Sequence record: OP745616
Length of the DNA stretch: 64,000 bases
Source of the DNA: Escherichia phage E20
Direction: 5' to 3' (one strand)
In this document: positions 1 through 64,000 of the stretch, piece after piece
How the letters are laid out: each line of letters starts with the position of its first letter
Numbering within the stretch: position 1 is the stretch's first letter
The notes under the pieces: model-generated
Databases searched by the model: none
The model's input: only the letters and a program-made list of their open reading frames with translations
Told to the model about the DNA's origin: nothing
Program-made: the position numbers and the translations under genes

Positions 1-110
1 AGTTAACGCCCACAAATCCAAGTTTGCTTATTGCTACTATGGAGCATACTCTGCCGGATGTTTTGTATTAGCCGGTTGGATAGCTTACTGGATTTACCAC
101 ATCAACAACT

Positions 111-139
111 AGCCACCCTCAAGGGTGGCTTTCTTTTTT
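111..139 (+). terminator. rho-independent terminator after upstream partial gene
   Basis: GC stem agccaccc/gggtggct with 4-nt loop followed by ttctttttta. Confidence 0.45.
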
Positions 140-186
140 ATCAGCCTTCATAATGATTAGGCATATTTACTCAAGAGGATACATAC

Positions 187-1020
187 ATGCCAACCCTAAA
201 GATTGCGTTTAATAAAACTACCAACGTTGCTACCGTGCTTGATTCAGGTGGCAGTGTTCCAGGTGGTTCCGTGGAAGTAGGTACTTTTGAACATCCAGAT
301 GCCACTTACCCTGATAGCTTAGTTATCTATCACGGTGTTCGTGACCTGTTGTATAAACGTTCTGCTAAAAACCCTGCTGAAGAAGGCTTCTGGCCTGACA
401 ACATCGTGGATATGCAATCGGTCACTATCGACATGCAAGCTACTCCACGACTGACTGTTGCTACCAAACTGCCTCGTGTAGTCTCTGCCATCGAAGGAGT
501 AGATGTTAACTGGCATATTGATGTAGCAGGTGGTAAAGCACCATTTACTTATAAGTGGCAATTCAAAGCTGATACTGCTGGTGCAGTATTCACTGATATT
601 GATTCTGGTGATAACGCATCTGCTATCACTGCAACATTGACCCTTAGTAACGTAACAGCTGCTTCTGCCGGTACTTATAAAGTGATTGTTACTGATGCTA
701 ATGGAACCACGGTAGAAGATACCTCGTTGCTGGCTGTAGGTTACTACGAAGCAAGTTCACTGGTAGCTACTCCTACTTCACTGGCTCTGTCTGTTGCTGA
801 AGATCTCGCCGCTGGCAAGACTGTAACCATTGCTGCTATGCCTGTTGGTTCATCTGCTGGTACTTTGTCTATCAAGACTGCTCCAGATTCTGCCCGTGCT
901 ACAGCTACCATTGCTGGTAACGTACTGACAGTTAAACCTGTGGCTGCTGGTGATGCTACTTCTGTTGTAGTTACCAACGGTACTGTCGATGTAACCATCG
1001 CTGTTACTGTTGCAGAGTAA
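187..1020 (+). CDS. Ig-like domain protein, candidate capsid decoration protein (N4 gp17-like position)
   Basis: 277-aa ORF; Thr/Ala/Val-rich beta-strand repeats such as PFTYKWQF...GTYKVIVTDANG typical of Ig-like/Big folds; strong terminator downstream. Confidence 0.5.
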   Translation: MPTLKIAFNKTTNVATVLDSGGSVPGGSVEVGTFEHPDATYPDSLVIYHGVRDLLYKRSAKNPAEEGFWPDNIVDMQSVTIDMQATPRLTVATKLPRVVSAIEGVDVNWHIDVAGGKAPFTYKWQFKADTAGAVFTDIDSGDNASAITATLTLSNVTAASAGTYKVIVTDANGTTVEDTSLLAVGYYEASSLVATPTSLALSVAEDLAAGKTVTIAAMPVGSSAGTLSIKTAPDSARATATIAGNVLTVKPVAAGDATSVVVTNGTVDVTIAVTVAE

Positions 1021-1071
1021 GGGTATCCCTTATTTGGGGTTATAAACCCCGAAAGGAAACCCTCAAGTTTG

Positions 1072-1100
1072 GCCTCCCTATTGAAGGGAGGTCTTTTTTT
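1072..1100 (+). terminator. rho-independent terminator
   Basis: stem gcctccc/gggaggt, loop tattgaa, then T7 run. Confidence 0.5.
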
Positions 1101-1157
1101 GACTATTGTTTGTCTGTTATATGAATATGTATCAATCTACTAACTAAGAAGGTAACT

Positions 1158-1418
1158 ATGCGTAAAATTGCTATTGGATTCGGTTGTAGTGCTGTTACGG
1201 GCCTTATCGCTTATGCTGCCCACGTAATCTTGGGTATGTCACTGATTGACCTGACACCGGTCATGGTAGCTGCTATCGCAGCCCCACTATTTGGTATCGT
1301 AGTCTTTGACTTTAAAGCATTCAGCCGTGCTGCTGCTGAAGTAAGCAATCTAATCCTGGGCCGACTTGGACATCGTTCCTTTGGTTCTGGTAGTCTATGC
1401 CGACCTCATGGTCTGTAA
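1158..1418 (+). CDS. small hydrophobic (membrane) protein
   Basis: 86-aa ORF with two predicted TM segments (LIAYAAHVILGMSLIDL, VMVAAIAAPLFGIVVF); RBS-like aagaagg upstream. Confidence 0.45.
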   Translation: MRKIAIGFGCSAVTGLIAYAAHVILGMSLIDLTPVMVAAIAAPLFGIVVFDFKAFSRAAAEVSNLILGRLGHRSFGSGSLCRPHGL

Positions 1419-1435
1419 AGTATAAACTGATAGAT

Positions 1436-1463
1436 AAACCCCAGCATTGACTGGGGTTTTTTG
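1436..1463 (+). terminator. rho-independent terminator
   Basis: stem aaccccag/ctggggtt then tttt. Confidence 0.5.
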
Positions 1464-1479
1464 CATCTGGAGCCAGGAA

Positions 1480-1668
1480 ATGTATAAAGAGATTGCATTC
1501 TTCTCGTTCTTGTTAGGAGGGTTAATTGGTGCAGGAATTGTAGCTATTTCTAATACCTACTTTGGTTCTACTCCAAACTCTGTAACACAAACCCACAAGC
1601 ATGAATGTGAATTGAATATCCCTCGTAATCAAAACTGCGTAATGCAGTTCGTACCGGAGAAGAAATGA
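1480..1668 (+). CDS. small membrane protein
   Basis: ORF track frame 1447..1668; first ATG after the terminator at 1480 (MYKEIAFFSFLLGGLIGAGIV), hydrophobic N-terminus. Confidence 0.4.
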   Translation: MYKEIAFFSFLLGGLIGAGIVAISNTYFGSTPNSVTQTHKHECELNIPRNQNCVMQFVPEKK

Positions 1669-1850
1669 AACTTACCCAGTCCCAAGTAATATTCCTTCGC
1701 ATGGTTCAAGGTGGTTCTGCCACCAGCAACCGTAATAACAAAACCGCACAGTCTCTTAAGAAGCTGGGCTTAGTACAGTTCAATACTGGTCTTGGGTGGT
1801 CATTAACCCCTACCGGAGTAATTCAACTCAACGAATTAAAAGGTAACTAA
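1665..1850 (+). CDS. hypothetical protein
   Basis: 61-aa ORF with ATGA start/stop overlap with upstream gene, suggesting translational coupling. Confidence 0.35.
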   Translation: MKLTQSQVIFLRMVQGGSATSNRNNKTAQSLKKLGLVQFNTGLGWSLTPTGVIQLNELKGN

Positions 1851-2177
1851 ATGAAAACTTTAATTGCTGTTGCTGTAGTAGCTTTATCAGTTCTGTCATT
1901 CGGTGCTCAAGCATCTAGTCGTGCAACCTTGCTGGAAGCTGCTGCTGATTACAAAGCTAATAATACAAACTTTGTGAACCAGGGTTACTTCATGGGCATG
2001 GTTACCATGGGGGTGGAAGCAGGAAAGAACTGTGTACCTGACGATATGAAGTTAGGGCACATTTTTGACAGAGTGGCTTCTATTATTCTGTATGACCGAA
2101 AGGTTAATGCAATGAAAGTACCTTCAGACATGGTTCTGTTAGCGATTGATACAGCGTATCCCTGCGTTAAATCTTAA
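1851..2177 (+). CDS. secreted/periplasmic small protein with cleavable signal peptide
   Basis: N-terminus MKTLIAVAVVALSVLSFGAQASS is a classical Sec signal peptide (AQA-S cleavage motif); two Cys in mature part. Confidence 0.5.
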   Translation: MKTLIAVAVVALSVLSFGAQASSRATLLEAAADYKANNTNFVNQGYFMGMVTMGVEAGKNCVPDDMKLGHIFDRVASIILYDRKVNAMKVPSDMVLLAIDTAYPCVKS

Positions 2178-2211
2178 TTAGTAATTCCATTAACTTTAGG
2201 AGAGTAAGTAA

Positions 2212-3264
2212 ATGGCGAGCATTGACTCCTTGACTGTATGTAATACACGCCAAGCCCGTAACTTTATTATCCGTGCCTTACAAGCAGGTAACGTACCGTT
2301 CCTGACTTCATCGCCGGGCATGGGTAAATCTGCAATTATCCGTTCTGTTGCAGAAGAATTTGGCATGAAGCTGATTGACCATCGTCTATCTACTTCTGCC
2401 CCGGAAGACTTATCTGGTCTACCATTCCGTAATGGTGACCGTGCAGAGTTTATCCCTTTCGCTGACTTATTCCCTATTGAGGGGGATGAAGTACCGGAAG
2501 GTTATAATGGCTGGCTCCTGTTCCTTGATGAGTTCAACTCAGCTAAGAAAGAAGTAGTAGCTGCTGCATACAAACTGATTCTAGACCGTATGACTGGACA
2601 GAAGAAACTACATCCTAATGTGATGATTATCTGTGCCGGTAACAAAGCTACTGACCGTGCTATCGTTAACCCACTGGGTACTGCAATGCAGTCCCGTGTT
2701 GTCCACTTCGAAATGGAACTTAACTTCGACATTTTTGTTGAAGACGTAATGATTCCGCAAGAATGGGATGAGCGTCTGGTTGCATTCTTACATGCTAATC
2801 CAGGCTATCTGCATGACTTCGACCCTGCCCATAAGAACAAAACATTCTGTTGTCCTCGTACCTGGGACTTTGTTAACAAAGACCTCAAGAACCGACCAGA
2901 AGGTGCTCTGCCTGATGAAGATTCTATCTACTATGCAGGCCACGTTACTGCCGGTAAAGCTACAGAATTTGTTCAGTTCACCCAGGTATATAATCGTATG
3001 ATTACGATTGAGAAGGTAGTCAAAGACCCATTGGGCTGTGCACTGCCTGAAGATAATAACCTGTGTTGGGCTACTGTTAACCATCTGGCTAACAAGACTA
3101 CTGAAGATAACTTCGTTGATGTACTTAAGTACATTGAACGATTCAAAACGTTCACCCATAAGATTCTGTACTTCCGTACAGCGGGTAAAGCATTACCAGA
3201 AATTCAGGCTACTCCTGAATGGCGTAAAGCTGCTGCCAACATCTCTCGTTACATTCACGGATAA
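2212..3264 (+). CDS. AAA+ ATPase, MoxR-like
   Basis: Walker A SPGMGKSAI and Walker B LLFLDEFN; 350 aa; adjacent to VWA-type partner as in MoxR-VWA pairs. Confidence 0.7.
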   Translation: MASIDSLTVCNTRQARNFIIRALQAGNVPFLTSSPGMGKSAIIRSVAEEFGMKLIDHRLSTSAPEDLSGLPFRNGDRAEFIPFADLFPIEGDEVPEGYNGWLLFLDEFNSAKKEVVAAAYKLILDRMTGQKKLHPNVMIICAGNKATDRAIVNPLGTAMQSRVVHFEMELNFDIFVEDVMIPQEWDERLVAFLHANPGYLHDFDPAHKNKTFCCPRTWDFVNKDLKNRPEGALPDEDSIYYAGHVTAGKATEFVQFTQVYNRMITIEKVVKDPLGCALPEDNNLCWATVNHLANKTTEDNFVDVLKYIERFKTFTHKILYFRTAGKALPEIQATPEWRKAAANISRYIHG

Positions 3265-3271
3265 TCACAAC

Positions 3272-4447
3272 ATGAACCAGATACCTCAGCACACACTTAG
3301 TGATGAACAACTCATGCGCGAGTATGACCGTATTCAGGCCCAAGCTTTCCTAGGCAAGTCTGCTGCGTTTTTTGGTTCATTGCTGTGTAGTCTTAAGTTC
3401 TCATGGAATCGTGAGGATTGCCCCACTGCATGTACTGACGGAATAGAACTCCATTTCAACCCAGACTTCTTTGTCTGGATGTGCCCTGATGCAAGAGAAA
3501 CAGTGCTAATGCACGAACTCTGGCATGTGGCATATCTACATGGCATCCGTTGTGGAAGCCGTGACCCGGAAGTCTGGAACCAGGCATGTGACCACTTCAT
3601 TAACCTTCAGTTAGAAGAAGACGGTTACAAGTTCACTGGTATCGACAAAGGCATTTGCAAAGACCCTCAATATAAAGGATGGGTTGAAGAAGACATCTAC
3701 GATGACCTGATGAAGAACCCTCAGAAAAGGCAGAAGCCGTCAGGGGGTGCTGGAGCAGGTCTTGCTGGCGACATGAAAGCTCCCTCTTCGGGGCAGTCCC
3801 AGGGTGCTGTTGTCAACAACGTAGTACGTGCAATGCAAAGCCAGAAGATGGCTGGTGGAATAATGCCCGGTAAAGGTGCTGGTCGTATGGAAGAGGTTAT
3901 TACCCAATTCCTTAAACCAGTAGTTCCATGGCAGGAAGTCCTGCTGAACTTCTTTACCGACATTGATGACACACACTATACGTGGGCCAGACCTAACCGT
4001 CGTTTTACTGACATCTATCTACCATCACTGGAAGATGATGAAGGTCGTTTACGACACCTAGCTTACTTTGAGGATGTATCTGGTTCTATTAGTAATTCTG
4101 ACTCTCTGCGTTTTAACTCAGAGGTTGCCTACGTTAAGAGCCAGTTCAATCCTAAGAAGATGACCCTTATTACCTTCGACGATATTATCCAAGAAGAAAT
4201 AGACATCACTGAAGAAGATACTTTTGAAGAGATTAAGATTACTGGTCGTGGTGGTACAAACCTTGAACCAGTGCGTGAATGGATTATTAAGAATAAGCCA
4301 ACCGCTGCAATCATATTCTCCGATATGTATGTTCGTCCTATGGAAGAATTACCATTTGATATCCCTATCATCTGGTGTGTTCTGAATAATCCCAATGCTA
4401 CCGTACCTTTTGGGGAGGTAGTTCATATCCCTAAAGGAATGAAATAA
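3272..4447 (+). CDS. putative metallopeptidase-like (HExxH) / VWA-like partner of the AAA ATPase
   Basis: ORF frame 3038..4447; ATG at 3272 directly after upstream stop; HELWH zinc-binding-like motif; overall resembles DUF2201/CoxE-type proteins paired with MoxR. Confidence 0.5.
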   Translation: MNQIPQHTLSDEQLMREYDRIQAQAFLGKSAAFFGSLLCSLKFSWNREDCPTACTDGIELHFNPDFFVWMCPDARETVLMHELWHVAYLHGIRCGSRDPEVWNQACDHFINLQLEEDGYKFTGIDKGICKDPQYKGWVEEDIYDDLMKNPQKRQKPSGGAGAGLAGDMKAPSSGQSQGAVVNNVVRAMQSQKMAGGIMPGKGAGRMEEVITQFLKPVVPWQEVLLNFFTDIDDTHYTWARPNRRFTDIYLPSLEDDEGRLRHLAYFEDVSGSISNSDSLRFNSEVAYVKSQFNPKKMTLITFDDIIQEEIDITEEDTFEEIKITGRGGTNLEPVREWIIKNKPTAAIIFSDMYVRPMEELPFDIPIIWCVLNNPNATVPFGEVVHIPKGMK

Positions 4448-4953
4448 TGGTTGTTAATGGTAATTCTCTATACCGTTCATCTCAATTGCTGGACATCCCA
4501 GACCATAAAGTATCCAAGCATGGTGTAAGTTATGGATTAGGTGAAGCCGGTTATGATATTCGTATCAAACAAGATATCACTTTCTATCGCTTATTCGGGT
4601 TGATTCCAATGGTGAAGACTGTCGATGCTGGGGTTGTTAAACGCCACTTCGGTAAATTCGCATTGGCTTCAGCAATTGAGAAGTTCAACATGTCCCCATC
4701 CTGTGTAGCTATCGTTCACGATAAGTCTACATGGGCAAGACGTGCATTATCAGTGTTCAATACTGTAATAGAACCAGGATGGAAAGGGTATCTTACTCTC
4801 GAACTGGTCTATCATGGTCGTAAGAAACTGCATATCCCGGCTGGTGCTGGGATAGCTCAAGTATTATTTCATCTGGTTCAAGAGCCTGCTAATTACAATG
4901 GCAAGTATCAGAACCAGGAAGACAAACCAGTATCTGCTAGACCTTCAAAATAA
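4447..4953 (+). CDS. dcd: dCTP deaminase/dUTPase-fold protein
   Basis: 168 aa; motifs GYDIRI and VIEPGWKGYLTLEL resemble the dCTP deaminase beta-barrel signature; ATGA overlap with upstream gene. Confidence 0.5.
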   Translation: MVVNGNSLYRSSQLLDIPDHKVSKHGVSYGLGEAGYDIRIKQDITFYRLFGLIPMVKTVDAGVVKRHFGKFALASAIEKFNMSPSCVAIVHDKSTWARRALSVFNTVIEPGWKGYLTLELVYHGRKKLHIPAGAGIAQVLFHLVQEPANYNGKYQNQEDKPVSARPSK

Positions 4954-4983
4954 AAGGCTATCCAGATTAATCAAGGAAATAAC

Positions 4984-5169
4984 ATGTCTGTATTTCAAGT
5001 AACTCCTGCTGACAGTACCCAACGTAAAACTATTGTTGCAACTAACGTAGTAGATGTAGATGAAACTCCGGCTGGTGCTGTAATTCATCTCATTGATGGG
5101 CGAACTGTAACTGTAAAAGAAAGCTACCGTTCGGTACGCGGTTACATTCGTAAAGCTTTAGCTGAGTAA
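4984..5169 (+). CDS. hypothetical protein
   Basis: 61-aa ORF with RBS aaggaaataac upstream and terminator downstream. Confidence 0.4.
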   Translation: MSVFQVTPADSTQRKTIVATNVVDVDETPAGAVIHLIDGRTVTVKESYRSVRGYIRKALAE

Positions 5170-5181
5170 GTAGCTGCCTAA

Positions 5182-5210
5182 ATAGCCCAGCATAGTTGGG
5201 CTATTTGTGA
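5182..5210 (+). terminator. rho-independent terminator (weak)
   Basis: stem atagcccag/ttgggctat then ttgtg. Confidence 0.35.
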
Positions 5211-5242
5211 AGAAACTAACTCAACCCCACATAGGAACTATC

Positions 5243-5503
5243 ATGGAATCTTTAGCAGCAATCCTTATTCTGTTATTTGCACTAGCTGTATACCTTATCC
5301 CTACTATTATTGCTTTTGCACGAGGCCATGCCTCTAAGTGGGGAATTGGTGTACTCAATATTGTATTAGGCTGGTCTTTGGTCTTCTGGGTAGTAGCACT
5401 GATTTGGTCACTGTCTAATAAAGGACAGTCTCAGACTACAATCGTTAACGTTGGTAGTGGGAACCAATACAACGTGTCTCAAACGAGCCAGTCTGATAAG
5501 TAA
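5243..5503 (+). CDS. superinfection immunity (Imm-like) small membrane protein
   Basis: ORF frame 5207..5503; ATG 5243 with RBS aggaac; sequence YLIPTIIAFARGH...IGVLNIVLGWSLVFWVVALIWSL matches the two-TM Imm_superinfect pattern. Confidence 0.55.
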   Translation: MESLAAILILLFALAVYLIPTIIAFARGHASKWGIGVLNIVLGWSLVFWVVALIWSLSNKGQSQTTIVNVGSGNQYNVSQTSQSDK

Positions 5504-5577
5504 CTAACCTAAGCATCATTGCATAGTGGTGCTTGTGGAAGTTACTTTCAGCTCATTGCTTATCCATCTCCTAATCC

Positions 5578-5606
5578 AAGCCCACCTAACCCGTGGGCTT
5601 TTTTAA
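5578..5606 (+). terminator. rho-independent terminator
   Basis: stem agcccac/gtgggct then ttttttaa. Confidence 0.5.
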
Positions 5607-5620
5607 TTACAGGTACTCTT

Positions 5621-6004
5621 ATGTCAAACAGACAAAATGGTAAGTCTATCTTATATGGACTGGACTTAAGTAAACTGGAACAAACTGCAATGCTTACTTT
5701 AGGTAAAACTATACATGACCAAGTAGAGAATGAAATAGAATCAGATGTTTATGCAGCAATGCAAGCTGCTATTCTGAAAGGATGGACTAGTAGATCATTT
5801 AATGTTTTCCCATACATCCCTCCTGAACCTCATCTGAAATCTAAGGTAGACCGTATCATAGATAAGTTCTGGCTTAGTCCTTGCTATGACGAAATGCATC
5901 TTTACCTGGCTCAAATACAAAAGAATCCACGTACTAAGGATTTGTTCAAAGGCAAGAGCACTACCCATCATTACCCTTGGTATAGAAGAGGTAGTAAATA
6001 CTAA
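5621..6004 (+). CDS. hypothetical protein
   Basis: ORF frame 5519..6004; first ATG after the terminator at 5621 (MSNRQNGKSILYG). Confidence 0.45.
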   Translation: MSNRQNGKSILYGLDLSKLEQTAMLTLGKTIHDQVENEIESDVYAAMQAAILKGWTSRSFNVFPYIPPEPHLKSKVDRIIDKFWLSPCYDEMHLYLAQIQKNPRTKDLFKGKSTTHHYPWYRRGSKY

Positions 6005-6447
6005 TGCGTATCCCATTCCTAAGAAAAAGGGAACGAAATCCTGTTCTTTATAATAAAGGCATAGAGGATGAGTACGAACTTAACCGTAAGGCCCGTTCCT
6101 ACGCAGCAAAATTATTAATGGGGGCTACCAACCCTGATAGATTACTGGACTTTGTTTTCGAACAAGTCTTTATCATATACAGCTTAGCTATGTCTGCTGG
6201 TTCACAAGAAGTAAGTGATAAGGCAAGAGATGCTCTCTGTATGCTCCGTAAAGAGTATGAAGCCCTCATGTATGAAGACTTGTACTCCTTTAAAAAAGAA
6301 ACCGCTGTAGCGTGTTCTGTGGCTCTTACTGAAGGTATAGCAGTATTACAGGAACTACCACGTAGTGAGTTTAAACTGGTATATGTTCAGGCCAAGAGGA
6401 TTACAGAAAGCCGTAGTGGTATTACCAACTATCTAAGGTCATTCTAA
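6004..6447 (+). CDS. hypothetical protein
   Basis: 147-aa ORF; ATGA start/stop overlap with upstream gene. Confidence 0.45.
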   Translation: MRIPFLRKRERNPVLYNKGIEDEYELNRKARSYAAKLLMGATNPDRLLDFVFEQVFIIYSLAMSAGSQEVSDKARDALCMLRKEYEALMYEDLYSFKKETAVACSVALTEGIAVLQELPRSEFKLVYVQAKRITESRSGITNYLRSF

Positions 6448-7391
6448 TGATTAAGGCAACTGTCATTGCAGATTCCGTTCATCATGCAACGGGTACTCGT
6501 ATTACTACCTTTGAATTGGTCTATCCCCGATTCATTCACAGTGAGTTTATGACCCACCGTGTATTCAACCGAAATGCTTCAAGTAGTCGTGCTATCCCTA
6601 CTTCTAAGTTCATCGAACAAGTTCGTAATGAACCAGTGATGCCAAGTCACTGGGGCAAGAACCAGAAGGGTATGCAGGCATTTGAGGAACTGTCCGAAGA
6701 CCAACGTAGTGATGCAATCTTTATCTGGAACCAGGCTGCGTCAAGTGCTGCTACCTATGCGGAAATGCTTCGTCGTGGACAAGTTCATAAGCAGATTGTT
6801 AACCGTATTCTGGAACCATTCACACATATCCGTGTAGTGGTAACTTCAACTAGCTGGGCTAATTTCTATGGCTTACGTGACCATGAAGATGCCCAACCAG
6901 AGATTCGTGAATTAGCTCAAGCAATGCGTAAGGCTCATAATGAAAGCACTCCAAGAGCACTCCCACAAGGGGAATGGCATTTACCGTATATTGCTCATAT
7001 TGATCGTGTCGGGGCTTATAATTACTGCAAACATCAGCGAATTACTCGTGATGAACCAAGTAGTGAAGAAGTGTATGGCTTACTTCTTAAGGTAAGTGCT
7101 GCTCGTTGTGCTCGTGCTTCTTACAACAATTTTGAAGGCCGTCCTTCTACTATTGAAGAAGACTTAGGATTGTTTGCTAAGTTAGTAGAGAACCAACCTA
7201 TTCATGCATCCCCTACAGAACACCAGGCAACTCCTATGCTGTTCGGTGATAAGTTCATTAACAACCAGAACCCATTAACCTGGGAACAGGGTGTTACTTC
7301 AATGGATCGTGAAGGTAATCTGTATTCAGGTAACCTGTTAGATTTCATCCAATTCCGTAAACTAATCCCCGGAGAAACAATTACAGAATGA
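6447..7391 (+). CDS. thyX: flavin-dependent thymidylate synthase (ThyX-like)
   Basis: 314 aa; motif EFMTHRVFNRNASSSRAIP resembles the ThyX RHR-x7-S signature. Confidence 0.5.
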   Translation: MIKATVIADSVHHATGTRITTFELVYPRFIHSEFMTHRVFNRNASSSRAIPTSKFIEQVRNEPVMPSHWGKNQKGMQAFEELSEDQRSDAIFIWNQAASSAATYAEMLRRGQVHKQIVNRILEPFTHIRVVVTSTSWANFYGLRDHEDAQPEIRELAQAMRKAHNESTPRALPQGEWHLPYIAHIDRVGAYNYCKHQRITRDEPSSEEVYGLLLKVSAARCARASYNNFEGRPSTIEEDLGLFAKLVENQPIHASPTEHQATPMLFGDKFINNQNPLTWEQGVTSMDREGNLYSGNLLDFIQFRKLIPGETITE

Positions 7392-7624
7392 AACGTTTAG
7401 CTATCCAAGCCCTGTTTATAAGTATCATCCTGGTTCTGGAATTTGTATTTGCACTGCATGGTGCACAGAGCCTAGAAGAGATGTTCTTCGTAGTAGCCCG
7501 TTTTTCTGCATGTGTTCTTAGCTTATGGTGTGTGTATTACTATGCACGCGATTATGTAGCCATCAAGGAACAGGATGATGCTAAGGAACGTCTATTACAA
7601 TTCGTAGAACAGAATCGTAAGTAA
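7388..7624 (+). CDS. small membrane protein
   Basis: 78 aa; hydrophobic N-terminal half (ALFISIILVLEFVFAL, ACVLSLWCVYYYA); ATGA overlap with thyX-like gene. Confidence 0.4.
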   Translation: MKRLAIQALFISIILVLEFVFALHGAQSLEEMFFVVARFSACVLSLWCVYYYARDYVAIKEQDDAKERLLQFVEQNRK

Positions 7625-7630
7625 ACCTAA

Positions 7631-7657
7631 GACCTCCTCCGGGAGGTCTTTTTTTGG
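7631..7657 (+). terminator. rho-independent terminator
   Basis: stem gacctcc/ggaggtc then T7 run. Confidence 0.55.
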
Positions 7658-7684
7658 TTTCAATTAACTCTTTTAGGGGGGCAT

Positions 7685-7897
7685 ATGCCTGCTAAATACC
7701 GTATCAAAGACACTCCACTAATGTGTGAGGGTGAGAAGGGTGACATTGTATATGCCTGTATCCAGGATGATTTCAATGCTGCTCTGATGTTAACCCAAAT
7801 GACAAATACACTGCATGTATCAGTAACACTGGACCCTACCGGTGACTATCCATGCTTCCCTATCCCTGCCCATAACCTGGAGCAAATCCATGATTAA
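7685..7897 (+). CDS. hypothetical protein
   Basis: 70-aa ORF; RBS-like ggggg before ATG. Confidence 0.4.
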   Translation: MPAKYRIKDTPLMCEGEKGDIVYACIQDDFNAALMLTQMTNTLHVSVTLDPTGDYPCFPIPAHNLEQIHD

Positions 7898-8204
7898 TCC
7901 TGAAGTTATTCATAGTAAAACTGGTAAGGCTATTCCACTTAGTGATATTGCAGTTACCGGTGATATTGCTGCTTGTCCGGCTAACATCGCTTCCCTGTGT
8001 ATGTGCATTGCTGCACTAGCAGAGGAACGTAAATTATGGCTGGAACCAAGCAAAGAAATGGTACTAGCTGGCATGTCTGAACTGAATGCACTTCTGAAAG
8101 AAATGTATGACGAGGATGGTCAATTAGTTGAGCCAACTGATGACCAGATTTCTGATGCTGTAGTATTTATCCTTCAAGCAATGGCAGGTAAACGTAATGG
8201 CTAA
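7890..8204 (+). CDS. hypothetical protein
   Basis: ORF frame 7842..8204; internal ATG at 7890 preceded by ggagc and overlapping upstream stop (MINPEVIHSKTG). Confidence 0.4.
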   Translation: MINPEVIHSKTGKAIPLSDIAVTGDIAACPANIASLCMCIAALAEERKLWLEPSKEMVLAGMSELNALLKEMYDEDGQLVEPTDDQISDAVVFILQAMAGKRNG

Positions 8205-8388
8205 TGTAAATATCGCCTCAGAGAAAACATATAGCATTCAAATTAATGGCTTAACAGAATATCAGGTCTTATTCCTAATGAATGCTTTTCAAAACAGTCC
8301 AGTGGGTCACCATCCTAATGATGAACCACGGGAAGAAGCTGAGCTTCGTAAAGCTATTTTTGATAAGTGTAAACAAGTACTACTTTAA
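8197..8388 (+). CDS. hypothetical protein
   Basis: 63-aa ORF overlapping upstream stop. Confidence 0.35.
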   Translation: MANVNIASEKTYSIQINGLTEYQVLFLMNAFQNSPVGHHPNDEPREEAELRKAIFDKCKQVLL

Positions 8389-8415
8389 GCAACATTTAAA
8401 CTGGAGAGTAAATAA

Positions 8416-10983
8416 ATGTTAGTTGCAGATACTAATCAATCAGCCACTTCAGCGACACTGGGTGGCAAAGAAGCAATCGCCTTTGGCATCTCTGATGACC
8501 CGGCATTCTTTCACGTATTAAGTACTTCCTTGTATAACAACCCTACTCTGGCAGTAGTCCGTGAGACTATCTGTAACAGTTGGGATGCCCACATTGAAAC
8601 AGGTAAGACTGATACACCTATCCGTATTACCATTGATACTGACAACTTTATTACCTTCCGTGACTTTGGTAACGGAATCCCGGATGAACTCATTGGTTCC
8701 ATTTACGGTGTCTATGGTGCATCCACTAAGAAGTCCAACAGCAGTGTTACTGGTGGCTTTGGTCTGGGATGTAAATCCCCATTCGCTTATACAGATAGCT
8801 TCCAGGTTACTTCATGGAACCAAGGAAAGATGTCTGTGTATAACGTAGCTAAGGCTGCAATTGAGAATGATGGTAAACCAGGTATTGTTCCTATTGTTAC
8901 TGGTATTCCTACTGAGGAATCTGGTCTGGAAGTTAAATTCCAGTTAGGTAAGCACGACGTAAATACCTTTGTGCATTACATCACATCAATTGTGTTTAAC
9001 GGTGAAATTAAGGCCGAGCTTAGTCTTCCCAAATTAATTCGTGAAGAAACAGGTAATAGTATTCAACAAGGTGACTACACGCTACTGAATACATTAGGTA
9101 TGTCATTTGAACCTGGTTCGTATGATATGTCTGATAGCTGGTATCAAAGCTATATGGGTAGCAGTAACATCTTTGTTCGTTACGGTAACGTAATGTACCC
9201 AATAGTATCCAGCCCAGCTAGTGAAGAAGCTGTAGGTCTTATTCTCAACTTCATGAATATTATTGGTGCTGACACTTTAGTAGTTCAGGCTGCACCAGAT
9301 ACCTTAGCTATTGCCCCTAGTCGTGAAACCCTGTCTAACCAGAAGCTAACTGACGATGGTATTACTGCTCTATGTGTAGATTTAGTAGACCGTATGGAGA
9401 AAGAGATTAAGGCTAAGATTCCTGAAGCTATTAAGCAGATTGAAGAATACGCCTCTGAATCTTCTACTCAATATTGGGAATACCCATCTTTCCTGGGTGC
9501 TGTTACAGATAGAACTGTTCAACGCTATATGTCCTCCAGTTTGTGGGCTAAGCAACGTAAGCATCATATTAAGCACTGGCGTAATCTATCCAATAAGGCA
9601 TTACTAGCTCGCCCTGAGTATGCAGGTCTTAAAAAACTGTATAGTAAAGCTATGAGTGCTCTTAAGGATACTCGTGCAGATGGTACAAGATACCCATTCC
9701 AGGAATTAGTATACCGGCATCTGCACTTACCTCAGCTTGCTGCTTTAAAAGCCACTGGTATTAAGTGGTCTGGTTACATAATGAACCAAGGTTATAGTGT
9801 TGACCTGGTGAAAGGTAAACTTACTGACTACTTTAAGATAGGTTATAACTCCCATCTAGGTATTGGTATTTTCACTACTAAGAACGTTGTAGTTACTCGA
9901 CGTTTATCCGACTGTGCAGTCTCTTTCGCATACTTCCCTGAATACAGTAAAGGTGACCTGGAGCGTACAGCTTTTGTTCACGTTGTTAGTCCTAAGAAGG
10001 GAGAAGCAGAAAAAGCTGTAGCTAAGTTCACTGCTATGGGTTATCGGGTTATTAACCTTACTCAATATAATGAGTGGGACAAGCCAACTAACCTCCGCAG
10101 AGAACAAGCTAAGATAGCTGCTGAGAAACGTGCTAAGACGATAGCTGCCAATAAAACCAAAGCAGGAGGTAAAACTAATGCACTGGTTTCATTGAATGCA
10201 GTACTTGGTACTAACCCTGTACGAGATAAAAGTGGCGATTGGGTATCTAAGCCGTACATTGACGGGGGATTTGCTGACCCAGCACGCCATGAGAAATACG
10301 GTTTTGTTGAGGTAGAACAGCCTAAGTACTACGTACTAGCCAATCAGGTTGGTTCTGGTAGTCCTGTAACTGCTCGAATTGGAACCATGTGGAAATGGTA
10401 CGAGTTATCTGATGAGATGAAAGCAGAGACTGTTGTCTGTCGCAATCAAATCGAGGCTAACAAGGCCAAACGACGTGGTGCTATACACATTGATGATGTT
10501 CGTTTTAACGAACTGATGTCAGTTATTACCAGTAAAGTTTTCAAGAAATATGTTACTGAACACCGTATTGGTATTCTGGAATATGTAGGACTTGATGACA
10601 GAGAATATTGGGAAATCCTTGATATTCTGGGGCTAACCTTCAAACCATTACAGAATCTGATTTTTAAACCAGAGTATGAATGGGCATATGACTTTCTAAG
10701 GAATCGACCACATGGCTACAAAGAAAAACTTGTTGAAATGGGTTGTATTAAGTCAGTGGATGACTTAGAGCCATATACAATGATGGTTAATCCACGTAAT
10801 CATAAGTACTTTGAAATGCTTAATCAATACAAAGGATTATTCCGTTATAGCTGGGGTGCTGGTGACATACTACAGAGTCTGGACTTAGGTAGTTTAGTTA
10901 AACATCTCAAGAGAAATCCAGAGGATATTCCTGGGTTTAAGTCCCTCTACCGTAATCGTCTAAATAAACTGAAAGGTAAATAA
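8416..10983 (+). CDS. rIIA: rIIA-like protein (GHKL-type ATPase N-terminal domain)
   Basis: 855 aa; N-terminal motifs VRETICNSWDAH, RDFGNGIP, GGFGLGCKSPFAYTDSFQVTS match the conserved T4 rIIA ATPase-like block. Confidence 0.75.
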   Translation: MLVADTNQSATSATLGGKEAIAFGISDDPAFFHVLSTSLYNNPTLAVVRETICNSWDAHIETGKTDTPIRITIDTDNFITFRDFGNGIPDELIGSIYGVYGASTKKSNSSVTGGFGLGCKSPFAYTDSFQVTSWNQGKMSVYNVAKAAIENDGKPGIVPIVTGIPTEESGLEVKFQLGKHDVNTFVHYITSIVFNGEIKAELSLPKLIREETGNSIQQGDYTLLNTLGMSFEPGSYDMSDSWYQSYMGSSNIFVRYGNVMYPIVSSPASEEAVGLILNFMNIIGADTLVVQAAPDTLAIAPSRETLSNQKLTDDGITALCVDLVDRMEKEIKAKIPEAIKQIEEYASESSTQYWEYPSFLGAVTDRTVQRYMSSSLWAKQRKHHIKHWRNLSNKALLARPEYAGLKKLYSKAMSALKDTRADGTRYPFQELVYRHLHLPQLAALKATGIKWSGYIMNQGYSVDLVKGKLTDYFKIGYNSHLGIGIFTTKNVVVTRRLSDCAVSFAYFPEYSKGDLERTAFVHVVSPKKGEAEKAVAKFTAMGYRVINLTQYNEWDKPTNLRREQAKIAAEKRAKTIAANKTKAGGKTNALVSLNAVLGTNPVRDKSGDWVSKPYIDGGFADPARHEKYGFVEVEQPKYYVLANQVGSGSPVTARIGTMWKWYELSDEMKAETVVCRNQIEANKAKRRGAIHIDDVRFNELMSVITSKVFKKYVTEHRIGILEYVGLDDREYWEILDILGLTFKPLQNLIFKPEYEWAYDFLRNRPHGYKEKLVEMGCIKSVDDLEPYTMMVNPRNHKYFEMLNQYKGLFRYSWGAGDILQSLDLGSLVKHLKRNPEDIPGFKSLYRNRLNKLKGK

Positions 10984-10987
10984 TCTG

Positions 10988-13018
10988 ATGAAAATCGAAT
11001 TGATTTCTATCATCGCACTGGCAGTTGACAGTCGAAACCTTACACTGTGGAAGCCTGATGGCTCCACGGTTGTATATCCACAGAGTGACCCACGGGTTGC
11101 TCGTATTGTATCTGAAGCACAGACTAAAGGTCTGGGCACTATCCATGACCAAATAGAAGTAAACATTGCACCAGAAGTAGAGTTACGTACTGAATATCTG
11201 GAAGCAGAGAAGAACACCAACGGATTCGTCCGTTTCTTCAAGGTAGCTAAGGCTAAACTCATAGAGTTCTTCGAGGATGGTACAAGTGACCAACCAGCCC
11301 GTACCATCCCGGATATTAAGCTGGGTAATCCTACGAAAACTCTGGTGTCTAAAGCCATGGATACCTTCCTGGCTGTTCAGGCTAATGAACCAGAAGTAAC
11401 AGTAGCAGACGGTTGTTACGATAAACGTGACAATCTAATGTGGGTTACTGGCTGGGATAAAGACCATAACCATCCTGCACTGGTTCGTTTTATTAACGAC
11501 GTACTAGGTTGGGGTTATGACCATACTAACCGTATTCTTAGACGGGAATGGCCTATTGGAATTCGTGCAGTATCTGATGATGAAATGGGGGAGTTTGCTA
11601 AACAAGCCCAGAACATCAAAGGTGTACACGTTGTATTTACCAACCGTGAAGAAACACCATTGCCTTATGAGGAAGTAGTTAAAACTACGAACCAGGATAA
11701 GCTGGCTGCTGCTTCTGAGAAGTTAGCTGCATTAGGTGCTATCAGTACCGATAATGCTAACTTCCACACTGATGTGAAGGAAGATGAGGTAGTTGTTGCT
11801 GTTACCAACAATGGGGTTATCCCTGGAGTTGAGAACCTGCAACGTCACCTGCGTCAATCTGCCAAGCTAAAAGACTACAAGGGCTTTACCAAGTTCCTTG
11901 AGCGTCTAGCTCCGGTTATTAAAGACCGTTTGCACTCAGTGGAAGACCTGATGAAGTTCATGGAAACTGCTGAACTGCCTATTGCTGATGATGGTTCCAT
12001 CCTGTTCCTGAAACGCCTTAAGTTCAGAGGCGAAGAAAATGGTAAACGTGTATTCGTTGACTGTCACTCAGGCAATATCCGTCAATGGGTAGGCTGTAAG
12101 GTACAGGTACGAGAAGACCTGGTAGACCCTGACCGTCGTCAGGACTGCTCTAACGGTCTGCATGTGGCATCCATGAGTTACATCCGTACCTTCGGTGGTA
12201 ACGTAACTATTCTTGGTAAAGTAGCACCAGAAGATGTATTTGCTGTTCCTGAGTACAACACTAATAAGATGCGTGTAGCTGCGTATCACATTATTGCTGA
12301 ACTTCCAGAAGAGGAACGTATTAACGTTAACAATGGTATCTACCTGTCTAAGACAAAAGTGGGTAAGAAATTACTTAATGATGCCATCGTTGGGAACCAT
12401 AGTTCACCTACCACACTTGTTATGGTTGGTGGTCACTATGGTACTAACCTCAAATACACCAATCTCTCATCTGGTTCTGTAGAACAATTCCGTACAGTTG
12501 CTAACAAAGAAGCACTGAATATGGAAGAGTCACTCAATGAAGCTGTAGCTGCTGAACCAGTGAAGGCTACTGACCTTAAACCTATTGTTAATAAGGCCCC
12601 TACCGTGAAAGAACAAATTCAGGAACTGGTAAAAGAGTTCCTCACTGCAACAACCCCAGAAGATAAATTAGCTGCTGCTGACCTTCTGGTAGAACTGCGT
12701 TCCAAAGCCAGAAAGCCTTGGGGTGCATTCGATGTAGGTAGTGATGTAGTAGCTAAGATTGCTGATGTACGTGCAACCTATACAGCTAAGCCTGTTGGCA
12801 AACCTGTGAAGGTTAAAGCCACCAAGTCTAAGTCAGTATCTAAGGGTAAGAATGCAGACATCATTCGTTCCTGGCTCAATGATACTGGTATGTCTGATTA
12901 TCAGAAAGCCCACTCCATTCATGACCTGAAACGTGCAGCTAAGAAGTCATATGCTGCTATGGGTCTTACTGAAGAAGAGTGCAAAGCCATTGATAAGCTG
13001 AAGCACCACCTTAAGTAA
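10988..13018 (+). CDS. rIIB: rIIB-like protein
   Basis: 676-aa ORF immediately downstream of rIIA homolog (conserved rIIA-rIIB synteny); no diagnostic motif verified. Confidence 0.45.
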   Translation: MKIELISIIALAVDSRNLTLWKPDGSTVVYPQSDPRVARIVSEAQTKGLGTIHDQIEVNIAPEVELRTEYLEAEKNTNGFVRFFKVAKAKLIEFFEDGTSDQPARTIPDIKLGNPTKTLVSKAMDTFLAVQANEPEVTVADGCYDKRDNLMWVTGWDKDHNHPALVRFINDVLGWGYDHTNRILRREWPIGIRAVSDDEMGEFAKQAQNIKGVHVVFTNREETPLPYEEVVKTTNQDKLAAASEKLAALGAISTDNANFHTDVKEDEVVVAVTNNGVIPGVENLQRHLRQSAKLKDYKGFTKFLERLAPVIKDRLHSVEDLMKFMETAELPIADDGSILFLKRLKFRGEENGKRVFVDCHSGNIRQWVGCKVQVREDLVDPDRRQDCSNGLHVASMSYIRTFGGNVTILGKVAPEDVFAVPEYNTNKMRVAAYHIIAELPEEERINVNNGIYLSKTKVGKKLLNDAIVGNHSSPTTLVMVGGHYGTNLKYTNLSSGSVEQFRTVANKEALNMEESLNEAVAAEPVKATDLKPIVNKAPTVKEQIQELVKEFLTATTPEDKLAAADLLVELRSKARKPWGAFDVGSDVVAKIADVRATYTAKPVGKPVKVKATKSKSVSKGKNADIIRSWLNDTGMSDYQKAHSIHDLKRAAKKSYAAMGLTEEECKAIDKLKHHLK

Positions 13019-13033
13019 TAGCCTGTTCAAATG

Positions 13034-13064
13034 GCCTCACTTATAATAAAGTGAGGCTATCTTT
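13034..13064 (+). terminator. possible terminator (weak U-tract)
   Basis: stem gcctcac/gtgaggc with 10-nt loop then tatcttt. Confidence 0.3.
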
Positions 13065-13080
13065 GAAGAGGAAATAAGCT

Positions 13081-13476
13081 ATGTCTAAAGTATTCAGAAG
13101 TAATCGCAAAGCAACTGATGAAGACATCATTCGTATGAATGCTGTTGGTCTGTCCCTCGCAACTATCGCTAAGACGTTGGGGGTTCACCCCACTACGGTT
13201 ACTTTGCGATTGCGTTCTCTAAACATTGAACCAGCCGACACACGTCGGACGTTCATGGAGAATGTACTCCGTCCATTACCAACCCATGTGGCAGATTGGC
13301 TTTCAGAACAAGTTGGTCCTAAGTACGAGATTCGCTCATACGTAAGAGACTTGATTCTGGAGGCATATAATAATCGCCACCTTAACCAAGAGAGTGAGCA
13401 TGACAAGTTCATCCGTTTGTACGCTGGCAAAAACCGAAGCCTGGTTCAAGAAGGTAGTACCGAATCCAACGAGTAA
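13081..13476 (+). CDS. putative HTH DNA-binding protein
   Basis: 131 aa; helix-turn-helix-like segment LSLATIAKTLGVHPTTVTLRL. Confidence 0.4.
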   Translation: MSKVFRSNRKATDEDIIRMNAVGLSLATIAKTLGVHPTTVTLRLRSLNIEPADTRRTFMENVLRPLPTHVADWLSEQVGPKYEIRSYVRDLILEAYNNRHLNQESEHDKFIRLYAGKNRSLVQEGSTESNE

Positions 13477-13492
13477 GAATATTAGTACCCAG

Positions 13493-13864
13493 ATGGGTTG
13501 CCATTTGGAGGAAGTAGTAGAGATGCTGGATGTACTCCAGACTAAATATCCTGGTTACAAAAACAAGTTAGATGATGCTCGTAAACATTTACGCTTCATT
13601 TCCAACTTACTGAAACAGGAAGAAGGTAGCTTCTTCATTCAGGAAGAAGACCGTGTGGAACTACTGGACGCACTGGCAGATCAGATTGTTACAGCAACTG
13701 GCGTCGGTACTTTCCTTGGGATGAATGTCTCCGGAGCATTGGCAGAAGTAAATCGCTCAAACTATTCAAAATTTAACGCTGAAGGTGAACCAATCTTCAA
13801 CGAAAATATGAAAGTCATGAAAGGCCCATTTTATACAAAGCCTGATTTAACCCCTTACGTCTAA
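13493..13864 (+). CDS. MazG-like nucleotide pyrophosphohydrolase (all-alpha NTP-PPase) candidate
   Basis: ORF frame 13394..13864; ATG 13493 is first start after upstream stop; acidic helix motifs EEVVEMLDVL and EEDRVELLDALADQIV resemble MazG/HisE metal-binding helices; start uncertain. Confidence 0.35.
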   Translation: MGCHLEEVVEMLDVLQTKYPGYKNKLDDARKHLRFISNLLKQEEGSFFIQEEDRVELLDALADQIVTATGVGTFLGMNVSGALAEVNRSNYSKFNAEGEPIFNENMKVMKGPFYTKPDLTPYV

Positions 13865-13886
13865 CCCTCTACGGAGGGTTTTTTAC
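13864..13886 (+). terminator. rho-independent terminator
   Basis: stem accctc/gagggt with 4-nt loop then T6. Confidence 0.5.
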
Positions 13887-13897
13887 TGGAGATTTAA

Positions 13898-15208
13898 ATG
13901 TTTTCCAAACCTACCAAAGCCCCATTGAACCAGGGGCAAGAAGCGGTTGCGAAGGAGTTCTTCGACTTCCTGCTCGACCCTAATGCCACAGAGTTCGGAA
14001 TCAGTGGACCTGGAGGAACTGGTAAGACATTCCTGATGTCGCACCTGATTGATGACACTATGCCTGCATATATGGAAACCTGTTCTCTGATGGGAACCAA
14101 GCCTCTGTATAACGAAGTTGTCATGACAGCGACCACGAACAAAGCTGCTGAAGTTCTGGCTCAGGCTACTGGACGTCCAACGTCTACCTATCATTCCTTC
14201 CAGGGGCTGATTGTTAAGAATGACTTTAAGACAGGTGAGGCTAATGTCGTACCGTCTAAGTCATTCACTATTAAGAAGAACAAAATCATCTTCGTAGATG
14301 AAGCATCCATGATTGACCGTCAGTTACTTAAGTATGCTCGTGAAGGTACTCACCAGTGCAAACTGGTATTCGTAGGTGATGCTTCTCAGCTTCTGCCCGT
14401 TAAAGAGAGTAAGTCTCCAGTGTATGCAGGTAATATCCCAACACACTATCTGACTGAACAAATGCGTACCGATACACCAGAACTCAAAGCATTGCACCAG
14501 CAATTGCGTGATACGGTGGAGGGTAAGACAGGCTTCCTGCCTATTAAATGTATTCCGGGCATTATTGACTGGGTACAAGGAGAAGAGATGGAGAAACTGG
14601 TTCTCAGTCACTTCACCCAACCCACCAACAGCCGTATTGTTGCTTACACAAATGACCAGGTTATTAATTACAATAACTACATTCGTGAAGCTAATGGCTA
14701 CGTGGGTGAATACTCCATCGGTGAACAGCTTGTTTCTAACTCAGCCGTTCGCTTAGGCGTGGATGACCGTCTGTCTATCGAGCAGGACGTAAAACTCATT
14801 GACCAGGATAGCAGTACTCGCATGATTAAGGTTACAGGTGACCTGGAACTGGAAGTTCGTGATAGTACTCTCGATCTTGGTTATGGTGGTATCGTAAGTG
14901 AAGTACCAGTTCCTACCGACCCAGACTACTTTAACCGTTTGGTTAAGTGGTTAGGTAAAGAGAAGAACTGGGAACCTTATTTCCGTCTTAAAGAAACCAT
15001 TCCAGACCTCCGTGCTACTCATGCATGTACTGTTCATAAATCACAAGGCTCTACTTACGACACAATCTTCATTGATGCAGATGACCTCTCAAGCTGTCGC
15101 CAACCTGATATGGTTGCCCGTCTGCTTTACGTCGCTGTGTCCCGTGCCCGTAAGCGTGTAGTGTTCTATGGCAATCTTGCCAGTAAGTATGGTGGTCTAA
15201 CTTTCTAA
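13898..15208 (+). CDS. SF1 DNA helicase (RecD/Dda-like)
   Basis: Walker A GPGGTGKTF, Walker B IIFVDEASMI, C-terminal VHKSQGSTYD motif typical of RecD/Dda/Pif1 helicases. Confidence 0.75.
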   Translation: MFSKPTKAPLNQGQEAVAKEFFDFLLDPNATEFGISGPGGTGKTFLMSHLIDDTMPAYMETCSLMGTKPLYNEVVMTATTNKAAEVLAQATGRPTSTYHSFQGLIVKNDFKTGEANVVPSKSFTIKKNKIIFVDEASMIDRQLLKYAREGTHQCKLVFVGDASQLLPVKESKSPVYAGNIPTHYLTEQMRTDTPELKALHQQLRDTVEGKTGFLPIKCIPGIIDWVQGEEMEKLVLSHFTQPTNSRIVAYTNDQVINYNNYIREANGYVGEYSIGEQLVSNSAVRLGVDDRLSIEQDVKLIDQDSSTRMIKVTGDLELEVRDSTLDLGYGGIVSEVPVPTDPDYFNRLVKWLGKEKNWEPYFRLKETIPDLRATHACTVHKSQGSTYDTIFIDADDLSSCRQPDMVARLLYVAVSRARKRVVFYGNLASKYGGLTF

Positions 15209-15218
15209 GGGAGGGTAT

Positions 15219-15749
15219 ATGCCTCAGATTGGTTCAGCAACTATTGGTCAGGTTGCCAATAGCAGCGAAATAGTCAAGCACCTGTTCTTAGCAGAACTGG
15301 TTCGTCTTGATGGTGTGTTAAACGGTATCATTGATAAGAATGACCGTATTAATGGTGTAGATGTATCGGCTGGATTCCTTCACCAAGGGGAGTTCTATCA
15401 GCGTTCTAATGCTTCCAGACCCCCAACCTACGGAGAACGATTAACGCTTAATCCAGAACTCTGGCCTGCAATGGACAAGTATCTAAAAGCCTCCAGCCGT
15501 CTGATTATGGAAGTACACCTTGTGAACCAGACTGTATATCGACTGGTTCGTGGTTGTATGTCCTATCAGGATGTACGTGATGCTTTACCTGAATGTCTGG
15601 TAGCACAAGACCAGACTGGTCAGTACAAAGGACTACCGCGTACTCGTGAAGCAGCTTGGACTCTTGCTGGTGATGCTATGGCAATCAAACAGTATGAGAA
15701 GATTCTACCTTCTATTGAGTACTATGCAGCTTCACATCTGATCTTCTAA
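15219..15749 (+). CDS. hypothetical protein
   Basis: 176-aa ORF between helicase and polymerase; RBS gggagggta. Confidence 0.45.
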   Translation: MPQIGSATIGQVANSSEIVKHLFLAELVRLDGVLNGIIDKNDRINGVDVSAGFLHQGEFYQRSNASRPPTYGERLTLNPELWPAMDKYLKASSRLIMEVHLVNQTVYRLVRGCMSYQDVRDALPECLVAQDQTGQYKGLPRTREAAWTLAGDAMAIKQYEKILPSIEYYAASHLIF

Positions 15750-15758
15750 GGTAAAGCT

Positions 15759-18338
15759 ATGCGTTACATCACCTCTCAGGATACTGGCAAGTATCCTATT
15801 GCTATCCTCGGTCATCAAATCCGAAGGGAGGAGATGATTAAAACCTACCTGCTGCCTTATGACCTAAGCATGGAAGATTTCATCTTCCTTGAACTTCATT
15901 CTGCCCCAGGTAAGAAGAAGACTCCTGCAAGGGAGATCAAGGAGTTCATACAGCAGGAACTGCAACAAGTACTGGACGATGCAGAGACTCGGTACATTAT
16001 CTGTACCGATTCTGACTATTTCAAAATACTGACTAAAGAAGCTAAAGCAGAGGCAAACCTCGGCTATGTTTGTGATTCAGTATGGGGTAAGCAGAAGGTT
16101 ATCTATACACCCAGTTACAGACAGGTCTTTTATGACCCACCTGTAGTGAAAGCCAAGATTGCTCAGGGTATGGATGCATTACTTAACCACATTCGTGGAC
16201 AGTATGCTGAACCAGGACAGGGAATCATTGAGTTTGAAGCCTATCCAGATACGCCTGAAAAGATTAAAGCCTGGTTAGACCAGTTGCTTGAGATGAATAA
16301 GCCTCTGGCTATAGACATCGAATCCTTCGGTTTAAAGCACTATAACGCTGGTATAGGAACGATTACGTTCTGTTGGAGTAAGACACAAGGCATAGCCTTT
16401 AATGTGGACTACGAGCCGATTAAGGGGGCTACTGAAGCTCCTTATGGGCGTATCAACAGGAACGATGTTGTTCGTAACCTATTACGTGAGTTCTTCATTA
16501 AGTACACACAGCGGCAGATGTATCACAACATTAGCTATGACGTGTACATACTTATCTATCAGTTATTCATGGATAATCTGATTGATACGGAGGGCTTACT
16601 GCATGGCATGGAAATCATGCTGCGTAACTGGGACTGTACTAAGTTAATCACATATCTGGCTACTAACAGTTGTGCTGGCAATCACCTTAGTCTTAAAGAC
16701 CAGGCTCAGGAGTATGCTGGTAACTATGCTCAGGATGATATTAAAGACATTCGTCTTATTCCTAATGAGCAATTGTTACGCTACAACCTCATTGATGGTT
16801 TGTGTACGTGGTACACCTACGAGAAGCACTGGGATACTCTCATTGCTGATGACCAACTGGATGTTTACAACAACATCTTTAAACCAGCCTGTGAAGACAT
16901 TATTCAGATGCAGTTAACCGGTATGCCCATGAATATGGAAACCGTTAACCAAGTAGCTGAAGAGATGGAAACTGACAGGAACCAGGCACTGAAAACTATT
17001 CATGAGTCTAAGCTCATGAAGAACTTCACCCTGATGCTTCGTCAGGAATGGGTAGACGATAAGAATGCTAAGCTTAAGAAGAAGCAGGTAACGCTGGCTG
17101 ATTGTGACATCGAGTTTAATCCTAACTCCGGTCCACAATTACAGAAACTGTTATTTGATTATATTGGCTTACCAGTTCTTAGTCTTACTAAGAGCAAGCA
17201 ACCTGCTACTGACGGTGACACTATTAAAGCACTGCGTACACATACGCAGAGTGAAGATGTTAAGGAACTGCTCAATGCACTTATCGACTATAAACTCGTG
17301 GATAAGATTATCACTTCATTCATACCAGCTTTCCGTAATGCACAACCTGGACCAGATGGATGGCACTACCTGTTCGGTAACCTCAATCTTGGAGGAACGG
17401 TATCAGGACGTCTCTCAGCGTCCGAACCTAATCTACAGACCATCCCCAGTGGTTCTAAATATGCCAAGAAGATTAAGAAATGCTTCGAAGCACCACCAGG
17501 CTGGATATTTTGTGGACTGGACTTTGCAAGCCTTGAAGACCGTATCTCAGCTTTAACTACGAAAGACCCTCAGAAACTTAAGGTATATACCGATGGTTAC
17601 GATGGGCATAGTCTACGTGCGTATGCTTACTTTGGTGAGCAGATGCCAGACATTGTAGATACAGTTGAGTCAATTAATTCTATTCAGACGAAGTACAAGC
17701 ACTTGCGTAGTGATTCCAAAGCCCCAACGTTCTTGCTTACCTATGGTGGCACGTATATGGGCTTGATGAAAAACTGTGGCTTCTCAGAAGAGAAAGCTAA
17801 GACAACAGAGAAACGTTATCACGACCTCTATGTAGTTAGTGATATGTGGGTTCAGGCTAAGCTAGACGAAGCTGCCAAAACTGGTTATGTAACTGCTGCA
17901 TTTGGTTTGAGAGTGCGTACTCCTTTACTGGCTCAGGTATTACGTGGGACATGTAAGACTCCATATGAAGCAGAAGCTGAAGGTAGAACTGCTGGTAATG
18001 CCTTGGGGCAAAGCTGGTGTCTACTGAATAACCGTGCTGGTTCAGAGTTTATGCGTAAAGTCAGAGCCAGTGAGTTCAGATTAGATATACGTCCTAGTAT
18101 TCACATTCATGATGCTCAGTACTTCATGATTCGTGACAACATGGATACCTTGCAGTACACGAACAAGCATTTGGTTGAAGCCGTTAACTGGCAAGACCAT
18201 CCTGATATTGCTCATCCAGAAGTTGGTTTGGGTGGGGAACTATCCTTGTTTTACCCAACGTGGGCTAACGAGATTGAGATTCCAAATCACGCTACCCCAG
18301 AAGAAGTTAATCAAATAATTCAAAAGGCATTCGCATGA
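15759..18338 (+). CDS. DNA polymerase, family A (Pol I-like) with 3'-5' exonuclease domain
   Basis: 859 aa; exo motif LAIDIESFG, polymerase motif A-like LDFASLEDRI, plus conserved downstream Lys/Tyr-containing region. Confidence 0.8.
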   Translation: MRYITSQDTGKYPIAILGHQIRREEMIKTYLLPYDLSMEDFIFLELHSAPGKKKTPAREIKEFIQQELQQVLDDAETRYIICTDSDYFKILTKEAKAEANLGYVCDSVWGKQKVIYTPSYRQVFYDPPVVKAKIAQGMDALLNHIRGQYAEPGQGIIEFEAYPDTPEKIKAWLDQLLEMNKPLAIDIESFGLKHYNAGIGTITFCWSKTQGIAFNVDYEPIKGATEAPYGRINRNDVVRNLLREFFIKYTQRQMYHNISYDVYILIYQLFMDNLIDTEGLLHGMEIMLRNWDCTKLITYLATNSCAGNHLSLKDQAQEYAGNYAQDDIKDIRLIPNEQLLRYNLIDGLCTWYTYEKHWDTLIADDQLDVYNNIFKPACEDIIQMQLTGMPMNMETVNQVAEEMETDRNQALKTIHESKLMKNFTLMLRQEWVDDKNAKLKKKQVTLADCDIEFNPNSGPQLQKLLFDYIGLPVLSLTKSKQPATDGDTIKALRTHTQSEDVKELLNALIDYKLVDKIITSFIPAFRNAQPGPDGWHYLFGNLNLGGTVSGRLSASEPNLQTIPSGSKYAKKIKKCFEAPPGWIFCGLDFASLEDRISALTTKDPQKLKVYTDGYDGHSLRAYAYFGEQMPDIVDTVESINSIQTKYKHLRSDSKAPTFLLTYGGTYMGLMKNCGFSEEKAKTTEKRYHDLYVVSDMWVQAKLDEAAKTGYVTAAFGLRVRTPLLAQVLRGTCKTPYEAEAEGRTAGNALGQSWCLLNNRAGSEFMRKVRASEFRLDIRPSIHIHDAQYFMIRDNMDTLQYTNKHLVEAVNWQDHPDIAHPEVGLGGELSLFYPTWANEIEIPNHATPEEVNQIIQKAFA

Positions 18339-18640
18339 CTAAAAGTACTAAAGAAACCGTCGTCAAAAAATATCATTGGATGGTGGCAGCACAGGTAATC
18401 TTCCAGCTTCCTAAAGCTGAAGATGGTTCCCTGCTTACCATGAACACAATGCTGCTCACTGACGAACCTCATGTGACTTATAAAGATTTGGCTCGTGTCA
18501 ATCACTCCCTGAAGATTAGTCTGGACCAGCGTTTCGACACCTCGGTTGACCTGAAAGATATTGTTTATCTGTCTCTTAGCAACCTGGGTCTGATGTCTGA
18601 ACCAGAGTTCCAGGCAAACATGATTCCCAAGGGGGAATAA
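18335..18640 (+). CDS. hypothetical protein
   Basis: 101-aa ORF; ATGA overlap with polymerase gene. Confidence 0.4.
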   Translation: MTKSTKETVVKKYHWMVAAQVIFQLPKAEDGSLLTMNTMLLTDEPHVTYKDLARVNHSLKISLDQRFDTSVDLKDIVYLSLSNLGLMSEPEFQANMIPKGE

Positions 18641-18924
18641 TGACTAAGCTCTCCGGTGGTCTTAATAACTACTATGTAGTTCCAATTAAGAATCCCCAAC
18701 GGAAAGAGCAAGAGCCATATCAAGCAGAGTGTGAGGATATTATCCAAGCACTGGGCATGACCTTCGATGAAGGTTGTGCCTTTAAAGCTCTATGGCGAAA
18801 TGCTGCTGCCCGTATGGGTAATGGTAAACCAGGTAACTCTTCGGTGTACGACTCAGAGAAGATTGTGCACTATGCCAATCGAATATTGAAAAAGGCTTAT
18901 AATGAAGATAACCAACAATCATGA
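18640..18924 (+). CDS. hypothetical protein
   Basis: 94-aa ORF; start overlaps upstream stop. Confidence 0.4.
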   Translation: MTKLSGGLNNYYVVPIKNPQRKEQEPYQAECEDIIQALGMTFDEGCAFKALWRNAAARMGNGKPGNSSVYDSEKIVHYANRILKKAYNEDNQQS

Positions 18925-19882
18925 TGTCTCATTGGCTCTGGCTGTATGGCTATTACATGACGAGTATGATTACGTAGACAATCCTAAGTACCTGTCTGCT
19001 ACCACATTGCTTAAACCTATTAAGCAAATCGTCATGAAGCATCGTGTAGATTTTAGTGACCAGTCCATTGATGTTATGGATTTCGTATCCACATCAATGG
19101 GTACTGGCTTACATGACTCTATAGAGAAAGCCTGGAAGCTGGGCCATAAGACTGCATTGAAGAAGCTAGGTTATCCTCAGCGAGTAATTGATGCAGTAGT
19201 CATTAACCCAACCAAAGCAGACTTTGCTGCTAATCCTGACCTTATCCCAATCTACATTGAACAACGTGGAACCAAACAGGTTAAGGGATGGACTATTGGT
19301 GGTAAGTTCGACATCGTAACGGAAGGTCTGCTGCAAGACTTCAAGTCTACCTCAACCTATTCCTGGGTTGCTGGTTCCCGTGATGATGAACACAAGATGC
19401 AAGGCAGCTTGTATCGTTGGATTCACAACGACATCATTACTGAGGATGTAATTCGTATTAACTACATCTTCACCGACTTCATGAAACACATGGCTAACAG
19501 CAATCCGAACTATCCTGCTAATCGCATTATGCATAAGGATATTCCATTGCTATCTGTCGAGAAGACTGAGCGTTGGGTAGAGGAGAAGATTCACTTAATT
19601 GAAAAGTACTGGGATGCACCTGAAGAGGAAATCCCTGAATGTACTGACGAGGAGTTGTGGCGAACAGAGCCACAGTTCAAATACTTCTCTGATGCTTCTA
19701 AGGTAGATGTACCTGGAGCCAGAAGTACCAAAAACTTTGACGATATGGCATCTGCCCGTATCTTCATGGCTGAAAAAGGTGGCAAGGGTGCTATCAAGGT
19801 CGTGGAGGGACAGGTTAAAAGATGTCTTTACTGTCCTGTCGCATCTATTTGCAAACAAAGAGAGAGATATTTTCCATCATGA
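18902..19882 (+). CDS. PD-(D/E)XK-family exonuclease with C-terminal Cys cluster (Cas4/RecB-like)
   Basis: 326 aa; D...E.K-like segment FDIVTEGLLQDFKST; C-terminal cysteines ECTDEE...CLYCPVASIC consistent with Fe-S cluster nucleases. Confidence 0.45.
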   Translation: MKITNNHDVSLALAVWLLHDEYDYVDNPKYLSATTLLKPIKQIVMKHRVDFSDQSIDVMDFVSTSMGTGLHDSIEKAWKLGHKTALKKLGYPQRVIDAVVINPTKADFAANPDLIPIYIEQRGTKQVKGWTIGGKFDIVTEGLLQDFKSTSTYSWVAGSRDDEHKMQGSLYRWIHNDIITEDVIRINYIFTDFMKHMANSNPNYPANRIMHKDIPLLSVEKTERWVEEKIHLIEKYWDAPEEEIPECTDEELWRTEPQFKYFSDASKVDVPGARSTKNFDDMASARIFMAEKGGKGAIKVVEGQVKRCLYCPVASICKQRERYFPS

Positions 19883-22032
19883 GTATTGACCTTACCGGAG
19901 TAGTGCACCATCCAGCGATTGAAGAAATCGTAGATGTGCTCTGCAATAAAACCCAGAATAACGACCGGGGATTCTTCCGTGTCGAAGTAGCCTACTTCTT
20001 GGCTAAAATGGCATCCTGCATGGGTGCAACCATCGTAACTAAAGACCGTGGTGACCTGCCGGTAAACATCTACGCTATGGCGTTGGCTACATCTGGTTTC
20101 GGTAAAGGTCACTCGGTAAATATCATTGAAGACGGGTTCATGACTGGCTTCCGTAAACGTTTTATGGAAGACACCATGCCCGTCATTGCAAATGACCGTT
20201 TATGGAAGATTGCTAACGAACGTGCTGCTCGTCAGGGTACGGACCAGAATGATGAGTTTGATAAAGTCGAAGCAGAGTATAAACGTGCTGGGGCATTCCC
20301 ATTCACATTCGACTCTGGTACAGCACCTGCTGTAAAACAACTTCGTCACAAACTACTTATGGCTGGTTGTGGTGCTATTAACCTACAGATTGATGAGATT
20401 GGTTCCAACCTCATTGCCAACGTTGAAGTACTTAACCTGTTCCTTGAGTTGTATGACCAGGGGAAAGTAAAACAGAAGTTAACCAAGAACACTGCTGAAA
20501 GTATTCGTGGTGAAGAACTGGATGGTAAGACTCCTGCTAACCTGCTGCTGTTCGGTACTCCGAGTAAGCTGCTGGATGGTGGGCAGACTGAAGACCAGTT
20601 CTATGACTTCCTCGATACAGGGTATGCACGTCGTTGTCTGTTTGCGATTGGACACTTAGACAAGCGAGCACATGCAACGCTGACCCCGGAAGAAATCTAC
20701 CGTAACCTGATTAAGCAGGATAACGTTCAATCTCTTGGTAAGTGGGCTAACCACTTCCATAGTCTGGCTGACCCAAACCTGTTTGGCTTTAAGATGATTG
20801 TGGAAGATGCAGTGGGTATTGCTTTAATTACTTACAAAATTGATTGTGAGAAAAAAGCAGAAGCTATGGCTGACCACGAAGAAATTCGTAAGGCTGAAAT
20901 CTCTCACCGTTACTTTAAGGCTCTTAAGCTGGCAGGTGCACTGGCGTTTGTTGACCAGAGTTCATTCATTGAGATGTCTCACCTTAAACAAGCAATCCTG
21001 CTCGTAGAAGAATCCGGGGCAGCATTCCAGGGTATTCTCAATCGCGAGAAAGCCTATGTGAAGCTGGCTAAGTACATTGCCTCCGTAGGTAAGGAAGTGA
21101 CACATGCTGACTTGCTGGAGTCATTACCGTTCTATAAGAGTGGTAATGCAGCTCGCAATGAGATGATGACTCTTGCTACAGCATGGGGTTACAAACAGCA
21201 CATCATTATTAAGAAAACCTTCAATGAAGGTATTGAGTTCTTTCGTGGTGAGACTCTGAAAGAGACTGACACCAATGAGATGATAGTGGCATATAGTGAT
21301 AGCTTTGCTTATGACTATGTTGGTGAACGTGTACCGTTTGACCAGCTACATGTATTAACCCAAGCTCCCGGTATGCACTGGGTGAACCATCACATGAAGA
21401 ATGGGCATCGTTCTGAAGAGAACGTTATTCCAGGATTTAACATGATTGTTATTGATTGTGATGGCGGAGTACCTCTGCATACGTGCCATGAACTGATGAA
21501 GGAATATAAGTTCATGACCTATACCACTAAGCGTCATACCGACGAAGAGAACCGCTTCCGTCTGATTATTCCAATGAACTATGAGTTACACCTCGACACT
21601 GAGGAATACAAAGAGTTCATGAATAACGTTATGGCTTGGCTACCATTTGAAACGGATGAGTCTGCTAACCAACGAGCCAAGAAGTGGATGTCCTGTGAGA
21701 CTGGTTCCTATCATTACAACCTTGATGCAAATCTGTTGGATGTACGTGACTTTATTCCTCGTACCAGTAAGAACGAGCAGTTCCAGAACCAGATGAAGGA
21801 AGTTCAGTCGTTAGACAATCTGGAGCGTTGGTTCGCTGGTCGTATTGCCTCCGGTAATCGTAATAATCAAATGATTAAGTACGCACTGGCATTAGTAGAC
21901 AGTGGTTGGGACTTTGCTCAAGTACAGCAAGCCGTCTACTCATTCAATAAGAAACTGGCTAATCCATTACCAGATGATGAATTGAATTCAACCGTAATGG
22001 TCACCGTGGCTAAACGCTTCGCTGGCAAGTAA
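19879..22032 (+). CDS. primase-like replication protein (N4 gp43-like position)
   Basis: ORF frame 19822..22032; ATG 19879 overlaps upstream stop (ATGA); 717 aa; position between exonuclease and SSB in an N4-like replication module; function inferred from synteny only. Confidence 0.4.
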   Translation: MSIDLTGVVHHPAIEEIVDVLCNKTQNNDRGFFRVEVAYFLAKMASCMGATIVTKDRGDLPVNIYAMALATSGFGKGHSVNIIEDGFMTGFRKRFMEDTMPVIANDRLWKIANERAARQGTDQNDEFDKVEAEYKRAGAFPFTFDSGTAPAVKQLRHKLLMAGCGAINLQIDEIGSNLIANVEVLNLFLELYDQGKVKQKLTKNTAESIRGEELDGKTPANLLLFGTPSKLLDGGQTEDQFYDFLDTGYARRCLFAIGHLDKRAHATLTPEEIYRNLIKQDNVQSLGKWANHFHSLADPNLFGFKMIVEDAVGIALITYKIDCEKKAEAMADHEEIRKAEISHRYFKALKLAGALAFVDQSSFIEMSHLKQAILLVEESGAAFQGILNREKAYVKLAKYIASVGKEVTHADLLESLPFYKSGNAARNEMMTLATAWGYKQHIIIKKTFNEGIEFFRGETLKETDTNEMIVAYSDSFAYDYVGERVPFDQLHVLTQAPGMHWVNHHMKNGHRSEENVIPGFNMIVIDCDGGVPLHTCHELMKEYKFMTYTTKRHTDEENRFRLIIPMNYELHLDTEEYKEFMNNVMAWLPFETDESANQRAKKWMSCETGSYHYNLDANLLDVRDFIPRTSKNEQFQNQMKEVQSLDNLERWFAGRIASGNRNNQMIKYALALVDSGWDFAQVQQAVYSFNKKLANPLPDDELNSTVMVTVAKRFAGK

Positions 22033-22088
22033 GCAAACAGGAGTCTTTCTTTGGTTTGAAGGACTCCTAAACTAAACGAGGAAAAATA

Positions 22089-22841
22089 ATGTCCGAAGAA
22101 ATCTCCAACGATATGAACACTCAGCTAATCCTGATTGCAGGATTCTCAGCAAGTGGTAAATCAGCATCGCTGCGTAATATCCGGAACCAGGAACGCTGGC
22201 TGTATCTGAATACAGAAGCAGGCAAGCGTCTACCTTTTCGTAATAAATTCAACACCTACAACATTGAAGACCCATATCAGATTTGGGAAGCATTTGATGT
22301 TGCATCTCCAGGTGGTGAAATGGCAGATGATGTTGATGGTATCATCATCGACTCTGCTACCTTCATGATGGACATGTTGGAATCCCAGTATGTATTGCCA
22401 TCTGCTAATACTCAGAAAGCCTGGGGAGACTTTGCACAGTTCTTTAAAATACTGCTGCAACAGAAAGTCGTTAAGTTTGGTAAGCCAGTAATTATTACTG
22501 CACATGCCAAAGATGAACTCGACGAAGCTGCTGGTGTGATGAAAACATTCATCCCAGTTAAAGGCTCCCTGAAGAACAATGGCCTTGAGGCTTACTTCTC
22601 TACAGTGGTTTACGCAGAACGTGTAGACATTAAGGAACTGGAGAAGTACGGCAACAAGATGCTTGATATTACGGAAGAAGAACGTGACTTAGGCTATAAG
22701 CACGTATTCCAGACACGTCCAACCAAGAAGTCTGTTGGTAAACGACTTCGCTCACCGATGGGTATGTTTGATAAGTCGCAGACTTACATTGATAATGATG
22801 CCCAAAAACTCTTAGACCATCTGGCTGAATACTACGCTTAA
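22089..22841 (+). CDS. P-loop NTPase (RecA-like/AAA-like)
   Basis: Walker A GFSASGKSA near N-terminus; hydrophobic-strand-Asp IIIDSATF as Walker B candidate. Confidence 0.45.
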   Translation: MSEEISNDMNTQLILIAGFSASGKSASLRNIRNQERWLYLNTEAGKRLPFRNKFNTYNIEDPYQIWEAFDVASPGGEMADDVDGIIIDSATFMMDMLESQYVLPSANTQKAWGDFAQFFKILLQQKVVKFGKPVIITAHAKDELDEAAGVMKTFIPVKGSLKNNGLEAYFSTVVYAERVDIKELEKYGNKMLDITEEERDLGYKHVFQTRPTKKSVGKRLRSPMGMFDKSQTYIDNDAQKLLDHLAEYYA

Positions 22842-22881
22842 GCGTTTGCCTGGTTGTTAATCACTTATTAGGAAAAATATT

Positions 22882-23685
22882 ATGTCACTGTTCGGTAACT
22901 TGAAAGAAAAAACCAAAAACGTTGAAGCTGCAAAAGACACTCTTGGTGGTGGTGGCTTCGGTGCTAAAGAATCTGATATCTACACTGGTACTGTAAAAGT
23001 AGCTTACGTAGGTAAAGCTGATTCTGGTGCAGACTGGATGCAGTTAATCATCGAAAACCTGAAAGGTTCTGACGGCAATGATGCTGGTGAGTTCCGTGCT
23101 CAGGTGTACTTTACTTCCGGTAATGCTAAAGGCAATAAGCCGACTTACGAGAAGAATGGTAAAGAATACTTCCTGCCTGGCTACACTGTCATTAATGACA
23201 TGATGCTGATGGCTACTGGTTGTGAACTGCCAGATGCAGACTTCGAAGAGAAGATTGTTAAAGTCTATGACTTCGACCTGAAAGCTGAAACCAATAAGTC
23301 TGTCATGGTTCCAGTTGACCTGGTTGGGCAGACTGTTACCTTCGCTCTGGAAAAGGTTCTGGAAGCTAAGCAGGTTAAAGGTGACAACGGTTACGTTGAC
23401 TCCGGAGAAACTCGTGAAGTAAACGAGATTCAGAAAGTATTTCACCCGGAATTGCTGGTCACAGTCGTCGAGGCTCAGGAAGCAGAGAAGGCTGAGAAAG
23501 AACTGACCCCAGAACTGGCTGTATTCTATGCAGCATGGCTGGAAAAGAACAAAGGTAAAACCCGTGATAAGACCAAGGGTTCTGCTGGTGGTAATGGTAA
23601 AGGTGGCTTACCTCCTAAACCAGGTGCAGGTGCTGGCACAGGTACTACTCCTGCTGGTGGTAAATCTCTGTTCGGTAAGCGTTAA
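22882..23685 (+). CDS. single-stranded DNA-binding protein candidate (N4 gp45-like position)
   Basis: 267 aa; Gly-rich flexible C-terminal tail (GSAGGNGKGGLPPKPGAGAGTGTTPAGG) typical of SSB tails; synteny. Confidence 0.45.
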   Translation: MSLFGNLKEKTKNVEAAKDTLGGGGFGAKESDIYTGTVKVAYVGKADSGADWMQLIIENLKGSDGNDAGEFRAQVYFTSGNAKGNKPTYEKNGKEYFLPGYTVINDMMLMATGCELPDADFEEKIVKVYDFDLKAETNKSVMVPVDLVGQTVTFALEKVLEAKQVKGDNGYVDSGETREVNEIQKVFHPELLVTVVEAQEAEKAEKELTPELAVFYAAWLEKNKGKTRDKTKGSAGGNGKGGLPPKPGAGAGTGTTPAGGKSLFGKR

Positions 23686-24239
23686 TGAAAATCCCAATTG
23701 TCGGTGCAGACATTAGTCTCCGCAATTGGGGATTAGCTCGTGGGATGCTGGACATTGAGTCCGGCGTCTTCGAGCAGGTCGAACTTAAACTGGTTCAAAC
23801 TGAAGTTGACCACAACAAACAAGTTCGAACCAACTCCAAAGATATACAAGCTGCCCATGATTTGTTTCTTGGTTGTGAGGAATGGTTACGGTCTGCTAAA
23901 GCAGTATTCGTAGAAGTACCAGTAGGCTCTCAGTCTGCTAATGGTATGAAGTCCTATGGTGTATGCGTAGGACTAATCGGTGCATTCCGTGCATTGGGTT
24001 GCCCAATCTTTGAAGTATCCCCAATTGAAAACAAACTTGCACTGGTCGGTGATAAAACTGCATCCAAAGACACGATGATCCGTGCTGCTCATGCCATCTA
24101 TCCTGAAGCCAACTGGCTCACGGATAAGAAAGGTAAACTTCTGAATAAGAATGAGCACTTAGCCGATGCAATCGGTGCAATCCACGCTGGGGTAAATCTA
24201 CCAGCTTTCCAGAATCTCATTAAATTAATAAAGGCATAA
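23685..24239 (+). CDS. RuvC-like Holliday junction resolvase candidate
   Basis: 184 aa; N-terminal IVGADISL (catalytic Asp in first strand), VFVEVP Glu, C-terminal EHLADAIGAIHAG His/Asp motif consistent with RNase H-fold resolvases. Confidence 0.45.
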   Translation: MKIPIVGADISLRNWGLARGMLDIESGVFEQVELKLVQTEVDHNKQVRTNSKDIQAAHDLFLGCEEWLRSAKAVFVEVPVGSQSANGMKSYGVCVGLIGAFRALGCPIFEVSPIENKLALVGDKTASKDTMIRAAHAIYPEANWLTDKKGKLLNKNEHLADAIGAIHAGVNLPAFQNLIKLIKA

Positions 24240-24240
24240 T

Positions 24241-24690
24241 ATGCAAATCGTTCTGAACCAGTCTGAAGTAGAAGCTGCTATTGAAGCTTATGTAAATGAA
24301 CAAGTTAATCTTGCCGGGGACATTAATATCCTGGTGAATGCAGATGGTACTGCCACTATTGGTATCAATGAAGAGGTCGGTCATAGTGATGACACTCCCC
24401 CCGTGGTAGAGAAGAAGACTCGCCGTCCTCGTAAGAACCCACAAGAAGCCAAACACCGTCCGGTAGAACCAGAACCGGTTGTTGAGGATGAAGCCGAAGA
24501 AGAGGTAAAGGAAGAAGAAATCCAGACCTCTACTGGTGGAGCGAACGAGAGTTCTACGCCGGAACCTGAAGAAACAGTAGCTGAACCAGAAGCACAAGAA
24601 GAAGTTGTGCAGGAGGAAGTTAAGGCTGAAGAACCAGCAGAGAAACCTGCTGCGAAGCCTTCACTGTTCGCTGGCCTGAAACGTAGTTAA
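24241..24690 (+). CDS. acidic Glu/Pro-rich protein
   Basis: 149 aa; C-terminal half is strongly acidic low-complexity (EPEPVVEDEAEEEVKEEE...). Confidence 0.45.
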   Translation: MQIVLNQSEVEAAIEAYVNEQVNLAGDINILVNADGTATIGINEEVGHSDDTPPVVEKKTRRPRKNPQEAKHRPVEPEPVVEDEAEEEVKEEEIQTSTGGANESSTPEPEETVAEPEAQEEVVQEEVKAEEPAEKPAAKPSLFAGLKRS

Positions 24691-25791
24691 TCTGGTAGGT
24701 GGCTCAGAAGCTGCTGCTAGGTGTGGTAGTGTTTATAGTCCTGATGCTACTACTGGTCAGGATTATAGACGTGTCGGCTCCATACATAGCTTTTATCATC
24801 ACTGTCATTATCCTGTGGAAATGCAGTGGTAAACACGGTGGTGACAAGCCGCCAGAATAACAACAACCGAACCAGTGGATTGGAATACTCTCCCCAGTCC
24901 ATTGGTTCAATCGGGGTTACTATGAACAAATTTACTATTCACTGGCTCAATGGAAAGGTTAGTTCTTTCATGGGTGGAGAACCTGCTGAAGGAAGCATTG
25001 AAAAAGAGTAGTTAATATCGTGAAGGGTTCTGTTAGAATCTTTTGAGATAGGAACTCCTATCATAACCTTTCTTAACTTAATCTTTGCCGTATGGCACTG
25101 ACGCTAGGGGTGGCCCCCCATCCGTCAGACAGACTATTTTAAGAATGGGTTATCTCAGAAAATGTAAAGCAACATTCGGGTTAATCAATGGCCTCTCCTA
25201 TAGGGGCCATTTCTGAATCTTAGGCTATATCCCAAAGGTTAGTATCTTTGGGATAAGGCTTCAGATCCCTTATCAAACTAACCGCTCATGTTGAGCATAT
25301 TAATTAACCCAGCCCACTAAGGGGGCGGGAGTTTAATGCCGGTAAGCATAAGCCTATCCGACTACAACATCGAACTGTTAGGTCTTACATGCAACATAGG
25401 GTATAAAGGGAGGATTCGTCCCCTCCCTCCTATTATGAACTACCGGAGAGTGCATTAGTTGATTAGCTGTGGAAGGTAGGCCGATGTCCACAAGCGTGGC
25501 CCAGAGCTAGTGTACTCCCCGATAGTTTTCGTAGCGATTATGCGGTTTTTTAGAAACGAACCAATAACATAAATGCAAACGAAGAAGCGTATCTGATGGT
25601 CGCCTAACAGCGTAACCTCAGTCAGGAGTGAGTCGTCCTGATTATCAAACGACCATGGAGTTCTCCCGTCCATGTATTAGAAACGGGGGGCCAATTACCA
25701 GTTGCACGAGATGGCTTGACATGCTCAAGTTTGGACTAAGTGTGACACCGCTAGATTGGAGGGCTGCTGCGGTAAGCTATAGACTCCAACC

Positions 25792-25819
25792 GGAGGTTCG
25801 AATCCTTCACTGGTAACCA
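25792..25819 (+). other. tRNA 3'-half-like element (T arm + acceptor strand + CCA); full tRNA not resolved
   Basis: ggagg-ttcgaat-ccttc T arm followed by actggta-a-cca; matching 5' acceptor strand taccagt lies ~120 nt upstream (25697), too far for a standard tRNA. Confidence 0.25.
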
Positions 25820-25947
25820 ATCAGAAGTAGCACTGCATAGAACGCGAAAAGGTTCAGCGACGTTAGCCATACGGTATTGTAAGGTTCGAGTCCTTACCTA
25901 TGAGCAGTGACGACTGCAACAGTGCTACTTCTAATTGGAATAAATAT

Positions 25948-26025
25948 TGTGGGTGAGCATACGGTTATGCTACAGGCTTCCACACCTGTATGTGAAGTGA
26001 GGTTCAACTCCTCCGCCTGCAACCA
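25948..26025 (+). tRNA. tRNA-like element with atypical anticodon arm (possible tRNA or pseudo-tRNA)
   Basis: manual cloverleaf: acceptor tgtgggt/gcctgca (3 G-U pairs), D stem gcat/atgc, anticodon stem acagg/cctgt with 8-nt loop cttccaca, T arm gagg-ttcaact-cctc, 3' CCA encoded. Confidence 0.3.
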
Positions 26026-26592
26026 AACAATGGGGGTAAGTCGTAAATACGACGGCGTAAGTACCAGATGAAACCTCTGGACGCCCCTACCATATTTGAG
26101 ATGTAACAGTTAAATCCGTACCCGGAAGTGCTATTCTAGATACGCTGCCAATGTGGAGACGGTAAGGCTGTACAGGACTCGGACTCCCATCTCAAACCAA
26201 AGTCGCCAGGTACTTATGGCAAACGGGTAGTAACGAACTAGTCATTCGTCAAACGCCCACCTAATTATGAGTCAGCAAGAACGCCTTCACTTAAACTTAA
26301 ACAAAAAAGCTTAACGCAATAATTATGTAGGGGTATGTAAGGATTGCGAAGAAGGAGCCAGTTAGAGCCTGGCATGACTCACCTAATATGAGCACGTCTA
26401 ATCATCCTGGTTAAGCAGTAGCTAATTACTTATTGCTGTAAAATGAACTACTTAATATAGTTCTTCAGATACAGAGTAACTTGGTTGGATGGGGTAGGTA
26501 TCCTGCCCCTGCTCATTCTATTATAGGTAGCTCGTACTAGTTACGAGGCAGTCAATCTGTGGCAGTGTAAGGCTGCCCTACCCTTTCATTAA

Positions 26593-26665
26593 TACCCGGT
26601 AGGCTTAGTGGCAAAGCCCCACTAGTAAACTAACTAGGACGCAGGTTCGAATCCTGCCCGGGTAA
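26593..26665 (+). tRNA. tRNA (isotype undetermined; non-canonical anticodon arm)
   Basis: manual cloverleaf: perfect 7-bp acceptor tacccgg/ccgggta, D stem ggct/agcc with loop tagtggcaa, T arm gcagg-ttcgaat-cctgc; anticodon arm ctag/ctag core does not give a standard 7-nt loop. Confidence 0.5.
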
Positions 26666-26674
26666 TCATACTAT

Positions 26675-26748
26675 GTCCACTTAGCTTAGACTGGGAAAGC
26701 AACCGACTAATAATCGGAAGGTCACTGGTTCAAATCCAGTAGTGGACA
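26675..26748 (+). tRNA. tRNA (anticodon read as AAU in 7-nt loop cuaauaa; isotype uncertain)
   Basis: manual cloverleaf: 7-bp acceptor gtccact/agtggac, D stem gctt/aagc, anticodon stem ccga/tcgg, T arm actgg-ttcaaat-ccagt; 74 nt; 9 nt after preceding tRNA. Confidence 0.55.
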
Positions 26749-26985
26749 CCCATTCAGCAGTAACATAGTCCTGATTGCATAGCACTCTAAAGACAACACT
26801 GGTAAGACAGTCCAGTGGCTGCTAATGTATTGTTATTCCCCTCGACGGGAATTTCGCTAGTGAAGGTAACACTTAAAAATCCAAACCTACGTCTTACTAC
26901 TATCGGGCTATCAACCCACGGTCGCTTAACCCACTAGTGGTAGTAGTTTGACGGCCTGCCTCGTTGACTGCGTTAAAGTCACTAA

Positions 26986-27021
26986 GTCCCCTGGAGCCGT
27001 CACTCTGGGGGACTTTTTTAT
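26986..27021 (+). terminator. rho-independent terminator closing the RNA-gene region
   Basis: stem gtcccc/ggggac with 15-nt loop followed by ttttttattt. Confidence 0.5.
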
Positions 27022-27190
27022 TTGAGAACTACTTATTGGACGATTCATATGATTGACCTAATCTTAACCCCGTATGCCTATGAGGTAACGGATAACCGAG
27101 GACGTAAGTCTTTGGTGTTTGCAGGTAGCGTAGCCTATAACAACGCAGTCATGTTTAAATACAAACTCAAACCACTCTATGAGGCTAATA

Positions 27191-27571
27191 ATGGCAACAG
27201 TAAGTAAAGAATCAATCGAAGCTAAGATTAAGAGCGTCTACTATTTCAATGGTGCTGATGCAGTAAAGTCTGCCTTCGTTAACCCTTCTGCACTTCCGGC
27301 AGATGATTTGACTAACCTGGGCCTAGTAACATACTGTATTATCATTCTGGAAAATGACTTCAAAGTTGAAGGTGTATCTGCCTGTGTTGACCCAGCTATC
27401 TATGATGAGCAGAAAGGCCGTCAGTATGCATATGAGAATGCATTCAATAAGATTTGGGAATTGGAGGGTTACCTCCTACGTCAGGCACTGCATGAGAAAG
27501 AGGAGACTGCTAAGGCTCTGGCTTCCTTTGCAGAAAACAACACCTGTGATGGTGGTGGTTGCACCATTTAA
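27191..27571 (+). CDS. conserved hypothetical protein (Cys-containing)
   Basis: ORF frame 27179..27571; ATG 27191 preceded by gagg RBS; motifs CIIILENDFKVEGVSACV and C-terminal CDGGGC. Confidence 0.45.
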   Translation: MATVSKESIEAKIKSVYYFNGADAVKSAFVNPSALPADDLTNLGLVTYCIIILENDFKVEGVSACVDPAIYDEQKGRQYAYENAFNKIWELEGYLLRQALHEKEETAKALASFAENNTCDGGGCTI

Positions 27572-27652
27572 CAAACAGGTATATGGTAGTTTTTACCGAA
27601 AGGTACTGAACTACCCGACATGTGGTAAGGCTCATGAAGCCAAAACAAAACA

Positions 27653-27680
27653 AGCCCTCCTAGTGAGGGCTTTATCATTT
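27653..27680 (+). terminator. rho-independent terminator
   Basis: stem agccctc/gagggct then tttatcattt. Confidence 0.45.
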
Positions 27681-27689
27681 GAGGTAGTT

Positions 27690-28190
27690 ATGTCAGAAGA
27701 AATTAAAGTTCACTTCACCAACTACATTGGAACCAAGTGTGTAAATGGTTTCAAGATGAACAAGGAAACATATTGCAAACTTCGTGGATGGGATGTGCCT
27801 GCTAATGAGGACCCGTTAGAAGTAGGTTACTTAGTAGAATACCCGGATTCTAAACCTAACCATGAGCAATTCCGTGGTTATATTAGCTGGTCACCAAGGG
27901 CTGCATTTGAAGCTGCATATTGTGATGTAGACAAAGGCTGCACGTTTGGTCATGCCGTAGAGCTTCTTAAAACAGGCTTCAAACTAGCCCGTAAAGGCTG
28001 GAACGGTAAGGGAATGTACATTGAGTATGTTGCCGCTGAAGAATGGAACAGCAGTAGCCTAGAGCGTCCAGGATTTGCCGATGAACTGAAGCCTCGACCG
28101 TGGATTGGTATCAAAACTGCTGATGACCAGTTTATGCCTTGGGTTCCTTCTCAATCGGATGTATTAGCCGAAGATTGGATAATTCTGTAG
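27690..28190 (+). CDS. DUF2829-domain protein (Tad2-like anti-Thoeris candidate) with extra N-terminal domain
   Basis: ORF frame 27354..28190; ATG 27690 with RBS gaggtag; C-terminal ~85 aa FGHAVELLKTGFKLARKGWNGKGMYIEY...PWIGIKTADDQFMPWVPSQSDVLAEDWIIL matches the DUF2829 consensus pattern as recalled. Confidence 0.5.
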   Translation: MSEEIKVHFTNYIGTKCVNGFKMNKETYCKLRGWDVPANEDPLEVGYLVEYPDSKPNHEQFRGYISWSPRAAFEAAYCDVDKGCTFGHAVELLKTGFKLARKGWNGKGMYIEYVAAEEWNSSSLERPGFADELKPRPWIGIKTADDQFMPWVPSQSDVLAEDWIIL

Positions 28191-28199
28191 GAAACTATT

Positions 28200-28478
28200 A
28201 TGACGCAAGTATCTATTACCTCTGTTGTTCGTGAAGCCATTCTCAACAATACAGTCCGTACTTATTCATTCGATGAAATCGCAGAGAAGCTGGGAGTAAC
28301 CCGTTACGTAGCTAAGAAACTTTACTTCTCTTTCCTGTGGTTCCCTACGGAAGAAACATTACAGAAGATAAAAGAGACTGGTAAATTACCTAGTGAAGGG
28401 CGTAAGTCTAAAATGTGGGAAACATATGACAAAATCATTAGCAGCACATCAAGTACGGGTACTAGTAGAAAGAGATAA
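28200..28478 (+). CDS. hypothetical protein (possible HTH)
   Basis: 92-aa ORF; segment FDEIAEKLGVTRYVAKKL is HTH-like. Confidence 0.35.
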   Translation: MTQVSITSVVREAILNNTVRTYSFDEIAEKLGVTRYVAKKLYFSFLWFPTEETLQKIKETGKLPSEGRKSKMWETYDKIISSTSSTGTSRKR

Positions 28479-28629
28479 TCTCAAAGAGAAGTATGAAGCT
28501 TTGGGTACTTTCTTACTCAGTCACAAGTCCCGTGAAATTGAGCCAGAAGATAAGTACCTACTTGGTTTACAGCATCAAGCTATGGGTTCTTATTTGTATG
28601 TTCTTAATAAGCGAATTGAAAGATTCTAG
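28438..28629 (+). CDS. hypothetical small protein
   Basis: ORF frame 28393..28629; ATG at 28438 (MTKSLAAHQVRVL); overlaps upstream gene in another frame; start uncertain. Confidence 0.3.
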   Translation, partial: LAAHQVRVLVERDNLKEKYEALGTFLLSHKSREIEPEDKYLLGLQHQAMGSYLYVLNKRIERF

Positions 28630-28636
28630 GAGCAGT

Positions 28637-28930
28637 ATGGAACTCTTTAAGAAAGGGCAGCTTATACCAAAGCGTATCGGTGGATTGCATGTCCATCGTA
28701 AAGCAAGACACCGTTTAGTCTTTGGTTGTGATGTACAAATTGATGGTAATAATTGGATTGCCATACCTGATACTGGTAACACAATGATTCACTGCAAGAA
28801 GTTAGGTATTCGTAGAAACAATGGTACTTATCAAAGTGTACATGCTGATTTTGTAGATATTCATTTTGAAGCTAACAAAATTGATTATGTAATCAAGACT
28901 GAACGAAAAATTCTTGTAGTTAAGAAATAA
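28637..28930 (+). CDS. hypothetical protein
   Basis: ATG 28637 preceded by aggagcag RBS within ORF frame 28493..28930; followed by strong terminator. Confidence 0.4.
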   Translation: MELFKKGQLIPKRIGGLHVHRKARHRLVFGCDVQIDGNNWIAIPDTGNTMIHCKKLGIRRNNGTYQSVHADFVDIHFEANKIDYVIKTERKILVVKK

Positions 28931-28936
28931 ATTAGA

Positions 28937-28967
28937 AGCCCCTCCTTTGAGGGGCTTTTTTATTTTA
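28937..28967. terminator. bidirectional terminator between convergent plus and minus blocks
   Basis: stem agcccct/aggggct flanked by A-run upstream and T-run downstream (ttttttatttt); sits between 28930 (+ stop) and 28965 (- stop). Confidence 0.55.
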
Positions 28968-31900
28968 GTTTACTAAGTTCATCCAAGGGTTCAGGTTGTG
29001 AGCACGAAGACCCTGACCAAAGCCCCAAGAGTAATCCAGACTACCCTTAGCAGCAATACTAAAGATGTTGTCCTGAATAGGTAAGCCAACGTTACCAAAC
29101 ATGGTAGGGGTTGGAGCCAGCATCGCCATTGCTGCATGAACCGGGTTGTTACGAATCATGGACACTGCAACCTTAGCTGAACGAATCTTAAAGTTGTAGA
29201 ACCACATCAAACCAACACTTTCCATATACCCACGGAAGCGACCTGGTAAACGGTCATAGTTAACGAACTCTTCCGTTACACGTCCCAGTGCTTCTTCACG
29301 AGTCTTACCTTTACGCTGAGTCAGTTCATCATAGATGATTGCTTTAGCGATGAAGTCGGAGTACTCAACAGTCTTCTGGATACCCTGGAACAAAGCAGTA
29401 TCCTTAGTGATAAGTGCATAACGACCAGCAGTACGTACAGACTTAGGTAATTTATCAGCCAGCTTTTCCATGTATTCGTGAAGTTTGCCCTCAGTAATCA
29501 AGATGTCATCACGACCAATACCAGCATCTGCAATTGAAGAGAACTCACCTGCTTCTAACAGAGGCCAGATACTCATACGCTTATGGCTATCAGTAATAGA
29601 CTGAATTTCAGCCTTAAGTTTACGAATCTGGTTCGGGTTAGTAGCTGCACGTAATTCTGCTTCTGCATCTACCTGACGCAGACGAGATTTAAGATACTGG
29701 TTAATCTCAGCAGTTTTCTGTGGAATGCTCTTAGCAATATTCTTAACAGGTACACCACGAGCAACCATCTGGTAAAGGTTAGCCAAGAAGTTAACAGCAG
29801 GTACGACTACTGACTTAACTACAATCAGCGTCTTAGCTTCTTTAACTAAGTTTTGAACCAGGTTCTCACCACCCATTGTGTACTTATAAGCACGGTTGCC
29901 AAATACACCCAGCATAGCTTTCTTGAAGGTATCCAATGTTTCCGGGGACCAACGAGAATTACCTGACCAGGCATCTCCAACGGAAGCTGCACGATAACCT
30001 AGTGCATCATTCAGCATGTCACGACGTACCCACAGTTCACCTTCACCGAACAAACTCTCTGCTTTCTGGCGTGTTTCACTATTCATCAGCTTAAGAGCAT
30101 CAGCAGTTACTGGGTCCAGTTTAGAACCAAGAAGGTTAACGTACTGGGACTTATTAGCAGAAGACATCTTAATGTCATTCTCATACATGCTATGCAGGTT
30201 CTCAATCAGCATATCGTTGAAACGCTGAGCCTTAGCTTCTTCCACCTGACGACCACGCCATACACCTATTGCACGGGCAAGATGGTTTTCACCTTCAATG
30301 TGTTTCAGCATGTTAGGGTCAATGGATTGTTCATAGGCAACCACATTACCTTTATCGTCATATACAGGCATCAGTGGTTCATTACCACGTTCCCCACGAG
30401 CCAATGCTTTAGTGATACGGTCTACGGAAGGCTTGTCAGTAATACGACCAGCTACCATGGAACCCATCGTAAAACCTGTGCCGATGTCTACACCACCAGC
30501 AGTATTGCGAACGTTTTGTAGGATACCCTGTGAGAAAGGAGCTTGTGCCTGTACCGGTGCAAAATAGTAGCTACGTGCTGGACCACGATTAGCGGAGCTA
30601 CCTTGATAAGTACCCAGACGTACATAGGACTTCTCAATCAAATCACCAAACTGACTATCTTCAGCAACAATCAGATTAACACCTTGTTTAGTCTCACTCG
30701 GGATATGTCCTTTGTACTGGTTCAAGGTTGCACGCATATCAGATTTGGCTTTAGCCATTTCATCTTTACGCTGACCAACCAGGTAAGAAGTAGCAAAATC
30801 CATTCCATCAACTTCTGATTGAGCCAGTGAAGATAACATCTCACGGTCGGACTTGTTCATTGCTTCCAGTGCATACAGGGTAATCAGCTTATCCAGTTGA
30901 GCTACATCTACAGTAGAACGAGCAGCCTGACGTTCGCCCAGCATACGGGAGATTGCAGTAGCATTACGCAGCAGGTTATTACCGACTGTACCGTTAATCA
31001 TGAACTGAGCCAGTTGCTTAGATTTACGACTAATCAGAGGCCAGTTACGGCCTGCTTGTTTCTGTAAATCTGCTTCCAGCTTATTCACTTCACGGTCAAC
31101 AATCTTCTGGTCAGACAGCAAGTCACGGATTTCAGCCAGAGACATGGTGTCACGCAGAACAGCCAAATCAGTTTTACCCATACCAGTGTGCATTGCTTTC
31201 CACTCATCGTTAGTCAGCTTACGGCTGAACTTAGATGCGATAGTGGTAGGCAGATGTTCACGGAACTGCTGACGATCTGCCTGCACCTGTGCACGCACTG
31301 CTTTAATCAAATCGTATACAGAAGCATTACTCTTAGTACGACCAGTTAAGTCATTAACCAGGTCATGGAAAGGTTGCCATACCTTACCCTGGTTCATTGC
31401 AGCCATAACACCTTCAGCTACGATTGCACCATTCTTCTCTGTAGCAATAGCAGCTATCAGTTGTGCAGCATGAGCAGCACCTTTGACCAATGGATTCTTG
31501 GTATTAGCTGCAACTTCACGAGCACTTTCTAAAGCACGGGTAGACAGTGCATCAATAGAATCCACCAGATACTGGTTAGAACGGTCAATAGCATTACCAC
31601 TAGGAGTAGCAACAGAATCATATAATGACTGTGCATTGAGGCTAGTCTGCATGATTGTTTGAGCCAGTGCATCCATACCTTCCTGTACGTTGGTAGCTTT
31701 AGTGTCACCTGCTACACGGGCATTCAAGCTAGACATTGCAGCAGTACCGATGTTAGTCAGCATTGCATCAATGGTATTCCCAGATTTCTTATCTGCTTTC
31801 ATAACAGGAATGTTAGCCAGTACGTTACGTACTTCTTCGCTTACCATTGCCAGACCAACAAAGGTAGGCAGTAAGGAAGAACGACCCTGTGCGTCAAACT

Positions 31901-34900
31901 CAATATTGTTAGCACCCATGATGGTATCGAACTTCTGCTGAGCATAGTAACGGTCAGCTGGGTTAGTGCTATCCGGGTCAGCCATGAATGCTTCAACTGT
32001 CAGGTTCTTAGTAACGTGTGCATAGTATTCCTGTGCCCGAGAAAGAGCAGCCGGACTAATAGCAGCTTCAATAGCCAAAGCAGCAACGATATTAGTGAAC
32101 AGGCGTTGTTCCTGCATATTCATAGTAAAGCCATGAGCCTGAACATCACGGGTTACTTTAGTTGCATTCACTACTGCATCAGAGAACTTACCTTTACGAA
32201 TTACTTGCTGTACTGGTTCAGAACCAATGTAGTTAGTAATCAGTTTGTCAAAAGTCTGTCCCAACTCTTCCAGACGGATATTGTCACCATACGCCTTGTT
32301 ATGGAACAAGGTAGTGTCTTTGGATACAGCAGCCGTAGGAGCCTGTCCACGCATAACTACAGAAGAGTTAAACAGCAAGCCGGAGAACATATCATCTGCA
32401 TTAGCAGGTGCTTTCTTACGACCAAATACCAGACGCTTGATTGCCTCATACACAGACTGAACCATAGTTTTCAATGCAGTGGTTTTCTTCTGCTTACCAA
32501 TCAGTTCACGGTTGGTTAAACCCCAAGCCATATACTCATTCAGTGCAGCAGCTTTAGCCATTGCAGGTTCAATAAAGCCATTAGACAAGTGACCGTTAAT
32601 GGTATTGAGAGCATCAGCATATGCTTCACGTACTGCCGGGGATTCATTCTTAACATCCAGAGTACGGAACTGGTTCATCAGGTCTTCAATATTCTGAACT
32701 GCTTCATTAGGAGTACCCTCATAGTGAGCCAGTACAGATTCAAAAGTAGAAGCATGTACTAATTCATGAACCAGAGTCTCTAAGGAAGGGGTAACTAAGT
32801 AGATGGTCTTATCATCAAAGTTAGTCCAGCCATATGCATTACCAGCTTCGGCAGCTTCAATATCTTCTGGTGCTGGGCGAGTAATGTTCTTCTCAATAGC
32901 ATAAGCATCCAGTTGAGCAGGAGTACCGTAAACAACCTTGTAGTCTTTAGCAGCAAGGGATTTCTGTACTTCTTTCAATACTGCTTGCTGTTCAGGAGAC
33001 ATCTCTTTAGCCAGCCTAGTGATAGCAGTATTGGACAGCATACGTACACCAGACTTCAGTACACGACCAACCTGTTCCATTGCTGGTACTTCTTTAACAG
33101 GTACTTCTTTCACTGGTTCTGCTTTAGCAGCACGTACTGCATCGCGACGCTTGTTTAATTCAGCATCAAACAGTTCGTTCAGCTTAGCTACTTGCTGGTC
33201 TACAGTCAGACCTTCCAGAGAGATTTTACCGTTGTTCACATAAGGAGCACCCACAGCAGCCATCTGATCAACAGTGGTCTGTACCTGGTTCATTACTTTG
33301 TGGCGAATATCTACACCCAGAGCAATGTTACGCAGGTTACGTTCAATAAGGTTAACACCGGAATTCTTAATCATATCAATCTTATACTGCCTGTCTCCCT
33401 CAACACGACTGATATGAGAAAGCTGTTCAAAATCCAAAGCAGAACGGGCAATGTCATCAATTGTCTTATCCGACAACTTATTAAAGTCTACGTTCTTCAT
33501 GAACTTAGAGAAGGAGTCATAAACATTCTTGATAGGATTACCCTGCCAAGAAGTATATACAGCCTCATTAGCTTTACGGCTTGCATCAGTGATGTCATTG
33601 ATACCAATGTTCATACCATCAAAGATTTTCAGGGTATTCTTCGGTGCACCTTTCATAGTAGAAAGGGTCTGCATCATCATGCCATCACCAGTACCAATGG
33701 TCATAAATGGAATACCTGCAACACCTGCTTGTGAAGGAGCATAGACGCTCATTGGCACACGCATACGGTCATCTAAGTTGGTAGCCAGTACTTGGTTAGC
33801 AACATCAGTATTCTCACTACCAGCAATGTAGAAAGTTTGTGAGCCAGTCTCAATCATTGGAGCCAGTGGAGATAATGATTCCTGGATTTCATTAAGTTCT
33901 TTCTGCGTTAAGAAATCGCCCTTCTTCCAGGTTGGGTCTTTTTCTTTTTCTGCTAGTTTAGCCTGTACTGCTTGTTGGAACATATCCTGCAATACTAAAG
34001 ACTGAATTTGAGTAGCCTTCTGCAAGTTCTCAGTGGAGTGCATCAGACCTTCACCAACAGTGAACCGGATACTTTGTCTCATTGGTTCAACGAAGAAGTG
34101 CAACATATTCTCTTGTAAGTTCTTAAGGGCATCACCAGATACAGTAAACTCCTGGGGATCTAACTCACCAGTCAGAGCACCATCTACCTCCTTAATAAAT
34201 AACTTACCTTTACGCTTGGCTGGAATTTTACCAGTCAGTGCTTCCATAGAAGTAAGGAAAGTATCCAGCATAGCCTGAGCATCCGCTTCAGACGCAGCCT
34301 CCTTACCAAACATTGCCATAGCTGGGGAAATGCTAGGGTCAGCAGCACGTGCTTGCAGAACGTCACTGAGGCGTTCATAGATGGTATCAGTAATTGCACT
34401 AACCATCTTGCCAGCAATACCACGAGCACCAGAACCATAGATGGTAATGGTCAGTGGGTTTTTAGCTATACCACGTTTCAGGTCCAGAGTACCGTCTTCA
34501 TTCAGGTTAAAGTCTTTAATGAACAGGTCCATTAACTTCTGGAGATGATTCATCTGGCTCATAATCGGAACGTTGTTACGGTAAGCACTACGTAATTCAT
34601 TTAGATAGAATTGCAAACTATTGGTAGATGCTTCATATAAGTCAATGCTGTCATCATATGAATGATGTTCATTCATAGTCTTACCGGCTTTACCGAAGAA
34701 CAAGCCACCCTTAGCAGTATTCTTAATCCAATTTTGGGTGAACTTACCACCAGTCATTAATACCATTGCGTTGATTGGGCCGTTGGTTACACCATCAGCT
34801 TCGACATACAGTGGGGTATTAAAGTTGGCACGGTCATCGCTGTTCAGGTAACGGGCATATTCCATCAGAGCCATGAGAGCTACAAAGGATTTGTTATCAC

Positions 34901-37900
34901 CCAGGGAGGACTTCAGAATATCTACTGCATCTGTGGGTAAGTAACCAGACTTATTAAATTCAACCATCATATCAACAGCAGGCTTCAGATTGCCTTCCAG
35001 AGCTTTGGTCAGATTTTCAGACATAGCTTCACGGGACATTTTATGTACCTTAATGCCTAATGCCTGAGCCAGTCCCAGCTGGAAGTCAGAGAACGCTTGG
35101 CTATTTTCATTACTCAGGTCAATAGTAGAGAAGGTTGGCAGAATTGCTTCACGAACCAGCTTACTGGATTGTGGGTTGTTCTTACCAAGCATCTGCATAC
35201 GACCTACTCGGGTCATGTTATAGCCATAGTGAATGGGGGTATCCAAACCATTCTCTTGTTCTTTTAGCTGATTAATTAAACCGAACAAGGAATCATATGC
35301 CATAGATACTGATAAGTTCTTACCTTCCAGTGATTTGGCATTGTTCTTATTCAGCAAATCGGGATTAAGAGTACCAGCACCCATTAGTTCCAGAATGCTG
35401 TCTCGACCCAATGCTTCATAGAAGTTAACCATCGGCATGTGTACACGGAACTCAGTAGCCTGTTCAGCTTTCAGTGCAGCTTTCTGTTCGGGGGTATTCT
35501 TAACAGCAGGATTACGTAACTGAGTTTGGGCCACGGAAGGAATGTCGTCACCAAAGTACATTTTCTCTTCCGGATTTACCAACACAGCTTCTTCAATTGC
35601 TGTAGGGAAATTATTAATAGGGTCTTTATCAGCCAACTTATTAATAGTGTACAGACCAATAGTCTTATTAGAGTCCGGGTCAATCTCAGACACATCCAGC
35701 ATAGTCTCTGTAACTGCACCCATCTCAATGAGGGAAGACAGAATCTCTGTAGCCATTGCCACTGGAATGCCTTTTGTATAACCCAGTGGTGCATTAGGGT
35801 TACGATTCAAACCCCAATAAGATTCAATCTTCTGAGCCAGTGAGCTAGTAGCTTCGACCAGGGTCTGGGCATTCTCAAATTCAGCCAGAATACTTTCTGG
35901 TAACAAGGATGCTTCTACTCCAGTAATGGCAGCTACGTCTTTTATGTCTTTAATGGCAGCATTCTGTGCAGCAGTCAGTCGCCATTGCAGACCAGCAAGC
36001 ACGGCAGTCTCTAACAACTGGTCATTGAACTTAAAGGTATCACCATCTTTTTCAACGATATTCAGCAGTTTGCCACCTACCCAACGGTTAGCTTCAGTAC
36101 CTTCTGCAAAACGTTTACCAACGTTCTTATTAGCAAGGAACTTAGCCAGTCGTTCAGACAGAGTAGTCTTCAGTGTTTCCCCAAAGTCCATCAAATCTTG
36201 GTAACGTTCTAACACATCACCCGTGAGAGCGTTATTTTCTTTTTGAGTGAATGCTTCAAAGCGAGCAGCAGAAGACAGTGCTTGCTTAATATCAGCTAAA
36301 GGAGATTCAGAACCAATGGTACGGGACTTGGGTTCTTCTGGCAGGGTAAATGCTTTCAGGAACTGGTTCGGTGTCTTTTCATTGTTATAGACAGGGAACA
36401 CTGTTTCCATCTCAGAAAGAGGTTTGCCACCTACTGTATAATCTGCTTTTAGCTGAGCCAGCGATACTTCATCTTTCTCCACGTTGTTAGTGTTACGGCC
36501 AGAGGTATCTACACCAACCAGAATCTGTGCATTATTGGCTTCAACGAAAGATTGAACAGTATTGAATTGTTCAGCGGTCAGCTTTTGATTATCAAACAGT
36601 TGTAGGGACACAAACGGTTGTTCACTGCCTTTATAGAAAGTAGAGCGAATAGAACCAGTATCCAAAGACATATCACGATAGCCATCATGCCCAAATACGT
36701 CAGACAGGCTGATATGGTCGCCATTAGAACCAACCACAGTACCATCAGCAAACAACCACGGACTCTCTCTACGGTCACCACTCTTATTAAGAGTTTCCTG
36801 TGAAATGGTATTTTCTTTCACATAAGCATCTCTTTCAGATTCAGTAGGTTGCTCAATGGTATCCTCATTAGTGAGGGTAGCATCTACTGTTTCAGGCTTA
36901 GTAGTAGAAACTTCTTCTGTTTTTGGGCTAGTCTCCTTAGTAGGAGCAGTCTTATTTTCTACCACTGGTTTAGCTTTAGGCTGTACAGTAGTAGTGTCCT
37001 CTTGCACTGGTGCAGGAGTTTCATCAACCTGATTCACTGGTTCATTAGTCTGTTGAGACTGAGTGGCATCAAGACCACCTTGACGGAACTCTTTAACTAC
37101 CTGGGCAGCAGGCTTGTTCAGACGTGAATCCAACGAGGTAACTTTCACATGAGAAACATTAAGCTCCGGGTAAGCCGTAGCAAGTGCATTAGCAATATCA
37201 GCTACGGTCTTGGCTTCCAGTCCTACTTGCTGGGCAAACTTAACAGACTTGGTATCATACGGATTGACACCGAGGCCAGTACGACTACGTACCCATTCAC
37301 GGGAAGGCGAGAGAGCCTGATAATGAACAGACTTATTCTTATCCGCATTCCCCGAAATCAGATGCTCATTCAACGCTCCGACCTTATTCTGCATGTGCTG
37401 GGCGAACTTCATAAAGTCGCTCAGATAAGCGGAGGCCAAATCGAAGTTACCAGAGTTATACGCAGAACGAATGCGTTTCGCATGTTGCAACGCAGAGTAC
37501 TGTCCTTCATTAGAACGAGACTCATCGGTTTTAATCTGTTTACTAACAATGTCTTGAGGACGTAAGCCTAGTTCTTCTGCTTTAGCGTCGAACTCACGTG
37601 CACCCTGTAACAAGGCAGCAGCAGATTGCAGGGCAGCACGTTGACGATTCCCTAATGTAATCTTACCTTCACTCGCATGTTTCAGAATCATGTTAACTGA
37701 ATCTGCATCCAGTACTTCTGGAGACACATCAGCAGCCATAGCAATATTGTTTGCTTGGGCTTGATTAGCTTCTTCAGTAGCTTTCAGCTTACCTGCTTCA
37801 GCCTGTTCCTGAATCATGGAATGGATGGCACGGAATGCACGAAGTACTTTAGGGGTATTCTGTACGTTAGCCATCAGGCCAGAGAACTGGTCTACGATTG

Positions 37901-39797
37901 CAGCAGCAGGGGAACCTTGTTCCAGATTAGCCAGAGCACCCGGGTCACGGTTAATGAAGCTATCCATAGACATGATGTTGTCGTACATCTGGATTGCAGC
38001 TTCCATTTGAACGTTGGGGTCTTCGGCAGTATTAACCAAGTCAGCCATCTTCTGAATAGCTTCTACACGGTTAGTGGAACCAGAAACAGCTTCACGGATT
38101 ACTGGGTTAACTTGTTCCAGTTCTACTGGGTCAAACTTCATTGCCTGAGTTAAGTCAGCAGCATACTGGGTAGCAGCAGCTTTCTCTTCCGGAGAAATAT
38201 CCATTGCATCTACTGCTTCCTGTACAGTTGCTTGTGCTTGTTCTGCCTGAGCAGCAGCTTCCTGTGCAGCAGCATTAACCGTAGCATCAGCTACAGGGGA
38301 TGCTTGTTCATTACGCTTGGCAACTTCTTCACCACGTTGAACCAGAATGTTAGTAAGAGGAGATGCAGCTTTTGCTAGTGTTTTACCAACCAGAGAAGCA
38401 CCAGCCAGGGTAGTACGAAGAGTAGGGCCAGCAGCAGCACCGGCAGCTTTAACAGTTGCACCAGGGACTTGAGCAACTCCAGCACTACCGAAGCCATAAA
38501 GTGCACCAAGACCTGCTTGCTCACCAACCCCTTTGAGGGTGTCACGGGATGCATCAACGTTTTCTTTGATTGCAGTATTCTGTGCGAACTGACCAAAGCC
38601 GGATTGAATACCTTCCTCTACAGTTTCACGCAGCATATTAGAACCAGCACCTGCCAGTGAACCTACCTTAAGTGGGTTAAGTTCAAAGCGAGATACCAGT
38701 GGGCCGGTAGCAGCAGCAACTGGAGCAGTTAAGCCAGCAGCAATGATACCTGTTTCAGATGCAGTCTGACGACGTGCTTCATCAGGAGATAAACCATCAG
38801 CAATATGCTGTTGGTAAACAGGAGACTTACTTGCCAGTTCTTGGTGGGACATCTTCATGATTTCAGAAGCAGTCTGTTGGTATGCACCACCAGCTTCCAT
38901 ACCACCGATTGCAATAGCAGGTGCAGCAACACGACCAGCAGACAGTGCAACCTGTGCAGGACGTGAACCTAACCCAGCAGCTAAGGTAATACCCTTAACA
39001 GCTTTATCACCACCTACCATTACTTTACCGAGTGCAGATACACCACGAATAAGTGGACCACCGGTAAAGAGGGAACCAACACCTTCACTCAGTCCGTCAG
39101 AGGCAGCCATACCATTATCAAGTGTATTAGCAACAGAATCGAAAGCATCACGACCAATACGAGACAAGGAGGCAACCAAATCGTTCTCCCCATTTTTGAT
39201 GTCTTGTTCATAAAGTTTCTGATTCTTTTGAGCAGAAATCTGGTTCTGATTCTGAACAACCTTACGGGTAGCATTCAGTGCATCAGACTGTAGATTGTGT
39301 ACGCCTTCATTCAACCAATCCATCCCGGAAGCAATGGTTGCCCCGGCATTATCATTGACCAAACCTGTGCCAAGAGCAGCAATGCCCCCAAGGGTATTAG
39401 CAACACCAAGACCAACACCAGAAAGAGTATCGCCAAATGCTTCTGCGTTAGTACGTTGTTTAGATAAGTCCTGACGTACAACATCCGCAGCATTAGCTCG
39501 GCTATTAAGAATTTGTAGACCTTGCTCATTACCGTATTTATTAATGATTTCTAATGGGGAGGCTTGAGTGAAATCTGCCTGAAGTGAACCTGGTTCGAAT
39601 GCACCGATTCCAAGATTACCTACACGTCCGGTCTGGAGATTGTAAGCATTCTCTGGGGTTAATTGGAAAGGGATTTGCCCTTGTGCAGCTTGCTTCTGAG
39701 AGGTTGCAGTAGAGACATCGACTCGCTTAGCATTAGTGATGCTGTCTGCGAAACCTGCCAGACGGTCAAATGTTGACATAGCATGTTTCCTGTTCAA
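28965..39797 (-). CDS. giant virion-associated RNA polymerase (N4 gp50-like vRNAP) candidate
   Basis: single 3610-aa ORF on minus strand at head of late block, in the size range I recall for N4 vRNAP (~3500 aa); context of N4-like replication and structural genes; catalytic motifs not verified by eye. Confidence 0.75.
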   Translation of the reverse strand: MNRKHAMSTFDRLAGFADSITNAKRVDVSTATSQKQAAQGQIPFQLTPENAYNLQTGRVGNLGIGAFEPGSLQADFTQASPLEIINKYGNEQGLQILNSRANAADVVRQDLSKQRTNAEAFGDTLSGVGLGVANTLGGIAALGTGLVNDNAGATIASGMDWLNEGVHNLQSDALNATRKVVQNQNQISAQKNQKLYEQDIKNGENDLVASLSRIGRDAFDSVANTLDNGMAASDGLSEGVGSLFTGGPLIRGVSALGKVMVGGDKAVKGITLAAGLGSRPAQVALSAGRVAAPAIAIGGMEAGGAYQQTASEIMKMSHQELASKSPVYQQHIADGLSPDEARRQTASETGIIAAGLTAPVAAATGPLVSRFELNPLKVGSLAGAGSNMLRETVEEGIQSGFGQFAQNTAIKENVDASRDTLKGVGEQAGLGALYGFGSAGVAQVPGATVKAAGAAAGPTLRTTLAGASLVGKTLAKAASPLTNILVQRGEEVAKRNEQASPVADATVNAAAQEAAAQAEQAQATVQEAVDAMDISPEEKAAATQYAADLTQAMKFDPVELEQVNPVIREAVSGSTNRVEAIQKMADLVNTAEDPNVQMEAAIQMYDNIMSMDSFINRDPGALANLEQGSPAAAIVDQFSGLMANVQNTPKVLRAFRAIHSMIQEQAEAGKLKATEEANQAQANNIAMAADVSPEVLDADSVNMILKHASEGKITLGNRQRAALQSAAALLQGAREFDAKAEELGLRPQDIVSKQIKTDESRSNEGQYSALQHAKRIRSAYNSGNFDLASAYLSDFMKFAQHMQNKVGALNEHLISGNADKNKSVHYQALSPSREWVRSRTGLGVNPYDTKSVKFAQQVGLEAKTVADIANALATAYPELNVSHVKVTSLDSRLNKPAAQVVKEFRQGGLDATQSQQTNEPVNQVDETPAPVQEDTTTVQPKAKPVVENKTAPTKETSPKTEEVSTTKPETVDATLTNEDTIEQPTESERDAYVKENTISQETLNKSGDRRESPWLFADGTVVGSNGDHISLSDVFGHDGYRDMSLDTGSIRSTFYKGSEQPFVSLQLFDNQKLTAEQFNTVQSFVEANNAQILVGVDTSGRNTNNVEKDEVSLAQLKADYTVGGKPLSEMETVFPVYNNEKTPNQFLKAFTLPEEPKSRTIGSESPLADIKQALSSAARFEAFTQKENNALTGDVLERYQDLMDFGETLKTTLSERLAKFLANKNVGKRFAEGTEANRWVGGKLLNIVEKDGDTFKFNDQLLETAVLAGLQWRLTAAQNAAIKDIKDVAAITGVEASLLPESILAEFENAQTLVEATSSLAQKIESYWGLNRNPNAPLGYTKGIPVAMATEILSSLIEMGAVTETMLDVSEIDPDSNKTIGLYTINKLADKDPINNFPTAIEEAVLVNPEEKMYFGDDIPSVAQTQLRNPAVKNTPEQKAALKAEQATEFRVHMPMVNFYEALGRDSILELMGAGTLNPDLLNKNNAKSLEGKNLSVSMAYDSLFGLINQLKEQENGLDTPIHYGYNMTRVGRMQMLGKNNPQSSKLVREAILPTFSTIDLSNENSQAFSDFQLGLAQALGIKVHKMSREAMSENLTKALEGNLKPAVDMMVEFNKSGYLPTDAVDILKSSLGDNKSFVALMALMEYARYLNSDDRANFNTPLYVEADGVTNGPINAMVLMTGGKFTQNWIKNTAKGGLFFGKAGKTMNEHHSYDDSIDLYEASTNSLQFYLNELRSAYRNNVPIMSQMNHLQKLMDLFIKDFNLNEDGTLDLKRGIAKNPLTITIYGSGARGIAGKMVSAITDTIYERLSDVLQARAADPSISPAMAMFGKEAASEADAQAMLDTFLTSMEALTGKIPAKRKGKLFIKEVDGALTGELDPQEFTVSGDALKNLQENMLHFFVEPMRQSIRFTVGEGLMHSTENLQKATQIQSLVLQDMFQQAVQAKLAEKEKDPTWKKGDFLTQKELNEIQESLSPLAPMIETGSQTFYIAGSENTDVANQVLATNLDDRMRVPMSVYAPSQAGVAGIPFMTIGTGDGMMMQTLSTMKGAPKNTLKIFDGMNIGINDITDASRKANEAVYTSWQGNPIKNVYDSFSKFMKNVDFNKLSDKTIDDIARSALDFEQLSHISRVEGDRQYKIDMIKNSGVNLIERNLRNIALGVDIRHKVMNQVQTTVDQMAAVGAPYVNNGKISLEGLTVDQQVAKLNELFDAELNKRRDAVRAAKAEPVKEVPVKEVPAMEQVGRVLKSGVRMLSNTAITRLAKEMSPEQQAVLKEVQKSLAAKDYKVVYGTPAQLDAYAIEKNITRPAPEDIEAAEAGNAYGWTNFDDKTIYLVTPSLETLVHELVHASTFESVLAHYEGTPNEAVQNIEDLMNQFRTLDVKNESPAVREAYADALNTINGHLSNGFIEPAMAKAAALNEYMAWGLTNRELIGKQKKTTALKTMVQSVYEAIKRLVFGRKKAPANADDMFSGLLFNSSVVMRGQAPTAAVSKDTTLFHNKAYGDNIRLEELGQTFDKLITNYIGSEPVQQVIRKGKFSDAVVNATKVTRDVQAHGFTMNMQEQRLFTNIVAALAIEAAISPAALSRAQEYYAHVTKNLTVEAFMADPDSTNPADRYYAQQKFDTIMGANNIEFDAQGRSSLLPTFVGLAMVSEEVRNVLANIPVMKADKKSGNTIDAMLTNIGTAAMSSLNARVAGDTKATNVQEGMDALAQTIMQTSLNAQSLYDSVATPSGNAIDRSNQYLVDSIDALSTRALESAREVAANTKNPLVKGAAHAAQLIAAIATEKNGAIVAEGVMAAMNQGKVWQPFHDLVNDLTGRTKSNASVYDLIKAVRAQVQADRQQFREHLPTTIASKFSRKLTNDEWKAMHTGMGKTDLAVLRDTMSLAEIRDLLSDQKIVDREVNKLEADLQKQAGRNWPLISRKSKQLAQFMINGTVGNNLLRNATAISRMLGERQAARSTVDVAQLDKLITLYALEAMNKSDREMLSSLAQSEVDGMDFATSYLVGQRKDEMAKAKSDMRATLNQYKGHIPSETKQGVNLIVAEDSQFGDLIEKSYVRLGTYQGSSANRGPARSYYFAPVQAQAPFSQGILQNVRNTAGGVDIGTGFTMGSMVAGRITDKPSVDRITKALARGERGNEPLMPVYDDKGNVVAYEQSIDPNMLKHIEGENHLARAIGVWRGRQVEEAKAQRFNDMLIENLHSMYENDIKMSSANKSQYVNLLGSKLDPVTADALKLMNSETRQKAESLFGEGELWVRRDMLNDALGYRAASVGDAWSGNSRWSPETLDTFKKAMLGVFGNRAYKYTMGGENLVQNLVKEAKTLIVVKSVVVPAVNFLANLYQMVARGVPVKNIAKSIPQKTAEINQYLKSRLRQVDAEAELRAATNPNQIRKLKAEIQSITDSHKRMSIWPLLEAGEFSSIADAGIGRDDILITEGKLHEYMEKLADKLPKSVRTAGRYALITKDTALFQGIQKTVEYSDFIAKAIIYDELTQRKGKTREEALGRVTEEFVNYDRLPGRFRGYMESVGLMWFYNFKIRSAKVAVSMIRNNPVHAAMAMLAPTPTMFGNVGLPIQDNIFSIAAKGSLDYSWGFGQGLRAHNLNPWMNLVN

Positions 39798-39842
39798 ACT
39801 TATATCGTATATAGGTAACTTACTCTACAGTAAGCCAGTGTA

Positions 39843-39868
39843 AGAAAAAAGCCCCGTAGGGCTTTTAT
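39843..39868 (-). terminator. rho-independent terminator (minus strand) upstream of vRNAP gene
   Basis: minus-strand reading aaagccctacggggctttttt: stem agccc/gggct then T6. Confidence 0.45.
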
Positions 39869-39873
39869 TAGTA

Positions 39874-41838
39874 TTACCGATTTTGTCTTGGTTGCATATA
39901 CTCGGGCAGTCCTTGTGCCTGACGTAAGTATCGTGCAGCACGCTCTTCATCTTCCTTGGCTCGTGCCCTGTCCACACTAGCCTGTGACTGGAAACCTCTT
40001 GGAGCCAGGTTAGCTGGGTCAGCTTGAACTTGTGCCTGTGCAGCTTGGAGCATTGCAGCAGCTTTAGTAACAGCTTCCTGTCTTGCAGGTAACAATGCAG
40101 TAAGACCTGTTTGTCCGGTGTTAATCTTATTCTGGGTATTTGCCAGTGCAGCTACAGCAGCATCATATGCAGTCTGTGCTGCCTGAATATTCTGCATAGC
40201 TTGAGCACGACCCAGGTTACGAACACTACCTTCCAGTGGCTCTCCCCGTTTCACACCCTCAATTAACTGTTCTACCTGACGGTCATTAAGACGCATACCA
40301 TTACCAGCTTCATTGGTAATGAATGGGTTAACTGCATCAATAGCACGGCTAATATAACCCTCCGGTACACCAGTCTGTGCACGTTGCATAACAGCAGCAG
40401 CCATAGCTGGTGACATATTCCCACGTTGAGAAATATCATTCAGTCGGTTCAGTACCCAGTTACGGTCAGCACCTTTAAAATCACCCTCCAACAGACGGTT
40501 AGCAATCTCACCTACTGGGGTATTATCAGTGACAGTACCAAGGAAGTCGGTGTTAAGACTACCGGTGTTATCCTGCATAGAACGAGTACCAATCATACCA
40601 GTAGCCAAAGTAGATACTGCCTGATTACCTTGATTATTCTGAACCATAGCGAGTGGGTCAGCCCCCACTTCTGCTTGGGCAATAACAGGTTTAATCTGTT
40701 CCCAAGTCATATCCTTATAAGCACCCGGAGTAGAGTTAGGTAGAGCAGCCCAGGTATCTTTAAGATTACCATTCTTGCGAGACTCGAAGATAGCCTTACC
40801 AATCTTATCCTGGTTCTCAGGAGAAAGCGGCTGGCTTTGCCAATCTGAACCAAGAACTTTAGGAGCGAAGTCTTGCAGAGTAGCTTGGTTAATCTGGAAT
40901 GCACCAACAGGTGAAGCACCCTGGTTCGTCTTCATACCTTCTTGATGCTTAACTACATCACCAATACTCATTTGAGTAATAGGAGTAGAAGTACCAGCAA
41001 ACTGGTAAGTAACATCATAAGGGGAACCCTGACGTGTACCAGCAGTACCCGGAGCAGATGCAGCACCCACACCATTACCGTATACACCCGGGTAAGCACT
41101 AGCCAGTAATCCCTGCAAACGTGCCTGTGCAACCGGGGACAGGTTCTTACTATATGCTTCTGCCAACAGACGGGCATCATTAGGGTTCTCAGCACCACGG
41201 GTAATCTGTGACATTACACCCATAGCAGCCTGACTATCAGCATCATTACGCTGAGCAACACCTAAATCAAAACGATTCTGAGCTTGATTAATAGCCTGAC
41301 CACCCTGACCTTGAAGACTACTCAGCATGTCCAATTGCTGGTTAGCAGGGAGTGCAGACAATGCATCACGGGTCTGACTTAATGCAGCATTAATACGGTT
41401 CTGGTCACCGGACTGATAAGCCTCAGACAGTAAACGAATAGCAGGGGAAGCATTATCTAATGCAGAGTTAGTATCCTGCAAACGTCCAAAGATATAAGCA
41501 TTGTAGTCATTGGTTCCCTGCTGACCTTGTTGAGTCAGTAATGTACCTGCTCTCTCGTCCAGATTCTGGAGAGTACGCTGGTTTATCAGTGAAGGGTCAA
41601 CCCCCTGAAACAATGCACCAGATGCTAAAGCATTACGGTACTCATTCGGGTCTTGATACTGCATAGCATTCATCATGACGGCATTGCCAGCCTCCTGCTT
41701 GGCAGCGTTCTGGAAATTACCCAGTGCATCACTTAAGCCGGAGGTGGCGTTACCAATCATGTTGCCAAATGTGCGAATGCTGTCACCAACTCCAGAGAAG
41801 TTAGGTGCATCAACATTTCTCCACGTTATCTGAGCCAT
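39874..41838 (-). CDS. virion structural protein (N4 gp51-like position)
   Basis: 654-aa ORF, Gln/Ala/Asn-rich, directly upstream of vRNAP gene in late block. Confidence 0.45.
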   Translation of the reverse strand: MAQITWRNVDAPNFSGVGDSIRTFGNMIGNATSGLSDALGNFQNAAKQEAGNAVMMNAMQYQDPNEYRNALASGALFQGVDPSLINQRTLQNLDERAGTLLTQQGQQGTNDYNAYIFGRLQDTNSALDNASPAIRLLSEAYQSGDQNRINAALSQTRDALSALPANQQLDMLSSLQGQGGQAINQAQNRFDLGVAQRNDADSQAAMGVMSQITRGAENPNDARLLAEAYSKNLSPVAQARLQGLLASAYPGVYGNGVGAASAPGTAGTRQGSPYDVTYQFAGTSTPITQMSIGDVVKHQEGMKTNQGASPVGAFQINQATLQDFAPKVLGSDWQSQPLSPENQDKIGKAIFESRKNGNLKDTWAALPNSTPGAYKDMTWEQIKPVIAQAEVGADPLAMVQNNQGNQAVSTLATGMIGTRSMQDNTGSLNTDFLGTVTDNTPVGEIANRLLEGDFKGADRNWVLNRLNDISQRGNMSPAMAAAVMQRAQTGVPEGYISRAIDAVNPFITNEAGNGMRLNDRQVEQLIEGVKRGEPLEGSVRNLGRAQAMQNIQAAQTAYDAAVAALANTQNKINTGQTGLTALLPARQEAVTKAAAMLQAAQAQVQADPANLAPRGFQSQASVDRARAKEDEERAARYLRQAQGLPEYMQPRQNR

Positions 41839-41850
41839 GATGGTTTCCTA

Positions 41851-42315
41851 TTAACGGGTTAGTTTATTAGCTGCAATGTAAGCATCAGCTGAAGACTGGT
41901 CACGGTTCTCTGCTGTAGCACGACTACGAGCACGGTCTTCCAGTGCAGTGTTATAAGACTTAATCTGGTTATTCAGGTTAGTGTTAGTAACACTCTTAGT
42001 AAAGTTCAACTGGTCTTTGGCTAACTTGTTAGCCTGGAAACCACTATAGATACCAGCTAAGGAACCAAGTGCACCAAGTCCTAGTTGGAAGGTAGGTACA
42101 TTCATACCAAACTGATTAGCTGAACCAGACAAGAAAGAGGTAGGGGTAGTTAACCCTGTACCTGCATTCATACCAATAGCTGCACCGGGGGCATAGTTCA
42201 TAGCTGGGGTATTAAAGTTCTGATTGTTATTAGACATCCAAGACATAGCCGCTGGCTGTGGGGTTTGGTTGCCTGTTAAGAATGACAAATCCATAGGGAT
42301 TCTCCTGTTAAACAA
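41851..42315 (-). CDS. virion protein, hypothetical
   Basis: 154-aa ORF in late block; Gly/Ala/Asn-rich. Confidence 0.4.
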   Translation of the reverse strand: MFNRRIPMDLSFLTGNQTPQPAAMSWMSNNNQNFNTPAMNYAPGAAIGMNAGTGLTTPTSFLSGSANQFGMNVPTFQLGLGALGSLAGIYSGFQANKLAKDQLNFTKSVTNTNLNNQIKSYNTALEDRARSRATAENRDQSSADAYIAANKLTR

Positions 42316-44962
42316 GGTCAGTATTAAGAGTCATATCAGAGTAGCTGCCAACCATGTTTAAAGACATGTCAGCTATATCCGAACCAGTCATAAGAGTACG
42401 TGAGAGGAAAGAATCCAACGACTCCATTGACACAAATTGCATAGGGTCAATTACACCCTGCCCAGCAGTACCAAACATTTCTTCATACTGCTTATTGATT
42501 GCCATCATATCAGTATTGTACTGCTGCATTACATTCTCTGCTTTCTGAATAGTAACAGCCGTAGATGCATTAATATACTGGCTAATGCCGTTACCTACTG
42601 AACTGGTAAGTTGCATGATGTTCTGAGCATTCATCATTTCACTGGCTAAAGTAGATAAGGATGTACCAGTAGACAGAGCAGTACCAACGTTCATGGCTAC
42701 CATTGAAGCAACAGCAGCAATGATAAAGCCTAGCTTATCACCAAAGAGTGAAGTGGATACTTTAGTGATAATAGATACCAGAATCATTGCAGCAATGGCG
42801 TTTGCTACAGCACCTACTATTACAGCAGCCAATCCAACAAAACCAAGTGATGCACCAACTGCACCGTATGCCCCAAGAATACCTGCACCACCAGCACCCA
42901 TAGTGAATACGGATACAACAACAGCAACTACAACAACCACAATCTTAAAGGCAGATGTTGTATACCATTTCTGCTTAACTTTCTTATATGAGTTCATTAC
43001 TAAGTAGGAACAAGCAGTAGACAGTTGAGTACTACGAGTCAGTGACATTGAACGGTAGATGTTAGTGTGCAGTGGGATAATGAATCCACTCTCTTCTGCA
43101 TCACCCATTGCTTCAGCAACATCAATGCTTACTGACTTATTTTTATATACCCTGTTATTGTGATTTAAACCAAGTACCCTAAGTTTACGGTAGGTATTGT
43201 TACCATCCTGCCAAAGCAATTCATACTCCTGCATAGAATAAAACGTAGTGGTAACTTCCAGTTTCTTAGTCGAACCAGAGTTACTAGCAGTTCGTATATT
43301 CTTACGGGTAAGTGTTATATCTCCTGCATACCTGGCTCGAAGTTGCCCTTGCTTAGCACCAGTCCATGCTTCACCGGAATGGGTAGTTTCAGACGCATAG
43401 TTCCACCCAATGGTCATGTCGTACTTGTACTGTTTATTACTATGTACCCTAAACTCTCGCTTAGGTATAACAGGGTATTCTGGAAGAGGTGGAGGTGTTC
43501 CAACAGTTTGACCTTCCTGCCTGTTCCACCATTCTACGTATGCATCAACTGCATCATTTGCTGCCTGATAACCTGCAATCACTGCTTCCAGTGTGGGGTA
43601 GGTTGGGTCAGGTGGGAATGCTTCAGTAGCCATCTGAAAGAAACGGTAGATGTATTCCTTAGCAGTATCCTCAGGAGTATTAAGAGATACACCGAATGTG
43701 CCATAGATGTATTGGATATCACCTATGTCGTCATTCTTCTTAAGCTCAGTCACTACTTTATTGAGCTTACCACCAGTAGCTTTATAGAGTGCCTTCTTGC
43801 AGTGAGGGTAGATTGGGTCATTCTCTACCCATTGCTTATCATTCCTGATTGGAATGAATGGATAGAATCGGTTATCAGTAGCTTCAGTCTCAAACAGAGA
43901 ATCGAGTGCAACGTTGCCAGAGTTCTGCTTATAGATAAGCATCTTAGGTGTACCAACAGCAGTCATCTCAGTATCAGTACGAGTAGTCTGGGATGAGTAC
44001 TTACGAACCAGTGTCTCTGTAGTTGTAGTGATTGTATCAGTGCGAGTAACACCTCCACCTAAATCAACAACATTGGTAGTTACAGTAGTACTGGATTGAA
44101 TCTCACCAAACTTTGTATGAGTCATTACCCTGTCAGATACAACTACAGTTACATCATCAGGTTTCTCAGTGAACCCTCTACGGTAAACCTTAACGTAAGA
44201 GTTCCAGTTATCCACACTTGGTTCAGTAACAGTACTGTCTTCATCCGGTCTACCATCAGAGTAAACAGAATGAGTCTGTATAGTCTTAGTAAGATTGGTT
44301 GTGTTAGCTGTCGTATCGCTTGAGATGGTAGTCCACAACAAAGTAGACGGTAAGTCATCCTCGTCATCATAGACAGTAGTCGGTCCTACTACTGGTGGAT
44401 TAGTAGCTGGGGACTTATAGAATGTGTAATCAGCATAGAGGTATAAAGCACCTGGTTCAAAGTTAGTAGGTGTGAATGTAATGGTAGAACCTCCATCCAG
44501 GGAGGTCATAGTAATTTCATTAGTATCCTCATCAATGTCTACGTCGAATCGTTCCATGATTCGACTTGGGGCATTCTCGTAAAGATACTGATCACACCAT
44601 TGCTCAAAGTCAGCAAAGCCAATCTCTGCTGCCTGAACATAGACTGATTCACCAGCAGGTGGAGTAATTTGACCCTCTATAACAGTAGGGTCAATCTTAG
44701 CCAGTACACCTAATGAAGAACCTGCCATACCAACTTCTGAGTCATAGTGGTTCTTACTCCAGCTGGAGAACAGTCGCATACGAATACCAGGCCCATTCAG
44801 ATAACTATCAGAGATAGTGTCTGCCATAGTGAAACCTGTATCAGCAACAATCTTACCGATGACTACAGTCTTCATATAGTTTGGACGCTTATGAATATCC
44901 CCTGCCATGTTATAGACAGAGGATGCTACGTATACTTTGGTCTTCCCACTGAATAAGCCCAT
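42308..44962 (-). CDS. large virion structural protein (internal/ejection protein candidate)
   Basis: 884-aa ORF; C-terminal region has hydrophobic Gly/Ala-rich segments (VVVVVAVVVSVFTMGAGGAGILGAYGAVGASLGFVGLAAVIVGAVANAIAAMILV) suggesting membrane insertion. Confidence 0.45.
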   Translation of the reverse strand: MGLFSGKTKVYVASSVYNMAGDIHKRPNYMKTVVIGKIVADTGFTMADTISDSYLNGPGIRMRLFSSWSKNHYDSEVGMAGSSLGVLAKIDPTVIEGQITPPAGESVYVQAAEIGFADFEQWCDQYLYENAPSRIMERFDVDIDEDTNEITMTSLDGGSTITFTPTNFEPGALYLYADYTFYKSPATNPPVVGPTTVYDDEDDLPSTLLWTTISSDTTANTTNLTKTIQTHSVYSDGRPDEDSTVTEPSVDNWNSYVKVYRRGFTEKPDDVTVVVSDRVMTHTKFGEIQSSTTVTTNVVDLGGGVTRTDTITTTTETLVRKYSSQTTRTDTEMTAVGTPKMLIYKQNSGNVALDSLFETEATDNRFYPFIPIRNDKQWVENDPIYPHCKKALYKATGGKLNKVVTELKKNDDIGDIQYIYGTFGVSLNTPEDTAKEYIYRFFQMATEAFPPDPTYPTLEAVIAGYQAANDAVDAYVEWWNRQEGQTVGTPPPLPEYPVIPKREFRVHSNKQYKYDMTIGWNYASETTHSGEAWTGAKQGQLRARYAGDITLTRKNIRTASNSGSTKKLEVTTTFYSMQEYELLWQDGNNTYRKLRVLGLNHNNRVYKNKSVSIDVAEAMGDAEESGFIIPLHTNIYRSMSLTRSTQLSTACSYLVMNSYKKVKQKWYTTSAFKIVVVVVAVVVSVFTMGAGGAGILGAYGAVGASLGFVGLAAVIVGAVANAIAAMILVSIITKVSTSLFGDKLGFIIAAVASMVAMNVGTALSTGTSLSTLASEMMNAQNIMQLTSSVGNGISQYINASTAVTIQKAENVMQQYNTDMMAINKQYEEMFGTAGQGVIDPMQFVSMESLDSFLSRTLMTGSDIADMSLNMVGSYSDMTLNTDLV

Positions 44963-44963
44963 A

Positions 44964-45806
44964 TTAGTTCAGCCCGTTGTTAGACTTCAGCTTGGTCAGA
45001 ATGGTATCAATACTTGCGTTAGTGAAACCATTAGGTGGGTTCAAGCCTTCATCAATAGTCTTCTGTGTAATCCATGCATCAGTAAACAGTTTAGATGCTT
45101 TAACTTCTGCATCACGTTGGTAAGAAGTAATCTGTTGAGAGTACAACTCTTTCTGCTTACCTACGGAACCAGTAACAGTAGCTCCATCACTGCGAGTATC
45201 CAGTGTCTGTGCACGCTGTGCTTCGGTCTGCTCAGTAATCAGTTTAAGCTGTTGAGGTAACATCTGGTCAGCATTAAACAATGCAGCACAGTATGTTTCA
45301 GACTCAGTAGCAATCTTCAACTTAGTGAGAGCATATTCACTCTTAGCAGACAGTGCCTGAATCTTAGCTAGCACAAACTGTGCCTTAGATGCTGCCAGTT
45401 GAACACGAGCAGTAACTGCCTGAATCTGTGCCATAGCAGCAGCCCAGTATGCTTGGTCACGACCAAGTAAGAACTGAACAGCATTGCTCATGCACGATTC
45501 CATCATAGCAATATATGCTTTGGTATATTCACCACCGGTAATACGGTTAGCTTTAAACTCAGCTTTAAGATGGTTATGTGCAGATTCCATTAATGCATCA
45601 AACGTACCACTACCACCTACTTCACGGGTAGTAAGTGATTCGTTGGTTACTTTAGAAATAGCATCAAAGATTGGGGAATCATCACCACCAGGAATATCCC
45701 ATTCAGGGCCAGACATATCAATATCAGGGAGGGTAAAGTCATCACCCTTAGTTAACTCTTCTAGGAGTCGGTTAGCTTCTACCTCAGCAGAACAAGACAT
45801 AATCAT
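44964..45806 (-). CDS. virion structural protein, hypothetical
   Basis: 280-aa ORF in late block. Confidence 0.4.
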
Positions 45807-45814
45807 TCCTCTTG

Positions 45815-45858
45815 GTTCAAAAAGAAACGGCCCACGGAGTTACCCCAGTGAGCCGTGT
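45815..45858 (-). terminator. possible terminator (minus strand)
   Basis: stem cacgg/ccgtg with long loop; minus-strand sequence continues gggccgtttcttttt. Confidence 0.3.
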
Positions 45859-45876
45859 TGAACTGTAGCTTATACG

Positions 45877-46518
45877 TTAATCGTTCAGGCTACCAGCAGC
45901 AATCTGTGCTTGAGCCAGTTGAGCCAATTCTGCTTCAGTCAGCGGAGGCAATACTTCAATGGAGAACTCTCGTGCTTCTGTTGCACGGATATCCGGTAAG
46001 CCATTTTTACCTTTACGAGTCGTAATGTTGATGAACTTACGTTCTTTGAGGAACTCGTAGATACAGTACGGAATATGATAACCATTGTCGGTCACTTCAC
46101 CGAATGGAACAAACTTACGTACAGTACCCATATATTCGTTAGCTACGGTGATAATCTCACCAGGCAGGTCTTTCTTCTTAGGATCAAGGTTCTGGATACG
46201 TACACGAATCAGTCGAGTCTGTTCTGCACGAATCTTCTGACCCAGAGTCATTTTCTTAACACCTGCTTCTTGTTTTTCACCCAAAGGATTAACAGCAGTT
46301 TCTTTTACTTCTGGTTCATCTTTTGCTTGTGCAGCTTCAATCTTCTCACGGAGTTTCTCAACGGAGATGTTGTTAGAGAACTTAATATTCATCAACGTTG
46401 CACGTTGCTTAAGAACTTCAAGTTCGCTAGGCATTGCAATATCGTTAACGGTATCTTCGTTGCCCTGTACGTCCAGTTCTACGTCAGTGGTCGGTTTATC
46501 GTTAATGCTCATGTTCAT
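45877..46518 (-). CDS. hypothetical virion-associated protein
   Basis: 213-aa ORF downstream of capsid gene. Confidence 0.4.
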   Translation of the reverse strand: MNMSINDKPTTDVELDVQGNEDTVNDIAMPSELEVLKQRATLMNIKFSNNISVEKLREKIEAAQAKDEPEVKETAVNPLGEKQEAGVKKMTLGQKIRAEQTRLIRVRIQNLDPKKKDLPGEIITVANEYMGTVRKFVPFGEVTDNGYHIPYCIYEFLKERKFINITTRKGKNGLPDIRATEAREFSIEVLPPLTEAELAQLAQAQIAAGSLND

Positions 46519-46547
46519 ATTTCCTGTGGTTCAACTAGTTTTATTAA

Positions 46548-46578
46548 GAGGGGGACTTATGTCCCCCTTGTTTTATTT
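46548..46578. terminator. strong hairpin after major capsid gene (terminator/attenuator candidate)
   Basis: 8-bp stem agggggac/gtccccct with loop ttat; T-rich tract on plus side only. Confidence 0.35.
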
Positions 46579-46585
46579 AGGACTA

Positions 46586-47788
46586 TTACAGAGGAGCAAC
46601 AGTCTTAATCAGAGCCAGACGTTCTGGACGTTTAACCAGGATACCGTAGTACCACTTGATGGAACTGAAGCCAGTCTCACCATACGGATCATTACGGTCA
46701 GCAGTTTCTCGACCAGGCATCTTAGTCATGATGGAGAACTTAACAGACTTACCATCAGTCTGGAAGCCAATGGTAGAGAAGGAGTCATCACCAACTACCA
46801 GCATCGGGAATACGTCGTAGTGTTCTTGACCACTAACCATAGAAGAACGATAACCTGGGTTAGTAGTAACCTGAGCACCAGCACCTGCCCAATGCAGCAT
46901 TTCTGGAACCTGGATAATACGGAACTTGTCGATACAACCAATCTCACCATTCATCAGAGTACCAGCATCAGCATAGTGCTGAACCTCGATGAATGCTTTG
47001 TTACCGAACAGGTCTTTCATCGCTTTCAGTTCTGGAACCAGTTCAGAACCAACGTACATTACACGAGTACCACCAAGTACTTTGGTATCAGTAAGTTTAG
47101 AACCAGTGATGATAGTAGTCTGGGTCGGAGTACGGTTCTCAGTAAGAATCTGGTCAAGACGCATCAGGTTCTTATAAGAAACTACAGACGGGGTAGAACC
47201 TTCGCCAGTGATGGTAGCATCAGAGGTAGCAGCACCTGCATACAGTACAGTACCAGCAGCAGCCAACAGGTCTTTCTGGAGAACAGCTTCAGTCAACTGT
47301 ACAGCACCGTTCATCAGTTCACGAGACAGGTGTTCTTTCAGCTGGTCATCAGAATCAAAGTCCAGGGACTCTTGAGTAAATTCGTAGAAGAAACCGAACT
47401 TATGAATGGAACCTTCACGAGACAGACGGGTAAAGCCTACACGGTTAACACGACCACCGTTCTCTGACAGCAGAGGCAGTTTAGAGGTGATGTTACCAAC
47501 GTCTTTAGAAGAACCGTACAGGTTACCATTAACGATGGTAGCACCGTTGGCATCAATACCCTGGTCGTTAATGTTCTTATCGTCAAGCAGTGGAACGTAC
47601 TCATACACCTTAACAGTCTTACCGTAGTGCTTCGGCATGTTAATGGTGTTAGCCAGTGGCATGAAGTACTGGTCTTTACGAGACTGAATAATAGCTTTCT
47701 TCAGCCAGTAATAGGTATTCATCTGGTCGGAACCAGCACCATCAATGCTAGATTTCTGGCCGTCAATTGGGGCGTTATAGTTTAACAT
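46586..47788 (-). CDS. major capsid protein candidate (N4 gp56-like)
   Basis: 400-aa ORF (N4 MCP is ~401 aa as I recall); position between scaffold-like and virion genes; followed by strong hairpin. Confidence 0.6.
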
Positions 47789-47804
47789 ATCATCTTATTC
47801 CTGT

Positions 47805-49025
47805 TTAAAGACTACCCGGTACTGGGAGTTTAGCGAAATCTTCATCACTCATAGCGAGTGGGTTTACAATAGGTGTTGCTTTACGTGTAGCAGCCCGATT
47901 AAGGGAAGCTGCTTTAGCTTGCTCACTGTTAGCCAGAGTCTGCTTAGGTTGTGCTACACGCACTACCGGCTGAACTACTGGTTTAACTGCTTGTACCGGT
48001 TCTGGCTTAGCTACTCGGTTAAATGCCCCTTGTTGTGCAAGGAGGTTACCGACGTGGTTATAAGCCTGAATGAACGGAGTACCTACCGGAATCTGACCTA
48101 ACATCTGAAGACGGTTCACTTCATTTGCAATGGTGTCATAAATACCATTCTCACGTTGTTCGTGAATAGTCTGGAGTAGGCCACGATTCTGGTAAAGAGC
48201 ATCTTTACTGGCAGCATCCCATGTCGAGCCGATAACACCTAATGTAGCTTGTCCTTCTTGAGTAGACTTTAAGTCGTCAATTTCGGTTGCAAAATCTGCT
48301 TCGGTGTCGGTAACACGGTGATTGCCACCCTGGTAGTTAATTTCCTCATCTGGGTTAAAGTCCAGAGGATCTGTACCAGAGTCTTTGAGCAACTTCTTAA
48401 TGGCTTCAGGATTCTTTTTATCCAGGTCAATAAGGAAAGAAAGTTTATCCTCATCCATTAAACCGTTGTTCTGTAACATCAGCATTACCTTACGGTAAGG
48501 CTTTAGTTCTTGCATCTTACGAGTATAGTTAGCACCCATCTGCATCAGGCTAATGGCCTCCTCCGGTGAACGGGGAGTAATCACTTTGCCGTTAGCTTTA
48601 AAAGGAGCCATCAACTTCTCGTAACTTTCCTTATAGTTGAAGTCAGCAGGCAGACCTTCAGACTGTTTGCCTTCTTCTTCCTGTTCCTGGCCTGGTTCAG
48701 TAGTAGAAGGTTCAGCTTTAGTAATCGGCTCGCCGTTACTATCAACTTCTGTGTCAACAACTTTATCATCAACTTTATCAGAAGTTAAAGGATTTGCTGA
48801 ATCTTCTTCATCAGGTTCAATTTCAGGGGAGGTTTCTTCGGTTGGTGGGTTTTCAACAGCAGGGGTGTCAACTTCTTCTTCAGGAGTCTGTACGCCGTTG
48901 GTTTCTGGGTTGTTCTGAGTGGAAGTATCTTCCTCAGCGATAATTGCTGGGGCTTCCATATTCAGAATCTCATCATCCGACATTGCGAGAATGTCGGAAG
49001 CTGTGGCTGCAGCTTCCGTAGTCAT
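47805..49025 (-). CDS. scaffolding-like protein candidate
   Basis: 406 aa; acidic low-complexity N-terminal third (EEDTSTQNNPETNGVQTPEEEVDTPAVENPPTEETSPEIEPDEED); located between portal and capsid genes. Confidence 0.35.
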   Translation of the reverse strand: MTTEAAATASDILAMSDDEILNMEAPAIIAEEDTSTQNNPETNGVQTPEEEVDTPAVENPPTEETSPEIEPDEEDSANPLTSDKVDDKVVDTEVDSNGEPITKAEPSTTEPGQEQEEEGKQSEGLPADFNYKESYEKLMAPFKANGKVITPRSPEEAISLMQMGANYTRKMQELKPYRKVMLMLQNNGLMDEDKLSFLIDLDKKNPEAIKKLLKDSGTDPLDFNPDEEINYQGGNHRVTDTEADFATEIDDLKSTQEGQATLGVIGSTWDAASKDALYQNRGLLQTIHEQRENGIYDTIANEVNRLQMLGQIPVGTPFIQAYNHVGNLLAQQGAFNRVAKPEPVQAVKPVVQPVVRVAQPKQTLANSEQAKAASLNRAATRKATPIVNPLAMSDEDFAKLPVPGSL

Positions 49026-49044
49026 AGGAAATATCTCCGGTTAA

Positions 49045-49389
49045 TTATTCGTCTTCAGGTTCAGCACGAACTGCGTCGAGTTCTTCTTCTACCTGTAGAA
49101 TAACGTCAGCTTCATTTTCGCCCATGCGAATGGCGAGGTCGAGCCAACGACGTAAGTGACCAGCAGCTTGAGCCATGTTCAATGCATCTGCACGGTTATT
49201 AGCTTCAAGCAGTGGGTCACCAGACTCTTGCACGTAACGTGCACAATCTTCCGTACAGAACTGGCGAAGAATTACTTTACGGAACAGTGGATTCTCCAGA
49301 AGTTTACGTACATCTTCTGCATGTGCAACTGCACCTTTAGCAGCTTCCAGGCGATGTTCCAGTCCAGCGATTGTTGTTTCTTTACTCAT
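49045..49389 (-). CDS. hypothetical protein
   Basis: 114-aa ORF between portal and scaffold-like genes. Confidence 0.4.
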   Translation of the reverse strand: MSKETTIAGLEHRLEAAKGAVAHAEDVRKLLENPLFRKVILRQFCTEDCARYVQESGDPLLEANNRADALNMAQAAGHLRRWLDLAIRMGENEADVILQVEEELDAVRAEPEDE

Positions 49390-49402
49390 GTGAAGGTCTG
49401 CC

Positions 49403-51673
49403 TTACAGGTTCATGCCAAGAGCCGATGCTGGGTCTTGGCTAGGGTCATAGTATTGGGAACTAAGTGAATAAGCCGGGTCTTGCTGAGCAGCTAAATCAC
49501 GTTCTGGTATAGAGTTCCCGTCAGTCAAAGTATTATATCCAACAGCAGCAGATATGTTGGGGGTAGTTTCCCCTTCTTTAATAGGTGTTGTCAATGCCTT
49601 AGTTATTTGAAGGTTCTGGTTTCCTTGGGATTGTGCTTTTTGTTTTTCCATATCACGAGCATGTTTAGTACCAGATTCCTGTTCCAGATAATCCAGATCT
49701 TTAAGGTCACCAGCAGAAGCAGCCTCTTTAGCCTTAGCCATATTGAGTGCAATCTTACTTTGTAACTCTTCATTCTCAAGCTGTGCTTTCTGAATTGCCA
49801 ATTGCTTAAGCTGTTCTTCCATAGGGTCTGGTTGTGGTTGCCAAGTACGTAACTCATGGGCCAGGTCAGGCATACGTTTAAGTTCTGCAATTTTAGCTAC
49901 AAGAGATAATGTAATAGTCTGGTCAACCGTATTACCCAATGTTTGAACCATGAAGCTCAAGTCCTGGGATTTATGGTTATCAATTTCAGCAGTGTTAATA
50001 TCAACCTCAATGTCGAAGTTACCTTTAAGGTCTTCACGGTTAATCTCTACATACTGCTCGTTAGTAATACGTACTACTTCCTTCTCAGATAAGAACACAG
50101 CATTCATTGCACAAATCTTAGTACCAATATCTGCCATACCCTTAGCTAATCGACGAAGGATTGCCATCTCACGTTTGGATGCTGCATCAAGTGCTCCACG
50201 AATACCAGCAGCCACATCTCCATAAGCTGAACCAGTTACACCACCAGAGAATGCTTTAACACCAGTTAGGGATTCAGCTTCCTGGTTTTGCATCTGGGTC
50301 ATTATTATTGCCGACTGAGGTAACTCAGGGAACTTATGTTCCATAATGGCCTGACTAGGATTGCCCTGCATCGGGTTGTATTCATAGTCTTGCCCATCGT
50401 CATATCGACGGCGGTTTAGTGTATCCAGCATCCCTTTAGGATAACCACGTTGACCATTTGCACTTCGACCTAACAGGTCAATCATCCCACGCATAGTTGC
50501 ACCAAGAATTGCTTGGTTATCTCCTAACAGTTCAGCATCAGCTTCACCGAATAGCTCTCGTTTACGTGGCATGTAAGGAACAACTACCAAAGGTAACTTA
50601 CCATCCGGGAAAGGGTTCTTCTCCATACGAATAAGAGTAGAGCCAATCCAGGTAGCAACAATTGGTTCCAGAGAACCATCATCATTGATGTCGTAAAATC
50701 CCCAGTACTCATAAGCAACGACTTTCTTACGTAGTGCATCCTTAAACTGGAAGTCGCTTGGAGTTTTACTCTCATGGTCTGGATCAGTCATAGGACTGGA
50801 GCTTTCCCAATCAATCTTATCTAAATTGTGGTAACGATCTTTGTTCTTCATGAGGTCTGCTTTACATGTCTCAAACGAGATAACTGCATACAGAGCCTTA
50901 TCCAAATCACCATTACAACTAGGGTCAATAACTACGTTATTAGGGTTAAGCATTTCAACGGTGGGTCTGTTAACCAGTGCCTTCTCTACTTCTACTTCAG
51001 TAACCCCAGTCTGGATTGCATAGGTAGCTTCCCCAGTTTCATTGAAGTAGTTAACAGCTTCTTTAATATCTTCAGGCATTGTTTCATCGTACTCACGAGG
51101 ATTCTCTGCCTGAAGCTGTAAAGCCTGTTGAAGAACATCTGCCTGTTCCTGGTTCTCAATTGGATACAACTGAAATACTGGAGTTTCAGTTTTAATCTTA
51201 ACAGTCTTACGTTCCCAACCAATACGAGCAATACCAGTACCGTCATCTACGACACTGTGTACGTAATCATCTATCAGTTTCACTTTATTAAGCTGGGTAC
51301 GGAATTGGTAGTTAAGAACTAATTCATTCTGACGTGCAGCTAATTCATCTTCAAAAGTAACCGGAGTTACTTTAAAGAGTTTATTAGATGAGAGGAATGG
51401 TTCAGACAATGGAGCATATCGCCACTCTGCCTGACGGCGAACCAGTCTAGGCTGGACTTGCGAACGTCCCTTAACCTTTGGGGGTTTAGCCTTACCCTTG
51501 ACTTCCATCAGGTCATTCCACTCACGAATCTGTGCCATAATCGCATCGTGAGCAGGTTTAGCTGATTCCAAATCACCCTTCAGCAATTGGATACTTGGTT
51601 CCTTCTTCCAGTCCGTTATCTTCTCTGATTGAGCCGGGTCTGGTAAAGGCTTAAAAGTGTCTTGGTGTTCCAT
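49403..51673 (-). CDS. portal protein candidate (N4 gp59-like)
   Basis: 756-aa ORF (N4 portal ~763 aa as I recall) upstream of scaffold-like and capsid genes. Confidence 0.55.
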
Positions 51674-51681
51674 AGTTATTC

Positions 51682-52182
51682 CTATTCAAAAAGTTTACGG
51701 TCAGCCTGAATTTGTTTACCCAACTCAATTAGTTGGTTGTCACGGAGTCTAACAGTTGCCCGGAGTTCTTCAACCAAACGTCTGCCTTCTTCAAGACTGT
51801 TGTCGAGTCTGGCTGCATGGCTTGCAAGACTTCTGCACTCAAGGGTTCCGGCTTCGGCTTGACGTTTATATACCGATGCTCGTCTTTCAGACTGTTGCAT
51901 CCGGCTGTCGTAATCACTGCTAACGCGAGCAAGCTCGCTTGCGTAATTACTCTCAGCCGTCTGCAACCGGGAAGTGAGTAACCCGACTTCATAACTATGG
52001 TTTCTTTGGAGAGCATTGTATTTGTCCTGTAGTTTTTGTATTGCCTTCAGGTCTTCAACCTTTTGGACATCCCACTTCTTTTGAACAGTAGACTGCCCAT
52101 TGGAATTGCCCCAAAAGTAAATGGTGGCCCCGAGGACCACCACCAGAAGATAAGGCCAACCTTTAGAGATTAGCATCTTCAT
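51682..52182 (-). CDS. Rz-like i-spanin
   Basis: N-terminal TM ([16 protein letters not shown]) then coiled-coil periplasmic domain; start assigned to internal Met (MKMLISKG), uncertain; overlaps end of muramidase gene. Confidence 0.45.
51729..51992 (-). CDS. Rz1-like o-spanin embedded in Rz gene (different frame)
   Basis: [32 protein letters not shown] lipoprotein-like signal with lipobox-like TAGC, then short Pro-rich mature peptide (KPKPEP). Confidence 0.4.
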   Translation of the reverse strand: MKSGYSLPGCRRLRVITQASLLALAVITTAGCNSLKDEHRYINVKPKPEPLSAEVLQAMQPDSTTVLKKADVWLKNSGQLLDSVTTN

Positions 52183-52798
52183 TACATGCCTCCAGTGGTA
52201 CATTACCAATTCGGTTAGCTACCCAACCATACGTAAAGTCTGGCATGTTCAATGAGGTGTAGTGGTTCAGCTGTTTAGCATCAAGTAACTTAATCACTAC
52301 CTGACATGCTGCAACTTTGCCTCGTTTTTTCTGTAATGCTTTATATGCATTAACAGTACCTGCACCGACTTTACCATCAACTTGTATTTTAGGGTAGTCT
52401 TTGCCATCACGGGACATTTCATTAAGAGATTGCTGCAACCACTTAGCTGGTCTGGTTACACCGGTATTAACACCAGCATCAACCAGTTTATGTGTTACAG
52501 CAGGAGATATATCAGCGAAGGCTACGAAGTTAGGCTTAAGTACGTAGTCATCAATGTATATCTCAGCAGCCATCTCTTTCGATAAACCCTTCATGGAACC
52601 ATTCCAACCATACTCCGTAGCCAGAACTTCTTTATGAGACTTAGCTACTGATTGGGTAATACCATGATTAGTTTCCCCACCTGGGTCACGGGGATTGTTT
52701 ACGTACCCTCCTTCCATATAAAACACTGCCCCCAGAATAGCAGCGACAACTCCTCCCACTGCACCACCTTTTGCAGCAAGTTTCTGTTTAGCTTTCAT
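52163..52798 (-). CDS. GH108-family N-acetylmuramidase endolysin with SAR-like N-terminus
   Basis: hallmark EGGYVNNPRDPGGETNHGIT motif; N-terminal Gly/Ala-rich weakly hydrophobic segment KGGAVGGVVAAILGAVFY. Confidence 0.7.
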   Translation of the reverse strand: MKAKQKLAAKGGAVGGVVAAILGAVFYMEGGYVNNPRDPGGETNHGITQSVAKSHKEVLATEYGWNGSMKGLSKEMAAEIYIDDYVLKPNFVAFADISPAVTHKLVDAGVNTGVTRPAKWLQQSLNEMSRDGKDYPKIQVDGKVGAGTVNAYKALQKKRGKVAACQVVIKLLDAKQLNHYTSLNMPDFTYGWVANRIGNVPLEACNEDANL

Positions 52799-53114
52799 GA
52801 GAATCTTCCTTTGGATGGAATCGTATTAGTCTGCCTACAATGTTTAGGGCAAACAAAGCGATTGTAATGCTGGAACCATGGGGAATATCTTCAAGGATGT
52901 GACGAGGTAGTCCTGTTAGCATTGGTTGGATAATATCTACAGCAGAAAACAGAATTAACCCAAACGTACTAATCTGAACAGATGCCCACTTCCAGGACTT
53001 CTTCCAGTTAGGTACTAGCCCTATCTTTCTTTTTAGCCTGCAAACCATGCGAATATCTCCCGTCTTGCAGCAGCCAATACACCAATAATTGCACCTGCTC
53101 CAGCCCACACCCAC
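52788..53114 (-). CDS. holin-like membrane protein candidate
   Basis: two predicted TM segments (VQISTFGLILFSAVDIIQPML, SITIALFALNIVGRLI); adjacent to endolysin; true start may be internal Met. Confidence 0.35.
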   Translation of the reverse strand: MGVGWSRCNYWCIGCCKTGDIRMVCRLKRKIGLVPNWKKSWKWASVQISTFGLILFSAVDIIQPMLTGLPRHILEDIPHGSSITIALFALNIVGRLIRFHPKEDSHES

Positions 53115-53365
53115 TTACCAAAAATTCCAGCACCAGCAACTTTATGTTTAATGGTGATGAACTCTTCGATAGTAGGTTCAGACTTAGTGATGCTCTCCTC
53201 TACCCGTTTAAGTCGGGTACTAAGATCGCCCATAGACTCACTTAGTTTTTTAATAGACTCTTCCATTTTCTCCCTTTCCCTCGCTTCTCGGGTTTGGTTT
53301 TCGAAAATGTTTCTCAATCTCTCTTCGAGTCTGGCTAGAGTTACGTTATCTGGTTCATTTCCCAT
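53033..53365 (-). CDS. membrane protein with N-terminal coiled coil and C-terminal TM
   Basis: 110 aa; charged coiled-coil N-terminus, C-terminal GIFGKWVWAGAGAIIGVLAAA TM. Confidence 0.35.
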   Translation of the reverse strand: MGNEPDNVTLARLEERLRNIFENQTREAREREKMEESIKKLSESMGDLSTRLKRVEESITKSEPTIEEFITIKHKVAGAGIFGKWVWAGAGAIIGVLAAARREIFAWFAG

Positions 53366-53435
53366 AGGGACTTTCTCAGGTTAGTTAAGTCGTGATTGAC
53401 TGAAACAGTCTACATAAAGGATTGTTTGGGATACA

Positions 53436-53470
53436 ACAAAAAAGCCCCCAGACGGGGGCTTTGTTTTATT
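53436..53470 (-). terminator. rho-independent terminator (minus strand; bidirectional-looking)
   Basis: stem agccccc/gggggct with loop agac, A-run before and T-run after on plus; reads as stem + ttttttg on minus. Confidence 0.55.
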
Positions 53471-55725
53471 TAGGTGTTATCAGCAACTACCTCAAGTACT
53501 CCGTTATTAGAACGAAGGCGTTTGTAAGTACTATCCCCCACATCTCGGAGTATAATCCCTTTGGTAGCATACATAGTACCGAAACGTCCATCCTTAGAAC
53601 CAATATCCTGCAAGGAATCTGTTACTGCTGTCATAACCCCTGCAACACGATTAACTTTACGGGCATACCAGACATTTTTGCCAACATCTTTATCCATAGC
53701 AACATCGAAGTTAAAGTTTGCAGTATTGGTAGATAAACCATTCATTGCTGCACTAGAAGTATCAACAGTAATCTTGAGAGTACCTCCAGTAAGTCCATCA
53801 GCAGAAACGTACAACTCTGCATTCTTAAAGTTACGAATGCCACCTAGACCATTGGCAAAGGTAACTTTAGATGCATCACCATAAACAATTAACCGATTCT
53901 CTTTGAATCGTTCTGCGTAAAGACCGAAAGGAGTAGCGTCCTGATCTTCAATATTAATTGTTGCATGGTTAGTGTTAATGGTGGGTGGGATACCAAATGT
54001 AATAGTATTCCCTTTAAACTCTTTAACTTTGAAATTCAAACGATACTCATCAGCATAATCATTTGCATATCTGTTCTGAAGTTCACAATCAATAAAGCTA
54101 TAACACTCAAAACCCATAGCAGCAGGCCAGCCAGTATCAATAATACTGCCTATGATGGTTGTGCCTACAAACTTAATATTACGGGCATTACCAGCATTGG
54201 ATACAGCACCCTCAGAGTGCATACTATGTAGCACGCCACCCACAACCAGAATATCGTTAACAGTCCCCGGTACGGATACAGTCTGGAATGCACACTTACC
54301 GGTGTTAACAATTTTAGGGTTAATAACACGAATGTTGTAAGGGTTTCCCCCTTCAGCTTCAATATCAATACCTGCTTCCGGTCCGGTATAATGAGTACCA
54401 ATCCCACCAGCTTTATTGCCTGAGCGGGTAATTACTGGATTAATGATATCAATGTTAGCTCCACCAGTCAGGGAGTAGCAGTTGCGCCCACAGGAATCCC
54501 AGTAACAGTCTTCAATAACAGTGCGTGGAACAATATCCAAGAAACTGAAGCTACCGGTAGATTGATGATATAAGCCATCTACAGGCGAATTAAGGTATTT
54601 ATGTCGGTAAACACGAGCACCTGCTGACTGGTTAATCCACATGTTATAACAAGGAATCTGATAACCAGTGTTACCAAACTTACCCCCCCATACAGCAGAG
54701 GCTAAGTTACCATCACTGGTCCCACCATTAATTACGACGTTAGGTGCTTTGTACAGTTTAATAAGAAAACCTTGGTAAGCCATATAGCTATAATCAGGGG
54801 TTTCAGCTACAACATCCGGTGCAATAGAACCAGTAACAGGATCAAAAGCCCCTAAACGCATACCGTCATTAATCTTAAGTGTCCAGTTACTCATCTCCAG
54901 TTCGATATTAGCATCCGTCATATGAATGGAGAACCAGCCTTTAGCAGAAGCATCTGTCCAGGCACGCTGCTCATAGGAAGGTTTATAAGAACCACCCTGA
55001 CCAGTAGAACCAGTGAGATACTGGGAACCTACTAAACTAGTGCCAGCAGGGAATATCACCTTAACCGGTTCAGTTACCTGTGTGCTTAAGTATTGACCCA
55101 ATTCCCAAAGAGCGTCTGCGTTATCAGCAGAGTCAACAGTTACACCAAAATCCGTAGCATAGATTACACGTCTACCCATTAAATCCATGTTAGCAGCTAC
55201 GTTGGTATTAATTGCATTAGGCATACGAACATAGGGAACTTCTTCAGACTTAACTAATGGGCTTAACTTACTCCAGGCATCATTAGCTACACCACCTGAG
55301 TTTTCTGGTGTAGAGGATGCCGGGACAACTTTAGGGAATGCACCATTCCAAATATAATACTCACCATTATGAATCAGTCTTTGGTTTTTAACGGTAAGGG
55401 TAGCCCCAGTAGTAAATGAACCGGGAGAGTTAATATACTCCTTACGTTCTACAGCCAGAGCACCTAAGTCAACATTACCAGCAGAGTGAACTAATACCCC
55501 AGCAGGACTAAGACTTACAGCAGTAACACCTGAACCAATATCAGCAGGTAAGGAGTAAGCACGCTGTGACGCTTTGTCATAGATGACTTTATAACCGCTT
55601 AGTACAGCACCAGTAGAGAAGTAAACAACCTCAGATTGCTTAACCCCAAAGTGACGGGCTACTGCTTGTTTGTTGGTTAAGATTCCAGTTGAACCCTTAC
55701 CACCTTGTGAAAACATTTCGTTCAT
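53470..55725 (-). CDS. tailspike/tail fibre protein (beta-helix-type) candidate
   Basis: 751 aa; Gly/Asn/Thr-rich repetitive beta-strand composition typical of phage receptor-binding proteins; position before terminase module. Confidence 0.45.
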   Translation of the reverse strand: MNEMFSQGGKGSTGILTNKQAVARHFGVKQSEVVYFSTGAVLSGYKVIYDKASQRAYSLPADIGSGVTAVSLSPAGVLVHSAGNVDLGALAVERKEYINSPGSFTTGATLTVKNQRLIHNGEYYIWNGAFPKVVPASSTPENSGGVANDAWSKLSPLVKSEEVPYVRMPNAINTNVAANMDLMGRRVIYATDFGVTVDSADNADALWELGQYLSTQVTEPVKVIFPAGTSLVGSQYLTGSTGQGGSYKPSYEQRAWTDASAKGWFSIHMTDANIELEMSNWTLKINDGMRLGAFDPVTGSIAPDVVAETPDYSYMAYQGFLIKLYKAPNVVINGGTSDGNLASAVWGGKFGNTGYQIPCYNMWINQSAGARVYRHKYLNSPVDGLYHQSTGSFSFLDIVPRTVIEDCYWDSCGRNCYSLTGGANIDIINPVITRSGNKAGGIGTHYTGPEAGIDIEAEGGNPYNIRVINPKIVNTGKCAFQTVSVPGTVNDILVVGGVLHSMHSEGAVSNAGNARNIKFVGTTIIGSIIDTGWPAAMGFECYSFIDCELQNRYANDYADEYRLNFKVKEFKGNTITFGIPPTINTNHATINIEDQDATPFGLYAERFKENRLIVYGDASKVTFANGLGGIRNFKNAELYVSADGLTGGTLKITVDTSSAAMNGLSTNTANFNFDVAMDKDVGKNVWYARKVNRVAGVMTAVTDSLQDIGSKDGRFGTMYATKGIILRDVGDSTYKRLRSNNGVLEVVADNT

Positions 55726-55744
55726 ATAAACCTCATTGTTTTTC

Positions 55745-55775
55745 TATAAAAGCCCCCTCGGGGGCTTTCTTTAAA
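55745..55775 (-). terminator. rho-independent terminator (minus strand)
   Basis: stem agccccc/gggggct flanked by a/t runs. Confidence 0.5.
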
Positions 55776-58452
55776 AGAATTGAGAATCAATTGAGTAGGT
55801 AATTGTCCCACGTAATTCAGCAGTAGGAGTAATGTCCGATTCTAATAGTGCTGTCGTAGCCTCTTCAGGCTGTTTAAGTATTTGAATTACATTAGACCCT
55901 CTATTCATTACTACAGAAAGTTGTGGGGTTCCTGGTTGCAATCCAGTATATGCACTAATAGTACCACTTGCAGCATTCTTAGCAGGGTAGGGCATATTAC
56001 GTATTTGCATAGCACCCGTTTGACCACCTGCACCATTAAGCTTAATAAAGAACTCTACGGTAACTGTATTACCTGTTTTAGTGTACTTAATATCTTTAGT
56101 AGCACCTCCCACATCTGAGGTTACTGAACCAAAAGTAATAGCTGCAAGGGGAACGTCAGCAGTTTCATTCCATGCCTCAAAATTGATGAGGTTGGAATCT
56201 CCAGTTACAATATGTATAAACTTGTTGCTGCCAGTATTAACAATAATCTTAGAGCCAGCAGCATTAGCACTTACCCCAATCTTAGGCAGTTCTCCATTAG
56301 AGAAACGTCCATTGTTAAAGACAATATGGTTGTTAGGTCCATGTATCCACATATCCCTGGAGTATGTAGTTCCATATGCTAAAAAAGTATTAAATATGAT
56401 AAAGTTATCATTACCTACTGAAATTAAAGGGTTTTGCTCATTTGTTTTAGGCAAGCAATAAAAATCATCAACAGTCATATCATTGCCAGAATTAAAATGA
56501 GCAGCTACCCCATAACCTGCATCAGTAGCAGATGGTAACTCAGAACCACAACCACTAATGTGAAGTCCATTGTTATTGTCAAAGTAATAGGCAGTACGCA
56601 CCGTACCATCAGAAGCACAGCTTTGCATATTACCATATTGATGATTCAGGATACGGTACGCCCCTGGTGCAACAGAAGGATCTGTTACTTTAGCAAAACA
56701 GTTTCTATAGTTAGCGGACGTACCACCCTCATGTAATATCTGACCCCAGGCACTAATATTACTAATTTCAGTCATCCACACTTCTTTCATCCAAAGTGCA
56801 ATTTTGGTTTTTAGAAAACCAAGATGATGCAGTTTAAAATTATGACCTTGTAATATTACTAAACCTGCTTCGCCCCCAGAGTCATCCCCCTCAAAGGTAA
56901 TCCCCTCAATTATAGTACCAGCAGGGAAAGAATTTGCTTGGGGTTGATCTGGGTTAACATAACCAACTGTATCTACTGTTAATGGCCCTACTGGTGTACC
57001 ACTACCCATAGAAGAGGTCAGTGTAATGGTATCATTACCAGTCTTTTTAATACGTCTGGTTGAAATAGGTATAGACCCACTTTCGGTAAACCTTAAGTCG
57101 TGATTACCTATATATGTTTCATACGAATCAAACATATAACCTGTAGATGGTGCTGAGAAACCATTTCTAATGTTGGCATATGAAATATCCAAAGCACTTT
57201 TAACATCCATAGCAGTATTAGTTATGGGTTCTTCATAACCAATGGTTGTTGCACCACCAATTGCTGCTAATTCTTGTTTATGCTTGGGTACTAAATCTTC
57301 CGCTGAATTTGGCACAGGAGTTAAAGATACAACTACATTACCAGGCTGGTAAGTTAACTGACCATTACTAACGGATGCAATGTATACATTAGTAGGCAAA
57401 GCAGGTAACCCATACGCCTTCTGTTCACTAACAGAGTAGACAATCTTCTTATCATTTAGGAATTGAGTGGTGTCAGTACTAAGAATTACCTCACTATCCT
57501 TAACGTTAGCTGCACGAGCCACTTCCTGAACAGTATGGTCTACTATTTCAAGTATCTTAGCTTCCCCACCTAACTGGACAATCAAACGATCATTGGTTGC
57601 TAATGGTTCAGTAAGAATGATTAGGTTGTTATCTGCGTCAATTGTATAGGAGTTATTGGCTAACCCTTTGTAGAATCGTAAACCATTTTTATATACAGCT
57701 GGTACAGATTGGAAGGTATAGGGGATATCAATTACCTGTTCCCCACCTACAGCAGCTCCATGGTTGTACAACCAGTTAAGGGTTACCCAATCGGAAACGT
57801 TAGGATTATCTGGGGTTGCAGGAACACCAGTACGCATTACTACTACAAAGTCACCCGATTCCAGTGGCGTAGCGAAGCTAACCTCAAAAGCTACTGGGTC
57901 GTACTCAAAATCATATCCCTCAGTCTGCCAGTCACCATTAACAATCATAAAGGGTGCACCAGCCGTTTCATCCGGGATACGAATGGTAGTCTCACCACCA
58001 TTAGCAGAACCAGAGTTATAAATCCACGGGATGTATCCACCATCATTGGTAGACTCGCCACCATCTCCACCAGTACCTGAAGTAGCTACCTTAACCCATG
58101 AACCAGTTGCAGTAACATCATCCGGGATGACTCCAGTACGATCACCCTCTACGTACAAGTAGTCAGTAACCTGACGGTCACCAGCAGGAGTCTTATCATA
58201 GATACGGGCAAAGGTAGCCTTAGTAGTTAATGCTTTAAGTTCTGCTTCAGACTGTACACCAAGAACCATTCCATACTGGTTCAGGAAGTCGTAGATAAGT
58301 TTCAGGTTACCCAAGTTACAGTAGACAGTACGAACCACGTGGTAAGCATTACCAAGCAGTGCATCTACCATCGGGTCATTGGAACTGTTCTGGCAGTAAG
58401 GATTGGTCCAATCCTGTTTTGCATCGAAGGGGGTATGTGCGTTCATCGCCAT
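55771..58452 (-). CDS. tail fibre/tailspike protein candidate
   Basis: 893 aa; Gly/Asn/Thr/Ser-rich; overlaps start of downstream gene. Confidence 0.45.
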   Translation of the reverse strand: MAMNAHTPFDAKQDWTNPYCQNSSNDPMVDALLGNAYHVVRTVYCNLGNLKLIYDFLNQYGMVLGVQSEAELKALTTKATFARIYDKTPAGDRQVTDYLYVEGDRTGVIPDDVTATGSWVKVATSGTGGDGGESTNDGGYIPWIYNSGSANGGETTIRIPDETAGAPFMIVNGDWQTEGYDFEYDPVAFEVSFATPLESGDFVVVMRTGVPATPDNPNVSDWVTLNWLYNHGAAVGGEQVIDIPYTFQSVPAVYKNGLRFYKGLANNSYTIDADNNLIILTEPLATNDRLIVQLGGEAKILEIVDHTVQEVARAANVKDSEVILSTDTTQFLNDKKIVYSVSEQKAYGLPALPTNVYIASVSNGQLTYQPGNVVVSLTPVPNSAEDLVPKHKQELAAIGGATTIGYEEPITNTAMDVKSALDISYANIRNGFSAPSTGYMFDSYETYIGNHDLRFTESGSIPISTRRIKKTGNDTITLTSSMGSGTPVGPLTVDTVGYVNPDQPQANSFPAGTIIEGITFEGDDSGGEAGLVILQGHNFKLHHLGFLKTKIALWMKEVWMTEISNISAWGQILHEGGTSANYRNCFAKVTDPSVAPGAYRILNHQYGNMQSCASDGTVRTAYYFDNNNGLHISGCGSELPSATDAGYGVAAHFNSGNDMTVDDFYCLPKTNEQNPLISVGNDNFIIFNTFLAYGTTYSRDMWIHGPNNHIVFNNGRFSNGELPKIGVSANAAGSKIIVNTGSNKFIHIVTGDSNLINFEAWNETADVPLAAITFGSVTSDVGGATKDIKYTKTGNTVTVEFFIKLNGAGGQTGAMQIRNMPYPAKNAASGTISAYTGLQPGTPQLSVVMNRGSNVIQILKQPEEATTALLESDITPTAELRGTITYSIDSQFF

Positions 58453-59153
58453 CCTCGTTGTTCAAATTTAGTTTCGGTAATTGAAATACTTCCATTAGCT
58501 AGGTCGTAATCAACAACCTCACCACAGATGCTTTCATACGTTTGCAGATATTCTGCTGCTTTAGCGTTAGCTTCCGGGGTATTCAAACCAGTGTGGTAAC
58601 GGTAACCCACCCAGTTATGAAGTGCCGTCATTAGCGTATCAGCTAAATCAACTTCCTGTTCTTCATCCCCCGTAAGTACTGGGTGCTTAGCTTGATACGT
58701 TACGTTAAGTGCCTCGAAGTGTCGAGGTCGCATACACTGAATAGTATCAGGCCGTGGGGTGAAAATAGCACGAGGGTCTGAGTCGTCGTTCAGTCTACGT
58801 CGATTCCCAGAGTTATCAAACACATTTAAGATTTTAATAACATCATCCTGGAAAGGTTTCATGAACCCATCCATGATGTACGGATATTGAACCTCAAGGG
58901 TAGGCTTAGTAAACCTGGAGTAAGCATATTTGGATTGAAGGGGATAATCAGTACGACCTTCCTTCATCTCCACAATGCAGCTATTAGTCTTAAGTGGGAA
59001 ACGACTATGAAGTCGTACCAACCCCTCATTAATAGCTGCTAGTATCTCAGGCTTACTATCTGATTCAATGCCCAGTCTGTCATCCGTGACTGAGCCAGTA
59101 CCCTTCAAGGTACTCAGTGCCAAGCCACGGTATACTTCCGATAATTTCTGCAT
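58443..59153 (-). CDS. hypothetical virion/tail-associated protein
   Basis: 236-aa ORF between terminase large subunit and fibre genes. Confidence 0.4.
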   Translation of the reverse strand: MQKLSEVYRGLALSTLKGTGSVTDDRLGIESDSKPEILAAINEGLVRLHSRFPLKTNSCIVEMKEGRTDYPLQSKYAYSRFTKPTLEVQYPYIMDGFMKPFQDDVIKILNVFDNSGNRRRLNDDSDPRAIFTPRPDTIQCMRPRHFEALNVTYQAKHPVLTGDEEQEVDLADTLMTALHNWVGYRYHTGLNTPEANAKAAEYLQTYESICGEVVDYDLANGSISITETKFEQRGWR

Positions 59154-59159
59154 GGTTCC

Positions 59160-60770
59160 TCACACAATGTATGAACGTAGTGGGTTAACACTATCTTCTT
59201 CTTCCTCATCCCACATCGGGTCACCCTTGTTATCCACCAAAGTCATACCTGCTTGTGGTTTCCAAGGATTGAGATAACCCAGCATGGAGATAGTATCAAT
59301 ACAGTCATCCTTACCTTTAATTCCATTAATGGTAGCTAGTTTAATCTGGCCCATGAACAAACCCATAATAGTTGTATCTCTCAACTCTTCTGGGAAATAC
59401 ATCTTACCGGCTTTGAACCATGGAACCACCAGGTTAAAGCGTGACAGTTTAGAGGTTACAGGACGGATGCCTGGCTTACCACCCTCAGAGGATGCAAAGT
59501 TAAAGAAGACATTTCGGTTAATCATTTCTTTCTGAAGTAGTGAAATGAATCCACCTTGCTGTCCTGTAATTTCGACCCCAACGTTTTGAGGTTGGTATTC
59601 TTGAACCAGACGGAACAAGTCGTCAAAGTTTTTATCCATAAGCTGACGATTAGCCACACCATCAACCCAGAACCAATCTCCATTAGAACTATAAGCCCAA
59701 ACTGATATGACACTGTAGTCACTGGTCTGTTTCTCCGAAGTAGCAAAGTCGGTTGTAATGTAATAGTTATAGCAAGACTTCATCCTTAATAGTTGCTGCC
59801 TGCTATACCATCTAATTTCACTATCCTGAACCAGTCTCTCATCTTCAGAGCTAATACGGAGCATAAGTTCCTGGTAGAAGCCCGCCAGCTTACCGGTCTT
59901 AACTGCCATGTCGTATTGGGCTTTGATGTAGTCATATGAGAAACGGTCATCCCATGCACCCTGAAATTCTTCCCTACTACAAGGGAACTTCTCACACACA
60001 GGCCATACGTTGACATCCCATGCACCGGACTCTACTGCTTCAATGATAATGTCTTCCTTATTAAAGGGAGTACCATTGAAAATTACTTTACGACGTGTCG
60101 GGTCAAGAGCATGGTTCACACCTTTATAAACAGTATCCTTAATAGCTTCCATGCTTGTCTTAGAGTTAGCATCACCATCACTAATTAAGTCATCCAGTAC
60201 GCAGAGTGTTGGACGTTTGCCGTATATCTTCGTACCACGAAGACCTGTCTTAGCACCAAACAACTTAACGCCCAGTCGATGACCTTCTGCATTACGAAAC
60301 TCTAACAGGTTATCCGTAAAGGTAGCTTCAGGTATCCATTGCTGAAGGAACTCACTATTCTTGTATCGGAATTCAATGTTCTTGCGTGCAGACTTAGCAC
60401 CATTATCCATTGAGTCAGATACGTAAATCATCCCTTCTACCTTACCTAAACTTGGTAAGTGCCCAAACACTGCCAGGAACAAAGTAAAGTATTCCATGAA
60501 CACAGCAGTCTTACCTGCACCACGGAAGCACAGGTTAACTACATACTGGTTCGGGGTAATCATCTTATCCAACATCTTCAGATGAACTGGGGGTGTTTTG
60601 TTGGATTCACCTTCTTTGCCATTAACTAACTTAATAAAGTTGGCAAAGGTAAGAGCAAACTGACTAGGAACATAGTTAGAAGAATTAAGGTGGGAGTAAT
60701 CCACCTGGTCTAGCCATTCATCTAGTTCCTGTTTAATTAACTCAGACATCTGTAATGTCCTCATCTGCAC
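59160..60770 (-). CDS. terminase large subunit
   Basis: Walker A-like CFRGAGKTAVFM near N-terminus, Walker B-like TLCVLDDLISD, C-terminal nuclease-like acidic motifs; 536 aa. Confidence 0.75.
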   Translation of the reverse strand: MQMRTLQMSELIKQELDEWLDQVDYSHLNSSNYVPSQFALTFANFIKLVNGKEGESNKTPPVHLKMLDKMITPNQYVVNLCFRGAGKTAVFMEYFTLFLAVFGHLPSLGKVEGMIYVSDSMDNGAKSARKNIEFRYKNSEFLQQWIPEATFTDNLLEFRNAEGHRLGVKLFGAKTGLRGTKIYGKRPTLCVLDDLISDGDANSKTSMEAIKDTVYKGVNHALDPTRRKVIFNGTPFNKEDIIIEAVESGAWDVNVWPVCEKFPCSREEFQGAWDDRFSYDYIKAQYDMAVKTGKLAGFYQELMLRISSEDERLVQDSEIRWYSRQQLLRMKSCYNYYITTDFATSEKQTSDYSVISVWAYSSNGDWFWVDGVANRQLMDKNFDDLFRLVQEYQPQNVGVEITGQQGGFISLLQKEMINRNVFFNFASSEGGKPGIRPVTSKLSRFNLVVPWFKAGKMYFPEELRDTTIMGLFMGQIKLATINGIKGKDDCIDTISMLGYLNPWKPQAGMTLVDNKGDPMWDEEEEDSVNPLRSYIV

Positions 60771-61431
60771 GTACTAGTTTAGAACCAGCAATCTCTTTGG
60801 TAGGTACGCCACTATTGATTGCATTAATTTGCTGTTCAGCTAATGCAGCAAGTGTTGCCTTGAGGTCAGTCAACCCTGAGTTCTCCCTCAAGTCCAGATT
60901 GATATTCGTTACCTGGTCTTTTGGTTTAGCTAAATGAGTAAGGATAGAGTTAGCTGCATCGCATCTTACTTTCTCACTTGCTGCTGTAGTCATCAGCTCA
61001 ACTTGAACATTGATTGCCTTCTGATAATTGTCTTGGTTCACAATCCACACTGGAACTAAACTTTGTTCCATAATGAGGTTAACTAACTTACCTCTGTGAT
61101 AAGCAGATACATAAGCACTAATATCTTTCTCACTGGTTCCTCGTGCTATGAGTTCTGCTTGTCGGTTAGGGAATGTTTTGAAGTAGGCTTCCTTATTTGA
61201 ATAGCCCATGTGTTTGTAAGTCACATACTGAACTGCATTCATGTAGTCCTGTGTCTTAAACTTACCTTCCTTCATAACACCAGAGTAAGAGATGAAGTTT
61301 TCCCGGAATGCTTCAGCAACTAGTTGGTCTTGGGTTATGTTATTAATCGTGTCTACCAACTCCTGGCTTACACTGTTCTTGAAGTTAGCAGGTAAGGCAT
61401 TAATGATCTGCTGCTTAGTTAGCTCACTCAT
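60742..61431 (-). CDS. putative terminase small subunit / DNA-packaging accessory protein
   Basis: 229-aa ORF immediately upstream of and overlapping terminase large subunit; positional inference only. Confidence 0.3.
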   Translation of the reverse strand: MSELTKQQIINALPANFKNSVSQELVDTINNITQDQLVAEAFRENFISYSGVMKEGKFKTQDYMNAVQYVTYKHMGYSNKEAYFKTFPNRQAELIARGTSEKDISAYVSAYHRGKLVNLIMEQSLVPVWIVNQDNYQKAINVQVELMTTAASEKVRCDAANSILTHLAKPKDQVTNINLDLRENSGLTDLKATLAALAEQQINAINSGVPTKEIAGSKLVRADEDITDV

Positions 61432-61602
61432 ACTTATCTCTCTACAAAGTTATGTCTATTAACGAAGATTATTTTCTTGGGGTGAGATACCCCTTGAAGA
61501 AACCATACCATACAGTTACACTTTAGTCATGATATAGAAAAAGTTCATGATACTAAATAGTATGTAATGTTCCGATGACCCTATTCCCCAAGGAGTACTC
61601 CC

Positions 61603-61893
61603 TTGAGAATCTATATGAGAGTCCTCGACTCTAAAGATGAATACAAGGAGCTAGACCATACCAAGGCTGGTATTCTACCGGATGATATTATCATTACACA
61701 TGATGAAGATACCTACCATGAATTAGCTGGGATGATGCTGTTAGAGAATCGTCCAGGCATTAAGATTTTAGAACCAAGAGAAACTTACTCTTTAGAAAAA
61801 CGCTTTTCAGCTCTTGTGTTCTTCACAAAATTACCTCATAGTGTCTCCATCAAACGAAGCAAAGATAGCGTTCGGATGACGGTGATGATGTGA
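61603..61893 (+). CDS. small protein, paralog family member 1
   Basis: shares core motif with five downstream ORFs (DDIIITHDEDTYHELAGMMLLENRPGIKILEP); start 61603 or 61615 uncertain. Confidence 0.4.
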   Translation: MRIYMRVLDSKDEYKELDHTKAGILPDDIIITHDEDTYHELAGMMLLENRPGIKILEPRETYSLEKRFSALVFFTKLPHSVSIKRSKDSVRMTVMM

Positions 61894-62042
61894 TTAGTCA
61901 TACCGCCTAGTAGACAGTGGCGGTACTCGTAAAGAGTTAATAACTTCTACAGTCAGGGTTCCCCGGCTCCTTTCCTACTCCGTAGGTCTAACGGTACATA
62001 AGTACCTAGGGGGATGAACTGACCCGTGATTGAAAACGGTAA

Positions 62043-62080
62043 GGGGTAGAGTCGAGAGGCTCTACCCCATTTCTTTTTCT
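62043..62080 (+). terminator. rho-independent terminator
   Basis: 9-bp stem ggggtagag/ctctacccc with 8-nt loop then atttcttttt. Confidence 0.5.
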
Positions 62081-62094
62081 GGAGGTATGCAATT

Positions 62095-62493
62095 ATGAGC
62101 ATCTACTTTTTTGATATTGATATTACTGGTGTACTACGCAAACAGGAACCCTATTACCTCGAAGAACCAGAGGTAGTAAGTAAGATGTTATCCCCGAGAC
62201 AATCAGTATTCTTTCCTGATTGCGAGGAGTCCCATGAGATTATTGGTTCTCTTTTTCTATCCAACCATCAGCTTAACGCTGAGATTCTTACTGAACCAAA
62301 GGTATACGACATTACCAAGTATAGTGATTTCGAGGAGTTCTTCCCCGGTGTACGATTCTATAAGATAGATGGTTGGGAATTGATAGCTGACCATAACGTC
62401 TTTAATAAAACACTTTCCATTTACTTCAGGCCTATCCCTAAAGGAAGGAAAATTAATCATGAAATTCGTAATGACCGCCCCCAGTTTTGTTAA
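62095..62493 (+). CDS. small protein, paralog family member 2
   Basis: 132 aa; core motif SVFFPDCEESHEIIGSLFLSNHQLNAEILTEP; RBS ggaggtatg upstream. Confidence 0.5.
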   Translation: MSIYFFDIDITGVLRKQEPYYLEEPEVVSKMLSPRQSVFFPDCEESHEIIGSLFLSNHQLNAEILTEPKVYDITKYSDFEEFFPGVRFYKIDGWELIADHNVFNKTLSIYFRPIPKGRKINHEIRNDRPQFC

Positions 62494-62773
62494 AGGGGAG
62501 TCCATGTACACAACTGACTTCACTTTAGAAGAAGTCATGGATAGCAACCCAAATCGTGTGATCCTGGTTCCTACCCTAGAGGATTACCATGAAGTAAGGG
62601 GTCAACTGTTCCTAGCAGGTAATGACCGTAAGGTTGTATGTATTATTCCACCCTCTGTCTATACAAACCACAATGCTAATGATCCTATACCTTACATGCT
62701 GGTATCCGATGAATACCAATGGGATAGTCGCTATGAGAATGGTGAGTACCGTTACTACTATGTGAGGAAGTAA
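62459..62773 (+). CDS. small protein, paralog family member 3
   Basis: 104 aa; core motif RVILVPTLEDYHEVRGQLFLAGNDRKVVCIIPP; overlaps upstream gene end. Confidence 0.5.
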   Translation: MKFVMTAPSFVKGESMYTTDFTLEEVMDSNPNRVILVPTLEDYHEVRGQLFLAGNDRKVVCIIPPSVYTNHNANDPIPYMLVSDEYQWDSRYENGEYRYYYVRK

Positions 62774-62776
62774 GCT

Positions 62777-63097
62777 ATGCACTTCTACTCATTAATTGCA
62801 CTAAGTACAAGCTGCTATCTCAGTAAGGTAACTAAGCAAGATTTCTTAAATGGTATACTGGATGGTGCTACTGTTTTATATGAACCTAGCGAAGAAGCTG
62901 ATGAGTTTATTGGTTCTTGTCTGATGTTAGGTATACCAATTACATTCATTAAGATAGATACATCGGTTGAAGTATCTGAGTTTGCACGGATATACATCTT
63001 CTCCTCCTGTGAACCTATGGTAGCTACTACTCTTACTGGTAGACTCATTACCCTCTATCCTTCCTCATATTTATCTAGCGACGAGTGTACCCAATGA
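62777..63097 (+). CDS. small protein, paralog family member 4
   Basis: 106 aa; core motif TVLYEPSEEADEFIGSCLMLGIPITFIKID. Confidence 0.5.
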   Translation: MHFYSLIALSTSCYLSKVTKQDFLNGILDGATVLYEPSEEADEFIGSCLMLGIPITFIKIDTSVEVSEFARIYIFSSCEPMVATTLTGRLITLYPSSYLSSDECTQ

Positions 63098-63432
63098 GTA
63101 GAGTGCTATTCTTACATCAATATACGGATGAGGTTTCTTTTTACTCAGGGAACGTCACTAAAGCTATTGAGTGGTTATTGCCAGAAGACTGTCATATGCT
63201 CATGCTACCGGGTGAACTAGCAGATAGTACTCGTGGTTCCATTCTTCTTCTAAATAGTCCAGCTAAGTTAACCATCCTTAATCCTGGAGAATCCATAAGG
63301 ATACCTGCTGGTGAATCCGCATTCTTGTTCTTTGAACCAAGGATAGATGAAGGTTTTGATGGGCTTACTATAGATGGTAGACCTAATAAAGATTTTAAAA
63401 GAGTAAGGATTATATCTCATGAAACTTACTAA
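63085..63432 (+). CDS. small protein, paralog family member 5
   Basis: 115 aa; core motif HMLMLPGELADSTRGSILLLNSPAKLTILNP. Confidence 0.5.
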   Translation: MYPMSRVLFLHQYTDEVSFYSGNVTKAIEWLLPEDCHMLMLPGELADSTRGSILLLNSPAKLTILNPGESIRIPAGESAFLFFEPRIDEGFDGLTIDGRPNKDFKRVRIISHETY

Positions 63433-63745
63433 GATAGGTTATGCTGGTGGACCCAATCCCACTATTCATACAACTTTACAGAACCTTGAACCAGGTAGAC
63501 TCACTCCTATTATCCTAGTACCTGATGAGCAAACCCTCCATGAAGTGAAAGGTCTCGCTCTAATACTAGGCAGGAAAGTTATTGTAAAACTACAAGAACC
63601 AGGAAAGGAATTACCATGGTCCTCTTCCTTGTACTCCCCCTGGCATGTGAATACGGATAAGTACACTCTTACCTTCATCATGAGTGATACCTTACAATCT
63701 CCCCATTTGGTATACGCTCCCTCCTATTTAACTGCTTATAAGTGA
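63419..63745 (+). CDS. small protein, paralog family member 6
   Basis: 108 aa; core motif TPIILVPDEQTLHEVKGLALILGRKVIVKLQEP. Confidence 0.5.
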   Translation: MKLTKIGYAGGPNPTIHTTLQNLEPGRLTPIILVPDEQTLHEVKGLALILGRKVIVKLQEPGKELPWSSSLYSPWHVNTDKYTLTFIMSDTLQSPHLVYAPSYLTAYK

Positions 63746-63946
63746 GATAGTTATAATATTTTTGCATACCAATTTGGTCATAGCTATGTGTAACTGTAGT
63801 GGTGTGGCAGGGGCTACACCCTTACACTCAACCATCCCCCCCGGTATGTTGACCGTGTAGCCACTACCCTACCCCACCTTACACGTTACACGTTGCTCCG
63901 CAACCTATGGACATGTCGTCCTATCATCAACTATTGGAGCTATCAT

Positions 63947-64000
63947 CATGACTACTACCGCTACTGTACGTATGACCGCAGGAACTTTACTTGGTACTGT
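63947..64000 (+). CDS. 5' end of a plus-strand gene truncated by window edge
   Basis: ATG at 63947 (MTTTATVRMTAGTLLGT...) continuing to window end; preceded by 200-bp non-coding region. Confidence 0.3.

Follow-up and report, generated by a model that had tools for sequence, protein, structure and literature searches.

The window analysed here, 64,000 nucleotides of Escherichia phage E20 (sequence record OP745616), belongs to a Gamaleyavirus, a G7C-like, N4-type coliphage of the Schitoviridae. Near its end, positions 61603-63745 hold six small ORFs on the plus strand, all found where a preliminary description of this DNA had placed them. The locus and its surroundings comprise the following features.

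60742-61431, minus strand: gp69 homologue, small terminase according to the KP8 annotation; first gene of the divergent late operon
61603-61893, plus strand: ORF1, 96 aa from TTG or 92 aa from ATG 61615; orthologue of N4/G7C gp70, PHROG 7213
61894-62078, plus strand: structured non-coding spacer, ending 16 nt upstream of the ORF2 start codon
61901-61925, 61974-61986 and 61993-62006, plus strand: spacer hairpins of conserved structure
62043-62068, plus strand: predicted intrinsic-terminator hairpin, followed by a T-run
62095-62493, plus strand: ORF2, 132 aa; orthologue of N4/G7C gp71, PHROG 9160; heads the five-gene operon
62459-62773, plus strand: ORF3, 104 aa; orthologue of G7C gp71.1, PHROG 11661
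62777-63097, plus strand: ORF4, 106 aa; orthologue of G7C gp71.2, PHROG 12099
63094-63432, plus strand: ORF5, 112 aa from ATG 63094; PHROG 12606, not present in G7C
63419-63745, plus strand: ORF6, 108 aa; PHROG 16338; final gene before the terminal repeat
63804-63821, plus strand: inferred left end of the genome, where the direct terminal repeat begins, GTGGCAGGGGCTACACCC; placed by homology with the mapped left end of IME11
63892-63904, plus strand: N4-type virion-RNA-polymerase early promoter P1, hairpin GTTGC-tcc-GCAAC then CTATGGACATG, upstream of gp1
63949-64000, plus strand: first part of the gp1 homologue, truncated where the window stops; outside the family

The six ORFs are real genes and remote paralogues of one phage-specific family. 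Support for their starts comes from Shine-Dalgarno sites and from coupling between neighbouring genes: in ORF1 an AAGGAG stands 8 nt ahead of the TTG, and ORF5 most likely begins at ATG 63094, in an ATGA overlap with the ORF4 stop, instead of at GTG 63085 as in the program-made ORF list. ORF1 is 36% identical to N4 gp70 (E 3e-24) and ORF2 matches N4 gp71 (E 9e-7), and the G7C annotation agrees with both assignments. ORF6 is similar in length to gp1, but identity with gp1 was rejected because the next ORF, starting at ATG 63949, is gp1, which is unrelated to the family. All six ORFs match PHROGs families, each labelled 'unknown function'. This lack of any database family with an assigned function, together with pairwise identities of only 13-29% among the paralogues, would agree with the ORFs being mis-called or non-functional and their common motif a chance or compositional artefact. 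That explanation has almost no chance of being right and is already contradicted by the evidence: orthologues are kept in >60 phage records and hundreds of metagenomic contigs, all ortholog groups have dN/dS ratios of 0.17-0.27, translation starts are recognizable, and the profile links set out below are significant with clean controls.

The description of the locus as a six-gene tandem array with overlapping neighbours needs some adjustment. The six genes stand, in a 1 + 5 layout in which ORF1 is parted from ORF2 by a 201-nt non-coding spacer containing the terminator. Overlaps are found between ORF2 and ORF3 (35 nt), ORF4 and ORF5 (4 nt), and ORF5 and ORF6 (14 nt), but ORF3 and ORF4 lie 3 nt apart. 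With frames that overlap or abut, and three of the four junctions overlapping, ORF2-6 is an operon.

At the level of sequence profiles, all six ORFs are connected, and no control pair scores comparably. Comparison of the ortholog alignments by hhalign gave 94% for the ORF3 and ORF6 families (E 1e-7), 93% for ORF1 and ORF6 (E 3.8e-7), 86.5% for ORF4 and ORF5 (E 4.6e-6), and 64% for ORF2 and ORF3 (E 6.4e-5), with weaker links between the ORF4 family and C24 (50%) and between ORF1 and ORF5 (26%). The control families were gp1, gp2, and other small early proteins, and the top of their 91 pairs reached only 3.4% (E 0.013). Iterated phmmer/hmmsearch runs from five of the six seeds reached the same 78-84 proteins, which include all six subfamilies of the window, and matched none of ~400 decoys, stop-to-stop segments taken from elsewhere in the window. 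The ORF4 seed does not expand by itself; ORF4 is recruited by the other seeds. The proposal that the ORFs share a core and form a single family is thus borne out by profile similarity that is significant and beyond chance. PHROGs keeps them as six separate families; here they become, together with N4 gp70 and gp71, a single family whose conserved core is defined.

We show that the family, which is restricted to N4-like phages (Schitoviridae), consists of small (92-132 aa), soluble α/β proteins. Prediction confidence and conservation are both highest in a strand and the helix that comes after it. At the start of this helix stands an acidic pair, joined in four of the six subfamilies by an invariant His-Glu. 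ORF4 is the most divergent member (dN 0.29), with Asp-Glu in place of His-Glu. The three motif strings quoted in the preliminary description were located in ORF3, ORF6, and ORF2, and the core proposed there is indeed conserved, but the segment after its Gly, described as a hydrophobic strand, forms the second half of the helix (residues 37-50) in the AlphaFold model of ORF6. This model has a pLDDT of 71 and a pTM of 0.64, with residues 31-60 at 86-91. The ORF5 model was poor (pLDDT 56) and was not used, so that for ORF4 and ORF5 the evidence of a common fold comes from sequence profiles and BFVD models.

Surveying BFVD with the ORF6 model using Foldseek returned as sole matches ~100-aa uncharacterised proteins from N4-like phages, which, judged by length and phage, are taken to include relatives of ORF2, ORF3, and ORF5. 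Structure prediction, suggested earlier as a check, led to no known family. An exhaustive profile search of 1.84 billion representatives gave 22 matches, of which 17 were genuine clusters, all from N4-like phages, and five were spurious, eukaryote-like repeat translations. Three word-seeded homologue searches recovered almost only close relatives (59-96% identity, mostly >75%). No relative of the six ORFs was found in Pfam, NCBIfam, PADLOC, or, by sequence profile, the PDB. Matches in fold searches were generic or non-significant, with no homology to any DNA-binding fold and no significant superposition across the whole domain for CheY-like receiver or RecA-like α/β domains. Overall, the proteins show no marked acidity (pI 4.3-8.9, net charge -8 to +2); neither strong acidity nor a Pfam, NCBIfam, or PDB sequence match places them with anti-defence DNA mimics of the Ocr/ArdA-like type.

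The array genes evolve about 10-40 times faster than the neighbouring gp69 (dN of 0.08-0.29 for the ortholog groups versus 0.007). Despite this fast divergence they are under purifying selection, with the dN/dS range given above compared to 0.023 for gp69, the rate control. Copy number, which had been singled out for comparison, varies among relatives from 2 in N4 (gp70 and gp71) to as many as 7, and lies between 4 and 7 in Gamaleyaviruses; the family is neither uniform in number nor matched to a characterised housekeeping protein. Gamaleyaviruses share a fixed proximal set of gp70, gp71, gp71.1, and gp71.2, followed by distal cassettes that are gained, lost, and reordered, and distal members are present or absent even among near-identical phages. 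ORF1 (gp70) is the most widely conserved member, and both gp70 and gp71 reach N4, KP8, JWAlpha, and inbricus. Considering that the paralogues share <30% identity, that each has orthologues across the genus, and that gp70 and gp71 extend to these four phages, the duplications are old. The portrayal of the family as locally amplified and rapidly diverging is therefore accurate for divergence but overstated for amplification, as only the distal cassettes vary.

The spacer between ORF1 and ORF2 has the properties of a conserved structured RNA. In the spacer alignment 93% of cells are paired, 12 compensatory pairs are found compared to 4.6 +/- 1.4 in shuffles, and the folding energy is low (MFE z = -3.4). 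The spacer has no match in Rfam, and ARAGORN detects no tRNA in it. An IMG/VR pattern scan for spacer hairpin H1 gave 46 loci, 17 of them with a family ORF, and added little diversity. Achromobacter phage JWAlpha has the same order of gp70, terminator, array, and repeat. The hairpin at 61974 carries a TCC loop in this window, and was considered as a virion-polymerase promoter giving an RNA of ~85 nt. This was rejected: its loop is TCC in some relatives and CTA, CCA, or ATTC in others, no promoter motif lies downstream, and the stem covaries while the loop varies, which points to an RNA structure and not to a promoter. The conserved RNA and the terminator together probably control five of the six genes.

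The array closes the unique part of the genome: it lies directly ahead of the right terminal repeat and points toward that repeat, on the plus strand and divergent from gp69 and the terminase. Sequencing has located the genome ends of IME11, a close relative, with GTGGCTGGGGCTACACCC at the left end (PMC3896407). This sequence equates to position ~63804 of the window, so that the array stops 58 nt short of the inferred left terminus and does not share the left-end location of the early genes. In the 72,917-bp linear genome of G7C, gp70-gp71.2 occupy 70225-71698, just before the right terminal repeat, and gp1, gp2, and the other early genes come after the left repeat. The array adjoins gp1 in the assembly only because the assembly runs through the terminal repeat. 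In N4 the left end is injected first and the remainder is pulled in by transcription, and virion-polymerase promoters are limited to the left end (PMC4496689). The array's physical position is fixed at the right end of the genome, the end that we infer to enter the cell last.

A single conserved hairpin of the virion-polymerase type is present in the region: P1 at 63892, which matches P1 of N4 and G7C and lies beyond the downstream end of the array. Upstream of ORF1 there is no conserved 5-7 bp hairpin with a 3-nt TCC/TTC loop and a TT(A/G/T)TGGA-like sequence downstream, and no sigma-70-like site precedes ORF1 or ORF2. Searching 12-mers for a promoter motif that recurs in the rest of the window gave nothing convincing, and no RNAPII motif was derived. 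In the N4-like phage LUZ7, the small ORFs at the right end are covered by mid-infection transcripts (PMC9163698). As the array enters last and has neither a conserved virion-polymerase hairpin nor a sigma-70 promoter, it is probably transcribed by the phage RNAPII in the middle phase, or later; the promoter class is assigned by elimination.

These observations bear on the preliminary view that the array is an early arsenal for host takeover or counter-defence at the site of the first-injected genes, which would then be transcribed by the virion RNA polymerase. The contiguity of the array with gp1 and P1 in the assembled sequence, the TCC loop at 61974-61986, typical of N4 early promoters, and the quick divergence and variable copy number would all be in keeping with such an arsenal. 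The placement is, however, contradicted by the G7C map, the IME11 left end, the N4 injection order, and the promoter positions: the mapped left terminus comes after the array, which in the virion is hence at the right end, and early promoters are confined to the other end (PMC4496689). Furthermore, the TCC loop is not conserved on its covarying stem, and no family member occurs within the left-end 5-6 kb of G7C or N4. We consider an early, first-injected arsenal very improbable, while a counter-defence role for the array as such is possible.

Our best guess is that the proteins are accessory factors, each expressed in the middle or late phase and binding to a protein of the host or the phage. 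The array DNA would enter last and be transcribed by the phage RNAPII in the middle phase or later, with the output of ORF2-6 probably gated by read-through of the terminator. The products would be non-structural accessory factors; the virion protein table of Moo19 lists none of its array genes gp1-gp6. The conserved acidic start of the helix would most likely be the site at which each binds a macromolecule of host or phage, and the variable flanks and cassette content may tune specificity, for example to modulate host factors or to counter late-acting defences. We give this overall reading, a right-end paralogue family of late-entering, terminator-gated, macromolecule-binding accessory factors, a probability of roughly 40%. 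A search of the literature found no functional data on gp70 or gp71.

The cross-subfamily conservation of gp70 and gp71 in Schitoviridae fits a core function better than an arms race. The gp70/gp71 family might be an accessory of replication or packaging whose target is the right terminus, the terminal repeat, or an origin close by, with the extra copies sub-functionalised. From N4 through JWAlpha and inbricus the genes keep their place, with the terminase genes on one side and the right terminal repeat on the other, different genera retain gp70 and gp71, and N4 DNA synthesis reportedly starts preferentially at the right end (stated in PMC3896407). However, the proteins have no nucleic-acid-binding signature or homology to a DNA-binding fold, their dN is 10-40 times that of gp69, and the variation of distal members among near-identical phages is unusual for core machinery. 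We regard this role as possible but unlikely. It is quite improbable that the proteins regulate the transcription programme by binding host RNA polymerase or the phage RNAPII and tuning the middle-to-late switch. N4-like phages do use several small cofactors (gp1, gp2, and N4SSB) for polymerase switching, no protein has yet been assigned the melting of middle promoters (PMC4496689), and the array is tied to a terminator-containing leader; yet the family shows no similarity to gp1, gp2, or known polymerase-binding proteins, and 2-7 copies among close relatives would be unexpected for a set of regulators.

A bolder and rather doubtful extension of the accessory-factor reading is that the gp70/gp71 superfamily represents an unrecognised Schitoviridae-wide fold. 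It would form a late-arriving, riboregulated module of inhibitors of a host factor or defence, switched on by regulated read-through of its structured leader, a novel RNA, and terminator after the last part of the genome has entered, and adapted to hosts by cassette turnover. N4-like phages serve both in therapy and as a model of genome entry driven by transcription, and their right-end genes have had no assigned role. The fixed and the variable members of the family can now be told apart; should host factors or defences be what the proteins act on, the distal cassettes, with their variation, would be candidate host-range determinants.

The direct orthologues of the array are gp70 and gp71 of N4 and gp70-gp71.2 of G7C, which share the position after gp69, the terminator spacer, and the orientation to the right repeat; E20 has four more members than N4 and two more than G7C. 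LUZ7 gp87-gp115 are likewise small right-end ORFans on the early/middle-gene strand, a likeness of position (PMC9163698). LUZ7 has 29 such genes compared to 2-7, and LUZ7 and LIT1 proteins are absent from the BFVD matches of ORF6. The early genes of N4 (gp1-gp14 region) resemble the array in being small, phage-specific, mostly uncharacterised, and on the same strand; one of them, gp8, is an inhibitor of the DNA polymerase III delta subunit. They lie, however, at the left end behind hairpin promoters with TCC/TTC loops, whereas the array lies at the opposite physical end without them, and they have no sequence similarity to the array proteins. Virulent phages can carry variable accessory or anti-defence clusters of small, fast-evolving, usually unrelated genes at a genome arm. 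The array differs from such clusters in showing no anti-defence homology in the databases searched, in consisting mostly of paralogues of one fold, and in having two members conserved family-wide, but it is like them in being small-gened, fast-evolving, variable among close relatives, and located at a genome arm.

A megablast search with 61400-64000 matched 68 phage records, the best at 85-91% identity, all of them G7C-like N4-type coliphages or Shigella or Klebsiella phages of the genus Gamaleyavirus (Schitoviridae). The locus is laid out as follows:

59160-60770, minus strand: large terminase, left of the array
60742-61431, minus strand: gp69 homologue, left of the array
61603-61893, plus strand: ORF1, TTG start with AAGGAG 8 nt before it
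62095-62493, plus strand: ORF2, overlapping ORF3 by 35 nt
62459-62773, plus strand: ORF3, 3 nt from ORF4
62777-63097, plus strand: ORF4, its stop in an ATGA overlap with the ORF5 start
63094-63432, plus strand: ORF5, overlapping ORF6 by 14 nt
63419-63745, plus strand: ORF6, the last of the six

The TTG start of ORF1 corresponds to the 96-aa form of most database homologues. ORF5, whose homologues are 112-113 aa long, most likely starts at ATG 63094, within the ATGA overlap. Each ORF matched a different PHROG (E 1e-44 to 1e-65), all six of 'unknown function', and Pfam, NCBIfam, PADLOC and PDB sequence-profile searches returned no matches for the six, in keeping with the preliminary description, which had recognized neither fold nor family.

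Raw pairwise identity among the six ORFs is 13-29%, and pairwise BLAST gave bit scores of only 20-30. Because these scores were low, the homologous locus was taken from 16 phages, every plus-strand ORF was clustered, and the group profiles were compared. Each ORF falls into a separate ortholog group (ORF1 in C1, the gp70 group of N4 and G7C; ORF2 in C0, gp71; ORF3 in C2; ORF4 in C3; ORF5 in C5; ORF6 in C4), and the relatives add groups C8, C22, C24 and C26. Alignment of the groups with hhalign linked C2-C4 at 94% (E 1e-7), C1-C4 at 93% (E 3.8e-7), C3-C5 at 86.5% (E 4.6e-6), C2-C24 at 74% (E 2.7e-5), C0-C2 at 64% (E 6.4e-5), C4-C24 at 52% (E 1.5e-4), C3-C24 at 50% (E 1.7e-4) and C1-C5 at 26% (E 7e-4), against 3.4% (E 0.013) for the top of 91 control pairs, the controls being gp1, gp2 and five further small early-protein groups. 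Iterated phmmer/hmmsearch against 564 sequences, including all stop-to-stop segments 50 aa or longer in the remainder of the window, converged from five of the six seeds on the same 78-79 proteins (84 with JWAlpha and inbricus added). This set spans C0-C5, C24 and C26 and contains no decoys or left-end early proteins. The motif His and Glu are invariant in a 51-sequence alignment of four subfamilies; the motif position reads Asp-Glu in ORF4 and Asp-Ser in ORF5. The paralogy proposed in the preliminary description is therefore borne out by both methods: the array is genuine and represents one Schitoviridae-specific superfamily.

Copy number varies among relatives, from two members in N4 to seven in PhAPEC7:

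N4: 2 family members; after gp70, gp71
G7C: 4; after gp70, C0 C2 C3
The window, F22 and pSb-1: 6; after gp70, C0 C2 C3 C5 C4
IME11: 6 and one unrelated C8; after gp70, C0 C2 C3 C5 C8 C5
U1G and K57alpha: 6 and one unrelated C8; after gp70, C0 C2 C3 C4 C8 C5
Moonfish: 6, C8 and C22; after gp70, C0 C2 C3 C4 C8 C22 C4
PhAPEC7: 7 and C8; after gp70, C0 C2 C3 C8 C5 C24 C4

In gamaleyavirus arrays the proximal four genes are fixed and the distal part is shuffled. No recent duplication is seen, since same-phage copies of one subfamily are about 50% identical or less. C8 and C22 were never recruited by the iterated searches and are thus unrelated cassettes inserted in some arrays; with no detectable relationship to the family, they mean that relatives' arrays are not purely paralogous. 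These cassettes (~105-125 aa) lie at 3479-4179 of locus L004, 3532-3846 of L006, 3191-3505 of L007, and 3192-3506 and 3711-4073 of L011. The annotation of OY979416.1 (L012, Klebsiella phage vB_Kpl_K57alpha1.2) is offset from its sequence, so that 'DNA primase', 'exonuclease' and 'DNA polymerase' labels fall on the stretch with gp69, gp70 and the array.

The suggestion of rapid divergence also holds. Among gamaleyaviruses (Nei-Gojobori), the array groups have dN of 0.08-0.29, dS of 0.5-1.0 and dN/dS of 0.17-0.27, against 0.007, 0.29 and 0.023 for gp69; the array genes are constrained, yet evolve far faster than this neighbour. Their dS is higher as well, a hint of exchange with more distant alleles.

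An AlphaFold2 model of ORF6 from the 51-sequence alignment (mean pLDDT 71, pTM 0.64; residues 31-60 at 86-91) has three strands, a helix (37-50) and five strands, with the acidic pair at the helix start and His-Glu and Gly within the helix. On this model the conserved core is a strand (IILV) that leads into a helix, so that the first strand of the core originally described stands, and the second is the latter half of helix 37-50. The ORF5 model (pLDDT 56) was set aside as too poor. Foldseek with the ORF6 model found nothing in the PDB better than E 1.2. In BFVD it returned nine matches at E <= 1e-3 and about twenty with probability of at least 0.9, all ~90-130-aa uncharacterised proteins of N4-like phages (PhAPEC7, PhAPEC5, phi G17, EC1-UPM, IME11, OLB145, several from KP8 and several from Achromobacter phages; Zuri was weaker). 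Among 1.84 billion cluster representatives, a profile search picked out 22 proteins at E <= 1e-3, 17 of which are ~54-132-aa phage proteins bearing the same motif; the other five, repeat-rich translations aligned over the 20-residue core only, were taken as spurious.

Homologues of gp70 occur in 91 phage records (tblastn, ORF1 query), reaching N4, Klebsiella KP8, Achromobacter JWAlpha and Pseudomonas inbricus. Two gp70 homologues (P0056, P0057; 82% identity to ORF1) carry the label of Enterococcus faecium proteins on a 2.76-Mb contig, probably through coliphage contamination or chimeric assembly. In JWAlpha (L017 2980-5369) and inbricus (L018 3483-4756) a spacer of ~250 nt separates a gp70 homologue from more family members; in JWAlpha an annotated spacer terminator and four ~105-137-aa genes precede the terminal repeat. 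As these distant N4-like phages share the layout, the gp70-spacer-array arrangement seems ancestral to Schitoviridae.

The array had been placed in the first-injected early region and read as a counter-defence or host-takeover arsenal. In G7C, gp70, gp71, gp71.1 and gp71.2 (the ORF1-ORF4 orthologues) lie at 70225-71698 of a 72917-bp linear genome, and a feature annotated 'contains terminal repeat' starts at 71758; its sequence is that of 1-1160, where gp1, gp1.1 and gp1.2 lie. IME11 termini mapped from read pile-ups show a unique left end, with reads beginning GTGGCTGGGGCTACACCC, and a 401-bp direct repeat (PMC3896407). This end lies 91 nt past the last IME11 array gene, ahead of gp1, and its window counterpart, GTGGCAGGGGCTACACCC, starts at 63804, 58 nt past ORF6. 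By this match, the physical left end of E20 would be at ~63804, followed by these elements:

63892-63904: P1 early promoter hairpin, GTTGC-tcc-GCAAC, the same element as P1 of N4 and G7C
63949: ATG of gp1, downstream of the P1 hairpin

Given the G7C gene positions and the matched IME11 terminus, the six ORFs make up the final stretch (~2.2 kb) of unique sequence at the right end, and they appear adjacent to the early region because the assembly runs through the terminal repeat. In N4 the left end is injected first, the remaining genome is drawn in as first the virion polymerase and later RNAPII transcribe it, and virion-polymerase promoters occur at the left end only (PMC4496689). The positional argument therefore fails, and a role as first-injected early genes is very unlikely for an array at the opposite end.

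The early-promoter-like hairpins identified at the left ends of N4 and G7C are all stem-TCC/TTC-stem; upstream of ORF1 and ORF2, neither a conserved hairpin with such a loop nor a sigma-70 consensus site was found. The divergent gp69-gp70 spacer is near-invariant across gamaleyaviruses, is partly conserved out to N4 and KP8, and probably holds the divergent promoters. It contains:

61479-61493 (within 61464-61500): GGGGT...ACCCC hairpin; the spacer has GATTCTTTTCTTGGGGTGAGATACCCCTTGAAGAAAC ahead of the AT-rich block
61515-61565: AT-rich block with direct repeat TCATGATA

A sigma-70-like site (TTAACT, 18 nt, TATAAT; 10/12 matches) at 63728-63757, plus strand, overlaps the ORF6 end just before the predicted terminus, in a scan that yielded fewer sites than shuffles would. 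The sole timing data found for right-end small ORFs come from N4-like LUZ7, where mid-infection transcripts cover them (PMC9163698).

Among gamaleyaviruses, the 201-nt spacer between ORF1 and ORF2 is better conserved than the genes on either side. Its plus strand at 61894-62078 has at least four hairpins and an intrinsic terminator that ends 16 nt before ORF2, an 11-bp GC-rich hairpin and T-run (62043-62078) abutting the ORF2 ribosome-binding site. A terminator had been annotated here independently in PhAPEC7 and JWAlpha, and the first hairpin and terminator can be made out in N4 and KP8. RNAalifold gave 48 pairs, with 93% of cells paired. Several stems carry compensatory changes: 12 pairs show double changes, against 4.6 +/- 1.4 in shuffles (0/500 reach 12) and at most 6 in slid controls. 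Folded as a single sequence, the spacer has a minimum free energy of -69.7 kcal/mol (z = -3.4), and Rfam gave no match. From this arrangement, ORF1 would form its own unit and ORF2-6 would depend on terminator read-through; the RNA may act as an attenuator or leader for the ORF2-6 operon, or may be a small RNA derived from a 3'-UTR. This conserved structured leader and terminator offers an additional lead beyond the protein family.

The virion protein table of Moo19 does not include that phage's own array genes. In the proteins of the window array, with pI values between 4.3 and 8.9, no predicted signal or membrane features were noticed. Our tentative reading, at a probability of about 0.4, is that the array encodes non-structural accessory proteins, expressed in the middle or late phase, that bind a host or phage partner, with variable distal cassettes reflecting host-specific pressures. 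Binding would rely on the conserved acidic residues at the start of the helix. The main rival, a core role in replication or packaging at the right terminus, is in keeping with the retention of gp70 and gp71 across the family and their position adjoining the terminase and terminal repeat; we consider it rather improbable. Whatever the role of these proteins, grouping them into a single Schitoviridae-specific superfamily seems new when set against PHROGs and Pfam, though the family is of a familiar general kind.
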